Positions 1 to 64,000 of a stretch of DNA of 64,000 bases are shown one piece after another (positions within the stretch are counted from its first letter, which is position 1; each line of letters starts with the position of its first letter). The stretch spans positions 704,001 to 768,000 of the forward strand of contig CAWIAD010000002.1 in NCBI GenBank assembly GCA_963833985.1. The letters are read 5' to 3'. The stretch is from an uncultured Planctomycetaceae bacterium (GTDB lineage: Bacteria > Planctomycetota > Planctomycetia > Isosphaerales > Isosphaeraceae). The notes beneath the pieces are model-generated. The model searched no databases. It was not told where the DNA came from and was given only the letters and a program-made list of their open reading frames with translations. The position numbers and the translations under genes were made by a program.

Positions 1-375
1 CGCACCGAGGTCATGTTCGGCCTGCCAGGACATGCTTACGTTTATCTGATCTACGGCATGCATCACTGCCTGAACGTGGTCACTGGGCCGGGCAACCACG
101 CCTCCGCGGTGCTGCTGCGTGCCCTCGAGCCGGTCCGCAATATCGACGTCTCGGCCAGCGGTCCTGGGCGACTCTGCCGCGCGCTGGCGATCGACCGCCG
201 TCTCAACGGCCATGTGCTCACCAGTGGCGAGCTCATCCTGGCCTTGCCCGATCAGCCCGTGAGCGATTTCCAGGTTGAGGCCAGGCCGCGCGTCGGTGTC
301 GACTACTCGGGCGAATGGGCACACAGGCCCTTGCGCTTCTGCATCGCCGGCAACCGGTTTGTCTCGCGGCCGTGA
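1..375 (+). CDS. DNA-3-methyladenine glycosylase (MPG family), 5'-truncated by the window edge
   Basis: Motifs MFGxPGHAYVYLIYGMHHCLNVVT, AVLLRALEP, GPGRLCRAL and PRVGV; the frame is open from base 1. Confidence 0.9.
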   Translation, partial: RTEVMFGLPGHAYVYLIYGMHHCLNVVTGPGNHASAVLLRALEPVRNIDVSASGPGRLCRALAIDRRLNGHVLTSGELILALPDQPVSDFQVEARPRVGVDYSGEWAHRPLRFCIAGNRFVSRP

Positions 376-400
376 TCGGCCCGGTACCAGGAGGCACGGA

Positions 401-1417
401 ATGAGGCTGGGGCTCATTGGCTCGACGGGACACTGGCAAACCTACGCCCCGGCGCTGCGGCGTGTGCCCGGGCTCGTGCTCGCGGCCGTTGCCGTCGCGG
501 GCCCCGAGGAGACACTCGGCGCGTTCGACCACGCTCCCGGCCTGACGATGGACACCCATCGCCATGATGACCCGGGCCGAATGCTGGCGACGGAACATCT
601 CGACCTCGTTCAGGTCTGCGGCCGTGCCGACCGGATCCCGCACTGGACCCGGTTCTGCCTGGAACGCGGGCTGCCGGTCGTGGCGGAGAAGCCTCTGGCC
701 ATGGATCTGCACACCCTGGATGGGCTCTTCCAGCTCGCACGGACCAGGAAGCTGCACATCGTGCCGATGCACACGATGCGCGCGGACCCCGCGCTGGCCG
801 CGATCCGCCGGGCGGTGCACGCGGGCGAGATCGGCGAGCCGCTCATGAGCTTCAGCCAGAAGTCCTACAAGTGGGGGCAGGACCGGCCGGACGCCTATCG
901 CAGCCGCAAGACCTTCGCGGGCATCGCGGCCTGGGTGGGAATTCACGCCTTCGACTGGCTGCACGCGATCCTGGGCGACGTCTTTGTCTCGGTCCAGGGT
1001 TGCGAGGGAACCAGGGCGCACCCCGATTTCCCCGCCTGTGCCAGCCAGGCCGCCTTCGTTCTGGCCATGAAAAACGGCGGGGCGGCCGCGGTCACGCTCG
1101 ACTATCTCCGCCCCGAGTCCGCGGCCACTCACGGTGATGAGCGACTGCGGATCGCCGGGACAGGCGGCCTGATCGAGACCGCGCTCGTGGAACGCAAGGT
1201 GACGCTCACCGCGGCGGGCCGTCCTCCCCGCGCGCTCACCCTTGGTCCCGAGACGGATTTGTTCACGCAGCTCGTCCGCTCGCTGCGCGGGGAGGGACCA
1301 CCCCCCATGACACTTGCAGAAGCCTGCCGGATCACCGAGATCGCACTCAAGGCCCAGCAGGCCGCGGACACCGCGGAGGTCGTCTCGCTCCGTGATTCAC
1401 CCTTCCGAGAGGGATAA
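401..1417 (+). CDS. Gfo/Idh/MocA family oxidoreductase
   Basis: ATG at 401 after AGGAGG; N-terminal LGLIGSTG Rossmann-like start, EKP motif, GIHAFD. Confidence 0.85.
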   Translation: MRLGLIGSTGHWQTYAPALRRVPGLVLAAVAVAGPEETLGAFDHAPGLTMDTHRHDDPGRMLATEHLDLVQVCGRADRIPHWTRFCLERGLPVVAEKPLAMDLHTLDGLFQLARTRKLHIVPMHTMRADPALAAIRRAVHAGEIGEPLMSFSQKSYKWGQDRPDAYRSRKTFAGIAAWVGIHAFDWLHAILGDVFVSVQGCEGTRAHPDFPACASQAAFVLAMKNGGAAAVTLDYLRPESAATHGDERLRIAGTGGLIETALVERKVTLTAAGRPPRALTLGPETDLFTQLVRSLRGEGPPPMTLAEACRITEIALKAQQAADTAEVVSLRDSPFREG

Positions 1418-1445
1418 AAAGCTCCGCCCCGGAAAGACGCACGGC

Positions 1446-2111
1446 TCAGCTTCGCGGCGTCTCGCCGAGGACGATATCGAAGCGCGCGGCCAGCTCGCCG
1501 ATGCGTGACCCTGGCACTGGCGCGAACTCGACGGGAAGCCTTTTGCCGCCCGGGCTGGACATGGCGCGGCGGTAGATGCCGTCCCGCTCGTTGCCGGGAT
1601 GCCCCTTCACGAAGCATTCGGTCGTGAGCTGCACCTTGTGATCCCTGCGGATCTTGAAGTGGATGTGGGCAGCGGGCCGACCGGTGTAGGGGACCGGCTT
1701 GATCGTCCGGAAGTAATACTCGCCGGTCGAGCCCGTCAGGAAGCGCCCGTAACCCTGGAAGTTGGTGTCGAACTTCGCGCCGTCGTCGACGTGGGCCTTC
1801 AGGTACGTGCCGTCGCGGTCGCACTGCCAGATCTCGACGATGGCATTGCGGACCGGACTTCCGCTGCTGTCCAGGACCCGTCCGCTGAGGTGCGTCACCT
1901 CGCCCACGGCGGGAGTGATCGCGTCGTTGATGACGACGAGGTCGTTGTCGGTGTCCAGCGGCAGCTTCGTCGGATAGAACGGCCCCTCCTGAATGCGCGG
2001 GGTTCGATCCAGCTCCTCGGCGAAGGCGCCCCGGACGGTGAACGCCGATGCGCCGAGTGCGCAGGCTCCAAGAAACGCGCGGCGCCCTGGGCAGGCGATG
2101 ATGGTCAGCAT
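1446..2111 (-). CDS. Intradiol ring-cleavage dioxygenase-like protein with Tat signal
   Basis: RRAFLG twin-arginine leader; EGPFYP, VEIWQCD, FRTIKPVPYTGRPAAHIHF (Tyr/His iron ligands); AGGAGG RBS. Confidence 0.85.
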   Translation of the reverse strand: MLTIIACPGRRAFLGACALGASAFTVRGAFAEELDRTPRIQEGPFYPTKLPLDTDNDLVVINDAITPAVGEVTHLSGRVLDSSGSPVRNAIVEIWQCDRDGTYLKAHVDDGAKFDTNFQGYGRFLTGSTGEYYFRTIKPVPYTGRPAAHIHFKIRRDHKVQLTTECFVKGHPGNERDGIYRRAMSSPGGKRLPVEFAPVPGSRIGELAARFDIVLGETPRS

Positions 2112-2424
2112 CGGAAGAACTCCTCCTGTCGCAGATGGGCGGAATGGAACGGAACGGGTCACGACGTGCTGCGAATGCCCCGGTTGCGAACGGACCGGAA
2201 AGAGGAGACGGGTACTCCGGCCGCGATGCTCGGCATGGAGATCCATGAGACCACAGAACGCTCATCGAAAACAGCCAAAGGGTGAGCAAACCTGTCCCCG
2301 TGAGGTAAACGGCCGCCCTCACTCCACGAGCTTTTCATCCAGGTGCCGCGAGCCTCGACGGCGAAGCTCGCGGCCAGCGGGGTGGCGGGATGTCCCCGCC
2401 CGCAACACCATGGTCCAACCTGCC

Positions 2425-3323
2425 TCAGCGCTTCTTGAGCGTGATGCCGACCCCGGCGCCGTCCATGAGCACGAACGACGTGTCGAGGTTCGGGTCGGTG
2501 GTGATGGCCTGGATGTACTGCGGATTCGGCGAGGGCATCCGCATGTTGTGGGCGATGATCAGCCCGCCGGGCCGGACGTAGGGCAGGACTCCCTGAGATA
2601 GGCGTCGTAACCCTCCTTGTCGGCGTCGATGAAAAGGACGTCGATCGGCTCCTTGTTCCGCACGGCCGTTTCGTGGGCATCGCCCTCGGTGATCACGACG
2701 ATGTCGTCGACGCCGCCTCGCTTGAAGTTCTCGCGGGCCACGGCGATCCGGCCGGGGTCGATGTCGTAGGTGTAGAGCTTGCCGCCGGTCCTGCGCAGGG
2801 CCATCGAGAGCCACAGCCCTGATTCACCGGTGGACGTGCCCAGCTCGACCACCCGCTTGGCGTTGACCGCCTCGGTGAGCTGGCGGAGCAGCCGGCCGTC
2901 AGAGGTCGAAACGTTGGCGTACCGCTCACCCCCGCGGGCCTGATCGATGGCCGCGAGAATGCGCTTTTCGCCATCGTCCTTGGGCAGTGAGGGCTTGCCC
3001 GGGTCGCTGGCACTCGCCATCCCCCCCGCACCGCCACGGCCGGGACCGAAGCCGCCACGGCCCCCGGGGCCGCGCGGCAGCTCGTCGGCCGTCAGCTTGC
3101 CATCCTTGTTGGTGTCGCGCTCGCGGAGCTGCGTGCCGGCCGCGTCGATCTCGGCCGCCGAGAGCGTGCCGTCACGGTTGGTGTCGAACAACTGGAGCAG
3201 CGGGTTCGGCGGTCCCCCGCGCCCCGGCTGGCCGGGCGGCTGTGCCTGGCCTGGCTGGCTGAGACCGATGGTTCCGACCATCATGGCCAGGGTCAAGGCA
3301 ATGGCAATGGCGATGCGCTTCAT
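2425..3323 (-). CDS. O-methyltransferase (Methyltransf_3-like) with signal peptide and EF-hand pair; frameshift near 2590
   Basis: EF-hand loops DTNRDGTLSAAE and DTNKDGKLTADE; VVELGTSTGES and LFIDADKEGY; the C-terminus VRPGGLIIAHN continues in another frame. Confidence 0.8.
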
Positions 3324-3482
3324 CAGTAGATTCTCCCAGCTGGAAACCCATGTGGGGGTAAGAACGGCGACGAAGACTCGTCGCCACAGTGGACCTCGGC
3401 GACAGCCCGCTGGAGCGGGGCCGCGCGTTTCTCTAAAACTCTCTTCATCCTGGGCCGCGAAGTGCGGCAAGGTGCCTCCTCC

Positions 3483-4076
3483 TCAAGGGGCCAGCAGCAA
3501 GACGGCGAGGGCCACGGCAATGGCCCCGCTCACCGCCACGGCCAGCCCACGAACCCGCCTGAGCTTCAGGTAGAACAACAGTGCCAGGCCGGTCACGGAG
3601 ATCACGGTCAGTCCGATGGCCGAGGCGTCGATGATGACCGACCAGGCGATCCCTGCGTCGCGCCCCTTGTGCAGGTCGTTGATGACCGCGACAAAGCCGT
3701 GCATGGTCTGAGTCACGTCGTAGCGCCCGGACTCGCGGTCAATGAACGCGTCCGCGGCATAGCCGGGCCCCTTGAAGGTGACGGTGCACTCGCGCTCGTC
3801 GGCCCGGAACTCGGCCACGGCCGCACGGATGCCGTGAGTCTTCCTCAGGTGTTCGACGATCTCCAGCCGCGCGATCTGCGACACATCCGGCTCGCCCGCG
3901 GGCGACGCGTCCGGGCCACCCGGGCGCAGCCAGTCCGCAGGCATCTGGCCTTGCGCCGGGACGCGGCTCTCCGGCTCGCCGAACCAGTCGGGGTGGTTCA
4001 GCGTCAGGCCGGTCACACTGAAGAACAGGACGGCCGCCATGCCGAACATGGACACGTAAATATGAAGCCAGCGCAT
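3483..4076 (-). CDS. PepSY-associated TM helix protein (start uncertain, possibly ~4156)
   Basis: RWLHIYVSM, FFSVTGLTLNHPDW and NDLHKGRDAG motifs; hydrophobic C-terminal helices. Confidence 0.85.
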   Translation of the reverse strand: MRWLHIYVSMFGMAAVLFFSVTGLTLNHPDWFGEPESRVPAQGQMPADWLRPGGPDASPAGEPDVSQIARLEIVEHLRKTHGIRAAVAEFRADERECTVTFKGPGYAADAFIDRESGRYDVTQTMHGFVAVINDLHKGRDAGIAWSVIIDASAIGLTVISVTGLALLFYLKLRRVRGLAVAVSGAIAVALAVLLLAP

Positions 4077-4152
4077 GACGGCGGCAGTCCGGATGGCGAT
4101 CCGGCGGCGCAGCGGTCGCGACGGCTCCCCGCGCCGACCCCCTGGCGCGCGA

Positions 4153-5715
4153 TCATTCGGGACCCTTTCGTCGATACTCGAGCGCGGCGGACTTGATCTC
4201 GACATTCCCCTTGAGCTCCTCGGCGAACGGCTGGTCGGCGATGGTGATGTCCTTGCGGATGATCTGGTAGGTACCGTGCTCGCGCGCGGCCTCGATGCAG
4301 ACCGTATAGGTGCCGGGGCCAAGCGCCTTGCCGTGGTCGTCCTTGCCGTCCCAGGTGAGGGAGTACTTGCCCGGCGGGCGAGTGGCGCGGGAGATCGTGT
4401 CGATCAGGTCGGTGTCGTCGGCAAGCCGGCGGACCTGGTCGTCGCGATACCAGCGCTTCAGGTCGGCGTGCCAGCGCGGGCCCGGCTGCCGGGTCATGAG
4501 CCAGAGGGCCAGCGTCCGGGCCGTGAGGCCGTCCTTGTCCTCGATCCAGACCGCGACGTAAGGGCGGCGGTACCGGCCCGCGTTCCCCTGTGGACCGTTC
4601 ACCTCGAAGCTCACGCGCAGCTCGTAAGCGTCTCCCCAGGTGCTGTTCAACAGGGCCTTCTCGCGGGCGGGGTCCGCGGGCGCGGGCGGGGCGGCAAGCA
4701 GCCGCAAGGGCCGCTCGTAGCGGGACCACCCGGCACTTCGCTGAACGTGCCCATCGGCCGTGACGATCAGGCACTCGGCGCCCGGAACCGAAGCGGCCAG
4801 GCGCAGGCCGTGCTCGACAGGGAGCACGTTCAGCGTGGTGGCCAGCGCATTGGCGTCGGCCGCCTGCTCCGCGATGACGGTGGCGCCCACCACGTTTCCG
4901 GCGGGCTGGCCCGTTCGCGGGTCGAAGATGTGCGAGTACCACCGGCCGCCGATGCGAAACCCGCGCTGCGCGCTGCCGCTTGTGGCCACCGAGCGGTTGC
5001 GGACTTCGACGCGGGAGATGGGCTCGGCCGTCTCCGAGTCGCTGACGGCGGGAGCGATGCCGACAGACCGGGCGGCGTCGCCGACGACGCGCACATCACC
5101 GCCGATGTTCAGCAGCACGCCCAGCACGCCCCGCTCGCGATCGAGCGCCACGTCGCTGGCACGGCCGATGATGAACCCCTTGGCGATCGAGTTCAAGCTC
5201 AGCGGGCAGGGACTCAGATGCTCGGCCGTGCCGGCGGCAGCGTCAAGACGCCACCCGGGGCGGGCCATGAGCGCCCTGGCCCTGGCCAGTTCCTCGGCGG
5301 TCGGCATCCGGTCAAGCCGGGCGCAGCGCGACCAGAGTTCGGTGAGGGCCTGCACGCGCGGGTCGAAGGCTCCGCCGCTCGCCTGCCGCCACCGGTCGCT
5401 GGCCCGGAGCAGCTCGCAGAGCTCCGGCGAAACCCTCGTCGGCTGGCCGATGGCCGCCTGCCAGCGGCGGAACTCGCTGGAGGCGTCGTAGCCGCTGAAG
5501 ACGGCGGCAAGGCGGTCGATCTCGGCGAGGGCACGAGCCTCGGCCGCTTGCGCGGCGTCCTCGGTCTCGGCCAGGATGCGGAGCTCCAGCGAGGTCCCCA
5601 GCACGTTCTCGTGGCGGAATACGTAGTCCCGGGCGGGCGGGGCGGCACCCAGGGCCAGCCCACACAGCAACACGCCCGCAATCCCCACAAACGACCGCGA
5701 AGTTCGAATCGTCAT
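4153..5715 (-). CDS. apbE: FAD:protein FMN transferase (ApbE) fused to a C-terminal DUF2271 domain
   Basis: LGTS, GAFDP, LNSIAKG, NIGGD, ATSG, SHIFDPRTG; C-terminal RRPYVAVWIED, TWDGKDD, IEAAREHG. Confidence 0.9.
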   Translation of the reverse strand: MTIRTSRSFVGIAGVLLCGLALGAAPPARDYVFRHENVLGTSLELRILAETEDAAQAAEARALAEIDRLAAVFSGYDASSEFRRWQAAIGQPTRVSPELCELLRASDRWRQASGGAFDPRVQALTELWSRCARLDRMPTAEELARARALMARPGWRLDAAAGTAEHLSPCPLSLNSIAKGFIIGRASDVALDRERGVLGVLLNIGGDVRVVGDAARSVGIAPAVSDSETAEPISRVEVRNRSVATSGSAQRGFRIGGRWYSHIFDPRTGQPAGNVVGATVIAEQAADANALATTLNVLPVEHGLRLAASVPGAECLIVTADGHVQRSAGWSRYERPLRLLAAPPAPADPAREKALLNSTWGDAYELRVSFEVNGPQGNAGRYRRPYVAVWIEDKDGLTARTLALWLMTRQPGPRWHADLKRWYRDDQVRRLADDTDLIDTISRATRPPGKYSLTWDGKDDHGKALGPGTYTVCIEAAREHGTYQIIRKDITIADQPFAEELKGNVEIKSAALEYRRKGPE

Positions 5716-6323
5716 CGGTCTGATGGCTCCCATGCTGATCGGACCACCGGTCTGGATTCGGCTAAAACTGGGGACGTTCCACGCCGTCCCGTCCACGCCC
5801 TTCGTCGGGTCCACGGCCCTCTTCTCCACGGAGTAAGCCCCCGCGCCCGCGCCGCGCCTGCACCGGCCTGCTGCTGCACAAGCTTTGTCAGCTCGTCCTT
5901 GTCGACGAACCCGTCCTTGTTCGCGTCGGCCCGCTCCAGAAGTCCCTGCATCCGCTCGGGAAGCTCGTCCTTGCTTAACTTCCCATCCCCGTTCTTGTCG
6001 AAGGCCATCATCCGCGCAACCAGCTCCGCGGGGTTCGGCCCGGCCTGGCCGCCCTCTCGGAAGGCCGGGAGATACTCGTCGCGCGTGAGCTTGCCGTCAT
6101 TGTTCCGGTCTAGAGTCCGCAGCGCGGTGGCTGCGTTGTCGATCTCCCGGGCGGAAAGTTCACCGTCGCCATCGGCGTCAAGGGCCGCGACAATCGGCAG
6201 GACCGGGAATCCACCCCCGGGCGGCCCCCCCCTTCCGGGCCGTCCCGGCGGCTGCGCGGGGACGGATCGGGCCAGGATGACCACCACGATCACCAGGCCG
6301 GACGCAAGCATCATTCGTCTCAT
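5712..6323 (-). CDS. Exported EF-hand domain protein (four EF-hand loops); 3' end may be frameshifted
   Basis: Signal peptide, then DADGDGELSARE, DRNNDGKLTRDE, DKNGDGKLSKDE, DANKDGFVDKDE. Confidence 0.8.
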   Translation of the reverse strand: MRRMMLASGLVIVVVILARSVPAQPPGRPGRGGPPGGGFPVLPIVAALDADGDGELSAREIDNAATALRTLDRNNDGKLTRDEYLPAFREGGQAGPNPAELVARMMAFDKNGDGKLSKDELPERMQGLLERADANKDGFVDKDELTKLVQQQAGAGAARARGLTPWRRGPWTRRRAWTGRRGTSPVLAESRPVVRSAWEPSDR

Positions 6324-6474
6324 GCGATTCGCTCCCATGGGAAAACGCGGGAACTCATGGGGTGCGCGGCCGTCCCGCCGGCCGCAGCCCGCCGCGCCCC
6401 GGTAATCTGCAAACATTCCTTGTATACGACACTCAGAGAAGTCAGAATCCCTTCATGCGATGTTTGGGGCATCG

Positions 6475-7644
6475 TCATCGCGAGGAAGGCCGCGCCGCGG
6501 GTCCGCCGTTGGGGATCGGTTCCTCGGAAATGGTGCCAGCCTCCTGACCCCGCAGATGCTGATCGAAGAACTGCCGGATGCGCTGCGCAACGTCCGGGCT
6601 CCGAAATCCGCCGTGCCCCGCGCCCGTCACCGGGACGAAGAGACAGCTCACACCGGCTTCCTTGAGCGCCCTGGAAAACCGCTCCGACTGGTTGAACGGG
6701 ACCAGCGGATCCGCCGTCCCGTGCAGGATCAGGAACGGCGGGTCTTCCCTCGAGACGTAAGTGATGGGCGAGGCCGCGCGGGCCGCATCCTTGTTTTCCT
6801 GCACGGGGCCGCCGATCAGTTGCGATTCGGGCGACTCGGGAGAGTTGTGTGAACCGCCCATCGCCGGCAGGTCGCTGGGGCCGAACTCGTCGACCACGCA
6901 TTGCACCTTGCTGCTGGTTCCCTGGTAAGGACCGACGTCTCCCTCGAGCGGGGCGATCCCTCCGCTGGTGCCCAGCATGGCCACCAGGTGCCCGCCGGCC
7001 GATCCGCCGATGACGCCGATCTTCTCGGGGTCGAAATGGTACTTCGAGGCATTGGCGCGGACCCAGCGAATCGCCGCCTTGCAGTCGTGGATCTGCGCCG
7101 GCCAGATCGCCTGCCCGCTGAGCCGGTAGTTGATCGAGACCGCGGCGTAATCTCCGCTGGCAACCAGGGGAAGGATCTCGCGCACGCCCATGCTCTTGTC
7201 GCCCATCCGGAAGGCACCGCCGTGGATGTTCACCACCACGGGCAATGGCTTTTCCCCCTTCGGTGCCTTCGGAACGTAGACGTCGAGCGTTTGCCTGGGG
7301 TCCTTCGTGGCGGCATAGGGGATGTTCCTCTCCACCTTCACCCTTTCGGGCGCCTGGACGTTCCCGCCGGGGCCCTGACCAGGACCACCAGGCCCGCCTG
7401 GGCCTCCAGCACGGTTGCGGAAGAACGCTTCGTCTTCCTGCCGGGAGATGAAGCCATCCTTGTTGGTGTCGATTGTGCCGAACTGGTCGCGGACGAATCC
7501 GGGCAGCTCATCGCGGCTCAGCTTGCCGTCCTTGTTGGTATCGAACCGTTCGAAGGGGCTGTTTCCGCCCGGAGGCTGCGCGTGAAGGACGCTGGCACAG
7601 AGAATCGTGAGGGCTGGCAGGACCCCTCGGACCAATCGGCTCAT
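6475..7644 (-). CDS. Exported alpha/beta hydrolase (esterase/lipase) with N-terminal EF-hands
   Basis: HGGAF oxyanion motif, GGSAGG nucleophile elbow, HGTADPLV, GAGHG; two EF-hand loops after the signal peptide. Confidence 0.9.
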   Translation of the reverse strand: MSRLVRGVLPALTILCASVLHAQPPGGNSPFERFDTNKDGKLSRDELPGFVRDQFGTIDTNKDGFISRQEDEAFFRNRAGGPGGPGGPGQGPGGNVQAPERVKVERNIPYAATKDPRQTLDVYVPKAPKGEKPLPVVVNIHGGAFRMGDKSMGVREILPLVASGDYAAVSINYRLSGQAIWPAQIHDCKAAIRWVRANASKYHFDPEKIGVIGGSAGGHLVAMLGTSGGIAPLEGDVGPYQGTSSKVQCVVDEFGPSDLPAMGGSHNSPESPESQLIGGPVQENKDAARAASPITYVSREDPPFLILHGTADPLVPFNQSERFSRALKEAGVSCLFVPVTGAGHGGFRSPDVAQRIRQFFDQHLRGQEAGTISEEPIPNGGPAARPSSR

Positions 7645-8126
7645 GGTGGGTTTTCCCTGGAGAGTTGGCGTCAGACCATGCACGACCCGGCAGCCGTCTC
7701 GAACGCTTGAGCGACAACAGGGGACGGCCTGGCGACCCTGGATTGTGGTATGGAAGCCTCTGGACGGGAAGTTTCATTAGCCTAAATTCCCCTTCATTGA
7801 AGCACGCGGAACCCTGCCGGTCCATTCGGACCTGCACGCTGATCGGTTTCGATTGCCCGCTGGCACTGCGCGACCGGCGCGTGCTCCGGATTCACGCCGT
7901 CCTCCCGGCCGCCCTCTTGCGGCGTCTCAACCGTAGCGCGACAATCGGTCTCAGGAGGCTCATGATGCCCGACGAATGTGGGCAAGCCTCGAGCACTGTT
8001 GCCGGCTCGCGACTCCAGGGCTTTCTCCGCCGTATCCCACCTGACACCAGGCCCGCCCAGAGACCCACCCGCCTCGAGCCGATCGGGAGGTGACCCGCTC
8101 CTTTTCTTGCTTTTTCAAGGAGAGCG

Positions 8127-9422
8127 ATGATGCGAGAAACACCAGCGCCGGTGACGCGCGAAGACAGCGCGAACACGAATACAGCCGCGAGCGCGACCCG
8201 GCGTGGCTTCCTGGGCGCCGCGGGAGCCGCGGCCGTGGCGCCGGGCTTTACGATCCTCAGCCAGCAGGCCAGGGGGGCCAACGATCGGATCGGCATCGGC
8301 TTCATCGGCACCGGAGGCCGAGCCCAGGCCCACCTGGACATCATCAACGGGCTGAAGCAGCAGGGTCAGGCCGCGGCTGTCGCGGTCTGCGACGTCTACC
8401 GTCCCCGGCTGACGGCGGCCAGCCAGAAGACCGGCGGGGCCAGGATGTACATGGAGCACGAGGCGCTCCTGGCCAACCCCGACGTGGACGTCGTCTGTAT
8501 TGCCACCCCCGACCGCCTGCACGCCCCCCAGACCATCGACGCGATCCATGCCGGCAAGGACGTCTACTGTGAGAAACCGCTGACGCACTGGGGCCAGTTC
8601 GAGCTGGCCAAGAAGGTACAGGAAGCGGCCACCAGCAAGGGCCGGCTGGTGCAGGTGGGCACCCAGCACATGGCCGACGACAACTACCCCGAGATCATCC
8701 GGCTGATCCGCAACGGCATCATCGGCAAGCCCATGCACGTGACGTGCAGCTACTTTCGCCGGGGCGACTGGGGCGAACGGATGCCCATCCCCGATGCCAG
8801 CGCACGCCCCGGGGCCGACCTGATCTGGGAGCGGTTCCTGGGCGATGCCCCGCGGGTTCCCTTCTCCGTCTCCCGATTCTTCCAGTGGCGCATGTACTGG
8901 GACTACGCGGGCGGACCGGCCACGGATCTTCTTGTACACACATTCACACCGGTCTTCTGCGTGCTCGAGCTTGGCTATCCCGATCGCGTTTTTGGCGGCG
9001 GTGGGACCTTCGAGTACCACCGGGAAGTTCCCGACCAGTGCAACATCATCGTGGACTATCCCGGGGGCCCCAGCGTGGTGCTGACCAATTCGCTCTCGAA
9101 TGCATACCCGGCCGACACGGTCATCCGCGGCAGCGACGGCATCATCACCTGGGGCATGCTCCAGGGCGGGCAAGAGTACGGCGTGCGCCTTCAGCCCTTT
9201 GGTCGTGGCAGGAAGGAGATCCAGTTGCCGTGGAAGGGCCAGGGTGACACCAGCAAGCTCTGGATCGACTTCCTCTCCTGCGTCCGCACGCGGCAGCAGC
9301 CGCTTTGCAACGTGGCGATGGCCGTGCGGGTGCAGGCCCCACTCTCGATGGCCATCATCTCGCACCGCGAAAGCAAGGTCGTGAAATTCGACGCCCGGGC
9401 ACAGTCGCTGATCACCGTTTGA
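8127..9422 (+). CDS. Gfo/Idh/MocA family oxidoreductase with Tat signal
   Basis: TRRGFLG; IGFIGTGGR, IATPD, GKDVYCEKP, VQVGTQ. Confidence 0.9.
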   Translation: MMRETPAPVTREDSANTNTAASATRRGFLGAAGAAAVAPGFTILSQQARGANDRIGIGFIGTGGRAQAHLDIINGLKQQGQAAAVAVCDVYRPRLTAASQKTGGARMYMEHEALLANPDVDVVCIATPDRLHAPQTIDAIHAGKDVYCEKPLTHWGQFELAKKVQEAATSKGRLVQVGTQHMADDNYPEIIRLIRNGIIGKPMHVTCSYFRRGDWGERMPIPDASARPGADLIWERFLGDAPRVPFSVSRFFQWRMYWDYAGGPATDLLVHTFTPVFCVLELGYPDRVFGGGGTFEYHREVPDQCNIIVDYPGGPSVVLTNSLSNAYPADTVIRGSDGIITWGMLQGGQEYGVRLQPFGRGRKEIQLPWKGQGDTSKLWIDFLSCVRTRQQPLCNVAMAVRVQAPLSMAIISHRESKVVKFDARAQSLITV

Positions 9423-10109
9423 GCCCTGGCCGGGGGGAGACGAGAGATCCCGTCCCCGCAGCACCAGGCCCACCTGCTTGCGCCTCCTGGTGGGTTTCGT
9501 CTTGATGGTCAGGCGGCGTCACAACGGATAAGATGGCCCAACGGGTGATCGCTGTTTGTGAATCTGTACATGACCAGGGGCGATGATGAGCAAGGTTGCC
9601 CTCTTGCGTGTCGGGCAAACCCTGATCGGGTCCGCTCTTCAACGAGCCGATGCGCGTCGAGACCGTTGCTGCCTCAGGGAACAGTTCCTGAGTGGTCGGG
9701 CTTGTGGGAGCCCAGTCGGAACGCTTTCGGCGTGTCACGATGTCCGAGTCGGACCTTGCCGCCATCGCGATTCTCGACGCCGAGATGGCGTTTGACGGCG
9801 ACGGCAACCTTCTACGCCTCGGCACGATATCACGAGCGTCGATCTATCGACTGGGGATCTCCGACTCATCGAAGTGAAAGGGATCGGTACATCGACGGCA
9901 GTGTTTTGCTCAGCCCCAACGAGCCGCAGATGGCCGAGTGCCGCCGTGATTGTTGCTGGCTTCACTTCGTCACCCACCGCAATACATCGCCGGTACCGCG
10001 CGAACCAATTGGCGACCGCGCGCCTGGAATGGGTAAAAGTGACGAAAGTGGCACATCATCGCATCGACACAACCGAGATTCTTTAGGAATACGTTTTCGA
10101 GAGTGTGGC

Positions 10110-10457
10110 ATGAAAACCAGACAACGCCAGCGAAGAGACGGACGACCGGACAAAAACATCTTAGCCGAGATTATCAAGCGCGTCGTTGAGGCCGCGCAGC
10201 CAGACAAGATCATTCTGTTCGGTTCGGCCGCACGCGGCGAGATGGGGCAAAACAGCGACATTGATATCATGGTCATCAAGAGCGGCAAGTTCGACCACTG
10301 GCGCTTGCTGGCGACGATTTACCGCCACCTGCGCGGGGACCTCGCCGCTGTGGATGTCGTGCTCGCTACACCTGAAGACATCCACCTCTATGGAGATTCT
10401 CCATACCTGGTCTTTTACCCGGCACTGCGGGAGGGCATGGTCGTCTATGGGGCATAG
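10110..10457 (+). CDS. Minimal nucleotidyltransferase (MNT) domain protein
   Basis: IILFGSAARGE...SDIDIMV signature; ends ALREGMVVYG. Confidence 0.85.
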   Translation: MKTRQRQRRDGRPDKNILAEIIKRVVEAAQPDKIILFGSAARGEMGQNSDIDIMVIKSGKFDHWRLLATIYRHLRGDLAAVDVVLATPEDIHLYGDSPYLVFYPALREGMVVYGA

Positions 10458-10599
10458 ACGCTTGCCACCAACCGATCCGCGCGAATCGCTGAACAGGACC
10501 AGGAGCAACCTGGCAGGGCTGGCCAGGCCATCCCTGGCGTCTACCTGGAAGATCTTTGCTTCGACGCGCAGCAAGCGGCTGAGAAAGCCATCAAGGTGA
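10447..10599 (+). pseudogene. Truncated, frameshifted HEPN domain gene
   Basis: Overlaps the MNT stop; reads PPTDPRESLNRTRSNL, then in another frame PGVYLEDLCFDAQQAAEKAIK, then breaks off. Confidence 0.75.
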
Positions 10600-10737
10600 T
10601 GGGAGCGGGAGGCAGACTTGCTAGACGCCCATCCCCGTTTGACGCGAGAAGCTATTCAGGCTGCACTCGCCTACGCGGCAGACATCCTGGTCCACGAAGA
10701 AACCGTGGAACTCGAACCGGCACCGGGTGATGCCTGA
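10600..10737 (+). pseudogene. C-terminal fragment of a DUF433-family protein
   Basis: Manual translation EADLLDAHPRLTREAIQAALAYAADIL...; no start codon or N-terminal half. Confidence 0.6.
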
Positions 10738-10940
10738 GCTGACGACGAGCAGGAATCGTCCGGTTCAGACGGATGTGTGGTGCAACCTTGTGAGCCATGG
10801 TCAGCAGGGCGATAATGACGGGGTTCTGCGGGCTTCGCCGGTCGCTCGACGTGTGAGCGAGCCATCGCACCGTCCGGCGCCCCTGTCGAAACCCGCAGGC
10901 GAGGTCCGTGACCGATTCCTTGAAGGGAGGAGGCACTGAG

Positions 10941-12263
10941 ATGCGGTCGCCACGGCGGCATTTCCTGTTCGGATCATTGGCAGCCCTGGCCGCGGAAGGC
11001 GCCGGGGCCCGTGCGGCTGCGGCCAACGAACGGGTCGTGGTCGGCTTCATGGGTGTGGGCGGACGAGGACGCGACCTGCTGCGACGCTTCAGCAAGCGGG
11101 ACGATGTTGAAGTGGCCTACATCGCCGATGTCGATTCCCGGCGCCTGCCTGAAGCGGCCTCCGAGGCCGCACGATCGAGTGGACGGGTACCAAAGACAGT
11201 TCAGGACGTTCGCCATGTGCTCGATGACAGGGCCGTCGATGCCCTGGTGATTGCCACGCCGGATCACTGGCATGCGCTGGGGACTGTCTGGGCCTGCCAG
11301 GCTGGCAAGGACGTCTACGTCGAGAAGCCAACCAGCCACAGCATCTGGGAATCTCGCCAGATGGTCCGCGCCGCGAGGAAGTATGAGCGCGTTGTCCAGG
11401 TTGGCACGCAGTGCCGCAGCGCGTCGTATGTGCAGGGGGCCATCGAGTACATCAAGTCCGGACAGCTTGGCGAGGTCCACTTCGTGCGCGTGCTCAACAG
11501 CAAGCCGCGCTCGAGCATCGGCAAGCAATCCAACAAGCCGGTGCCGGCCGGCGTCGACTACGACCGCTGGCTCGGCCCCGCGCCTTCCCGACCCTTCAAC
11601 GAGAACCACTTTCACTACGCCTGGCACTGGTTCTGGAATTATTCCGGGGGCGACATCAGCAACGACGGCGTGCACCAGATCGACCTGGCCCGCTGGGTCA
11701 TCGACCGCGCTTATCCCAAAAGCGTCTATTCCACCGGCGGCATCCACTTCTTCAAGGACGATCAGGAGACACCGGACACCCAGGTGGTGAGCTGGGATTA
11801 CGACGGCCTGACGATGGCCTTCGAGCAGACCCTCTGGACCCCTTACCAGCAAAAGACGCCGTTCAACCTGCGGGACCGCGATGAGCTGCCGAAGTGGCCG
11901 TTCAGCGGCACGCGGATCGAGATCTTTGGCAGCAAGCGCTGGATGATGCTCGGGCGGCACGGCGACGGCTGGGAGGTGTTTGACAAGGACTTCCGCTCCG
12001 TCGCCCACCAGTACGGCCGCCAGGCGGACGACCTCCACATCGGCAATTTCGTCGACTGCATCCGCTCACGGAAGCGGCCGAATGCCGATATCGAGCAGGC
12101 GCACCTTTCGACCTTGCTCTGCCACTACGGCAACATCGCCTATCGCGCTGGCCGAAAGCTGGTCATCGATCCTGCCACCGAAGGGTTCGTTGGCGATGAT
12201 GAGGCGAACGCACTGGTGGAGCGGACGTACCGGGAGCCCTATGTCGTGCCTGAAATTGTTTGA
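10941..12263 (+). CDS. Gfo/Idh/MocA family oxidoreductase with Tat signal
   Basis: GGAGGAGG RBS; RRHFLFG, VGFMGVGGRG, IATPDHWH, GKDVYVEKP. Confidence 0.9.
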   Translation: MRSPRRHFLFGSLAALAAEGAGARAAAANERVVVGFMGVGGRGRDLLRRFSKRDDVEVAYIADVDSRRLPEAASEAARSSGRVPKTVQDVRHVLDDRAVDALVIATPDHWHALGTVWACQAGKDVYVEKPTSHSIWESRQMVRAARKYERVVQVGTQCRSASYVQGAIEYIKSGQLGEVHFVRVLNSKPRSSIGKQSNKPVPAGVDYDRWLGPAPSRPFNENHFHYAWHWFWNYSGGDISNDGVHQIDLARWVIDRAYPKSVYSTGGIHFFKDDQETPDTQVVSWDYDGLTMAFEQTLWTPYQQKTPFNLRDRDELPKWPFSGTRIEIFGSKRWMMLGRHGDGWEVFDKDFRSVAHQYGRQADDLHIGNFVDCIRSRKRPNADIEQAHLSTLLCHYGNIAYRAGRKLVIDPATEGFVGDDEANALVERTYREPYVVPEIV

Positions 12264-12294
12264 ATTCAGGTCTTCTGGACTGGGGTGACAGACC

Positions 12295-12927
12295 GTGGCA
12301 GGACCAACTCCACCAGCCAGCAGGGGGCCCGTGTTGACTGGTGTGGAACTCGAACTGGGAATGCCCAGGCGTGCTCGTGAGTGCCTGATCCGGGCTCTCG
12401 GTTCGTGCTTCATCGTGCTGGCCGCGGGCACGACGATCCTGGGACTCGTTGCGCTCGTCCATGGGTTCCTCAAGGCGACGCTGATCGAGCAAGCTCCAGA
12501 TGAGACCCTCCGCACCGTGGTTCTTATCGGAGTCCCACTCGTTGTCTCGTTACTACTTGGCTGGCTGCAATTCCGTCTGGGACAGGGGCTGCGGAAGCTC
12601 ACTCCGCTGGCTCGATCGGTTGCACTGGTGTTGCTCGTGCCGGCCTGCGTGCCGCCTCTGGTGGTCTTCTTCCATGCCGTGCGTGCGGGTGCCCTGCCGG
12701 AGGCGGCACTGTCGCTTCTGGGGCTGGCCGTACTTGCCGGAGCGTCCCTCCTGCTGGGCTCGGCCGGGACGGATTGCCTCTTCAGCCCCGAGTATCGTGC
12801 CATTTCCCGCGATCCGCCCCACTTCTTCCCGAACACCCATCCGGGACTTGCGATTCTGTTCCGTGTTCTCATCATGGTTATCGGCACGATCGTGGCGATT
12901 CTGATCCTTGCACGCAACCGCTCATGA
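12295..12927 (+). CDS. Hypothetical multi-pass membrane protein
   Basis: About five hydrophobic segments; start codon uncertain. Confidence 0.6.
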   Translation: MAGPTPPASRGPVLTGVELELGMPRRARECLIRALGSCFIVLAAGTTILGLVALVHGFLKATLIEQAPDETLRTVVLIGVPLVVSLLLGWLQFRLGQGLRKLTPLARSVALVLLVPACVPPLVVFFHAVRAGALPEAALSLLGLAVLAGASLLLGSAGTDCLFSPEYRAISRDPPHFFPNTHPGLAILFRVLIMVIGTIVAILILARNRS

Positions 12928-12962
12928 GCCGGGTTCGGACCTCGTGCTGAGAGATACTTGCA

Positions 12963-13586
12963 ATGCCCGTTGTCGAGCAACAGACGCAAGGAAGATGGCG
13001 TATCGGAGCGATGATTGTCATCGCCTGCCTCGTCGCGGCCGTCTCGTATGGCCTCTCGATTGTGTTGCACCGTCGGGCGGTCGCGGAAGTCAACGCGGCC
13101 CGAATTCTCATGGTCCAGGGTAACTGGCCCGCGGCCATTGAGCATCTTGACCGGGCGATCGCGAACGATGCGTTCCTGCTTGATGCCCACATGCTGCGGG
13201 CAACCGCCATCAACAAGGACATGTCTGAGACCAACTATGCGCTCGTGCTGCAATCCAGCGCCAAGGCAGTCGCCGACACGGATTACGTCCTGAGATTTCA
13301 GCCGGGGTCTGGAGACGCCCATTATCAGCGGGCGATCGCGCTGCGGACCGCGCGAGGACTCCATCAAGCGCGGGATGAGTTCACGCGGGCCATCGCATTG
13401 CTGGACGACCCGACCGATGCCCTGGCGGAAAGGGCCGGGATCTCATTCGTGCTCCAGGACTACGAAGCGGCTGAGAAGGACATTTCGGCGGCCATCGACC
13501 GGCGTCCGCAGGTCCCCGAGTATCTTGAAACCCGCGAGTTCTACCGCCGTTTTCTGCGCGTCCACCAGCGTGCTGCTGGGAGGTGA
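12963..13586 (+). CDS. Membrane-anchored TPR-repeat protein
   Basis: N-terminal TM segment; TPR-like helices (AIEHLDRAI, DAHYQRA, EFTRAIAL, DISAAI). Confidence 0.75.
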   Translation: MPVVEQQTQGRWRIGAMIVIACLVAAVSYGLSIVLHRRAVAEVNAARILMVQGNWPAAIEHLDRAIANDAFLLDAHMLRATAINKDMSETNYALVLQSSAKAVADTDYVLRFQPGSGDAHYQRAIALRTARGLHQARDEFTRAIALLDDPTDALAERAGISFVLQDYEAAEKDISAAIDRRPQVPEYLETREFYRRFLRVHQRAAGR

Positions 13587-13625
13587 GAATCACCAGCGTG
13601 AGCCGCCCTTGCGAGAGTGCGCGGC

Positions 13626-13880
13626 TCAAGGCCCTGGGTGAGTTCCCGGGCGGGTGCAGTCGACCACGTAGCCGACGACGAGGATGGAGACGCTGCCCGC
13701 GAACAGGAGGATGAGTGCACCGGCAAGCCGGAACTGGGGATCGGGCAGGTTGTTGGCGGCCAGCCACGGCCCCAGCTCCTCGACGTCGAGGACCGTATCG
13801 CCGAACGCCTCGGTGGTGGCCAGCACTCCAGCGAGGATCCGGCTCACGAGCCAGGGAAGATCACGGAGTCTTGCGACCAT
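13626..13880 (-). CDS. Small membrane protein, possibly a DoxX-like remnant
   Basis: LVSRILAG and a second hydrophobic segment; GAGG upstream of ATG; weak evidence. Confidence 0.3.
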   Translation of the reverse strand: MVARLRDLPWLVSRILAGVLATTEAFGDTVLDVEELGPWLAANNLPDPQFRLAGALILLFAGSVSILVVGYVVDCTRPGTHPGP

Positions 13881-13893
13881 CAGCGCACCTCAT

Positions 13894-15213
13894 TCAGCGT
13901 GTTCTGTAGTCAGAACGACCCCCGGATGGAGACGGCCAGCGGCACGGCTTCACGAGTCTTCGGACAGCTCGTCCTCGGTTTCCTGGGCCGCGGCGCTCGC
14001 GGTCCGAACTTGCTCGAAGATTGCGCCGCAAGACCCCGAGCTTGTCGTTGCCAGTGATGTATTGACGATAAGGAAGAACCAGCTTCATGAGCTCGGCATC
14101 GCCCGGTCCCAGGCTGTCGACGGCCTGCTTGAGGATTTCGAGAAAGCGGTCGAGCCCCTCGTCCGGGAAGCGAGCGCGCGCCAGCAGCATTCTGAGTTGG
14201 GGCAGGGGAGAGAGTTGCAAGGCCACCGTACCCGACGAGCCAGGGGCCGCGTTGCCGGAGGCATTTCGCGATGACTGCACCAACGCCGTGCCTCGATCGC
14301 TGACCGGACTGAACTCGCGATCACGATCTCTGTCCCGGGGGCGTGCCAGTTCGGCCTCGCGCGTGCGTAGGGATTCAGCACTGTCGCGTGGTCGGTGCGC
14401 CGCTTCGATGGCGCCAACGAGCTGCTCCTGGGCCTCCGCGACGTAGGCCAGCCAGTCGGTGGTATAGTCTTGCCGGAAGGCCTCGATATAGCCGGGCTCG
14501 TACTGCCGCGAGAGCCACTTGAGCTGGTGGAAGACGCGATGCCCCAGCGCCTGAAGGTCCTCGCTGGTTTCGCTGTCGCGATCATGAGCGGCCTGATAAC
14601 AGCGGAACCGGCCAATCCAGACCTTGAGCCTGGCATACTGCTCCAGCTTGCCGAGCGCGGCGAAGCTGTTCAGACCGGCATCGACCTCGTGCGCCAGGAG
14701 CTGGAGCTGCCCGCCCGGGAAGTGCCCTTCGGCGTCCCAGAGTAGCCGATCCAGGTCCGAGAATTGCTCGGCGAGCTCCGGCTGAAGCCGGTCGAGCTCG
14801 CGGCGGAGCTGGCGGTACAAATCCAGCGCCGTGCGAAGCTCGCGGCGCGCTTCCTCGACTTCCCGCGTCACTTCCTCGAGATCGGTCCGCGCCTGCTGTC
14901 GCGTCCGCTCGATCTCCGTCTGCGACGTGGCGACAAGCTGCTCCGCGTCGGTCTGCGATTCCAGAGACGACTTGAACTGAGCCAGCTTTCGTACAAGGTC
15001 CTTGAGCAAATGCTCGTCCGTGTCTGCCTGCTCGATCGCTCGCAAGCTTGCCGGCCGCACCACGCGCATTCGTTCCACGGCGCGCCGGGCCGCCAACTCG
15101 GTCGCACGAAACTGCTCGGCCGCCTGCTGAGTCTCTCCTTCGATCTTACGCGCCCGGGTCTTCGCTTCGGCCTGGCGGACTACCTCCGCAAGCCGTTCCA
15201 GAGATGGAGTCAT
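13894..15213 (-). CDS. Hypothetical coiled-coil protein
   Basis: Long ORF with coding-like codon usage and an E/R/Q/A-rich heptad N-terminal half; the 3' end may be frameshifted. Confidence 0.7.
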   Translation of the reverse strand: MTPSLERLAEVVRQAEAKTRARKIEGETQQAAEQFRATELAARRAVERMRVVRPASLRAIEQADTDEHLLKDLVRKLAQFKSSLESQTDAEQLVATSQTEIERTRQQARTDLEEVTREVEEARRELRTALDLYRQLRRELDRLQPELAEQFSDLDRLLWDAEGHFPGGQLQLLAHEVDAGLNSFAALGKLEQYARLKVWIGRFRCYQAAHDRDSETSEDLQALGHRVFHQLKWLSRQYEPGYIEAFRQDYTTDWLAYVAEAQEQLVGAIEAAHRPRDSAESLRTREAELARPRDRDRDREFSPVSDRGTALVQSSRNASGNAAPGSSGTVALQLSPLPQLRMLLARARFPDEGLDRFLEILKQAVDSLGPGDAELMKLVLPYRQYITGNDKLGVLRRNLRASSDRERRGPGNRGRAVRRLVKPCRWPSPSGGRSDYRTR

Positions 15214-15516
15214 GATGGTCTCTTTCGCCCTTCCGGACATCCAAGAATGGCAGCCCCGGGCGCTCGCGATCCAAGGGTACCCGGCGGTTTGTTGCAAACC
15301 CACCGCAGCACTCATTTTGCACATCCAGGGCGGGGTGAAAATATGAAAACTCGTTAAGGATAAGGGCCGGGAAGCACCTGGTTTTTGCATCAGGCCTGGC
15401 CCATGTGCATGATACACCCGCGAGCGCCAAAGGAGAACCCAGAGGCGATCGGACGGTGGGTGTGACTGGTCATGAGCTGCCGCGATGCCAGCGCAGTTCG
15501 AGGGCGCGCCGCCACG

Positions 15517-15726
15517 TTACCTCATCTTGCTTTTGTTCTTGTTCCCGGGCGCGGGCCGCGCGGCCTTCGTCTTCGCGCTCTTGGGACTCGCGGCGCCCCG
15601 ATGGCCGGGAATCCCGGCATTGCCATTTTCCGGGCTGGCATCGCCACAGCCTGGGAGCCAGGTGCAAAGCACGGCAAGGGTCAAGAGCCACGCGAGCGTC
15701 CGCTTCAGGTCATTCTCAGTACGCAT
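15517..15726 (-). CDS. Small putative lipoprotein downstream of DUF1559 gene
   Basis: Signal peptide ending in lipobox LPGC; overlaps the DUF1559 stop. Confidence 0.6.
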
Positions 15727-16831
15727 CGGCGCTGATCACCTCGCCACTCTTGCGCGTTCCCAGGGCCCACCAGGTCTGAAGGTTGACCGAGTCCTTGATG
15801 AAGCGGACCGAGCCGTCGGCAAAGCAGAGGTTGACGCCCCCGGGATGCAGGCTGTTGGGCGAAGCCGTGCCGTAGATGTCCATCGAATACGTCTCACCGC
15901 CGGGCGGATTGTTCTCGCACTGGCGGCTGTTCGGCGGACCCACGTGGTTGTAATTGCTGGTCACGTAATCGGGAAAGCTGGTCCACCACTGGTAGCCCAT
16001 GTTCGAGCTTCCGGCCGGCGTGCCTGGCGGCAGGCCCTGGCATTGCATGAGGAATTGCTGGATGGCGGCCGGTGTGGGGGTGATGTTGGCGCCTGGAGAG
16101 GGGAAGAAGACCCGGTTTTCCGCGTTCTTGCCGCTGCCGGCCACCGGGTTGACGGCCGGGGGGGTGAGCATCTCGCTCCAGAGCGAGGTGTTGCTGGTCC
16201 CGTCGATCACGCTGGCAATCGTGACCGTCTGCGCCGTCGCGATCAGCGGATCGGTGTAGTCCCAGCCCGGATTCATGGAGGGAATGATCGTGCCCGTGTA
16301 TCCGCCCAGCACGAACGGACCACCGTAGTTTCCGCCGTAGTTCACCACGGTGATTTGCGTCGACTGCGACATCTCGCGGCCGTCGGACGGGCACAGGAAC
16401 GAACCGACCTGCGTGTTGAAGACCGTCGTATTGCCCCACCAGAGCGTCGGGCCACTGGCATCCGGCGGATACGATCCGTAGACCCCGAGCGCGGAGTTGT
16501 AGGCATTGTAGAGCGTCGTCTGCTCCATGAAGTTGAAGAGCTGCACCAGCGGACCGACTCCCCAGCCCCAGCACGCACCCAGGTTCCCGTTGCCACCATC
16601 GACCTGCGAACAAGGGAACAGCGAACCGGATGGGAAGCAGCCAAAGGTCGCCAGGTAATTATGTGTCGCCAGCCCCATTTGCTTGAGATTATTGGTGCAC
16701 TGAATCCTCCGGGCCGCCTCCCGTGCCGACTGCACGGCCGGCAAGAGCAGCGAGATGAGCACCGCGATGATGGCGATGACGACCAGCAGCTCGATCAACG
16801 TGAAACCGGACCGGCGCGGAACACGAGTCAT
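15716..16831 (-). CDS. DUF1559 family prepilin-type N-terminal cleavage/methylation protein
   Basis: [35 protein letters not shown]-terminal [16 protein letters not shown] (H-X9-DG). Confidence 0.95.
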
Positions 16832-16920
16832 GTTGTCTCTCCATTTCGGCTTCAAAACCGTGACCAGGATTATACCTGGCGGCGCTCTCTTTCAGCAGTC
16901 TGAGCGCCGCTCCGCCCGGT

Positions 16921-17352
16921 TCACTCGCTCCCTTTGAGCTTGAGCGTCTTGCCATCGCGCTCGCCCTGGAAATACCTCTCGAGCAGCCGTTCGAACACCG
17001 AACCCGGGGGCGATACGCTGGCGAACAACGTCGCGCACGACTTCAGTTTCATGTCGTCTGGCGAGCCGAAAATGTCGTGGGCGGACTTCCCCTGCACGGC
17101 GAGTGCCGATTCGCAGGTCTCGACCAGCCGCGGCCCCAGGACGGGATGAGAGAGGTAAGCCGTGGCCTCGTCGATGCTCTTGATGGCGTATCGCCTGGAC
17201 ATCGCGCTGAACCCCAGTCCGTCGATCTGAGGGAGAACGTACCAGATCCAGTGCGATCGCTTGCGCCCGGCTTTGATCTCGGCCAGTGCCTGGTTGTAAT
17301 CACGGGCCTGGGCTTCGACGAAGCGGTTCAGGTCGTGAGGATCGTCCGGCAT
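16921..17352 (-). CDS. DUF1810 family protein
   Basis: LNRFVEAQ, GRKRSHWIWYVLPQ, YLSHPVLGPRL, IFGSPDDMKLKSCATLF. Confidence 0.9.
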   Translation of the reverse strand: MPDDPHDLNRFVEAQARDYNQALAEIKAGRKRSHWIWYVLPQIDGLGFSAMSRRYAIKSIDEATAYLSHPVLGPRLVETCESALAVQGKSAHDIFGSPDDMKLKSCATLFASVSPPGSVFERLLERYFQGERDGKTLKLKGSE

Positions 17353-17472
17353 GATCCGCCTCCCGTCTGGTGTCTCAAGGTCCGCGATCTTGGAGAGCTG
17401 CTGCCTTCTCGATCGAGTCCATGGTCGCCGATCGCCGGCGGGGAAGCGAGCACAAAAGCGGCACCATCAGGA

Positions 17473-17574
17473 GCACAAAACACAAGAAGGCAGAAGAAGG
17501 GACAGGCAAGCCCAGCACACAAACACAAGAAAGGACAGGCAAGCCCAGCACACAAGAAGAGACGGGCAAGCCCA
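17473..17574 (+). repeat. Short imperfect tandem repeat (GACAGGCAAGCCCAGCACACAA, about 3 copies)
   Basis: Copies begin at 17501, 17534 and 17561. Confidence 0.75.
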
Positions 17575-17713
17575 ATACCGTTGAAATAGCGTCAACGAAA
17601 AGGGGCAGGAGGCTTGTGACAGACTTGTTCCCACGCTCTGCGTGGGAACACCGGTCGGGACGCTCTGCGTCCCATGGATTTCCGAGCCTCGGTACGGGCC
17701 CAATCGACGCGGA

Positions 17714-19362
17714 GAGGCTGTGATTTTTTCGGAGATCCCCATTGTACTGAAAATGTGATCATGATATAATTCAGAACAGCGATGGCCCTCCGTCCTGCTG
17801 GCGTTTGCACCCACTCATCCCCGCGAGGCTCCCGTGACAATCCTCCCCCTGCTGCCGGACAACCTCCCCGAGCCCACCCCCGAGCAGGCCGCCAACACGC
17901 CCGGTCGGGGCAAACCCAGGCTTCGGGTCCCGCACCGCGATCAGGTTGAATTCACCTGGACCTCGCTCGACGATCGCCTCGATCCCGACTCTCAGGCCCG
18001 CGTCGTCTGGACCATGGTCTGCCGCCTGGACCACGACGCCTGGCTCGCCGACATCAAGGCCGTCGAGGGCCACGTCGGCCGCGACGCCACCGACCCCCGG
18101 TTGCTGGTCGCGCTCTGGGTGTTCGCCACCCTCAAGGGGGTCGGCAGTGGCGCGAGCTGGAACGCCTCTGCAAGAACCACCTCGCCTACCAGTGGCTCTG
18201 CGGTGGCGTCTCGGTGAACTACCACATGCTCGCCGACTTCCGCTCCCAGGGAGGCGAGAAGTGGGACGAAATGCTCACCCAGATCGTCGCCACGCTCATG
18301 GACGAAGGCTTGGTCACCATGGAGCGGGTGGCCCAGGATGGCATGCGGGTGCGGGCCGACGCCGGTAAAAGTTCCTTCCGCAGTGGGGAGCGGCTCAAGG
18401 AGTTGCTGGCCGAGTCCGAAGCACAGGTCCAGGCGCTCAAAGAACTGGCTGAAACCAACCCTGACGAACTGTCGAAACGGCAGCGGGCCGCCTGCGCGCG
18501 TGCTGCGGCAGAGCGTCAAGCGCGGATCGAGGAGGCGGCACGCCATTGCGAGGAGTTGCGGCAGAAGAAAGAGAAAAGAAACAAGGGGAGAAAAGAGAAA
18601 TCGTCCGAGGCGCGCGCGTCGACCACCGATCCGGAGGCGCGGAACATCAACTTCAGCGACGGCGGCTATCGCCCCGCGTTCAACGTGCAGTTCGCCACCG
18701 ACACGGCGACAGGCATCGTGGTGGGGGTGGACGTGACCAACGCCGGCACCGACAGCGAGGAAATGCCGCCGATGCTCGATCAACTGGAGACGCGTTACAA
18801 CGACGTGCCGGATGAGATGCTTGTCGATGGTGGGTTTGCATCTTTGGACGCGATTGATGCGGTCGAGGAGCGTGGCTGCAAGGTGTATGCACCGATCAAG
18901 GACCAGGAGAAGCAGAAGGAGGCGGGCAAAGACCCGTACGCCCGCAAGCCGCACGACACGGACAACACTGCGGCGTGGCGGGAGCGGATGGGCACGGAGG
19001 CGGCGCAGTTGATCTACAAGCTGCGGGCCCAGACGGCGGAGTGGGTTAACGCGATGTGCCGTAATAGAGGGCTTTGGCGGATGCCGGTGCGTGGCCGGAC
19101 AAAATGTCGGATCGTGGCGACGCTGTACGCGATCACGCATAATCTGATGCACCAGGGGAACGTGCGCGCGGCGGTCGCGGAGGGGCAGGGATGAGGTAAA
19201 AAGGGGTAGAAAACAGGCAGCGGAGGGCATTTTCGAGCCTCGATAGCGGAGAGAACACCCACAGGTGACGTGATCGCAGGGGAACTACCGCGACCCCGAC
19301 CCCTGATCAATCGACGCACGCCGATGGGAAAACCCGCCGTGCGGTCGAAAACTCACAGTCTC
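17714..19362 (+). mobile_element. IS1182-family insertion sequence
   Basis: Imperfect TIRs GAGGCTGTGATTTTTTCG / CGAAAACTCACAGTCTC enclosing a transposase. Confidence 0.8.
17834..19194 (+). CDS. IS1182-family transposase (frameshift near 18150)
   Basis: DPRLLVALWVFAT...YQWLCGGVSVNYHMLADFR, AQDGMRVRA, STTDPEAR, LVDGGF, YKLRAQTAEWVNA. Confidence 0.85.
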
Positions 19363-19395
19363 AGAGCGTCGCAGACGGCATTCCCACGCGGAGCG

Positions 19396-20976
19396 CTTGT
19401 CATTCCCGGAAAACTGCATCCATGCATATGCAATTAGTGGTGTACATGTGCATTGATTCTCGCGCGCTCAAGCTTTGCTCCCCTTACGAGGAGCCGGAGC
19501 ACCTTCATGCCGCGCCAGAGCGTGATCCAGCCGGGCATCCCGTCTCGTCGCCGGTTCATATTCCCACCGAGCCGCCCCAGGGCAAGCAACACGTCTGCCA
19601 CGGTCTTGAGTCCACGCTCGACCGCCAGACCGAGCACCTCCAGCTCGGGCTCCTCCAGGCCAGTGCTTGCCGCGGGAGCTCCCGGGAAGCCCTTGCCGAG
19701 CTCGCGCAGATCCAGCAGCCGAAGCGCCACCACGCTCATCACGGCGATCGCAGCGAACAATCGGTTGCCCCGCTCCAGCTGCAAATCCTCAGCCTTCATG
19801 CCCGTCTTGAGGCCCTTGTGAAACTCCTCGATCAGAAAGCGTGTGCCGTAGTCCATCACCACCATGATCGCAGCGCTGAAGCTCTCCGTCGGGCTGTCCG
19901 TGTAGAGCACCCATTCCAGCGGCGCGACGCCTTCAGGCGGGTCTTGCTCCCAGACCCGCACGAACCAGCCGTCGATCGGCTCGCCCGTGCCGGCCGCGCG
20001 GCCCGCACGCTCGGGTGCCCGCACGCGCACCGGACCACAACTGATCAGGAGCTTCGCGCGCGCGCGGCCTTACCATCGCGGCCACGCAGGTCCAGATACA
20101 TTCCCCCCACGGGCGCCACGCCCACGATGTGGTCGAAGACCAGCCCGAGCCGCTTACCATCGGCCGGATTGAGCAGAATGCGATTTTGACTGACCCGGAT
20201 CACGAAACCGTGGCCTGCCGCGCGACAGGACTCCATGTACTCATGAATATCTGCTTCTCGATCGGCGACGCGCACCCAGCGGACCTCCGGGTTCTCTGGT
20301 GCCGGGCCAATCCGCTTGCCCGACTCGAGCCAGCGATCCGACTCCCGATCCCGGATCTGCCGTTGCCGCGATCCGGCCTGTTTCGGCGTGTCGGGATCCC
20401 GCGGGATGCGGATGAGGTATTGCTGGTCGGCGAGCCCCAGGATCGTGACCGGGGGCCGACGACCGCTCGCATCAGGTACGGGCGACGAGTCGGCACGCAT
20501 CGCAAGGATGGAGTGGAGGAGAAAGCCCTGCTGTCCCGGCTCCGAGTCACCAATCGGCCCAAGCCCGGGTATTGGCTGCTTGCGATGAGAGAACGAGGGA
20601 AACGTGGTGTCTTCGATGAGGAGATATCGCCCCGGTTTGCGGAGTTCGGCCATCACCAGTCGGCGGTGAGTCGCCTGGATCGCATCGGGGACCACCTCGC
20701 GTTCGTCGAGGAGGTCATAGGTCGCGTTGATGTCGTACTTGCGGGTGAACAACTCGGGGATCATCTTCCCGGGTTGCTCAGCGAGGGCCTCCGCAAACGC
20801 CATGAGGCGATTCCTCCTGGTGCAATGGCCGAGCCTGATCCCGTCGAACTGCATCCGAGCCCATTGGGCGGGCGGGGACTGGTGGACTGACATCCCTGTG
20901 AACATAGTTGGCTCCATCCATGACCATGCTGGTAGAATCCAGCCAACCATGTTAACAAATTCGCGGGAATGACAAG
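19396..20976 (-). mobile_element. IS4-family (IS50/Tn5-like) insertion sequence
   Basis: Perfect 13 bp TIR CTTGTCATTCCCG / CGGGAATGACAAG; 9 bp target duplication CGCGGAGCG at 19387-19395 and 20977-20985. Confidence 0.92.
19434..20905 (-). CDS. IS4-family (Tn5-like) transposase (frameshift near 20060)
   Basis: LIEDTT, VADREADI, YGTRFLIEEFHKGLKTG (YREK motif), LGG...DGMPGWITLWRG. Confidence 0.9.
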
Positions 20977-21129
20977 CGCGGAGCGTGGGAACGAGGGAAA
21001 AACCTATGCCCGTACTCAACTTATCGCTATTTCAGCGGTATTGCGGGCAAGCCCATCACTCGAAGACGCCGCGGGGTGAGAGAATGCAATCCAGCCGTGC
21101 CGGGCAGTGTCGCGGGCGATCGATCTGGC

Positions 21130-22690
21130 TCATGCGGTGGTCCTGCCTCGATACTTCTTCCAGTCGAGGCCCAGCTTGCGCATGCGCGATCGTAGAGTGT
21201 GGGGGTTGATGGCCAGTAGTGCCGCGGCGCCGTCGGGACCTTCGATGAGGCCCCGGGTACGCGCCAGTGCCGACTCAATGTGCCGCGCCATCGCTTGATC
21301 GAGCGTGGCGAGCGCGGGCTCGCCGCCGGGAGTCTCACGCCGGGGCGAGGGGGACGCCACGGTGAGCCGGCCCGAGGACCCCAGCGCCCGCGCGATCTCC
21401 AGCCCCTTTCCTTCCCCCAGGATGGCCGCTCGTTCAATGACGGCCGCGAGCTCCCGGACGTTCCCCGGCCAGGGGTAATCCACCAGCAGGCCGATATCCT
21501 CCGCCGTGGGCGCAAGCTGGGGCAGGCCGAGCCGCTTGGTGGCCCTGAGCGTGAAGTAGGCCGCGAGCGCGGGAATGTCGGAGAGCCGCTCACGCAAGGG
21601 CGGAAGGTAAACGGGGAAGACGGCCAGGCGGTACCAGAGGTCCTGGCGGAACGAGCCGTCGGCGACCATGAGCTCCAGGTCCCGGTGGGTCGCGGCGACA
21701 ATTCGCACGTCCACGTGCCGGGGCCGTTCTCCCCCGACGCGCTCGTACTGGCCGTCCTGGAGGATCCGCAGCAGCCGGACCTGGGCCGCCGGCGGCAGCT
21801 CGCCACATTCATCCAGGAACAATGTCCCGCCATCGGCACGCTCGAACCAGCCCTTCCGGTCCCCCACCGCGCCGGTGAAGCTGCCGCGCTCGTGACCGAA
21901 GAGCTCGGAATCCACCAGCTCCGAGGGAATGGCACCGCAATTGACCCGCAAGAACGGGCCGGCCGACCGCCGTGAGCGCGAGTGGATGGCCCGGGCGACC
22001 ACCTCCTTGCCGGAGCCGGTCTCTCCCAGGATCAAGACCGGGGCGTCCGATGGAGCCACAAGTGCGATGTGCTCCATCACCTCCTTGAGCCCCGTCTCGG
22101 CTCCGATCACCGAGTCCGTGATGTCATGCCGGCCCAGCCGGGAGAGCAGTGAGCGGTTGTCGGCCTCGACCGCCTCGCGCAGCGACATCAGCTCGCGGAC
22201 GCGATGATCGTTCTCGAGTGCCACCGTGAACGGATCGATGAGCTCCCGCGCCAGGTTGTCGTGCTCCGCGGTGAACGAATGCGGGGCGCCGGCGCAGCAC
22301 CAGCACTCCCAGCATGTTCTCGTGGCCGGAAAGCGGCGCCGCCAGGAACTCGCCGGCCAGCCCCGCAGGCAGAAGTCCCGGAAATCGCTTCTGGAGCGCG
22401 CGCACCGTTCCCTGGAGGATCTCGCCAGCGCGGCACCAGGCGACGATCCGATCAAGGTCCTGCGGGCTGCAAACCGTCCTGGCCCACCCTTGCTTTTCCG
22501 CCCTTGGCGCCAGCACCGCGGCAACAGTCTCCAGCGCCACGGCGGACAGGTCGACGCGGCGGACCAGCAGTAGCTCCAGCGGCAGGTGCGGGCTGAGCAA
22601 GGGCACCACCCGCGTGGCCAGTTCGTCAATCAGAATATGACGTGAGACTTCACGCCATACGTTCAACAGGGCTGATGGCGATTGATCCAC
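21130..22690 (-). CDS. Sigma-54-dependent transcriptional activator (GAF-like N-terminus, AAA+, HTH); frameshift near 22290
   Basis: [36 protein letters not shown]-terminal GAAALLAINPHTLRSRM. Confidence 0.9.
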
Positions 22691-22705
22691 GGAAGGCCCC
22701 CGGAA

Positions 22706-22763
22706 CCATGAAATATCATGGCTTGTACCAGGAAATATCACAGATGCCTGTGATATACCACGG
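22706..22763. promoter_or_regulatory. Three tandem 16 bp imperfect palindromes, candidate enhancer (UAS) sites
   Basis: CCATGAAATATCATGG (22706), CCAGGAAATATCACAG (22728), CTGTGATATACCACGG (22748). Confidence 0.65.
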
Positions 22764-22880
22764 TCCGCTCCTGGCGGTCCAGAGCACCTCTGGAAAAAAC
22801 AGAACAGAATGATACCCGCGGGATTCATTTGCCAGAAAAAGTGCGCTGTCGCCCCGGCGGAATCACCATCGCGGGGGAGC

Positions 22881-22896
22881 CGGCACGCGCCTTGCT
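22881..22896 (+). promoter_or_regulatory. Sigma-54 (-24/-12) promoter
   Basis: CGGCACGCGCCTTGCT matches TGGCACG-N4-TTGCW with exact GG-N10-GC spacing; divergent from a sigma-54 activator gene. Confidence 0.8.
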
Positions 22897-23269
22897 TTTA
22901 GACAGTTTCGTCGCAAGACAAGCCTCGGAGTCGTTGCTCTTCCTTCCTGTTCGCAGGAGCGGGAGAGCCTTCGCTTGCTTGTTCTGATCTTGTGGACCGA
23001 GCTTGTCTGGACTCGCACTCCGGAAGTGCGAGCCGATCCGTTCCCGTCGAACTCACCTTGTGTACGCCTCATGGTTGAGCGGGCTTCCGGAAACGGGTGC
23101 CCGCTCAGATCGTCTCCGGGGCATGAGACTGCTGTGCCCGCTGCGCCGCGGATCGCGGTGCGGTGGGAGTCGAGACACGTTTCCACAGGAGGTCAGGTCT
23201 GTGAACCGCCAGTCTTCCCAGCTTAGCGCAGAGGCCCTCGGGTTTCCGAGGGTCCTCGGAGGGTACCCG

Positions 23270-24340
23270 ATGCACCGTCGTCCTCAGTCACGTGGTTTCA
23301 CGCTCATCGAGCTGCTGGTCGTCATCGCCATCATCGCGGTGCTGATCTCGCTGCTCTTGCCGGCCGTGCAGTCGGCCCGTGAGGCCGCCCGCCGTGCCCA
23401 GTGCACCAACAACCTCAAGCAGGTGGGCCTGGCGCTGCACAATTACGAGAGCTCCAACAACGTGTTTCCTCCGGCCTGCAAGTCGATCAATCTGCAAACA
23501 TCTCCCCCCTCGCTGATGTTTCCGGATACCGGCTTCAGCGTCCAGGCGCGGGTGCTCAGCTATATCGAAGGCGGCTCGATTTACAACGCGCTCAATTTCA
23601 ACTACGAGTACAACGACGCCAGCGGCGGCAACTTCACGGGGGCCTCGTCGGCCCTGAGCATCTACATCTGCCCGTCTTCCCCGCGGCCTGGCACACGTGA
23701 TACCGCCCCGGCCGACCCCAACGCTTCGGCCTTCGAGCAGGCTCAGGCCACCGGCTACGGCTACATGGATTATGCTCCGTCGGTCTACACCGACATCAAC
23801 GTCCAGAACGGTGCCCTGGCGATCGGCGGCCTGGGCGCCACGCCGATCGTGCCGTATCGCAACAAGCTGGTCGCGGCCAAGGGCCTGCTGAAGGATGCCA
23901 AGACCAGTATCAGCGAGGTCGTTGACGGACTGAGCAACACGATCGCCGTCATCGAGTGCGCCGGCCGCGACGAGCGTTTCGTCAGCCAGTACTTCGAAGG
24001 CCAGTACCCCGTCGTCCGGGGCCAGGGCCCCGCGGGGGGCCCGACCGCCCGGCACCGGTTCTGGAGATGGGCCGACCCGGGCTGCGCATTTGGCACATCC
24101 GGTCAGCCCAATAACAAGGGCGTGCCGACGAACGAGGGCGTGCTCTGGCCAACGACGACCGCGACGGCCGGCAACCAGGCGGGTGCCAACGAGGAGCCCT
24201 ACTCGTATCACGCCGGCGGCGTGAACGCCCTCTTTGGCGACGGATCGGTCCGGTTCGTCAAGGATTCCGTCAGCCTGGCCGCATTTCGCTCAATCCTCAC
24301 GCTGGCCGGCAACGAGACGGTCTCCGCAGACCAGTATTGA
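23270..24340 (+). CDS. DUF1559 family prepilin-type protein (alternative GTG start at 23201)
   Basis: [16 protein letters not shown]...; [16 protein letters not shown]. Confidence 0.95.
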
Positions 24341-24382
24341 ATTCCCCTCCGGCCTTCAGGCATTGACAGGGAGAAGTGGTCG

Positions 24383-24841
24383 ATGAGCCGTTCCATGGTT
24401 TCCGCGGTACGCAGATCTCTCCACCGTTGCCGGATGAGCGCCCTGGCCGTTGCGGTCGGGGTGGCTCTGGCCGGCTGCCAGAATTCCAATTCGCTGCCGT
24501 CCTTGCGAGTCTACGAGGTGAAGGGCAAGGTCTTGCTCGCCAGTGGCAAGCCCCTGAGCTCGGGCTGGATCTACTTTGTACCCAAGGGCGACCTGCCGCT
24601 CACCCCCAGCGCCCGGATCCAGCCGGACGGCACGTTCTCGCTGGAGACGGGCGGGTCGGGCGCGGGCGCTCCACCCGGCGATTACAAGGTCCGCGTGGAA
24701 ACGCCCCAACTCCCACCGGCCAGTCCCAGATCCAGGTCGAAACCTCTCGTCCCCATCAAGTACACCGACGAGGACTCCTCCGGCCTGGTGGTCACGGTCC
24801 AGGCGGGAAGCAATCAGATCGATCCCATTATTCTTAAATGA
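24383..24841 (+). CDS. Lipoprotein with carboxypeptidase-regulatory-like beta fold
   Basis: Lipobox LAGC; VKGKV, DGTFSL, GAPPGDYKVRV, PIKY...SGLVVTV; typical DUF1559 partner. Confidence 0.8.
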   Translation: MSRSMVSAVRRSLHRCRMSALAVAVGVALAGCQNSNSLPSLRVYEVKGKVLLASGKPLSSGWIYFVPKGDLPLTPSARIQPDGTFSLETGGSGAGAPPGDYKVRVETPQLPPASPRSRSKPLVPIKYTDEDSSGLVVTVQAGSNQIDPIILK

Positions 24842-24853
24842 TAGGAAAACGCT

Positions 24854-25944
24854 TTGCAGCTCCTCAATCGGCTCAAGACGTCGCGGACACAGCCTGGCCC
24901 AAGGTACGGCCGCTTGTTTCAGCTCGTCGCCGGCTCGGTCCTGTGCAGCCTCGCGGCGGGCTGCGGGGCCGCGGCCGGCACCGCCTCGGACACCCTCAAG
25001 CTGGGTGCCTACTCGGTGGTTCGCGAGGTGTTCCATGAAGGCCTGATCCCCGCCTTCGCGGCCCGCTGGAAGAGCAAGACCGGCCGCGACGTCCAGTTTG
25101 AGGAATCGTACTCGGGCTCCGGGCGCAGGCCCGGTCGATCGCCGCGGGCTTCGATGCCGACCTGGCGATCCTGTCGCACGAAGGCGACATGGAGCTCCCT
25201 GGTCAAGGAGGGGAAGGTCAAGGCCGACTGGAACGCCGGGCCCCATCACGGCATCCTCACCCACAGCCTGGTGGTGATCGGCCACCGGCCTGGCAATCCC
25301 AAGGGGATTCGCGGCTGGACCGACCTGGCGCGTGACGGGGTGGGCGTTCTTTACCCCGATCCCAAGACCTCCGGCGGCGCCCGCTGGAACATCAACGCGA
25401 TCTACGGCGCAGGGCTGCTTGCGGCCCGCGAGGCGAACCCCAGGGCGCCCGACCTCGCTCCCGTACGCGAGTTGCTGGGCGCATCCAGGCCAACGTGATC
25501 AACATGGACCCCTCGGGCCGCCAGAGCATGGCCAATTTCGCCGAGCGCGGGACCGGCGATGCGGTGGTCACCTACGAGAACGAGCTGCTGCTTCGCAGCA
25601 AGGAGGGTGAGCCGATCCCCTACGTCATACCCTCCGCGACCCTGCTCATCGAAAGCCCCGCGGCGCTGGTCGAGAGCGCGGTCGAGCGGCACGGCAACCG
25701 GGCACTGGCGGAAGCGTTTCTCGAGTTCCTGTATTCGAGCGATGCTCAGCAGATCCTTGCCGACTACGGGTTCCGGCCCGTCAATCCGGATGCGAAACCT
25801 TCCTCTGGCGAGCGGCAATCTCCCGCGAAGCTCTTCACCATGGCCGACCTGGGGGGTTGGGCCAGCGTCGAGGAGCGGCTCTACGGTCCCGAAGGGCTCT
25901 GGACCACGATTGCTGCCCAGCGGTCGCAGGCCGGCGGGAGATGA
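24854..25944 (+). CDS. sbp: Sulfate ABC transporter substrate-binding protein (several frameshifts)
   Basis: ESYSGSG, GNPKGIRGWTDL, PDPKTSGGARWN, GDAVVTYENE, YGFRPV found across frames. Confidence 0.85.
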
Positions 25945-26783
25945 AGGTCATGACCGCACGCGTAGCGACACGAAATCAAGCCCGCTTCGACCTGGCCCTC
26001 CGGTACACCACCCTGGCATACCTCGGGGTCATGGTCGTCCTGCCCTTACTTGCCCTCAGCGTGCAGGCCGCCCGGCCGGGATGGCGTCCATTCTGGCACG
26101 CCCTGGCAGACCCCTACGCCTGGCACGCTCTCAAGCTGACGTTCCTCACGGCCTTCGTGATGGTGCTCATCAACGCCGTGGCGGGCACCGCCACCGCCTG
26201 GGTCCTGGTGCGCTACCGTGTGCCGGGACGCAGCTTGATCAACGCTCTGATCGACCTGCCCTTCGCGGTGCCGACGGTGGTGACCGGGCTCATGCTCGTG
26301 GTGCTGTACGGTCCGTCGAGTACCATCGGCACGGTCCTGGGACGATACGGCTGGCCGGTCATCTACCATCAGCCAGGGATCGTGCTCGCCCTGCTGTTCG
26401 TCTCCTACCCGTTCGTGATCCGTAGCGTGCAGCCGGTCCTGCTGGAACTGGATCGGGCCGAGGAGGAGGCCGCGGCAACGCTGGGTGCGGGTGCCTGGAC
26501 GACGTTCCGGCGGGTCACTTTCCCTGCGCTCTGGCCGTCCATCCTCACGGGCTCGGGCCTGTCATTCAGCCGCGCGCTGGGTGAGTTCGGCAGCGTGGTC
26601 ATGGTCGCGGGCAACCATCCGCTCCTGACCAAGACCGCGCCCCTGCACATCTACGGCGAGATCGAGAGCGGCAACCGCCATGCCGCCCTGGTTGTCTCGC
26701 TGGTTCTGCTGGCGAGCTCGCTCGTGATCCTGCTCTCGCTCAACGCCCTTCAGAACCGGGGAGGGTCCGACCATGGCGACTGA
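25941..26783 (+). CDS. cysT: Sulfate ABC transporter permease CysT
   Basis: [50 protein letters not shown]. Confidence 0.9.
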
Positions 26784-27661
26784 CCTGGGACTTGCGGTAC
26801 GGCCCGGATCGGAGCGAGCGCCGCGGGGGCTGCGTGCCGCGAGCTCCGGCTCGCTCGGCCGCCTGCTGCTGACCTACGCCGTGCTGGCCTGGTTCGCGAT
26901 CCTCATCCTGATACCGGGCCTGGCCCTGGTGCGTCAGGTCCTGCTGGGCGGTCTGAAGCCGTTCCTCTCGGCCCTGGCCCGGCCCGAGGTCCAGCGCGCC
27001 TTCGGGATGTCGCTCGGCATCACCGCCCTGGCAACGGTCGTGAATACCGTCTTCGGCATCGGGCTGGCCCTGGTGCTCACGCGGCAGCGGTTCTGGGGCC
27101 GAGCCCTGGCCGACGGCCTGGTGGATCTGCCCTTTGCGATCTCGCCGGTTGTCGCGGGACTCATGCTGATTGTCCTGTACGGGCCTGACGGCTGGCTGGG
27201 ACGCTGGTTCGAGCCGCACGGGTGGAGGGTGGTCTACGCGGTCCCCGGCATGATCCTGGCCACACTGTTCGTGACCGTGCCCTTCGTCGTCCGCGAGCTG
27301 GTGCCGGTGCTGCGCGAGCTGGGTGAGGAGTACGAGCAGGCCGCCTACACGTTGGGCGCGGGCCGCTGGCGGACGTTCTGGAGCGTCACCCTGCCGTCGA
27401 TCCGCTGGGGCGTGGCTTACGGTGTCACGCTCACGATCGCCCGCTCGCTGGGCGAATTCGGCGCGGTGCTGGTCGTGTCGGGGAACGTGATCGGGCACAC
27501 CCAGACAGCCACACTCTACATCCAGGAAGGCGTCGAGAGCTTCCATCCCGCGGGCGCCTACGCCGCCAGCCTGGTGCTGGCGGCCATCTCCTTCGTCCTG
27601 CTCGTGGGAATGGAATTCGTGGCGCAAACACCTCGAAAACACCAAGGAGTGTCGAGCATGA
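26773..27661 (+). CDS. cysW: Sulfate ABC transporter permease CysW (probable +1 indel near 27621)
   Basis: [36 protein letters not shown]; the shifted tail ends at a TGA overlapping the cysA ATG. Confidence 0.88.
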
Positions 27662-28877
27662 GCATGGTAAGCCGCCCGAGTCCCGGGTTGTCTCGCCGCA
27701 GTCCACCGGCAGCCAGTTCCATTACGGACTCGTTGCATTTTCCTTCCGCGACCCGTCCGGCACCCGCACGCAAGGAGTCTTCCGTGGGCATCGAGGTCAA
27801 GAACCTGTCCAAATGCTATGGTTCATTCCAGGCTGTGAAGGACGTTTCCTTCGAGGTCAGGGCCGGCCAGCTCGTCGCCTTGTTGGGTCCTTCGGGATCC
27901 GGCAAGAGTACGATCCTGCGGATCATTGCCGGACTCGAGCCGGCCGACGCCGGCGGCGTGGTGCTCACCGGCGAGGATGCCACCCTGCTGCCTGTGCAGG
28001 AGCGCGGGGTTGGCTTCGTGTTCCAGCATTACGCCCTCTTCCGCCACATGACCGTGCGCGAGAATATCGCCTTCGGACTCAAGGTCCGCAAGCTTCCCCG
28101 GGCGGAGATCAAAACGCGCGTGAACGAGCTGCTGGAACTGGTGCAGCTTGGCGGCTATGCCGGGCGTTATCCATCGCAGCTCTCGGGAGGGCAAAGACAG
28201 CGTGTCGCCCTGGCGCGGTGCTCGCGCCCAGGCCAAAAGTGCTGCTGCTGGACGAACCCTTTGGCGCCCTCGACGCCAAGGTTCGCGACGAGCTGCGCTC
28301 CTGGCTGAGAAAGCTGCACGACGAGGTCCACGTCACCAGCCTGTTCGTCACCCACGATCAGCGCGAGGCGTTCGAGGTGGCCGACCAGATCGTCGTCCTG
28401 AACGAGGGGAAAGTGCAGCAGGTCGGGCCGCCCCAGCAGCTTTACATCCGGCCGGCCAGCCCCTTCGTGGCCCGGTTCCTGGGCCAGGTGAACATTTTAC
28501 CTCTGAAGACGATCCAGGCGGGCTCCGCGACCGCGGTGACCTTCCCGGAATCGCTCACCGAACTTGCTCCATCATCGGACGCCCAGATCTTCGTGCGTCC
28601 GCACGATATGGATGTCCACCGCGTGCGTAACGGCCACCCCTGCTGGGCCGCCCGGGTCGAGCGGCTGACGCCCCTGGGAGGCGCCGTGCGGCTGGAGCTG
28701 TCCATCGACCGTGAGCACCGGCTTCAACTGGAGCTCAGCAGCGACCCGGGTGGAGATCTCGACTTCTCCCCCGGCGAGACGGTCTATGTCACCCCCCGGC
28801 ACATGAACCTGTATCATGCCGAGAAGAACACCTTCCATGCCGTCGCATTCCAGCGCCCCAGCGAGGCCAGTGCCTGA
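27658..28877 (+). CDS. cysA: Sulfate ABC transporter ATP-binding protein CysA (frameshift near 28215)
   Basis: [49 protein letters not shown]-like tail. Confidence 0.9.
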
Positions 28878-28996
28878 CTGCGCAGACGGTCCGCGCCTGT
28901 GGAGCCGGGGGACTTGTGCCCGCAAGCAGACAGCGGTAAGCATGGAAGTGCAAGCGGTATCGACTGCACTCCGAGAAATGCCGTTTGAGCTTACCG

Positions 28997-29254
28997 ATGC
29001 AATACTGGCGGAGAAACGTTTCAATCGGTCGCGCGATGATCGTGATCGCCGTGTTCGCTCTGGCGCTCACAGTCGCTCCCGCCGGGCACCGGTACCTTGC
29101 CCTCCTGCCATGGCTCGCCGGTCTACCGGCCCTTTTCCTGCGCGGGCGATCTGAGTTCCTGGTGGTGATGGGGATCGTCGCGGTCCTCGGGCTGGAACTC
29201 GGGCTGGCGGTCGTGTCGTCTCATTGTCCGGCTCTTCCGCGACCCGGTTATTGA
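28997..29254 (+). CDS. Small hypothetical membrane protein
   Basis: Two to three hydrophobic segments after SIGRAMIVIA. Confidence 0.5.
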   Translation: MQYWRRNVSIGRAMIVIAVFALALTVAPAGHRYLALLPWLAGLPALFLRGRSEFLVVMGIVAVLGLELGLAVVSSHCPALPRPGY

Positions 29255-29497
29255 GGGCGACTCGTGCTTCGCCGATTCGCCGATGCCTGGACCAATCGCC
29301 TGGAGCGCGACGGCGACCTTGCCGCCTGCGCAAAAACGTCCAGATGGACCAATTCGCCGAGCATCTTGCCAACCAGATGATACAATCTCTGGTGACGTTT
29401 CCTCTCGCCCGGGCGTTGTGCTGCCTTCGAGAGACGACCAATCGATCAGGGCGAGAGATCCGCGCCGGAACACGTTCAGCCATCGAGTCGAGGCACC

Positions 29498-30022
29498 ATG
29501 TTCTCGGGTTCCCCCCAGCCGCCGGCGGCCGATCGCGCATCGGGCCGCGCAGAGAATCCCGTCATCCAGCTTGTCGGTTTCCGGCTGGATAACGAGGATT
29601 ACGCGATTGCCATCACCAAGATTCAGGAAATCATCCTGATCAAGCCGATCACGCGCATTCCCCAGATGCCCGACTTCATCGAAGGGCTCATCAACCTGCG
29701 CGGGTCGGTTATCCCGATCATCAATCTGAGGAAGCGGTTCGGGCTCTTGCCGCGGGACCTCGACGACGACACGCGGATCATCGTGGTCAACGTGCACGAC
29801 AAGACGGTGGGCTGCATCGTCGACGCGGTCACGCAGGTCATGAGGATCAATCGCGATCAGGTCCAGCCGCCTCCCCTCGGTGTCCTGGCCGTGAATCACC
29901 AGTACCTGGCGGGGCTGGCAAAGCTTGAAGAGCGGCTGCTGATTATCCTGGACATCGACAAGCTGTTCGAGGCCGAGGCGCTTGCCTTGCCCGTCTCCGC
30001 AACCTCCGCGGCGTCGGCCTGA
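29498..30022 (+). CDS. cheW: Chemotaxis coupling protein CheW
   Basis: [40 protein letters not shown]. Confidence 0.95.
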
Positions 30023-30128
30023 CGGCGTACGGCCCTGCATGCCGGCCGTACTGGTTCTTCTCGATCTGCCGCGCGGTCCCAGCAAGACAACGTTCGACAT
30101 CTCACCCTCTGGCAGGCTCAGCACGACC

Positions 30129-32669
30129 ATGGAACCCGAAGCTCCGAAGTCCGCTCACGACCCCGCTGCCGGCTCCGATTCCGACCGTCCGGCAATCCCC
30201 GGTCCTGCCGCGCAGGCCCCCCGTCCTACGGCCCAGCGCAGACCGCCGTCGGCGCCGCGGGTGCGCAAGGTCACCCAGGCAATGGGACCCACCGCGATGG
30301 GCGGCTCGGGCTCCGCCGTCCTGCTGGATGGCGCCTGCGCTGGCGAGTCGCAACTGCACGACGCCACAGCCAACAGCCGCGCGCTCATCGAGGCGACCGC
30401 CGCCATCATCCGGGCCGCCACGATCGACGAGGTCGTCCGCGGCACGCTCGATGCCATCCGCAAGTCATATGGCTGGGTCTACGCCTCGTACTGGTCCGTG
30501 GACCCCGCGGAACATGCCCTGGTCTTCACGCTCGAATCGGGCCGCGTGGACGACGAGTTCCAGCGGCATACCCGCACGGCTCGGTTTCGGGAGGGCGAGG
30601 GCCTCAACGGCCGGGCCTGGCGACAGCGCGACCTGTTCCACGTGGAGGACCTCAGCCAGCTTCGTGATTGCAGCCGCGCGCCGCTGGCCAGCAAGGCCGG
30701 GGTTCGCTCCGGGATCGCCCTGCCAATCCTCAGAGACGGCCAGGTGATCGGCACGATGGATTTCTTCGCTGTCGATGCCGTGGAGGTCAGCCCGGAGCGG
30801 CTCGATGCGCTGCGGACGATCGGGCAGCTTGCCTCGGACAAGATCGCCAACCTGGGAAGGCAAGTCGAGCTGACCCGGATCATGCAGATGGTCGAGAATG
30901 CACCGGTGAACATGATGTGCGCGGATCTCGACATGCGGATTCAGTACATGAACCCGCATGCCACCAAGACGCTCAAGAAGCTGGAAGCCCACCTGCCGAT
31001 GAAGGTGGACCAGATGCTGGGCCAGACGATCGACATGTTCCACAGGCAGCCCGAGCATCAGCGGAGGCTGCTGGGCGACACGCGGAACCTGCCGCGCAAG
31101 GCGACCATACACGTCGGACCCGAGGTGTTCGAACTCTCCGTCAGCGCCATGGTCGACCAGCAGAGCCGCTACATCGGCCCGATGATCACCTGGGAAGTGG
31201 TGACCGAGCAGATCGAGGCAAAAGTGCGCGAGGAGGAGCTCATCGCCAACACGACGGCGGTGAACCAGCTACTCATGGCCCTGGGCCGCGCCCGCACGAT
31301 GCGTGACGTGGTCACTGCCGCACTGGGCTCGGTTCGCGAGGCGTTCAACTGGACGTACGGGTCATACTGGGAGATCCAGCCCGAGGAGCAGGCGCTGCGG
31401 TTCGCGCAAGATTCCGGCTCGGTGAGCGAGGATTTCCGCCGTGTCACCGCCGAGGCCCGGTTCCGCGAGGGCGAGGGTCTCAACGGCCAGGCCTGGCAGA
31501 CGCGCGATCTGGTCTTCGTGCCGGACCTGGGCGAGATGAAGACCTGCTCGCGGGCGCCGGTGGCCAAGCGGAGCGGTCTGAAATCGGGGGTCTGCTTCCC
31601 CATCTTGCTGGGCGGCAAGCTCATCGGCACCATGGATTACTTCACCGAAGAGCGGATCAACCCCTCGGCCAACCGCCTGGACGCCCTGCGCAATGTGGGA
31701 CGCCTCGTCTCCAACGCCCTGGAAAAGGTGGACCAGCAGGCGCGCATCGACCAGGCCAAGAAGGACCTGGAAGCGAAGGTCAATCAGCTCATGAACGTGG
31801 CCCGGTCGGCGGCCGGGGGCGACCTCACCGTCGAGGTCGCGGTGCGCGGCGAGGACGACATGGGGCGGCTGGGCGAGGCCCTCTCGACGATGATCCGCGA
31901 CCTCAAGAACGTGATCGGCCAGATCATGGAATCAGCCAGCCAGTTCACCGAGGGCTCGCGCGTGGTGGCCGAGAGCGCCAGCTATCTTTCGGAATCCGCG
32001 CAGAACCAGGCGGCCACGGTCGAGGAGATGTCGGCGTCGATCCAGCAGCTCTCACACGCGATCGTCGAGATCAACCACAACGCCGATGCGGCCACCTCGC
32101 TGGCCGAGAAGACGTCGCACCTCGCCAAGCAGGGGGGCGACTCGGTGGAGCAGGCCATCGAGGCCATGGTACTGATCAAGAAATCGAGCGAGCAGGTCAG
32201 CGACATCATCCAGGTGATCAGCGAGATCGCCAGCCAGACCAACCTGCTGGCCCTGAACGCAGCCATCGAGGCCGCCCGCGCCGGCGAGCACGGGCTTGGC
32301 TTCGCCGTCGTCGCCGACGAGGTGCGCAAGCTCGCCGAACGCTCCAGCGCCGCGGCGAAGGAGATCACCGCCCTCATCAAGGAATCGACGCGCCGTGTTG
32401 CCGACGGTGCCCAGCTTTCTGAAAAGGCCGGTGAATCGCTGGCGCGGATCGTTCAGGGCGTCCACGAGACGGCCGCCAGCATCACGAAGATCGCCCAGGC
32501 CACGCGCGAGCAGTCGGAGGCGTCGGCCGAGGTCAACAAGGCGATCCAGAACGTGACCAGCATCACCGAGACCAACGCATCGAGCTCCGAGGAACTCTCC
32601 GCCAGCGCCGAGGAGCTTGGCGCGCAGTCCGCGGCGCTCAAGAACGTGATCTCGGGGTTCAAGGTGTAG
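30129..32669 (+). CDS. Soluble methyl-accepting chemotaxis protein (GAF-PAS-GAF-HAMP-MA)
   Basis: [37 protein letters not shown]; two GAF repeats (GEGLNGxAW); PAS domain; no TM segment. Confidence 0.92.
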
Positions 32670-32700
32670 TAGGCAGGAGGCAGTCGGCAGGGGGCAAGTT

Positions 32701-32898
32701 GTAGGGTGGGTCGAGCCGCACGCGAGGCCCACCAAGGCGGCAGTCGGCAGGGGGCAGTGGGCAATTTGTAGGGTGGGTCGAGCCGCACGCGAGGCCCACC
32801 AAGGCGGCAGTCGGCAGGGGGCAGTGGGCAATTTGTAGGGTGGGTCGAGCCGCACGCGAGGCCCACCAAGGCGGCAGTCGGCAGGGGGCAGTGGGCAG
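32701..32898 (+). repeat. Three tandem 67 bp units containing a GTAG-type REP
   Basis: GTAGGGTGGGTCGAGCCGCACGCGAGGCCCACC at 32701, 32768 and 32835, joined by GGCAGNN heptamers. Confidence 0.9.
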
Positions 32899-32903
32899 TG
32901 AAG

Positions 32904-33035
32904 TGAAGCGGAAGACAGGCATTCTTGCCTGTCGAATGAAGCGGAAGACAGGCATTCTTGCCTGTCGAATGAAGCGGAAGACAGGCATTCTTGCCTGTCG
33001 AATGAAGCGGAGGACAGGCTTTCTTGCCTGTCGAA
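32904..33035 (+). repeat. Four tandem 33 bp palindromic units
   Basis: TGAAGCGGAAGACAGGCATTCTTGCCTGTCGAA at 32904, 32937, 32970 and 33003 (last copy has 2 mismatches). Confidence 0.9.
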
Positions 33036-33091
33036 AGTAGGCAGGAGGCAGGGGGGCAAACTGCAAATCGTGGGTTTGTTTTCAGGGCTAT

Positions 33092-33922
33092 ATGCATCTC
33101 AACGAGCTGACCGACGATGAGTTCAAGAAGTTCTGCGGGCTGATCTACCGCGTGGCCGGCATCCGTATCGCCGACAACAAGAGAGTGCTGGTGGCCAACC
33201 GGGTTCGCCGCCGGCTGCGCGCCACGGGAATCCCAACGTTCGCCGACTACTACGCGTTCCTGGTCTCGCAGGGCGGGAACGGCGAGATGCCGCTCTTCCT
33301 GGATGCCATCACCACCAACGAGACCTACTTCTATCGGGACCAGCACCATTATCAGTGGCTGGCACAGACGTTCCTGCCGGAGATCCTGAAACAGGCTGCC
33401 GAGCGGAAACGCCCGCGCCATCTGCGCATCTGGTCGGCGGCGTGCAGCACCGGGGAAGAACCCTACTCGATCACGCTGAAGCTAATGGCGCACAAACCGC
33501 AATTCTCCGGCTGGAAGATTCACGTGGTGGGGACCGACCTCAGCGGCGCGGTGCTGGCCTCGGCCCGCGCCGGCAGCTATGACGAACGGGCCGTCCACCT
33601 CATCGGTCCTGAGGAACGCAAGCGATACTTTGACGAGGATCCTCAGACGAGCCGCTGGTCCGTCAAGAGCGAGGTCCGCTCCATGGTCACCTGGAAGCTG
33701 CATAATTTGATGACACCCATGAGGGAGGAGCCGTTCGACTGCATCTTCCTCAAGAACGTGCTCATCTACTTTGATACGGCGTCCAAGCAGGCGGTCGTCA
33801 AGAACGTGCTGGCTGCGCTGGCCAGGGGCGGATACCTGGTCGTCGGGCCCACCGAGGGAATCTTCGCCATGCTCGACCCGCTCACCAAGGTGAAGACATG
33901 GCTTTACCAGAGGCAAAGCTGA
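33092..33922 (+). CDS. cheR: Chemotaxis methyltransferase CheR
   Basis: TTNETYFYRD, IWSAACSTGEEPYS, FDCIFLKNVLIYF. Confidence 0.95.
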   Translation: MHLNELTDDEFKKFCGLIYRVAGIRIADNKRVLVANRVRRRLRATGIPTFADYYAFLVSQGGNGEMPLFLDAITTNETYFYRDQHHYQWLAQTFLPEILKQAAERKRPRHLRIWSAACSTGEEPYSITLKLMAHKPQFSGWKIHVVGTDLSGAVLASARAGSYDERAVHLIGPEERKRYFDEDPQTSRWSVKSEVRSMVTWKLHNLMTPMREEPFDCIFLKNVLIYFDTASKQAVVKNVLAALARGGYLVVGPTEGIFAMLDPLTKVKTWLYQRQS

Positions 33923-33957
33923 TCGGGTCAAGACGCTGACGCTGCGAGGAACGGTTC

Positions 33958-36392
33958 ATGTCCGGGTTCGACCTTTCAGAGCTTCTGCCGTTCTATCTCG
34001 ATGAGACCGACGAGCACATCGCCGCGCTCAACGACGCCCTGCTGCGCCTGGAGCAGGACGCGACCGACGCCAGGGCGCTGGCGGAAGCCTTCCGGATGTT
34101 CCACAGCATCAAGGGTGCGTCAGTGGTCATGGGCTTCGAGACCGTCAATCGCCTGACGCATCATCTCGAGAGCCTGTTCGACCAGTTCCGGTGCAAGAAG
34201 CGCACCCTTGACCGGCCAGTGCTCGATCTCACGTTCCGCTGCCTCGACGAGCTGCGTGACTATCACCGCGATCTCCGCGCCGGCGAGCAGGGGACCGCCG
34301 ACCTGGCGGCGCTGACGCCCCTGGTCATCGCCACGCTCGATTCCGCGGCGCCCCCACCGCAGCTTCCCCCGAAGGCTGCCGCCCCGGCTCAGAAAGATAC
34401 CGAGGCCGAAATCGCTCCCGAACCGAAATCCATGGCGCCCGAGCCGGAGCTCATGGTGCCCGAGTCGCCGGCCTCGGCATCAGAGACGATGCCGGAGGGG
34501 CCCGAAGGCGTTGGCGTGACCGTCGTGTTCGAGCCGAACCTGCCGCTGCCGGACATGAAGGCCAGGCTGGTGCTGAACCGGCTGGCGCGCGCGGCCGTGT
34601 GCTGCGGACGCAGCCCCCCGCCGAGCAGCTCGACGAAGTCGAGTCGCTCCGCGAGTTCACCGTCTGGCTGGTGGCGGAGTGCGACCCGGAGGAGCTTCGC
34701 TCGCTGGCCGACGTCGACGGCGTGGCAACCATCCGCATCAACCCGGTGGCGTCAGTCCATGCCAGTCCCGCACGCGCGCAGCCAGGCCCGGTGCTGGAGC
34801 CGGCCGGCAGCTCACCGATTGCAGCGGGCCCGTCGACCGACGCGCCGGACCCTTTGGCCAGCGCCATGAGTGAGCCCGCTCGAGCCGCCGAACCGCCGGG
34901 TCCGGTGCTACCCGCCACCGCGCCCGCAACGGCCGGCGCCGCGCCGCGGAAGGCGAAAGTGGCCGAGACGATCCGGGTTGAGAGCGACCGGCTCGATCAG
35001 CTCATGAACCTCGCCGGCGAGCTGGTGATCAACAAGGCGCGGTTCGTGAACATCGCCAGGGGCCTTGAGGAGCTGTTCCGCGGATCCAACGCCCAGGCCC
35101 TGGCCGTCGATACCGAGGAACGGCTGGAGAGCATCACCCGCGGGCTCGACGGCATGGTGGCGGCGAAGGCCGGCGTGGCGGAGGGCTCGGTGGACCGCTG
35201 GGCGGGCCAGGTCCGCCGCCTCCGCGACAACTTCCGCGAGATCCAGCACGAGCTCAGCCGGCTGCGTGACGGGCGCGAGCAGATCAAGACGTTGGCCGAG
35301 GCCATCCATAGCCTGGGCCGCGTGACCGACGGACTGCAAAAGGGCGTGCTCGATACCCGGATGGTGCCCATCGGACCACTCTTCGAGCGCTTCCGGCGCG
35401 TGATTCGCGACCTCAGCATTTCTTCCGGCAAGGAGGTCTCGCTCCAGATCAGCGGCGAGAAGACCGAGCTGGACAAGCGGATGATCGACGAGCTCAGCGA
35501 CCCGCTGATCCACATGGTCCGCAACTCGGTGGATCACGGACTGGAGCCGCCCGAGATCCGGCAGGCCGGCGGCAAGCCCCGCGCAGGCACCGTTGTGCTC
35601 CAGGCATCGCACCGGGGCAACAGCGTGGTCATCACGGTCAGCGATGATGGACGCGGGATCGACTGCGAGCGGATCCGCAAGAAGATCGTGGCCAAGGACC
35701 TGGTCACCCTATCCGTTGCCCAGCAGCTCAACGAGCGCGAGCTGGTGCCTTACATCTGGCACCCGGGCCTCAGCACTGCCGAGACGATCACCGAGGTCTC
35801 GGGCCGCGGCGTGGGTATGGACATCGTCAAGAACCGGATCGAGAACCTGAGCGGCAGCGTGGACGTGCGTACCGTCGCCGGACAGGGAACCACCTTCACC
35901 ATCCGGCTTCCGCTCACCCTGGCCATCATGTCGAGCCTGCTGGTGCGGATCTTCGAGGAGATCTACGCGATCCCGCTCGACCACATTGACGAGATCGTCG
36001 AGGTCCGGCCACGCCAGATCTATCGCGTTCAAGGCCGGCCCACAATCGAGATCCGCAAGAAGATCGTGGCCCTCGTGTCACTGGCCGACCTCTTCCGCTG
36101 GGGCGGAAAAGCCCACCCGGCCCGCACGAAGAATCATGCGGGGACGGAGAACGGCGAGGAACCGGACACGTTCCGCGTCGTCATTGTGCAGAACGGTGAG
36201 ACCACGATCGGCCTCATCGTGGATCAACTTATCGGCATGCAAGAAGTCGTTCTCAAGTCGCTGGAGAAGAATTTTCGCCCCATCCCCGGCCTCTCCGGCG
36301 CCAGCATCCTGGGCGACGGGCGGGTGTCGCTGATCCTCGACGTCGATTCGATCATCGCCACGGCCACTGGTCGGATGGAACCACGAACGTAA
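33958..36392 (+). CDS. cheA: Chemotaxis histidine kinase CheA (frameshift near 34590)
   Basis: HPt FRMFHSIKG, TIRVESDRLDQLMNLAGELVI, HMVRNSVDHG, SGRGVGMDIV, LPLTLAI, CheW-like tail. Confidence 0.95.
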
Positions 36393-36492
36393 GGGAAGGC
36401 GACCACGAAAAAAAAGGAAAGGTCAGGAATCACACAGGCACGCTACCACGAAAGGGAGTCAAACAGGCAGGGAAGGAACAAGACGGGGAAGC

Positions 36493-37066
36493 AACCACGA
36501 AATACACGAAATACACGCAAATTAAAGAAGAGCATGAGAAACGGAAAATGCGAAGCAATGAGAGCAAATATTTTTAAAAGGTAAAACGAAACAGAAACTT
36601 CGTTGGACATCCGGGGGGCGCGGAGGTGATACGGCTGGCGGAGGAGAGTTATCGGATCATGGGAGCGTGTTTCGAGGTCTACAAGCTCAAGGGGTGTGGG
36701 TTTCTGGAAGCCGTTTACCAGGAATGCCTGGAAATCGAGATGGAGTTGCGCGAGGTTCCGTTGCAGGCACGCGCCGAGCTGGTGCTCACCTACAAGGACC
36801 GAACGCTCAAACATCGCTATCAGCCCGACTTCGTCTGCTTCGAACAGATCATCGTCGAGATCAAGGCCGTCTCTCAACTGAGCCACGACCACCGAGCCCA
36901 ACTCCATAACTACCTGCGTAGCTCGGGCCTTCGCCTGGGCCTGCTCGTGAACTTCGGCCATCATCCCTTACTGGAATATGAACGCATTGTCCTGTAATCT
37001 CTCTCGCGGATCGAAATCTCTTTCTTCCCAACTTTCTCTTTCGTGTATTTCGTGTATTTCGTGGTT
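36493..37066. repeat. Perfect 25 bp inverted repeat flanking the GxxExxY gene
   Basis: AACCACGAAATACACGAAATACACG (36493-36517) and its exact reverse complement (37042-37066). Confidence 0.9.
36626..36997 (+). CDS. GxxExxY family protein
   Basis: GFLEAVY motif, PDFVC..IIVEIKA, AQLHNYL..GLLVNFG. Confidence 0.92.
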   Translation: MIRLAEESYRIMGACFEVYKLKGCGFLEAVYQECLEIEMELREVPLQARAELVLTYKDRTLKHRYQPDFVCFEQIIVEIKAVSQLSHDHRAQLHNYLRSSGLRLGLLVNFGHHPLLEYERIVL

Positions 37067-37162
37067 CCCTGATCTTCTCTTCCCATAGTTCCTGATCTCC
37101 TATTCCTTTTTCGTGGCCCCTTCGTCTTCTTTCGTGGTCCCTTTTCGTGGTGGCCAACGCGG

Positions 37163-37819
37163 ATGGCAGCTTTGAGTCCGGCCCAGTGCCGTTTGCTCTG
37201 GATGATCTTCGAGCGTGGGGCAGAGAGTGCCTCTCTGGCTCTTTCAAAGTGGCTCGGTCAGGACGTGCGGCTTGCCATCAGCGAGGTGGAGCAGGTGGAT
37301 CTCTCGGCGGCAGCCGAGATCCTCGGCCCGCCGGAGGTGCTCGTCGCGGCCTGCGTCATGGGTCTTTCCGGGCCGCTGAGCGGACAGATCCTGCTCGTCT
37401 TCGAGGACCGCTCCGGCCTGGCAATTGTCGATATGCTGATGCAGCAACCGCTGGGCACTGCGCAGTCGTGGGGTGAGCTCGAGCGGTCCGCCGCGCAGGA
37501 GACAACTAACATTGTGGGCTGCGCGTACCTCAATGCCCTTGCGGCACACCTGCCCTCGCGGATCTCCAGCGGGCGAACCGGCAGTGACGAGCTCGTTCCC
37601 ACGCCTCCGATCTTCTTGCAGGAGTTCGCTGGCAGCTTGCTGGAGTTCACGCTCATGGAGCAGGCACTCGAGCTAGACGAAGTATTGCTGGTGCATACCT
37701 CGTTCACCTCGGCCGCCCAGGAGAAGCAGTTGACCTTGAACTGGTCGCTCCTGCTGGTTCCCGATCGTGCGTCGCTGCACGCGCTGGCTGGCGCTCTGGG
37801 CGAGCTGGAAACTCATTGA
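37163..37819 (+). CDS. cheC: Chemotaxis phosphatase CheC
   Basis: GAESASLALS, SAAQETTNIVGCAYLNAL (ExxN), PTPP; che operon context. Confidence 0.85.
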   Translation: MAALSPAQCRLLWMIFERGAESASLALSKWLGQDVRLAISEVEQVDLSAAAEILGPPEVLVAACVMGLSGPLSGQILLVFEDRSGLAIVDMLMQQPLGTAQSWGELERSAAQETTNIVGCAYLNALAAHLPSRISSGRTGSDELVPTPPIFLQEFAGSLLEFTLMEQALELDEVLLVHTSFTSAAQEKQLTLNWSLLLVPDRASLHALAGALGELETH

Positions 37820-37835
37820 TCGCGAGGTGGGTAGC

Positions 37836-38368
37836 GTGGCTTCCACACGGGATTCGTCTGGCTCATCAACCCCCTTGCCGGTGGTCTCGGTGGCAATCGG
37901 TCAGTGGGCGGTCGCCGTCGCGCCGGTGAAGATTCGCACGCTTCTGGGTTCCTGCGTGGGAGTGATCCTGTTCGATCGGGTCGCCCGCCTGGGTGCCATC
38001 GCGCACATCGTGCTGCCTGACTCGCGGGGCGCGCTGGAGCATCCGGGCAAGTTCGCAGACACCGCCATTCCGGCCATGATTGCCGAGATCGAGCGGAAGC
38101 TCGCGGTCAAGCCGGCCGGCCGGCTGGTAGCGAAGCTGGCCGGCGGAGCCAGGATGTTCGCCACGGGGGACGGCTCCAGCACGGGCGGCAATTCCGTGCT
38201 CAATGTTGGCCAGATGAACCAGGAGGCCGCGGAGCGAGTCCTGGCGCATTCCGGATTCCGATCCTGGCACGCGATCTGGGCGGCTCCAGCGGTCGGCACT
38301 TGACCCTCGACACCGCTTCGGGCATCGTCGCAATCAGGATCCCGGGAGGAGCCGACTATGAAATCTGA
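37836..38368 (+). CDS. cheD: Chemoreceptor glutamine deamidase CheD (frameshift near 38245)
   Basis: TLLGSCVGV, AHIVLPDS, PGKFADTAI, AKLAGGARMF, DLGGSSGR. Confidence 0.9.
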
Positions 38369-38434
38369 ACGCATTCGCGGGCGCCGCTGCTGCGGCAATT
38401 CGCGAGGGCCGGTCCCGGGAAGCAGGCCACACTC

Positions 38435-38812
38435 ATGAAGCGACTTCTTGTAGTGGACGACGCGCTGTTCATGCGCAAGCTCATCTGCGGCGTGGCGGCC
38501 GAGGCTGGCTGGTCCGTCGCCGGCGAGGCGTCCAATGGCGAGCAGGCCGTCGCGCTCTACGATCAGCTCCGGCCGGACCTTGTCACCATGGATCTGGTCA
38601 TGCCCGTGATGGGCGGGCTCGAGGCGCTCCGGCAGATCCGCACGCTGGATCCGGCGGCCCAGGTGGTCGTGGTCACGGCCCTCGATCAGAAACAGGCACT
38701 GATGGACTCGATCCGCGAAGGTGCCTTCGATTTCATCGTCAAGCCGTTCGAGCGCGAGCGGGTGCTGAACCTGCTGCACAAGCTCGGGACGACCGGGGAA
38801 GCAGGAACATGA
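38435..38812 (+). CDS. cheY: Chemotaxis response regulator CheY
   Basis: VVDDALFMR, PDLVTMDLVMPVMGG, FIVKPF. Confidence 0.9.
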   Translation: MKRLLVVDDALFMRKLICGVAAEAGWSVAGEASNGEQAVALYDQLRPDLVTMDLVMPVMGGLEALRQIRTLDPAAQVVVVTALDQKQALMDSIREGAFDFIVKPFERERVLNLLHKLGTTGEAGT

Positions 38813-38820
38813 GCCGACTA

Positions 38821-38850
38821 CGGTGGGTTGCGCTCGCTGACCCACCCTAC
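38821..38850 (-). repeat. Single GTAG-type REP
   Basis: Reverse complement GTAGGGTGGGTCAGCGAGCGCAACCCACCG, related to the 32701 unit. Confidence 0.7.
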
Positions 38851-38872
38851 GGTTGATCGCCACGAGGGTGCA

Positions 38873-40095
38873 TTGCCGATAACGGAACGAACTGCCGAGG
38901 AGAAACAGAGCCCAGGGCGCATCCGCGTACTCGTGGTTGACGATTCAGCCCTGATGCGCCGTCTGCTGTGCGATCTGCTGGTGCAGCGCGGGAGATCGAG
39001 GTCGTGGGCACGGCGCGCGACGGCCGCGAGGCGGTGCTCCAGGCGGTGCGGCTCAAGCCTGACGTGATCACGCTCGACGTCGAGATGCCCGAGGTCTCAG
39101 GGCTCGAGGCTCTGCCGCTCCTGCTCGCCGCGCACGAGGCGCCCGTCATCATGGTCAGCGCGCTCACGCAGGAGGGCGCTGATGTCACGCTCCAGGCGCT
39201 GGAGCTGGGCGCGGTCGATTTCATGCCCAAGCCGGAACGCAACCAGCTTGCCGAGATGCGCGCCAGCTCCGAGCTACTGGTCGCCAAGATCCTCACCGCG
39301 GCCCAGAGCCGGGTACGGCGCGCACGGCGCACGTCTTCCGCACCGCAAGGCCCCACGCCGACGCGATCCGCCAGGGCCGCGCCCATGCGCACCCCGGCGC
39401 CACGCGGCAAACACGCGGACTCGCCCGTTGCGGGCGTGGGCACGCCTGCACCCGCGCCTCCGGCCTCCTCTCCAACGGTGCCGGCCGCCCTGTCGCGGAC
39501 CTGCCTGGTGATCGGCATCTCCACGGGAGGCCCCCAGGCGCTGAGCATGATCTTGCCGCTCCTGACCGCACCGCTGCCTCCCATCCTGGTCGTGCAGCAT
39601 ATGATCGCTCAGTTCACCGGCGTGTTCGCTGCCCGGCTCGGCCGCTCCTGTTCGCTCTCGATCAAGGAAGCGGCCGAGGCCGACCCGATCGTCCCCAACC
39701 AGGTGCTGATCGCTCCCGGCGGCCGACACATGATGGTGGCCGGCACGATCTCCCGCCCGCGAGTGAGCCTCTCCGACGACGCTCCGGTCAGCGGCCACAG
39801 GCCGTCAGTGGACGTACTCTTCCAGTCCGCCGCGCGCGTGTACCAGTCGGCGACCATCGGCATCATCATGACCGGCATGGGCCGCGACGGCGTCGACGGG
39901 TGCAAGACCATCCTCACCTCCGGCGGCTTCACGCTCGGCCAGGACGAAGCTACCTCCGTGGTCTATGGCATGAACAAGGCTGCCCTCGTCGAGGGTGCCC
40001 TCCGCGCCGAGTTCGCACTCGACGAGCTACCCGGCATCCTCAAGAACCTGGCCGCGTTCCGCGAGGACGTGGAGAGCCGGAAACGCGAGCCATGA
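38873..40095 (+). CDS. cheB: Chemotaxis methylesterase CheB (frameshift near 38985)
   Basis: RVLVVDDSALMR, TLDVEMP, GISTGGP, VQHM, HRPSVD, TGMGRDG. Confidence 0.93.
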
Positions 40096-40211
40096 CCATT
40101 CCGGAGATGAGGCCATCCCCTCCCGCCCGCGAATGTCAGGCATGAACTCCCGGGACGGTCGATATCAGTCACGTCCCACTTTCTCTCTGGCGATGTTGAG
40201 GAACGTGCTAT

Positions 40212-42212
40212 CCCATGTTTGGGGTGAGATCGCCTTCCGCGCGACTGCTGCCACGCATAATTCCTCTATTTTCCAGGGGTTGGCGAGCGGCATACCCGTT
40301 TTTTTCCGAAAAGTGTAGTGACAATATCGACGCGATTACTTCGGAATTTACCTTGATTTCGCCTTGAAATCGGCGCGTTCCGTCGTGATACTTCACGACA
40401 TGTACCTGAGAACCATAAAAGTCCGGTCGTCCAGCGGTGCGCTGAACGAGTACGTCCGCGTCGTCGAAGCCTATCGCGACAACGGTAAGGTCAAGCAACG
40501 CACCGTGGCCGATCTGGGACGCAAGGACCTGCTTGCGGAATTGTTTCCCAAGCTAAAACGCTTGCTCGGTCAAGATGTCGAGTCGGAGTCCGCTGGGGAC
40601 GAGGATCTCGACATCCTGGACGCTTCCACCTGGGGGCCGGTCCTCGCCGTCCGGGCCTTGTTCGACCAACTCGGGCTCTGGACCATCCTCGACGAATCAC
40701 TCGGCAAAGCCAAAGGCGTGCCGTTTACTGACCGGGCCTTCGTGCTCATTGCCAATCGCCTGATTCACCCCGCCAGCGAACACGGCTTGGCGGGGTGGCT
40801 GGAGACCGACTTCGTCTGTGATCGCCAAGGCCGCCGTTTTGTTCCTCGCTGGCACCAGCACAAGCGGGTTCGCGTCGACTTTCGCCAACTGGAGTCCTGG
40901 TACCGGACCCTCGATCAACTCGTGGACGCCAAGGAACGGATCGAGGTGGCTCTTTATCACCGCCTTCGCGACCTGTTCAGTATCAAGCCGGACCTGGTGC
41001 TCTATGACATCACGAGCACCTACTTCGAGGGAGCTGGACCGGCCAACTTCGCCAAGCATGGCTACAGTCGGGACGGCAAGCCGCACAACGTCCAGGTGAT
41101 CGTCGGAGTGGTGATGGTGGGCGGCTGGCCGATCGCTCATCACGTTTGGGCCGGCAACGAAGTCGACCACCAGACCGTGCAGAAAGCCATTCGTGATCTG
41201 CACCAGCGATTTGGTTTCAGCCGCCTCGTTTTTGTCGGCGATCGAGGCATGATCACCAATGACAATCTGGAAGCGATCACTGGCGACAAGCATGGCTATC
41301 TTGTGGGCGTGAAGCGAAGGCGGAACGCAAAGTTGACCAAGTGGCTGGCTGCCCTCGACGATGCCAAGTGGATTTCTTGCCCGGTAGGGATCACCGCCCG
41401 GGAAAAGACCAATCCACCGCGCACTCGGGCGCAAGAGGTGCCGTCAGGAGTTGAAGGTTTGCGGATAATCATCGTCGATTCCGACGAGCGCCGCGAATAC
41501 GAGCAAGCCATGCGTCAGAAGGCCATGGAGCGGACACATCAATCGCTCGAAGAAGTTGCAGGGGCGTGTGGCGGCAGGGAAGTTGAAACAGCCCGAGAAG
41601 ATTGGCGCCGCAGCCGAGCGCCTCCTGCAACGAAACCATGGCTATCGTTACTATTCGTGGGACCTCGACAAGGGGATTTTCCGCTACTTTGAGAACACGA
41701 AGGGTCTGACCAATGAGCAGGGAATCGAAGGCAAGTATGTGATCGCCACGAGTGAAGCAGCGCTCAGCGTGCTTGAGGTCGTGGCGATCTACAAGGACCT
41801 GAGCGATGTCGAGCGCGGGTTTCGCCAGCTCAAGGACGTGCTGGCCATGCGGCCGATTTATCATCAGATTGAGGAACGAGTAAAAGCACATATTTTCGTA
41901 GCTGCACTGGCATTACTGGTCCAGCGGCTATTGCACCGCCGACTTGAGCACGCTGGGATAGATTTCTCTCCAGAGAGGGCGATGCAAGCTCTCTCCACGC
42001 TCCGGGTGGTGACCCTCCGTCTCGACGATCAGCCCGAACGGCAAGGAGTCAGTGGAGGCTGCCCCGATGCGCGGCGGGTCCTGAAGGCGCTGGGCTTAAC
42101 CGAGCTCAGGCCGCCAGCACCACCGGAAGACGAAAAAACCGTGATGTAGTGACAATCTGAAAAATCGCCCCTTGCGCCGCAAGGACTTAGGGCGACCCAC
42201 CCCAAACATGGG
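40212..42212 (+). mobile_element. IS1634-family insertion sequence
   Basis: 15 bp perfect TIR CCCATGTTTGGGGTG / CACCCCAAACATGGG; (G)CTAT on both flanks; internal TGTAGTGACAAT near both ends. Confidence 0.88.
40400..42149 (+). CDS. IS1634-family transposase (frameshift near 41550)
   Basis: LYDITSTYFEG, HGYSRDGK, VGDRGM, YKDLSDVERGFRQLK, RPIYH, RVKAHIF. Confidence 0.9.
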
Positions 42213-42218
42213 CTATTT

Positions 42219-42548
42219 GTAGGGTGCCTCAAGCGCAGCGACGACGCACCAGTGGGATAGCCGGGGGTCGCGAATCGGTACGTCGTCGCTCCGCTCGACA
42301 CACCGTACGCGCTAGACGGCACACTCAATCCCGTGCCGTCGATGTCAGTCACGTTCCTCTTGCTCTACCGGCGAGGTTGACGAACGGGGTATTTGTAGGG
42401 TGCCTCAAGCGCAGCGACGACGCACCAGTCGCCTTGCCCACGCCGTGACTCGGTGCGTCGTCGCTCCGAGGGATTGCGTGAAGGTGTCGCGGGTTGGGTG
42501 CGAGCCGGCGCACCTCAGCTAGACGGTGGGTTGCGCTGAACCCTCTAC
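42219..42548. repeat. Cluster of GTAG-type REPs
   Basis: GTAGGGTGCCTCAAGCGCAGCGACGACGCACC at 42219 and 42395, each followed by a degenerate inverted copy (GGTRCGTCGTCGCTCCG). Confidence 0.8.
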
Positions 42549-42789
42549 GTGTTTGGCTCCGGTCGTGCGGATGAGAATAAAGGCCGATCTGGCAACGGCG
42601 GGAGAATGCAGGCGGGTGCTGACATGGCCGACGCCTGATGCCGGGGGCAGAAGGATACGGCCCGCTCACAAGACGACGCCGTTGACCCCTCTCTCGGTCG
42701 CAGTTAACCTTTGGTTGGACAACTGTCGTTTATTGCTTGCCACCGCTTCTCCGCGTCTTCCGCATATTGTCATGGAAGGAGCAAGTGCC

Positions 42790-45700
42790 ATGAACGTGAT
42801 CTTGCCATTACTCTTCTGGGCGATGGCCGAGCTTCCCGCATCGGCCGATGTGGCGCCGGTTCCGGTCGCGGGCGTGGTGGTTGATGCATCGGGACGGCCG
42901 GCTCAGAATGCGGAAGTCTGGCTGACGCGCGCGGTCCGATCCGAGGACGAGCGCCGATCGGCCGGGGCCCTTTCGTGGCATGCCTTTATCAGGAATGACG
43001 AAAGCACCGTCGCGGTTCGCTCGCGAACCGATGAGCAAGGGCGATTCCGGATCGAGGTATCGGCCGCGATCGCGGCCCGGTCCGACCCGATCGCCCTGGC
43101 AGTGTGGGCGTTTCATGGCGAGGAGGCGGTGACCATACGCCGCCTGCCGCGCGCGCTCAGGGCCGACGATCCACCGGACCGCTTGCCGCTCGGTACGGCC
43201 ACGCGCAGCAAGTGGGAAATCCATGGTCCCGACGGGCAGCCGATCGCCAGCGCCCGCGTGCGGCCCGCGGAAGTGCGTGAGATTCCGCTGCCGGAGGCTC
43301 TCGCCCGCCAGCTCGAGGTGACAACCGATCCCGAGGGCCGGTGCACGCTGCCGGGTTTGCCCCGCGACGCCATCGGCGCACTGCGGGTCCAGTCGCCCGC
43401 GTCGGGCATTCAGCATGTTGCCGTGAGCGGGAACACGAGCACAACGCTCACCCTGGCCCAGGTGGGGCGGGTCGCCGGCCGGCTGGTGGCACCCGAGGGT
43501 TTCGCACAGCCGATCCAAGGCGTCAGGATCCGGGTCCGGTCGCAGGTCGGCGGGTTCGACGGCTCGGGCATCTCGGGCGAGGCCGAGGCGGCGTGTGACG
43601 CGTCCGGGAACTTCGAGATCCCCGCAATCGCCGCGGGATTGCTCACGGTCGAGATCCTCTTTGATCGCGAACACGGCACACCCCTGCGCGGTGAGCCGCC
43701 GCGTGGACTGGTTCTCCGCGCGGGTTCGAGCGTCGAGGTCGCGATCCCCTTGCGCGCCACGGTACTGGTCCGGGGCGTGGTGCGCGACAAGGAGACGAAG
43801 AAGCCGGTCGCCGGGGTCAAGCTGGTGATGAACGGGGAGATGGGCGGAGACACGTTTGCCATCTCGGACGCCGCCGGGAACTACTCGGCGCACGTGGTCC
43901 GCGGGGTGGGCCAGCCGTTCGGCTGGGCGATCCAGGTTCCGCGGCCATTCTTTGAGCCCAGGGGGGCACGCGAGACGCCCCAGTCAATGCCCGCGCGTGA
44001 CCGTGCCGAGCTGGAGTTGCCTCCCATCGAACTCACACGCGGCCTCGATCTCGCGGGCGTTGTGGTCGACGAGTCTGGTAAGCCCGTGGGCGACGCCGAC
44101 GTTGAAGTGGTGTACGGCCAGGAGAACCTGACTCGCGCGGATCCGCAGGGACGGTTCCTGCTGCGCGGCGTTGATCCACGGCTCGACCTGAAGATCGAGG
44201 CCCGCAAGGGTGCTGCCACGTCGGGACGGACCACGATCGTGCGCGCGGGGAACCTGGCGACAGGCGCGCTTTCGCTCACGCTCCACGAAGCTCCATGGGG
44301 AGGCATTCGCGGCCGGGTCGTCGATCGAGCGGGCCAGCCCATCGAGCGCACCGCGGTGCGGATCTGGCGGCAGATCCCCATCGAAGGACGCACGTTTCTG
44401 AGAGAGCCGGCGGCCGGAGAGGACGGCGCAATCGTCTTCCGCACGGACGCCAACGGCCGGTTTCGGAGCACGCGTCCCTTGCCGCTGGGCGACGACTATG
44501 TCGTCGAGGTGACGGCTTCCGGGCACCTCCCGGCGCGAACTGCGGCCATCCGGCTTGCCGGCGGTGATCAGGCAGTTCCAGACATCACGCTGCCGGGCCT
44601 GCGGACGGTGACCGGCCAGGTCGCCGATCGAACGGGCAGGCCGCTCGGTGGTGTGCGAGTGCTTCAGTCGGGCGATGGACCGCTGCGCACGGAGACCACC
44701 ACCGATGAGAGCGGGCGGTTCCAGCTTGGCGGCGTGATGGAGGGCCCGGCGTTCGTGTTCGCCTCCAGGGAAGGGTACCGATCCGGCTTCCAGGCCATCG
44801 GTGCGGACAGCACGCCGGTCAAGCTCACACTTCTGCGCGGCGACGAACCGCCGATCCGAAAGTACAGGACCCTGGACTCTGCCTTGCCGGCTGATCAAGA
44901 GAAGACCTTGGCCCGGCGGCTCATCGAGCCGTACGTCCGGCGCGTGCTGGACCACGGATCGGACCAGCAAAAGTTTCGCATGGTCATGAACGCGGCGCAG
45001 GTCGATGCTCTGGTGCTGCTCGATAAGTTCGAGACGATCAAGTTCAGGAATTCCGACTTTTCGCATCTGGCGCGCGTCCGGTTCGTGGAAGGCCTGGCGA
45101 AGGAGAACCCGGACGAAGCACTCGCACAGGCCGAGGTGAGTACACTGCCCGAGGCGCGCGCGATCAGTTACGTGAGCATCTGGGAGCTGCAGCCCGAACT
45201 GGACAGGGCCAAGGTCCGCGAGCTGGTGGATCAGGCACTGCTGAACGCGCGGGCGATCAAGTCGCCCGAGCAGAGGATCGCCATCAGCGCGGATCGCCGA
45301 CAAGCTCATCGACCTGGGAGAAAAAGAGCCGGCGCAAGCTGCTCACCGAGGCAGAAGCGCTGGCGGGCTCCACCAGGAAGGGCAAGACCAGGGATTTCAA
45401 CCTGATCAGCGTCGCCGAGGCCCTGGCGCGGCTGGACCCGCCCGCGGCACTCAGGCTGCTCGATGACTTCGAGCAGGAAATTCGCAAGAATAATAAAATC
45501 GATTTGACGTATGTATTTGTGAGAGGCTATGGAACCACGGCGTACAAGATCGCGGCCGGGGCGCCGGAGGTCGCGGAGCAGATCCTCCAGAAGATCCGCG
45601 GCCTCGATCCTCGCCAGCCCAACAACTACGTCGTCGCCGTGTGCTCCAGAATGGCACCCACCGACCTGCCGCGCCCGGCGCATCGCCGCGACGATGTTCG

Positions 45701-46335
45701 ATGACAGGACGATCGGGATGCAACCTTATGCCCTGGGACTGATGGCACAGGCGGTTGCCGCGTCCGACCGGCCGGCAGCCGTGGGCCTGCTAGAGGCCGC
45801 ATTCCATGAGCTGGAGCAACAGCAGCCAACCCGGAGCGGCACGACGCTTCATGGAAAAGCACAGCTCGCCGGTGCGCTCTTGCCCGTGGTCGAGGATGTC
45901 GAACCGGATCGCTTGCCCGAGTTCACCGCCCGAGCCATTGCGCTGCGCGAGCCCTGGCTCGACGGCAGTAGTGTGGCTGAACACGCTGAGGAGATCGCCC
46001 AGATCGCGATGATGATTGCCCGTTATGACCGTGAGCTGGCGTTGCATCTGCTCGAGCCCCAGGTCAAGCAGCTCGCGATGGTCCGCGGTCCGGCCGGCTC
46101 CGACTTCACCTCGTTCCGGGTGCTCGCGGCGCTGGCCCTGATCGACCCGCGCCGGGCTGTCGAGCTGGCGGAAAGCCTCCCCGACGATCCGGCGCCTGGC
46201 CTCGACGAGAACACGCCCAAGAACCTTGCCCGAATACAGCTCGCCGTGTTGCTCGCCGCGCACGGCAAGGCGCGCTGGCAGCAGGTTTACGACAGTTATC
46301 TGAACCTCTGGACTCCGGGACAACGCTATCTCTGA
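42790..46335 (+). CDS. Large exported protein with repeated carboxypeptidase-regulatory-like domains and helical C-terminus (frameshifts near 45290 and 45670)
   Basis: Repeated GxVVDxxGxP...TDxxGRF units; colinear with the next gene to the C-terminus. Confidence 0.8.
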
Positions 46336-46361
46336 GAAGGAGGCTCAAGGAGACCGCGATC

Positions 46362-49300
46362 ATGGCTGCTCTCGCGCTGCTTTTCTCAATCACGCTTTCG
46401 GCCCAGCTTGCACCCTCGGCCGATCCCCGGCCGGTGCCTGTCTCGGGCATCGTCCTCGATTCCGCCGGCAAACCGGCGGCCGGTGTCACGGTCTGGCTGA
46501 TCGACGGCTTGCCCGCCGAGGCGTTCCGCTGGTTTGGCGACGAGCTTCGCGTGGCGCCTTACGCCGGGCCCGGCGTGGGTCTGCCGAGGATTCGAGTGGA
46601 AACGCGAACCGACGCTTCAGGCCGGTTCGCGCTCGAGGTTCCGGCCAGCTTCATCGCCCGCCGCTGGCAGAATCCCCTGGTCCTCCTGGCCCATCAGCCG
46701 GGGACACCGCTCGCGATCCATCGGCTGCCAGGGCCGCTGGGACAGGATCCTGCGCCGGTTGACTTGCCGCTTCAGGCCGGCGAGGGAACGGCGCTGCGGG
46801 TGCTGGCCCCTGCCGGAACGCCGGTCGCCGGGGCGATCGTCGAGCCGCGCGATCTCGATGACGTGCCGCTCGATGTTCTTCTGGGCGGTCCGCTCGGCGG
46901 CACGACCGACAGCCAGGGCCGCGTGGTGCTGGCGTCGGTGCCGCGCGGCCTGTTGCGGGAGGTCGCGGTCACGGCGCCTGGTCTTGGCACCCAGCGCCTG
47001 CGGATCGATGGCGATCCGGCGGCGGACCTCCGGCTTACGCCGGTGGGAAGACTGGCGGGACGCCTGGTGGCACAGGGAAACGAGCCAATCCGCGGGGTGA
47101 GCATCAAGGCCACAACGCTCGTGGGGGGATTCGCGGGCACGGGCCGAAGCGGCTGGGCCCAGGCGGCGGCCGATGCCTCCGGCCGGTTCGAGATCCCGGC
47201 CATCGCCGCGGGGATGCTCACGCTGGAAGTCGTGCTGGACCCCAGAGCGGGTGCCAGGCTCTGCACCGAGCCCCATCGCGGGATCGTCGTGGCGGACGGG
47301 ACGACGACCGAGCTCACCATCCCGCTCCTCCCGTCCGTCCGGATCGCGGGATCGGTCCAGGAACAGGGGACGAATCGTCCCATAACCGGCGCTCTGGTGC
47401 AACTGGACGGGATGTTCGGCGGCGACTGTTTCGCGGTGACCGATTCCGGCGGCAAGTATGAGGGCTTCATCGCTCGCGAGAATTTTCAGCCTTACGGCTG
47501 GACGATTCGCGAGCCGATCCCATTCTTCTTTCCCACGGTGATCAAGGACACCTATCAGCGCATGCCGCCGCCGGGAACCGATGAGCTCGTGATCCCGCCT
47601 CTCGAGCGGCCGCGCGGAGTCGACGTGCCCGGCCGCGTCGTGGATGACATGGGGCGCGCCGTCGCGGGTGCCACGGTGGAAGGAACCTGGCGGCACGGCA
47701 CGGGCCGAACCCAGCTCGCAATGGCTCGCGCCGATGCCCAGGGCCGGTTCGTCCTCCACGGGGTCGATCCCGCGGCCGAGTTGACCTACCGCGCCTGGCG
47801 GGGTGATTTGTGCACGTCCGGGACGACCACGGCGCAGGCCTCCGCCGCGCTCACGAAGCCCGTCACGCTGAGCATCACGCCCAAGGCTGCCGCGCAGCTC
47901 GGCGGCCGGGTGCTCGACACCGCAGGCCAGCCAATCGCCGGCGCAGCGGTGCGAGTCTGGCGCGTGGGCCGCGGCAAGGACGGCGGTGTGACCGAGCTGG
48001 AACCGATCCTGTCCGGGGACGGACGCGCGATTGTCCGGAGCGGATCGGATGGCCGCTACCAGACACTCAGAAAGGTTCACCTCCCCGACGAGTTCTTCGC
48101 CGAGGTCCAGGCGCCGGGACGGCTTGGCGATCGGTCACTCACGGTCCTCGTGGCCGATGAGAAGCAAGAGATCCCATCTGTGATCCTCCGCCGGGTCGGT
48201 TCGATCTCCGGCCAGGTGGTCGACCGCCAGGGCCAGCCCGTGGCCGGTGCCCTGGTGCGGCAAGCGGGTGATGGACCGATGCCGACGGAGGCGACCACGA
48301 ACGTGCAGGGCCGGTTCGAGCTTCCTGGCGTGCGCTCAGGACCGGCGATCGTGACGGTCTCGAAACCGGGCTACCGAATCGAGCCCCATCTCGTTGCAGA
48401 CAGCCAGGCGCCCGACCGACCCGTCCTGACGCGCAGCGATGAGCCGGCCGCGCGCGCGTACAGCACCCTCCCTCCGGCCATGACCGCCGAGCAGGAACTC
48501 GCGCTGATCCGCCGGCTCGTTTCGCCGCTGGCCAGGCGGATCCTCAAGGAGGGGACCGAGGACGACCGGCGCAGGATCATGAGCAGTCTCGCGGAAATCG
48601 ATCCCGCATGGGCCCTGGAGCATCTGGATTCGGTCAAGTTCGCCGATCCGGACGCTCCCGACGAGGTTCGAGCGAGCATCGCCGGCGCCCTGCTACGCGA
48701 CGACGCCGACGAGGCCGCCACGGTCATCGAGAGCATCAAAAGCCCAGCGCAGAAGGTTTTTGTTTACGCCAGTAGCGCGCGGGAACTGCTGAAGCGCGAC
48801 CCAGCCCGAGCCCGGCAGTATCTCGACCAGGCGATCGTGAATCTCAGGTTAGCCAGTCCACGAAGCCAGGTCTTCTCGACGCAGACCATCAGTGACCTGC
48901 TCGTCGATCTCGGCGAGACGCAGCGTGCCCGCCAGTGGCTCAAGGACCAGCGGCAAAAGTTTGAATCGCTCTACACCGGGGGGCAACGGAGCTATTACAT
49001 CGCAAGCCAGATTCTTGTTCCGATGGCCCGGATCGACGCGCCTGCCGCGCTGGCGGAATTCGAGACGCTGCGACGCAACGTTGAGCGCGAATCGAATCCA
49101 CGCGACCCAATAGTATTCGATAGACAGCTGGATAAGATCGCCTTTCACCTTGCCGATCGATCGCCCGCGGAGGCGGAACGGCTGCTGCGGAGGGTCGCAT
49201 CCTCAGGGGAATCGATCCGTTCCCTCGATGGCCTGGTCCTCGGGATCTGCCGGCGGATGGCCGCCAGAGACTTGCCCCGCGCCAGGAGCCTCACCGGACT

Positions 49301-49946
49301 GATCGGCAACGCGGAGATCGAAGAGAAGGCATTCGCCCTCGGTCTCATGGCCGGGGCGATTGCCCAGGCTGAGAAAACGACGGCGCTTCGCCTGCTCGAT
49401 GAGGCGTACACCGAGCTCGAGCGGCAGAGAGCACGCGGCAGGGTCAGCCAGTTCTGCACGATCGCGGGTGTGGCCGGTGGTTTACTGCCCATCGTCGAGC
49501 AGGTCGACGCCAGCCGCTTGCCCGAATATCTGTCGCGGGCCATCGCGCTGCGGCCCCTGCCGGGCGCGTGGAGCGAGGGCTCGTACATCCCCAACCAGAA
49601 CGCGCGGCTGGCGATGATGGTGGCGCGCTACGACCGGAAGCTGGCCGCTCTGGTCATACAGCCGGACCTCGATCGTCTGGGCAAGCTCTGGTTGTCGGCC
49701 CACGGAATCGAACTGCGAACTCGCGTCACCCTCTGTGCCCTGGCCCTGGTTGATCCGCTCAGGGCCGTGGAGATGATCGAAAGTCTGCCGGAGAGCCCGG
49801 GCCCGGGGCTGAATGGGTTCACTCCGGGCGAGAACGACATCCGCATCGATTGTGCCCGGCTGCTGTCGCTGCGCGGTGACGACCGCTGGCGGCAGGTCTA
49901 TCAACAGTTCCTCCTGGTCTGGACGCCGGACCAGGAATTGCGCTGA
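46362..49946 (+). CDS. Large exported protein, full-length paralog of 42790-46335
   Basis: Intact 1194 aa ORF with signal peptide and the same repeat units; shared FEIPAIAAG, QxGDGP, MMxARYDR, WTP. Confidence 0.85.
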   Translation: MAALALLFSITLSAQLAPSADPRPVPVSGIVLDSAGKPAAGVTVWLIDGLPAEAFRWFGDELRVAPYAGPGVGLPRIRVETRTDASGRFALEVPASFIARRWQNPLVLLAHQPGTPLAIHRLPGPLGQDPAPVDLPLQAGEGTALRVLAPAGTPVAGAIVEPRDLDDVPLDVLLGGPLGGTTDSQGRVVLASVPRGLLREVAVTAPGLGTQRLRIDGDPAADLRLTPVGRLAGRLVAQGNEPIRGVSIKATTLVGGFAGTGRSGWAQAAADASGRFEIPAIAAGMLTLEVVLDPRAGARLCTEPHRGIVVADGTTTELTIPLLPSVRIAGSVQEQGTNRPITGALVQLDGMFGGDCFAVTDSGGKYEGFIARENFQPYGWTIREPIPFFFPTVIKDTYQRMPPPGTDELVIPPLERPRGVDVPGRVVDDMGRAVAGATVEGTWRHGTGRTQLAMARADAQGRFVLHGVDPAAELTYRAWRGDLCTSGTTTAQASAALTKPVTLSITPKAAAQLGGRVLDTAGQPIAGAAVRVWRVGRGKDGGVTELEPILSGDGRAIVRSGSDGRYQTLRKVHLPDEFFAEVQAPGRLGDRSLTVLVADEKQEIPSVILRRVGSISGQVVDRQGQPVAGALVRQAGDGPMPTEATTNVQGRFELPGVRSGPAIVTVSKPGYRIEPHLVADSQAPDRPVLTRSDEPAARAYSTLPPAMTAEQELALIRRLVSPLARRILKEGTEDDRRRIMSSLAEIDPAWALEHLDSVKFADPDAPDEVRASIAGALLRDDADEAATVIESIKSPAQKVFVYASSARELLKRDPARARQYLDQAIVNLRLASPRSQVFSTQTISDLLVDLGETQRARQWLKDQRQKFESLYTGGQRSYYIASQILVPMARIDAPAALAEFETLRRNVERESNPRDPIVFDRQLDKIAFHLADRSPAEAERLLRRVASSGESIRSLDGLVLGICRRMAARDLPRARSLTGLIGNAEIEEKAFALGLMAGAIAQAEKTTALRLLDEAYTELERQRARGRVSQFCTIAGVAGGLLPIVEQVDASRLPEYLSRAIALRPLPGAWSEGSYIPNQNARLAMMVARYDRKLAALVIQPDLDRLGKLWLSAHGIELRTRVTLCALALVDPLRAVEMIESLPESPGPGLNGFTPGENDIRIDCARLLSLRGDDRWRQVYQQFLLVWTPDQELR

Positions 49947-49967
49947 ATACGAGGGAGGTTGCCAATC

Positions 49968-51354
49968 ATGATCGCTCTGCCTCTGACATGTCTCGCCCTC
50001 ACCCTGGCGGGTCTTCCGCCGGGCGATCACAAACCCCAGCCTGCCGCGGAAGCCTGGCAATTCGTGCTGCCGGGGGCTGGCGATCCGTTCGAGCATCCGC
50101 CGTTCCGTGCCATGGTCCTCAGCCGCGACAAGCCGGAGGATGTGAGCGAGAAGGTCGCCTATCGCGGCACGACTCGGCGCTACGGGCAGCTCCGCTACGG
50201 TAGCCCGGGCTCGGTGCGCGTGACGGTCGTGCTCGACGAGATGGGGCCCGGCGACGTCGACCTGTTCGTCGATGCCAATCGCGACCGCAAGATCGATGAC
50301 CGCGACTGCGTCGCTGGAACGAAGAACGGCACGAGCCGTGAACGGGTCTGGCGCATGCCGCTCGACGTGGCCATGGTCGAGGGCGAGGTGACGAAGCTGA
50401 CCCGCCGCGCCCTGATTCTTCGCCTGGGCGCCACCGGGCGGACTCTCGGCTATGCGTCGGCCGGGTATCTCGCGGGGACAGTCCTCATGGAGGGCCAGCC
50501 TCGCTCGGTCCGGCGCATGGATGGCGACGGCAACGGCCTTCTGACCGATGGCCAGGACCGGCTCTGGATTGACCTCAATCACGACGGCCAGTGGGACGCC
50601 GCGTCCGAGCAGTTCCTGTACACGACCATCCTCAACCTGGAAGGGAAGCGGTACGTGCTGCGGTCCGACACGCTCGGCACGCGACTGGCGCTTCGAGCCG
50701 CTCGTCGGCACGGGGAGCGTCCAGCTTGCTCTGGGGACGGGGAAGGCCAAGGCCGCTGAGCTGCACGCGACACTCGTCGGCCGCGACGGGTCGGCGTTTG
50801 GCCTCTCCGGCAACGAGCCGGCGACCGTGCCCGTGGGCGAGTACCGGCTGAGCACGGTCACGGTGACGTTTGATGATCCCCAGGGAGGCCTGAGCTGGTC
50901 GTTCATCTTCTCCGACAACGGCGCGCGAGGCGACCTCAAGTGGTACACCGTCGGCAAGGACCAGCAGCGGTCGATCGACCCGATCGGCACGCTGGAGATG
51001 GCGCTCACCGTGGCCGACAAGGTGAAGGCGGTGAAGCCGGGCGAGGATGTTTCCGTCCAGCCGGCGCTCTACACGGGCGATGGCCTCCTGATCAACGTGG
51101 CCTATCGCGGCACGCCCACGTCGGCCTCGGCCCAGGAATACGCCGGTGCGCTCACCACGCTGGCCACGACCGACGGCCAAACGCTCGGTACTGCGCACTC
51201 GGGCTTTGCCTGAGGCACCTTCTGCGCGGCCTCGGTTCGAGTGCCCCAATCTCAGCCCGCCGGTCCCGTCCAGTTTTCCACCGAATTCAACAGCGGCCCG
51301 CTTGCGGGTGTCCTGCGCAAGGCCGTCACGGTCGAGGTGAACACGAAGCCTTGA
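49968..51354 (+). CDS. Exported protein, candidate selenoprotein (in-frame TGA at 51211-51213; frameshift near 50690)
   Basis: Signal peptide; DxNxDG-type loops; ...HSGFA-TGA-GTFCAASVRVP...NSGPLAGVLRKAVTVEVNTKP-stop. The CDS is well supported; the read-through is inferred. Confidence 0.7.
51228..51245 (+). promoter_or_regulatory. Putative bacterial SECIS hairpin
   Basis: GGC-CUCG [GUU] CGAG-U-GCC; the loop starts with GU, 21 nt after the UGA. Confidence 0.5.
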
Positions 51355-51407
51355 CCGTGGTTATAATTGGATGTCAAGAAGCCCCGTGCCGCCTTCAGGA
51401 GACTGCC

Positions 51408-51722
51408 ATGTTCGATCTGATCAAGAAGACATTGCTCACCGGCGTCGGTCTGGCCGTCATGACCAGGGACAAGGTAGAAGAGCTGGGCAAGGACTTCGCC
51501 TCGCAGGCCAAGCTCTCCGAGATCGAGGGCAAGGAATTTGTCGATCACCTGATGCAGCAGTCCGAGACGGCCCGCAAGGAGTTCGAGACGCGCATCAACT
51601 CCGCCGTGCAGAAAGCCGTCTCGACCTTGAACCTGGCCAGCAAGGACGAGGTCGCGCGGCTCTCGGCGAAGGTCGAGGAACTGACGGCGAAGCTGGATAG
51701 CGGCAAGGCAACGAGCGTTTGA
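51408..51722 (+). CDS. Phasin-like small coiled-coil protein, copy 1
   Basis: MFDLIKKTLLTGVGLAVMT...EGKEFVDHL...LNLASKDEVARL; AGGAG RBS. Confidence 0.8.
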   Translation: MFDLIKKTLLTGVGLAVMTRDKVEELGKDFASQAKLSEIEGKEFVDHLMQQSETARKEFETRINSAVQKAVSTLNLASKDEVARLSAKVEELTAKLDSGKATSV

Positions 51723-52115
51723 ACGCGTGAAGATTATTCGACGGGCGGCCGCACATCGGGCTCGACCTGGTAGCCGCTGGCGAGCGCATTGGTCATGGAA
51801 AGCGGTTCTGGCTGGCCTAAGCTCGCGGCTGCTGATCTGATCAGCCCATCGCGATGTTACCAATCCCTCTGGAGTGAGGTTGCGAAGCGGACATCTCCCA
51901 GAGCCTCCTCCGGCGAATCCTGCTCGCCTGACCGAAAGCAAGCGGCTCCCGATCACGGTCGAGACGACCTTACCATGATCCCCGTCATTGGCCAGATTCA
52001 TTGAGAGCGTCCAGATGCCCGCAAGAGCTTAGGGCTAGACTTAGACTCACCAGCGCTGTAACCGGTGAACCATAACGGAAAACGCACAAACCTATTGTGA
52101 CCGGAAGGGAAACCA

Positions 52116-52307
52116 ATGCCTGAGACGACGATCAAGGACGAAGCCCGCCGCTTGGTGGAGCGTCTGCCAGAGGACGCGACCTGGGAAGACCTCCAGTATG
52201 AGATCTACTTCCGTCAGGCGGTCGAGGCGGGGCTCAAGGATTCTCGCGAAGGGCGCACGGTGTCGCTCGAAGAGGCCCGGCGCCGATTCGGAATTGACCG
52301 GTCATGA
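52116..52307 (+). CDS. Putative type II antitoxin
   Basis: LVERLPEDATWEDLQYEIY..AVEAGLKD.REGRTVS; ATGA overlap with the toxin gene. Confidence 0.8.
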   Translation: MPETTIKDEARRLVERLPEDATWEDLQYEIYFRQAVEAGLKDSREGRTVSLEEARRRFGIDRS

Positions 52308-52591
52308 ATGTCCGCTGGACCGAGGCCGCGCTGGCCGACCTGCAAGCCGCGGAGGCATACATCGCCCGGCATTCGGAGCAGTACGCCCGCGTGATGGTCG
52401 AGCGGATCTTCGATCGGAGCGAACTCCTGACCTCGCAGCCCCGGCTTGGACCTGTCATCCCCGAGTACGAGAACGAGACGCTCCGGGAGTTGTTCGTGGA
52501 CCCGTATCGGATCGTCTATCGGCTGCTTGACCACCAGGTGGACATCGTGGCAGTGGTACACGGGGCGAGGCGGATGCCTCGCGGACTCTGA
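52304..52591 (+). CDS. RelE/ParE family type II toxin
   Basis: VRWTEAALADL..YIA, PRLG..IPEY, RELFVDPYRIVY, VAVVHGAR. Confidence 0.9.
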   Translation: MNVRWTEAALADLQAAEAYIARHSEQYARVMVERIFDRSELLTSQPRLGPVIPEYENETLRELFVDPYRIVYRLLDHQVDIVAVVHGARRMPRGL

Positions 52592-52765
52592 GCCCGATCG
52601 GATGCCGCCTTTCAGTCTGTTTCAGAGGGATGTCCCTGCCTGGGTGCTTGTGTTGGGTCTTTCGTACCCCATGTCTGGCCTTGGCCCGGCAGCAAATCGT
52701 AAACGGTAATGCGAGGTATAATCGGCTTGGAGTCATCGCGGATTCTCATCCTTCAGGAGACTGCC

Positions 52766-53080
52766 ATGTTCGATCTGATCAAGAAGACATTGCTCACCGG
52801 CGTCGGTCTGGCCGTCATGACGAAGGACAAGGTGGAAGAGCTGGGCAAGGACTTCGCCTCGCAGGCCAAGCTCTCCGAGATCGAGGGCAAGGAATTTGTC
52901 GATCACCTGATGCAGCAGTCCGAGACGGCCCGCAAGGAGTTCGAGACGCGCATCAACTCCGCCGTGCAGAAGGCCGTCTCGACCTTGAACCTGGCCAGCA
53001 AGGACGAGGTCGCGCGGCTCTCGGCGAAGGTCGAGGAACTGACGGCGAAGCTGGATAGCGGCAAGGGTACGAGCGTTTGA
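52766..53080 (+). CDS. Phasin-like small coiled-coil protein, copy 2
   Basis: Differs from copy 1 at two residues. Confidence 0.8.
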   Translation: MFDLIKKTLLTGVGLAVMTKDKVEELGKDFASQAKLSEIEGKEFVDHLMQQSETARKEFETRINSAVQKAVSTLNLASKDEVARLSAKVEELTAKLDSGKGTSV

Positions 53081-53091
53081 ACGCGTGAAGA

Positions 53092-53529
53092 TTATTCGAC
53101 GGGCGGCCGCACATCGGGCTCGACCTGGTAGCCGCTGGCGAGCGCATTGGTCATGTTGAAGAGGCCGACGATGGCGAGGATCTCGCCGAGCGTTTCCGGG
53201 TCGACGCCCAGCTTGCGCAGGGCCGCGGTGTGCGAGTTGATGCAGTAAGGGCAGGCGTTGGTGGCCGAGACGGCCAGCGCGATGATCTCGCGCGTCTTCG
53301 GGTCGAGCCGCGCGGTGTGGCCGACCGCTTCGGGATGCATGAGCGTCTTGAGGTTCGTCCACACCAGCTCGAGCTGCATCGGATTGGTGGCGAGCACCTG
53401 CCAGAAGCGCGGGACGAAGTTGATCTTCTTGGTCGCCTTGATGTCGGCGTAGATCGCGGCGACCTTGCCAGTGGCCTCATGCTCTTCCACGGGTCGGACG
53501 GTTGCCATGCGTGAGTCGGGTTGCGGCAT
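53092..53529 (-). CDS. Carboxymuconolactone decarboxylase / AhpD-like protein
   Basis: REIIALAVSATNACPYCINSH (CxxC...H). Confidence 0.9.
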   Translation of the reverse strand: MPQPDSRMATVRPVEEHEATGKVAAIYADIKATKKINFVPRFWQVLATNPMQLELVWTNLKTLMHPEAVGHTARLDPKTREIIALAVSATNACPYCINSHTAALRKLGVDPETLGEILAIVGLFNMTNALASGYQVEPDVRPPVE

Positions 53530-53669
53530 GAGGCGTCTCCCTTGCCAGTTCGGGACTGGCCGCAGGTTTTGGAGCGATGGGCGGCTCAGTCCAGGTTAGC
53601 ATCAAGGTCGGCGAAGCGACGAGGGGGTGTATTGACCCGCTGAGCATCGCCGGGGACCTGCGCGGGCCC

Positions 53670-56459
53670 TCACCGTCCTGGACGGCGCGACAGGGCAATG
53701 AGCATTGACGCCCTGAGCGACTTTGCGTGTGCCGGCGCACCGGGATCCGGGAAGACCTGGCCGTAGCCGTGGAACTTGACGCGCAGGTCACCGCCGGGCG
53801 TGCCGTCAAAGTTGCCGTCGAGCAGTCGTCCGGCAGGATCAGCCACTCCACCCTTGGACGACCCGCGGAGGATGATCTGATATGTGAACCAGTTGTGGAA
53901 ATCGAGCAACCGGCGGGGTCGTAGCGTGACGGAATACGAGGTGGAGTCGTAACGTGCCCAGGAGAGCGGGATGGCGCGAGAACCGGGCGCCGGGCCGGTC
54001 AGACGGTAATTCGCGGGATTGCTGGCGGTCGTCGGGTCGAGTGCCGCGTCAAAAGTCAGGACCAAGGTTGTTGGCTGGCGATGGTAGCCGAAGCGTTCGA
54101 TCTGGAGCAGGTGTGGACCGTCGGGCGTTGGGCCGGGAAGTGGGACAGGACGGCTCACGACCGGAGTGCTCAAGCTGGCGCTGTTGTCGTCCGGGTTGGC
54201 ATCGGTCTCAGCGGGGTTCACATGGACCAAATCGAACAAGCTGCCGGACGAGGCGGAGACGGAGATGGTGATCGTCACCGTGGCACTCGCGCCAGGGGAC
54301 AGCTTGCCCAACGCCGCCGAAACCGTGCCGGGCGACGGTGTCCATGAACCCTGGCTGGCGGACGCTGAGATGAGCTGCGCTGCGGCCGGCAGCCAGTTCT
54401 GAAGTGTCACGCCGGTGGCGGAACCGGGGCCATGATTGGCGACGGTGATGGTGTAGACAAACTGTTGACCATCAAGTACCGGGCCCGGAGGCGCGGACAG
54501 CGTGACGGCAAGATCGGGGTTGGGCTGTGGTTGCGGTGCAGGTTGGACAATCGTGGTCTGACTGGCGTTGTTGTTTTCCGGATCGGGATCGGGTGCGCCG
54601 CTGGGGTCACCCGTGATGACGACCGAGTTCGTCAGCGTGCCTGCCAGCGCCGACTTCACCTGGATCTGGATTGTCCTGGTCGCCTTACCGGCCAGGGAGC
54701 CCAGTGCGAAGGTCAAGATCCGTCCTTGCTGCGCGGTCGGTGCGGGATCGGCGGAGACGAACGTCACACCGGCGGGCAAGGTGTCCGTCAGGGTCACACC
54801 GGAAGCCGTGTCCGGGCCCAGGTTCTCGAGCTTCAGCATGTAGTCAAACGAGTCCCCTAGGGTCAGCGGGCCGGCCGGTGCCGAGCCGGTGACCGAGAGA
54901 TCGGCAGAGGACAGTTGCGTCTTACCTGTTGCCTGAAAGAACTGGGAGAACTCCGAGGTGTTGCCATTCGGGTCAATGGCCGTGGCCGAGACATACTGGC
55001 CCGCGGGTACAGTGACAGGGAACGTGACGGTGAAGCTGGCATTCCCATCGGCCCCGGTATCGACCGACGTCGAGCCGAGTAGTACCGTCCCGTCTCCCGC
55101 GCCGGAAGAAGGTGCATTCGGGCTCGAGAAGAACTGGATGTTGATCCCCTTGGTGTTCGGGTTGGTGTTGATCTTGCCGACGATCGTGGTCCCGGCCTCG
55201 GTGCTCTGGACACTCGTCAGTACGGGGAAATTCTGGAGATTATCAGCGCCCGTATCCGCGTCGAGCCCGTCGTTTGGATCATGCAGTGGATATTCCTGGT
55301 TGCCCAGCTTGATGGCCAGCAGCCCGCAGTTGAAGATCCGGTTTGACACGACCGCGTCACCTGTGGATTGATCGATCTGCACGCCATAGCCAAGCCCCTT
55401 GATGTCCACGCCGCTGAAGGCAATGGTGTTGGCAGCGCCCGCGGCTGTGCCTCCCAATGTGTTGTTGCTGGCGTCAAAGAAGGAGACTCCACCGTCACCG
55501 TTGCCCAGACCGTCGATCCCGGCTTTATTGGTGCCGATGAAATTCCCCTCGATGAGGTTTCCCGAGGTCGGATCAGGGAACGCCCCGGTGTACTCGGACC
55601 CATTGACGGCGATTCCCCAGCTGCCGCCCGCGATCACGTTGGCCGCTCCTGAAACCGTGCCGCCGATCGTATTTCCCATGGAGTGGTAAATGAGGATGCC
55701 GTCGCTGAACTGCCCGAGGACTTTTGTCCCCGTGAGGTCCGTACCGATGAGGTTCCCCTCTACAAGATTGTTCATATCCGGATATGTATTCCCATTCTGG
55801 GTGTACCCTTCGATCTCGATTCCATAGGTACCCCGGCCACCCGCGATCATGTTGCGATCGGCCGGGGCGACGCCGCCGATGGTATTGTTCGACGAACTCG
55901 CTGAGATCGCATACATGTAGCCGTTGACACCAGTGCCATCAGCCGGGTTGAAACCGAAGAAATCGCCGCTGATCGTGTCGCCTCCCGGTTCCTCGATATC
56001 GACTCCCAGGCCGTTGGCGCCCAGCACCGATTGGCTAAAGTTGAAGATCAGGCCGCGCACTGCGATGCCTTGCGACGCGAGCAAGAGGCCGCGTGACGGG
56101 TCCTGTTCACTCTTGGCACTGCTCAGCTCGATGAGCGGGGTGGCGTTGTCGCCATCTGTGAGGGTATTGGCATGTGATCCTGGTTGGGTATAGCCGTCGA
56201 TTGTCAAAGGCACGGTGATCGTTGGCAGTTGATACACCGGGGCGATCTCGTGTATGCCCGATCCCGGGATGTTGAACGCGATGGTATCGCCCGCCTTGGC
56301 GTCGAGGATCGCCTGGCGGAGCGTGCCGGCTCCGGAATCATCCGTGGTGGTCACGGTCAGCGTTGAGAGCAAGGTGCGCGGCTCCATCCATTCAAGGCGG
56401 GGACGACGCTTCCGTGATCGTCGGGACTTCAAGCACGCCGCCTGTGTAAGCCGTGTCAT
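53670..56459 (-). CDS. Large extracellular protein with planctomycete leader, beta-helix region and two DUF11 domains
   Basis: RRPRLEWMEPRTLL leader; DDSGAGTLRQAI; GNxIG repeats; GNTSEFS; two DLxV...NxGP..A.GVTL...NN.A units. Confidence 0.85.
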   Translation of the reverse strand: MTRLTQAACLKSRRSRKRRPRLEWMEPRTLLSTLTVTTTDDSGAGTLRQAILDAKAGDTIAFNIPGSGIHEIAPVYQLPTITVPLTIDGYTQPGSHANTLTDGDNATPLIELSSAKSEQDPSRGLLLASQGIAVRGLIFNFSQSVLGANGLGVDIEEPGGDTISGDFFGFNPADGTGVNGYMYAISASSSNNTIGGVAPADRNMIAGGRGTYGIEIEGYTQNGNTYPDMNNLVEGNLIGTDLTGTKVLGQFSDGILIYHSMGNTIGGTVSGAANVIAGGSWGIAVNGSEYTGAFPDPTSGNLIEGNFIGTNKAGIDGLGNGDGGVSFFDASNNTLGGTAAGAANTIAFSGVDIKGLGYGVQIDQSTGDAVVSNRIFNCGLLAIKLGNQEYPLHDPNDGLDADTGADNLQNFPVLTSVQSTEAGTTIVGKINTNPNTKGINIQFFSSPNAPSSGAGDGTVLLGSTSVDTGADGNASFTVTFPVTVPAGQYVSATAIDPNGNTSEFSQFFQATGKTQLSSADLSVTGSAPAGPLTLGDSFDYMLKLENLGPDTASGVTLTDTLPAGVTFVSADPAPTAQQGRILTFALGSLAGKATRTIQIQVKSALAGTLTNSVVITGDPSGAPDPDPENNNASQTTIVQPAPQPQPNPDLAVTLSAPPGPVLDGQQFVYTITVANHGPGSATGVTLQNWLPAAAQLISASASQGSWTPSPGTVSAALGKLSPGASATVTITISVSASSGSLFDLVHVNPAETDANPDDNSASLSTPVVSRPVPLPGPTPDGPHLLQIERFGYHRQPTTLVLTFDAALDPTTASNPANYRLTGPAPGSRAIPLSWARYDSTSYSVTLRPRRLLDFHNWFTYQIILRGSSKGGVADPAGRLLDGNFDGTPGGDLRVKFHGYGQVFPDPGAPAHAKSLRASMLIALSRRPGR

Positions 56460-56872
56460 GAGATTTCATCTTCAGCAAACGTTGAAGGTACGTTCACGCG
56501 GTTTCTATGTGGATGCAGCGCATACGACGAACCTGTCGCCGGCGCCGCGGGTGCGCCTTGCATGCCCCTTTGGTGCGATAGCCTTGACGTGATCGCCAAC
56601 GGTGCGGCGCGCCGCGCTGAGGCGGTTGCCGGGACGGCTTCCGGCTGAAATGCCACGCATGACCTGCCTTCATGGCCGTCTCGTAGGCCTCTACCCGTTT
56701 GATCCGCGATGGCCGAAAATGCATGCCAGGAATCTTGCTTTTCGTCCGGCCGGGTTCGGTACGAGCGTGTCTTCGTTGATGAATGGAAGAGACGGGGTGA
56801 ACGTGGCTGGCTGGAAAAAATGGAATACCGGCCCGGGGCCTGCCCCTTGATGGACTGGCGGAGAACCTCGCA

Positions 56873-57505
56873 ATGGTCAAGCTCGACGACAGTCGCAACC
56901 TTGCGCACTGGCTCGCATCACTCAGGGCGGGCGATCCCGAAGCCGCGCCCAGGTTGTGGAAGCGTTACTTCAAGCCGCTGGTGCAGGTGGCCCGCCTCTC
57001 GCTTCGAGGAGGGCCGCGAGCCGTCGCTGACGAGGAGGACGCTGCACTGGATGCTCTGGATAGCTTCCTTCGGGGCGTGGCCCGCGACCGTTATCCTGAG
57101 CTTGATGACAGTGAGGATCTCTGGCGATTGCTCGTGGTGATCACCCGGCGCAAAGTCCTCGACCAGGTCCAGCGTGAACGGCAGAAGAAGCGGGGTGGCG
57201 GACTGCGGATCGGCCCGCTGACTCTGCCTCTGGCCCGCGCACCCGGCAAGCCGCGACGATTGGAGGCTGCATCGTCCTCCGAGCGAACGCCCGAATATGC
57301 CGCCATGATGGTCGAAGAGTACCGCATCCTGGTCACGAGGCTTCCTGATCCAAGGCTACGTCAGGTCGCCCGCCTGAGACTTGACGGCTTCACAAGCGAG
57401 GAGATCGCCGGCCAGCTTGGTTGCAGTGTTCGAAGCGTTGCACGGCGGGTGGATGAAATTCGCAAGATCTGGCTCGAGGAGGATGACCGCGCCGGCCGCG
57501 ATTGA
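56873..57505 (+). CDS. ECF-type RNA polymerase sigma factor (planctomycete type)
   Basis: LRAGDPEAA..LWKRYF, ADEEDAAL, DLWRLLVVIT.RK, KRGGG, EEIAGQLGCSVRSV.R. Confidence 0.88.
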   Translation: MVKLDDSRNLAHWLASLRAGDPEAAPRLWKRYFKPLVQVARLSLRGGPRAVADEEDAALDALDSFLRGVARDRYPELDDSEDLWRLLVVITRRKVLDQVQRERQKKRGGGLRIGPLTLPLARAPGKPRRLEAASSSERTPEYAAMMVEEYRILVTRLPDPRLRQVARLRLDGFTSEEIAGQLGCSVRSVARRVDEIRKIWLEEDDRAGRD

Positions 57506-57567
57506 AGTTGACGATGACCCCGATGTCGACCATGCTGGACGCATCCGAACATACGGGGGATTCATTG

Positions 57568-58560
57568 ATGAGCGATGGTGGGCGCTGGTTCCGATGGTCA
57601 GGGCGGAAGCTGCGCTGGCTTTGCACGATCGGGATCGTCGTGCTGGTCTGGTTCCTGGTCTCGTTTGCTCTCGCGTTCCGGCTCACTCACAGGGCGCGGC
57701 CGCCGTTCGCTCAACCGGCCCCGCGTGTGGCCTGGGGAACCATCGAGGACCACCGACTCCGAACCTGCGACCACCAGGAGGTCGGGGCCTGGTTCGTCGA
57801 CGGCAAGGACAATGGGCACGCACCGCAGGTTCTGCTGTTGCACGGCAACAAGGGCAACCGCGCGAACCTGCTCCAGCGCGCGGAGTTCCTGGCCGCGGCC
57901 GGCTCACCGGTGCTCATGATCTCATTGCGGGCGCATGGCGACTCCACGGGCGACCTTAATGACATGGGGTACAGTGCGCGTCACGACGTGGTGGCTGCCG
58001 TCTCATTCCTCGAAGCACGGCATCCGGGCCGGCCGATCGTGGTGATGGGAGTGTCGCTCGGTTCGTCGGCGGCGGTCTTCGCAGCGCCGGAGCTGGGCCG
58101 CAGAGTTCAAGGCTATGTTCTGGAGAGTCCCTACCGGGACCTCAAGACCGCCGTCTGGAACCGGACGCATGCGTACCTGCCGCCTGTTCTGGCGGAGCTT
58201 GGCTACGCCGGTCTGCGGCTGGCTGCCCCGCTCGTCCTGCCGCACTTCGAGGCGATCTCACCGCTCCTGGCCATTGGCGGCATACCAGCCGACGTTCCCG
58301 TGTTGATCATCGCCGGAGCGAACGACCTGCTGGCACGGCCGGCCGAGGCGAGAGCACTATTGGAACGTGTCGCCGGGCACGGGCGTTTGTGTCTCTTTTC
58401 AAGCGCTGGCCATAACAACCTGTTTTCATCGGCCCCGGATCGCTACCGGCGCATGGTCCTCGAGTTTATCGGTACAGTCCGCCCTGGCGACCCGGCCGGT
58501 AATGCGCAAGATCCTGAGGTCGTCTGTCCGGCTCCAGGCGTCGAATCAGGGCTGCCTTGA
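57568..58560 (+). CDS. Membrane-anchored alpha/beta hydrolase
   Basis: N-terminal TM; LLLHG, RAHGDS, GVSLG, LESPY, AGHNNL. Confidence 0.88.
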   Translation: MSDGGRWFRWSGRKLRWLCTIGIVVLVWFLVSFALAFRLTHRARPPFAQPAPRVAWGTIEDHRLRTCDHQEVGAWFVDGKDNGHAPQVLLLHGNKGNRANLLQRAEFLAAAGSPVLMISLRAHGDSTGDLNDMGYSARHDVVAAVSFLEARHPGRPIVVMGVSLGSSAAVFAAPELGRRVQGYVLESPYRDLKTAVWNRTHAYLPPVLAELGYAGLRLAAPLVLPHFEAISPLLAIGGIPADVPVLIIAGANDLLARPAEARALLERVAGHGRLCLFSSAGHNNLFSSAPDRYRRMVLEFIGTVRPGDPAGNAQDPEVVCPAPGVESGLP

Positions 58561-58674
58561 TGCAGACGGTACTTCGACTCCGCTCATTCTCTCCTTCATC
58601 AGCCGTTCCATGTCATGTATCATCAAAGAGCAAAGAGCCCGACGGGACTGTGATTCTCAAGGCAGCCTTCGATC

Positions 58675-59871
58675 ATGCCAACTCGTCTGAAAAACCTACA
58701 GATCACAAACTATCGCTCGCTGGCTGATGTTTCGCTGCCCCTTGAGCCCGTGAATGTCTTGTTCGGGCCCAATGGCGCAGGAAAGTCGACTCTCCTGGAC
58801 ATGATCTGGTTCGTGCGCGATTGTGCGATCCGGAGCGTGGAGCTGGCCTCAACCAATCGCGATCACGGTATCGGCCTCCTCTTCGATGGGGCCGACGAGG
58901 GCGATCCGATCCGACTGAAACTCGCGACCGACCAGATCGAATACGAGTTGCAGCTCAGCATGTCCGCTGGCCGGATCGAGCCGTTCGCGGGTGAGCGGCT
59001 CTTCTCTCTTGACCGTGACAGGGTCTTGCTGGAGCGCCGGGCAGGTACGTCAAAGGCAGAGTTTTTCCACATCCGCTTCGATCAGGTAGCGACATTTGAC
59101 CTCCGCGAGCCCGAAAAAATCTCGCTGGGCCGTTATCTTGACTTCGAGCCCGAGTGCGAGGAAGCGATCGAGCTGGATCGAATTCTTCATTTCGTCCATT
59201 CCTACCATTCGCGGTCCTTCAATTTGTGGGGTCTCAAGAAGCACGGTTCAACCACTGGGTTCGAAACCTGGGTCAGAGGACGGGGTGAGAACCTCTGGTC
59301 GGTCCTGCGCAACCTCGAAGGCCGCCGACAGCTCGACGATCGATACGCCACGATCTTGGGGTACATGGCCGAAGCTTTCCCTGGCTTCGACGGCTTGGTC
59401 ATCGAGCCATCAAGTCCCAATACGCTCTATGCAAGCTTTCTGGAACGTGGGCGCCAAAAGCCGATACTCGCCTCGGGAATCTCCGATGGGCATCTTCAGT
59501 TGCTTATCCTGCTGACGGCGCTGTTCTCGGAAGGCCGAGATCGTTATTCATTGATGTTGATAGATGAGCCTGAGACGTCGCTCCACCCCTGGGCAATCGC
59601 GGTCCTCGCCAAGGCAATCAAACAGGCGACAGAGGAGTGGGGAAAACAGGTTCTCGTGGCGACCCACTCACCCGTATTGATGAGTCAGTTTGACCCAGAC
59701 CAGATACTGACCGTCGAACAAGCAGACGGAAGAACCCGAATCACCCGCCTGAGCGATATTGAAGAAATCAAGGATCTCTTGCAGGAGTACGCTCCCGGCT
59801 CCCTCTATATGAGCGAAGTGATCGGCGCACAAAGCAAAATTGTTGTTCCCCCAGCGCCAGGCGAAAGATGA
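58675..59871 (+). CDS. ABC-type ATPase (AAA_21-like)
   Basis: NYRSL, GPNGAGKS, ISDG, LIDEPETSLHP, ATHS. Confidence 0.9.
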   Translation: MPTRLKNLQITNYRSLADVSLPLEPVNVLFGPNGAGKSTLLDMIWFVRDCAIRSVELASTNRDHGIGLLFDGADEGDPIRLKLATDQIEYELQLSMSAGRIEPFAGERLFSLDRDRVLLERRAGTSKAEFFHIRFDQVATFDLREPEKISLGRYLDFEPECEEAIELDRILHFVHSYHSRSFNLWGLKKHGSTTGFETWVRGRGENLWSVLRNLEGRRQLDDRYATILGYMAEAFPGFDGLVIEPSSPNTLYASFLERGRQKPILASGISDGHLQLLILLTALFSEGRDRYSLMLIDEPETSLHPWAIAVLAKAIKQATEEWGKQVLVATHSPVLMSQFDPDQILTVEQADGRTRITRLSDIEEIKDLLQEYAPGSLYMSEVIGAQSKIVVPPAPGER

Positions 59872-60623
59872 CGCATTCCTCAACCTGGTCCTTTTATCGG
59901 GTATCGCTTCTGGTCACAGGCAAGGGGGAGGAGGAGTTCCTGCCGAAGCTCTTTCGGTCGCTCGAAGCTGAAGGGCACTGCGCCTTCCGAGTTGCCAGGC
60001 GAATTCCCCAGCTCCGCCCTATCACGTCAGCAAGAAAAAAGGAGAGGATGGTCGGCACCGGTCAACGGATCGCCGACAGGGACGAGGAAATTGCTTTGTC
60101 CGCACGGCGGTATCTTTCCGGCGGGTTTGATTACCTCATCATCGTCGACGATCTGGAGCACGACCACAGGGAGAAAGCCGCGGAAGTCTTCCGGAGATAC
60201 CGCCTGGCGCTCGACACGATCCTGGATCCCATGGGATGGAAAGATCGGGCCTCGGTCCACTTCCTCGTCAATATGCTGGAAGCTTACTACTTCGCCGATG
60301 CTGCCGCGATCAATCGTGTCCTGGGGACGGAGCTGGTGGACCACGTCGGAGATGTTGAAACGATCCGCCATCCCAAGAACGATCTCAAGAAGATCATTCT
60401 CGGATTCGACGAGATCAAACACGGACGGTCGATTCTCGAACAGCTTAACGTGATCCACGTGCTCTCGAGTCCGTCAACCTGCCGGTCGTTGCGCACCTTG
60501 TTTGGCTGGTGCTCAAAGGCGATCGGGCGAGAGTTCACAGACGTGTACGAACTCAGGAACGGGTGTTATTTCGAGGTGACTCGGCCGCAGATCGACTCGC
60601 TTTCCGACTCCTCACCTGTTTGA
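59868..60623 (+). CDS. DUF4276-like protein
   Basis: ATGA-coupled to the ATPase; LLVTGKGEEEFL, IIVDDLE, MLEAYYFAD, ETIRHPK. Confidence 0.7.
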   Translation: MTHSSTWSFYRVSLLVTGKGEEEFLPKLFRSLEAEGHCAFRVARRIPQLRPITSARKKERMVGTGQRIADRDEEIALSARRYLSGGFDYLIIVDDLEHDHREKAAEVFRRYRLALDTILDPMGWKDRASVHFLVNMLEAYYFADAAAINRVLGTELVDHVGDVETIRHPKNDLKKIILGFDEIKHGRSILEQLNVIHVLSSPSTCRSLRTLFGWCSKAIGREFTDVYELRNGCYFEVTRPQIDSLSDSSPV

Positions 60624-60640
60624 CACTCGTTTATCGAATG

Positions 60641-61492
60641 TCAGACCGGACCCTTCTTGGGTTGCCTTCGCCCCTTACCGCCGGCCATCGGCTCGACGCC
60701 GCCTTCGAGCGACTGGCCCACCTTCGCGGCCGCCAGGCGTGCTTCAATGGCCGCGGCGTAATCAGGGGAAAGCTCGAAACCGAGGAACCGGCGGTCCAGC
60801 TTCCTGGCGACGGTCAGCGTCGTGCCGCTGCCGCCGAAGGGGTCGAGCACGGTCTCACCCGGGTTCGAGCAGCCGCGGATGATGCGGCCCAGGAGCTGCT
60901 CGGGCATCTGGCAGCCGTGCCAGCCCGCGCGCTCCTTGAAGGTGCCGCAGACGCGGGGGAAGTACCAGGTGTCGCTCTCCGCTGCAAAGCCGCTGGGAAC
61001 GTCCTGCGGCCTGAGGATCCAGGTGTCGTCGGGCAGCCGGCCTTCCGGGTTGGCCCGCGCGTCGAAGTAGACGAGCTGCCGCGCCGAGGGGACGCGCACC
61101 TGCTGGTCGTTGAAAGTAAAACGTTTGGGGTCCTTCACGAAGTAGAACAGGTGGGCGTGACTGCGGCTGAACTTCCTGGTGCAGTGGACCCCAAACGTAT
61201 AGTACCAGATCACCCAGCTTCGCAGCGAAAGCCCCAGCTCGCGATGGAAGAGGACCTTCAGCTCGGCGGCGTACTCGTCGCCGATCGCCAGCCAGAACGT
61301 GCCGTTGGGCTTGAGCGTACGAACGACCTCGCGGCCCCATAAACGGGTCCACTCGAGGTAGGCCTCGGCCTCGCGGCGGTCGTCGTAGATATCGTAATCA
61401 TAGCCGATGTTGAAGGGCGGATCGGCGAAAACGAGGTCGATCGAACCCGACGCAACCCGCGGGAACAGTTCCAGGCAGTCTCCCGCATACAA
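60641..61492 (-). CDS. Site-specific DNA methyltransferase (N4/N6, beta class); true start may be ~61592 via a frameshift
   Basis: Motif IV DPPF precedes motif [12 protein letters not shown]. Confidence 0.9.
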
Positions 61493-61603
61493 CCGGTCGA
61501 AGGCCAGAACTTCGTTCGAACCCTGTTCGTGACGATGCGCTTTTCTTGGATGATGCTTCAGGCTGCGGGACGCTGGCTGGTGGCTGGCTCATGAGCTGCT
61601 CGA

Positions 61604-62818
61604 TCACTCCTCGTCGGAACTCGAATCCGGATCAATGGGACTGTTACCGTTGCTGTCCTCGTCGAGAGGTCCGCCATCGCCGTTACGATAGGGCCCGGCC
61701 GTGCCCGAGCCGGGAGCCGGCTCGTCGATGCGATACTCCGACAGCTTCTTGTGCAGCGTGTTGCGGTTGATGCCCAGCCGGGCGGCGGCCTTGATCTGAA
61801 CGCGGTCGCAGATCTGGAGCACCTGCTGAATCAATTCGCGCTCGACCTGGCCGACGATGCGGTCGTGCAGGTCGTTGGCGGACGGCCCGGCGTCACGGAC
61901 CCCCTGGCGAACGAGCTCGACCGTCAGGCTGCCGAAATCCGTGCTGCTGCTGCCGCGATGCCGGATCGGCCGAGGGGCAGGCTCGCCCCGGAGCTGGGGC
62001 GGCAGATGTTCGACCACAAGCTCGGGACCGGTCCCCAGGATGACCGCCCGTTCGACATAATTTTGCAGCTCCCGGACATTTCCTGGCCAGTCGTGCTCAC
62101 GCAGCCGGCGCATCGCTTCAGGATGGACCTTGCGCATCTCGCGCCTGTTCTGCTCGCCATAGCGCTTCAGGAAGAAGACCACCAGCGGCTCGACATCCTC
62201 ACGGCGATCACGCAGCGGAGGCAGGTAGATCGGCACCACATTGAGGCGGTAGTAGAGATCCTCGCGGAACCGGCCAGCGCCGATCTCGTCGAGCAGATCG
62301 CGGTTGGTCGCGGCGACGATGCGCGTATCAACCTTCTTGGTATTGTTGTCGCCGACCCGCTCGAACTCGCCCTCCTGGAGCACGCGCAGCAGCTTCACCT
62401 GAAGCTTGGGCGAGGTGCTGTTGATCTCGTCGAGGAAGATTGAGCCGGTGTGCGCGGCCTCGAACCGGCCGGTCCGGTTGTCGACGGCCCCGGTGAACGA
62501 ACCCTTGACGTGCCCGAAGAGCTCGCTTTCCAGCAGGCTTTCTGTGAGGGCACCGCAGTTCACGCGAATGTAAGGCCCTGTGGACCGCGGGCTCAGGTCG
62601 TGGATGGCCCGGGCGATCAGCTCCTTGCCGGTTCCGGTCTCGCCCACGATGAGGACGCAGGCCCGTGAGGGGGCCACCTGGCGCGTGGTCCGGAACACCT
62701 CGCGCATGGCCGTGCTTTCACCGAGGACGCCCGGCAGGCTTGGAATCGGCGAGGGATGGTCGCCGGCAGCCAGCGCCACAGTGTGTGCGGAGAAGCTCAT
62801 TCTGGTGTCGATGGCCAT
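61604..62818 (-). CDS. Sigma-54-dependent activator lacking an N-terminal sensory domain
   Basis: [43 protein letters not shown]. Confidence 0.92.
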
Positions 62819-62908
62819 GGACGCTGAACTTTCACGAAAACTCAGAGGCGGCCGCGAGAGTCAGCGAGGCGCCCGGCATCGCCAGCCACCCCCTGACATC
62901 GAACAGGC

Positions 62909-64000
62909 TCAAGGTTGTGGATTCGCTGCCGGCGCGGGGTTTGCTGAAGCCGGGGTCGGGGCTGCGGGCCGGAACGCCGGCGCGGCTCGACGGATCGATG
63001 ATTGCTGACTCTGTGATTGCAGTGCGGTGATGATCGTCCCCAGCGCGGCCCGGAGCTGGGGATCCTCTTCCGACTGGTATTCCGAGGCGAGGCGGGCCTC
63101 CTGGTTGGCCGTCACCGCGCACCGAAGCGCCGGATGCTGTGGGCGAGCTGCGAGACCGTCCCGCGGCGCAGCTCGGCCGGCTGCGACGGGTCGAGCACCA
63201 CGGCGGCCAGGCTGCGCTGGGCGTCCGGATGGGGCACATCCCCGAGCGCCAGTGCCGCCGCCAGACTGGTATCCGGCTGGTTCAAGGCAACGGTCAGCTC
63301 GGGCTCGACGGCATTCAGATCGGCCGCGAACGGGCTGGCGGGTTGCGCGGCGATCCGTGCCAGCAGTGCGGATGCTCCCAGGGCGTACACCGCGCGGTCC
63401 TGCGGGCTGAGCCGCGCCGGCCGGCCGCCGATCTGGCTCTCGAGGATGGCAGAGTCCGCCGGCTGCACCACGAACTTCACCCCCGGAAAGTGGACGGCCA
63501 GCCTGGCGCGGTCGCGCTCGTTGCTGAGCGGGCCGTAGATGTACACCGGCAAAGCCCTGGTTCGGGAATCGTGCTTTAAGTTGGTCAGGATATCGATCAG
63601 GTCCCAGCCGCCGTGTGCCTGGACAGGGCTCATCGCGACCACCTCGACATCAGCCGACTCGGCTGCGGCCTGAAAACCCTTGACGGCTTTGAGTTCGAGG
63701 ATCGGCTCATAGCCCAGCCCCATGAACGCGCCGGCAAGCTGTCCGCCGCGGGTCGGGTTGGGGTCGATGATCACGGCCTTGGGCGGGCGCTGCGCGATGG
63801 CAAACCGGGCCAGTGTGGGAACGACGTGGCTGGAGCCGGGGAAGGGCCGCCGGGGTGCCAGCTCCACGAGTGCCCTGGCGGCGGCGAACTTGGCGTGGGC
63901 TCCAGGCGCCGAGAGCGCCTCGACCAGCGGGTGGGGCCCGGCACTGCCGGAGAGCTGTTCCGGGCGCGTGACACGGCCCAGGGCGGTGGCCGACGCGGCC
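62909..64000 (-). CDS. HEAT-repeat-like protein, C-terminal part (frameshifted; continues beyond the window)
   Basis: Ala/Leu-rich helical repeats and a receiver-like segment, spread over several frames. Confidence 0.6.

Follow-up and report, generated by a model that had tools for sequence, protein, structure and literature searches.

The gene analysed here encodes a member of an apparently uncatalogued superfamily of planctomycetal proteins, in which an in-frame TGA (51211-51213) is almost certainly decoded as selenocysteine (Sec) by SelB and tRNA-Sec, by means of a hairpin located within the open reading frame (ORF). The same near-certainty applies, jointly with this decoding, to the form of the family product, i.e. 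an all-beta, three-part protein of ~460 residues with Sec in an inter-strand loop of a C-terminal Ig-like domain. The recoding mechanism itself is standard. Taken as a whole, the data are best explained by Sec recoding in an intact gene whose product would act as a redox relay in the cell envelope, a reading to which we assign a probability of about 55%.

Gene organization and reading frame

The gene resides in a 64,000-nt stretch of DNA (the window) from the 10.2-Mb, 96% complete genome (G000) of an uncultured bacterium of the Planctomycetota. The features of the region are as follows.

46362..49946, + strand: conserved neighbour gene encoding 1194 aa (sequence, Pfam), ending 21 nt upstream of the selenoprotein start
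49951..49970, + strand: ribosome-binding site GAGGGAGG and ATG start at 49968 (sequence)
49968..50030, + strand: hydrophobic N-terminus, putative signal peptide (the homologs start similarly hydrophobic)
50050..50690, + strand: all-beta region of the N-terminal part, containing three acidic loops of the form D-x-[DN]-x-[DN]-[GR], probable Ca2+ sites
50690..50692, + strand: one extra base in comparison with homologs, giving a +1 frameshift (DNA alignment with relatives)
50707..50985, + strand: middle beta-sandwich region (model of homolog L007)
50986..51351, + strand: C-terminal Ig-like (MG2-like) domain carrying Sec (model, structural and profile comparison)
51211..51213, + strand: in-frame TGA, predicted Sec codon of S-G-F-A-U-G-T-F-C (comparison of loci)
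51223..51225, + strand: TGC codon for Cys at +4 (UxxxC), kept in all 49 TGA loci of the subfamily
51228..51245, + strand: predicted bacterial SECIS hairpin with apical loop GUU (51235-51237) beginning 21 nt past the UGA (folding, conservation)
51352..51354, + strand: true stop codon TGA (homologs terminate within a few codons of the same point)

The initial annotation treated 49968-51354 as one gene frame. This is incorrect, as the 1387-nt segment is divided between two frames, and the one opened by ATG 49968 stops at 50757-50759. The description of the region around the internal TGA was accurate: the codon follows ...GTAHSGFA, the frame then remains open for 46 further codons (GTFC...NTKP), a Cys lies four residues after the TGA, and the extension has coding-like third positions (third-position GC of 0.78). 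The DxNxDG-type loops reported are also present, in the form of the three acidic motifs listed above (starting at 50271, 50520 and 50571), which are probable Ca2+ sites. Export of the protein by a signal peptide is likewise predicted. The annotated product size of ~460 aa agrees with that of the family but not with the assembled copy, which is frameshifted upstream of the TGA; a product of ~461 residues from the window copy requires the extra base to be an error.

Conservation of the TGA codon

The TGA and the sequence flanking it on either side are conserved, as anticipated in the initial annotation for a genuine Sec codon, in 49 of 50 related loci and in 30 of 32 distant superfamily contexts. 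The 50 loci (all fetched loci in which the family profile reached the site, identical 75-nt contexts having been removed) carry TGA in 49 cases and TGC in one, and the distant contexts carry TGA in 30 and TGC in two, although these loci are kin and the counts are therefore not independent. Homologs ending at this position with TAA or TAG, which would argue for termination, were present in none of the 50 loci and none of the 32 contexts. The conserved sequence following the TGA reads G-T-F-C-x-A-S-V-R-V-P. The expected alignment of TGA with TGA or Cys was also observed, with TGC in L077, L108 and L110 and Cys in the database proteins P0034, P0057 and P0109.

When 41 related genomes were first searched, 11 of them gave a match. 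The matches numbered 17, of which 15 contain the TGA and the other two are fragments short of the site. In a database of 1.84 billion representatives, 829 match at E<=0.001. Among the best 150 of these 829 (<50% mutually identical), 114 terminate with the sequence G-[FY]-x, whose final residue immediately precedes the codon, and three (the P proteins named above) read through the site with Cys; one database record (P0343) has W there. In a second protein database, 119 of the 120 matches listed end just before the codon. At locus L089 the frame runs on for 551 codons past the TGA, into a region with a LamG match.

The SECIS hairpin

The segment 51228-51245 reads GGCCTCGGTTCGAGTGCC and, when folded alone, adopts the originally proposed structure GGC-CUCG[GUU]CGAG-U-GCC at -8.8 kcal/mol. 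On its own this hairpin is not significant (z -1.41), and alternative folds surpass it in contexts of 50-100 nt. A crude scan of G000 revealed 141 TGAs with coding-like flanks and a similar hairpin, most of them noise. The case for Sec rests on conservation and not on this one sequence.

The third base of codon +5 is G in 49/49 TGA loci, across at least eight amino acids. In the same loci, Ala is encoded by GCC in 45/45 cases (genome frequency 0.48), Arg by CGA in 43/46 (0.08) and Val by GTG in 45/47 (0.43). Silent positions are thus fixed as pairing demands, i.e. synonymous sites are locked into the hairpin. Six pairs of the stem are kept in 46-49 of the 49 TGA loci and the closing pair in 38, and the one TGC locus, in which the hairpin is lost, reaches only -3.8 kcal/mol, compared with -7.2 to -12.1 kcal/mol in TGA loci.

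Covariation, named in the initial annotation as a possible support for the hairpin, was indeed detected in distant relatives. The alignment comprised 38 sequences (13 of the 49 TGA loci, chosen for diversity, and 25 of 36 distant contexts, with CU-type, Cys-form and one near-duplicate row excluded). The 7-pair stem is paired in 72.9%, against 61.6% in shuffled alignments, and its covariation score of 0.294 (0.146 shuffled) was reached in 0/500 shuffles and exceeds that of all slid registers; for the 4-pair core, 3/500 shuffles did so. Since the structure was derived from the same, related sequences, covariation supports but does not prove the hairpin.

The general model of bacterial SECIS elements in section 5 of PMC13188914 specifies a loop of 3-9 nt with an early G, a stem of 4-16 bp, a distance of 16-37 nt from the UGA and an MFE <= -7.5, and the window hairpin conforms to it in loop, spacing (21 nt) and energy. 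It also resembles the in-ORF elements of the SelA/SelB/SelC/SelD system in having the UGA followed by a stem with a loop of 3-5 nt, G-U in the first loop positions, the same 21-nt spacing and -8.8 kcal/mol, together with the machinery in the genome; the mechanism shows no difference. An Rfam search gave no model at E<=1.

Sec machinery

The four genes whose presence was to be expected (selA, selB, selC, i.e. tRNA-Sec, and selD) were all found in G000, where selD itself contains one in-frame TGA. Either selA or selB was above the cut-off in 22/22 TGA-bearing genomes tested, a result to be read against the high base rate of selA among relatives (30 of 41 above the cut-off); the selA match of G020 includes a TAG. 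In two genomes carrying the Cys form, G107 and G211 (91% complete), neither selA/selB nor the hairpin was detected, and in a third, G482, selB is present.

Several other candidate selenoproteins were noted. An in-frame TGA at G000:C2:4615473 (minus strand), in VFYRSADW-U-PFC, likely belongs to an AhpC/TSA-type UxxC selenoprotein. An exported TlpA-like gene with TGA at FWGNW-U-GPC (L096:12107-13258) lies two genes downstream of a superfamily member. Directly downstream of another member, a PSRC-U-HTSLYGP gene (L078:4892-7120) reads through into a beta-propeller domain. In the superfamily member L089 itself (4808-7693), read-through merges two ORFs into a protein of ~940 residues, which has a hydrophobic C-terminus as well as regions of the F5/8-like and LamG types.

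Structure of the Sec-containing protein

The model of L007, an intact homolog 64-70% identical to the halves of the window gene, reached a pLDDT of 93 with a 100-row alignment and is all-beta beyond an N-terminal helix. An Ig-like sandwich, made up of residues 337-458, matches several Ig domains with Z of 9-10; Sec and the Cys at +4 are both located in its loop that separates strand 402-408 from strand 418-421. Of the nine strands predicted for this domain, three are encoded past the UGA, so that termination at this codon would yield a truncated domain.

The domain resembles MG2 of alpha-2-macroglobulin and complement (PF01835; Z 9.2-9.5, rmsd 2.3-2.6, 97-102 residues aligned), and four of the 35 members scanned also score weakly, below the cut-off, for this Pfam family (best E 0.013). 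The Sec-domain proteins contain no other macroglobulin domains. Many Ig-like domains tie at Z 9-10, which makes the fold a common one, and MG2 domains are not known to bear a chalcogen site. Foldseek gave diffuse beta-sandwich matches with both models (TM <= 0.23 by query), and the best match of the Sec-domain profile among PDB sequences was an S-layer Ig domain (E 0.004). The structures of nDsbD and DUF1573 were absent from the top 50 structural matches.

An Ig-like fold is also adopted by nDsbD. This periplasmic redox domain, whose Cys103-Cys109 pair takes part in thiol-disulfide exchange (PMC3137068), would be a functional analogue of the mechanism proposed below, although it employs Cys instead of Sec and a different spacing. 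No profile match to it was obtained, and the membrane and thioredoxin domains of DsbD were absent from the neighbourhoods examined.

The N-terminal region of the protein is common to TlpA/redoxin and AhpC-TSA fusion proteins (TM 0.46 to AhpC-TSA clusters). Exported thioredoxins of the TlpA/ResA type in Planctomycetota share with the present family the acidic-loop region and the hydrophobic N-terminus, but end in a thioredoxin fold with W-C-G-P-C, whereas the selenoproteins end in an Ig fold with Sec. A thioredoxin-fold UxxC selenoprotein (Trx, TlpA or Prx-like) was rejected on the grounds of the all-beta model, the UxxxC spacing and the lack of a Pfam match.

A superfamily with diverse Sec loops

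Weak matches to the N-terminal region also carry TGA at the corresponding place, and a search seeded by one of them gave matches in 46 of 251 genomes of the phylum. A profile built without the window's subfamily recovers the window domain with an E-value of 2e-8 (calculated for 10,000 sequences), the Sec columns being aligned with a probability of 97.6%. The Sec-domain profile matches about a third of the Planctomycetota genomes of >=90% completeness (100 of 301), with up to eight superfamily matches per genome, and TGA is present in 132 of the 150 matches listed, of 183 in total. Narrow-pattern scans yielded three loci in genome contigs and two in metagenome contigs. Judging by names and taxa, the database matches derive mostly from Planctomycetota.

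The loop occurs in several forms: GFA-U-GTFC (as in the window), EYG-U-GGTC, GSC-U-GRG and a double Sec, G/E-S-U-U-G, in L133, L134 and L135. The last three loci, whose relatives have CU or CC at this place, are candidates for vicinal double-Sec proteins. Other variants comprise CC (three loci), CxxxC, loops in which a lone Sec is not accompanied by the +4 Cys, and paralogs devoid of either chalcogen residue; the 17 loop regions behind the rarer variants were picked as exceptions. The +4 Cys is lacking in L114, L117, L126, L128 and one member on L132, and the tandem short paralogs L141 and L147 (G180) have neither Cys nor Sec in the loop. Across this far larger superfamily, pairing of Sec with a +4 Cys thus represents one option among several. 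A CxxCH heme-type motif is present upstream of the Sec domain in L118 and L128, which are possible cytochrome c fusions.

The initial annotation did not recognize the protein as a named selenoprotein family, and our comparisons agree: no selenoprotein model of NCBIfam (June 2026) matches either of the two halves of the window gene, or any of 3 and 30 members scanned, and no Pfam family was above the cut-off for the domain in the 35 members tested. None of the 119 families of Table 1 in PMC13188914 fits, as judged by the domains and motifs given there and by NCBIfam/Pfam scans. The OS_HP2/DUF1573 selenoprotein, which also has Sec near a Cys, was considered separately. It too possesses an Ig-like fold. 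Identity with it was rejected, as its motif is UGC and not UxxxC/CU/UU, the Sec domain ends a ~460-residue protein, and profile matches are lacking; model NF041425 hits nine other places in G000 at E<=1 but not the window gene, and PF07610 (DUF1573) has no match at E<=1 in 35 members. The named database records are all hypothetical or uncharacterized, and the fetched proteins contain no U. In the literature covered, we found no description of the family; the families of Haft and Tolstoy (2025) were compared through NCBIfam and the table of PMC13188914, and the word "planctomyc" is absent from the main text of PMC13326102, PMC13745706 and PMC12013277.

Genetic neighbourhood

The protein encoded directly upstream (46362..49946) has a hydrophobic N-terminus and six matches to the beta-sandwich family CarboxypepD_reg (PF13620), followed by a ~480-residue region that is helical-repeat-like according to the alignment consensus. 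Of the 50 subfamily loci, 45 have a neighbour of this type in the same orientation at a distance of up to 2.5 kb; for four of the other five, the available upstream sequence is shorter than 800 bases. G000 contains 10 clusters of genes of this kind (~0.8% of the genome), most of them confirmed by Pfam, a count obtained with nine queries from the same or related loci and including some self-hits. By sequence inspection, some database entries are fusions in which the protein is linked to portions of the neighbour or to BlaR1/M56-like N-terminal regions. Complex prediction with a natural Cys-form protein and the helical region of the neighbour gave a score of 0.15, and no DsbD/CcdA-like reductant partner was found among the 53 neighbouring proteins scanned.

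Downstream of the gene, a near-identical 406-nt duplication (window 51392-51797 and 52750-53155) spans a phasin-like gene (PF05597) together with the last part of a CMD/AhpD-like gene on the opposite strand. A sigma-70-like promoter (TGAACA-18-TATAAT, window 51338-51367) overlaps the end of the selenoprotein gene and precedes the phasin-like gene.

Proposed function and alternative explanations

We propose that the protein is exported to the periplasm/envelope, where it may act as a Se-S redox relay; we put this function at even odds. The selenolate would react with an envelope target at a disulfide, sulfenic acid or peroxide, with resolution through a Se-S bond to the Cys at +4, or to an adjacent Cys or Sec in sister subfamilies. 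The acidic-loop N-terminal region, which bears the TlpA thioredoxin domain in other proteins, may be a Ca2+-stiffened stalk or docking part, and the co-encoded beta-repeat/helical protein could be a scaffold or client. We favour a redox relay because sister proteins have a TlpA domain where the present family has the Sec domain, and because pairs of chalcogen residues are found repeatedly (UxxxC, CU, UU, CC and CxxxC, all in the same loop). The UxxC TlpA-like gene near the member in L096 and the CxxCH motifs of two members were also counted in favour of redox. A two-chalcogen cycle would not be universal, since several members lack the +4 Cys and some paralogs lack both Cys and Sec.

The main rival also assumes a real selenoprotein, but one that is exported in order to bind a soft metal or metalloid (Cu, Hg, As, Zn) at this loop. 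The CU, UU and CC pairs do resemble the CU motifs given for the metal-related SaoL, HgcA and MbdU in Table 1 of PMC13188914, and single-Sec members could bind metal too. However, the exchange with the TlpA domain indicates thiol redox, and families of metal transport or resistance were absent among the 53 neighbouring proteins scanned, which leads us to consider a metal site possible but rather unlikely.

A different question concerns the integrity of the window copy, in which alignment with the DNA of relatives places one surplus base at ~50690-50692. Most probably this base is an artefact of the assembly, and the organism itself carries an intact gene. The frequency of frameshifts in this assembly supports such a view: when genes sampled from G004 (3 contigs, 99% complete) were compared with G000, 17 of 117 orthologs (~15%; 0.12 per kb) proved to be frameshifted, and at this rate ~16% of equally long genes would look broken through error. 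In addition, both halves of the gene are under purifying selection (dN/dS 0.13-0.33 against five relatives); the extension after the TGA has a dN/dS of 0.19-0.61, with lower synonymous divergence. It is less likely, at perhaps one chance in five, that the family consists of selenoproteins but that the G000 copy is a recent pseudogene arising from a real +1 insertion, an explanation compatible with any function. The assembled sequence is indeed frameshifted, G000 has no second copy of the gene, and contigs of the single public DNA run do not span 50690-50692 (one ends 3 nt beyond the TGA); nevertheless, there is only one lesion, the hairpin is intact, and the selection and error rate given above point to an intact gene. 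A programmed frameshift is unlikely, as 44 of the 50 loci are unbroken across residues 225-250; the remaining six are three with breaks at 230, 242 and 245, two in which the stretch is missing, and G000 itself. With ~15% of the tested orthologs frameshifted, other findings of broken genes in this assembly call for caution. A second CarboxypepD_reg/helical paralog in the window (42790-46335) is split into two ORFs at ~45400-45530, probably by another frameshift.

Selenoprotein genes are often located near sel genes through co-transfer. Members of the superfamily directly adjoin selA/selB in G226, G224 and G082, and in G226, where the gene order is member-tRNA-Sec-selA-selB, a member lies directly upstream of tRNA-Sec. 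This proximity, together with the up to eight matches per genome, might suggest a selenide/selenite carrier that captures, stores or passes on selenium in the envelope for Sec synthesis. We regard such a role as improbable, since the G000 gene lies ~71 kb from selA, Cys forms remain in the two genomes without detected selA/selB, and co-transfer makes proximity of this kind common.

That the TGA is an ordinary stop, with the 46-codon tail untranslated or forming a separate element, is very improbable: every named database record ends there and the hairpin by itself is insignificant, yet TAA and TAG never replace the codon in the 50 loci and 32 distant contexts, some homologs read through with Cys, the tail shows conservation at the protein level and supplies the final strands of the Ig fold, and the L089 frame continues as far as its LamG match.

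Significance of the Sec superfamily

Most catalogued bacterial selenoproteins are thioredoxin-like, and an Ig-fold superfamily with predicted export adds to them. Hundreds of database proteins of the subfamily are cut within their last domain and named hypothetical. The natural series of UxxxC, CU, UU, CC and chalcogen-free loops offers material for comparing selenium with sulfur, and experimental tests are practical, since the family is carried by cultured species: WP_148597554.1 and WP_165226506.1 of Aquisphaera, and the Cys form WP_213494912.1 of Telmatocola.

In broader terms, we tentatively suggest, as a view more likely wrong than right in its entirety, that a selenium-redox system operates in the envelope throughout the Planctomycetota, its catalyst being not a thioredoxin but an Ig domain that presents Sec on a hairpin loop (UxxxC, CU, UU), combined with interchangeable stalks and large beta-repeat scaffolds. 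The superfamily would then rank among the selenoprotein superfamilies with the widest distribution in the phylum, would in some lineages move together with the sel genes, and might represent a main reason why these bacteria keep Sec decoding.
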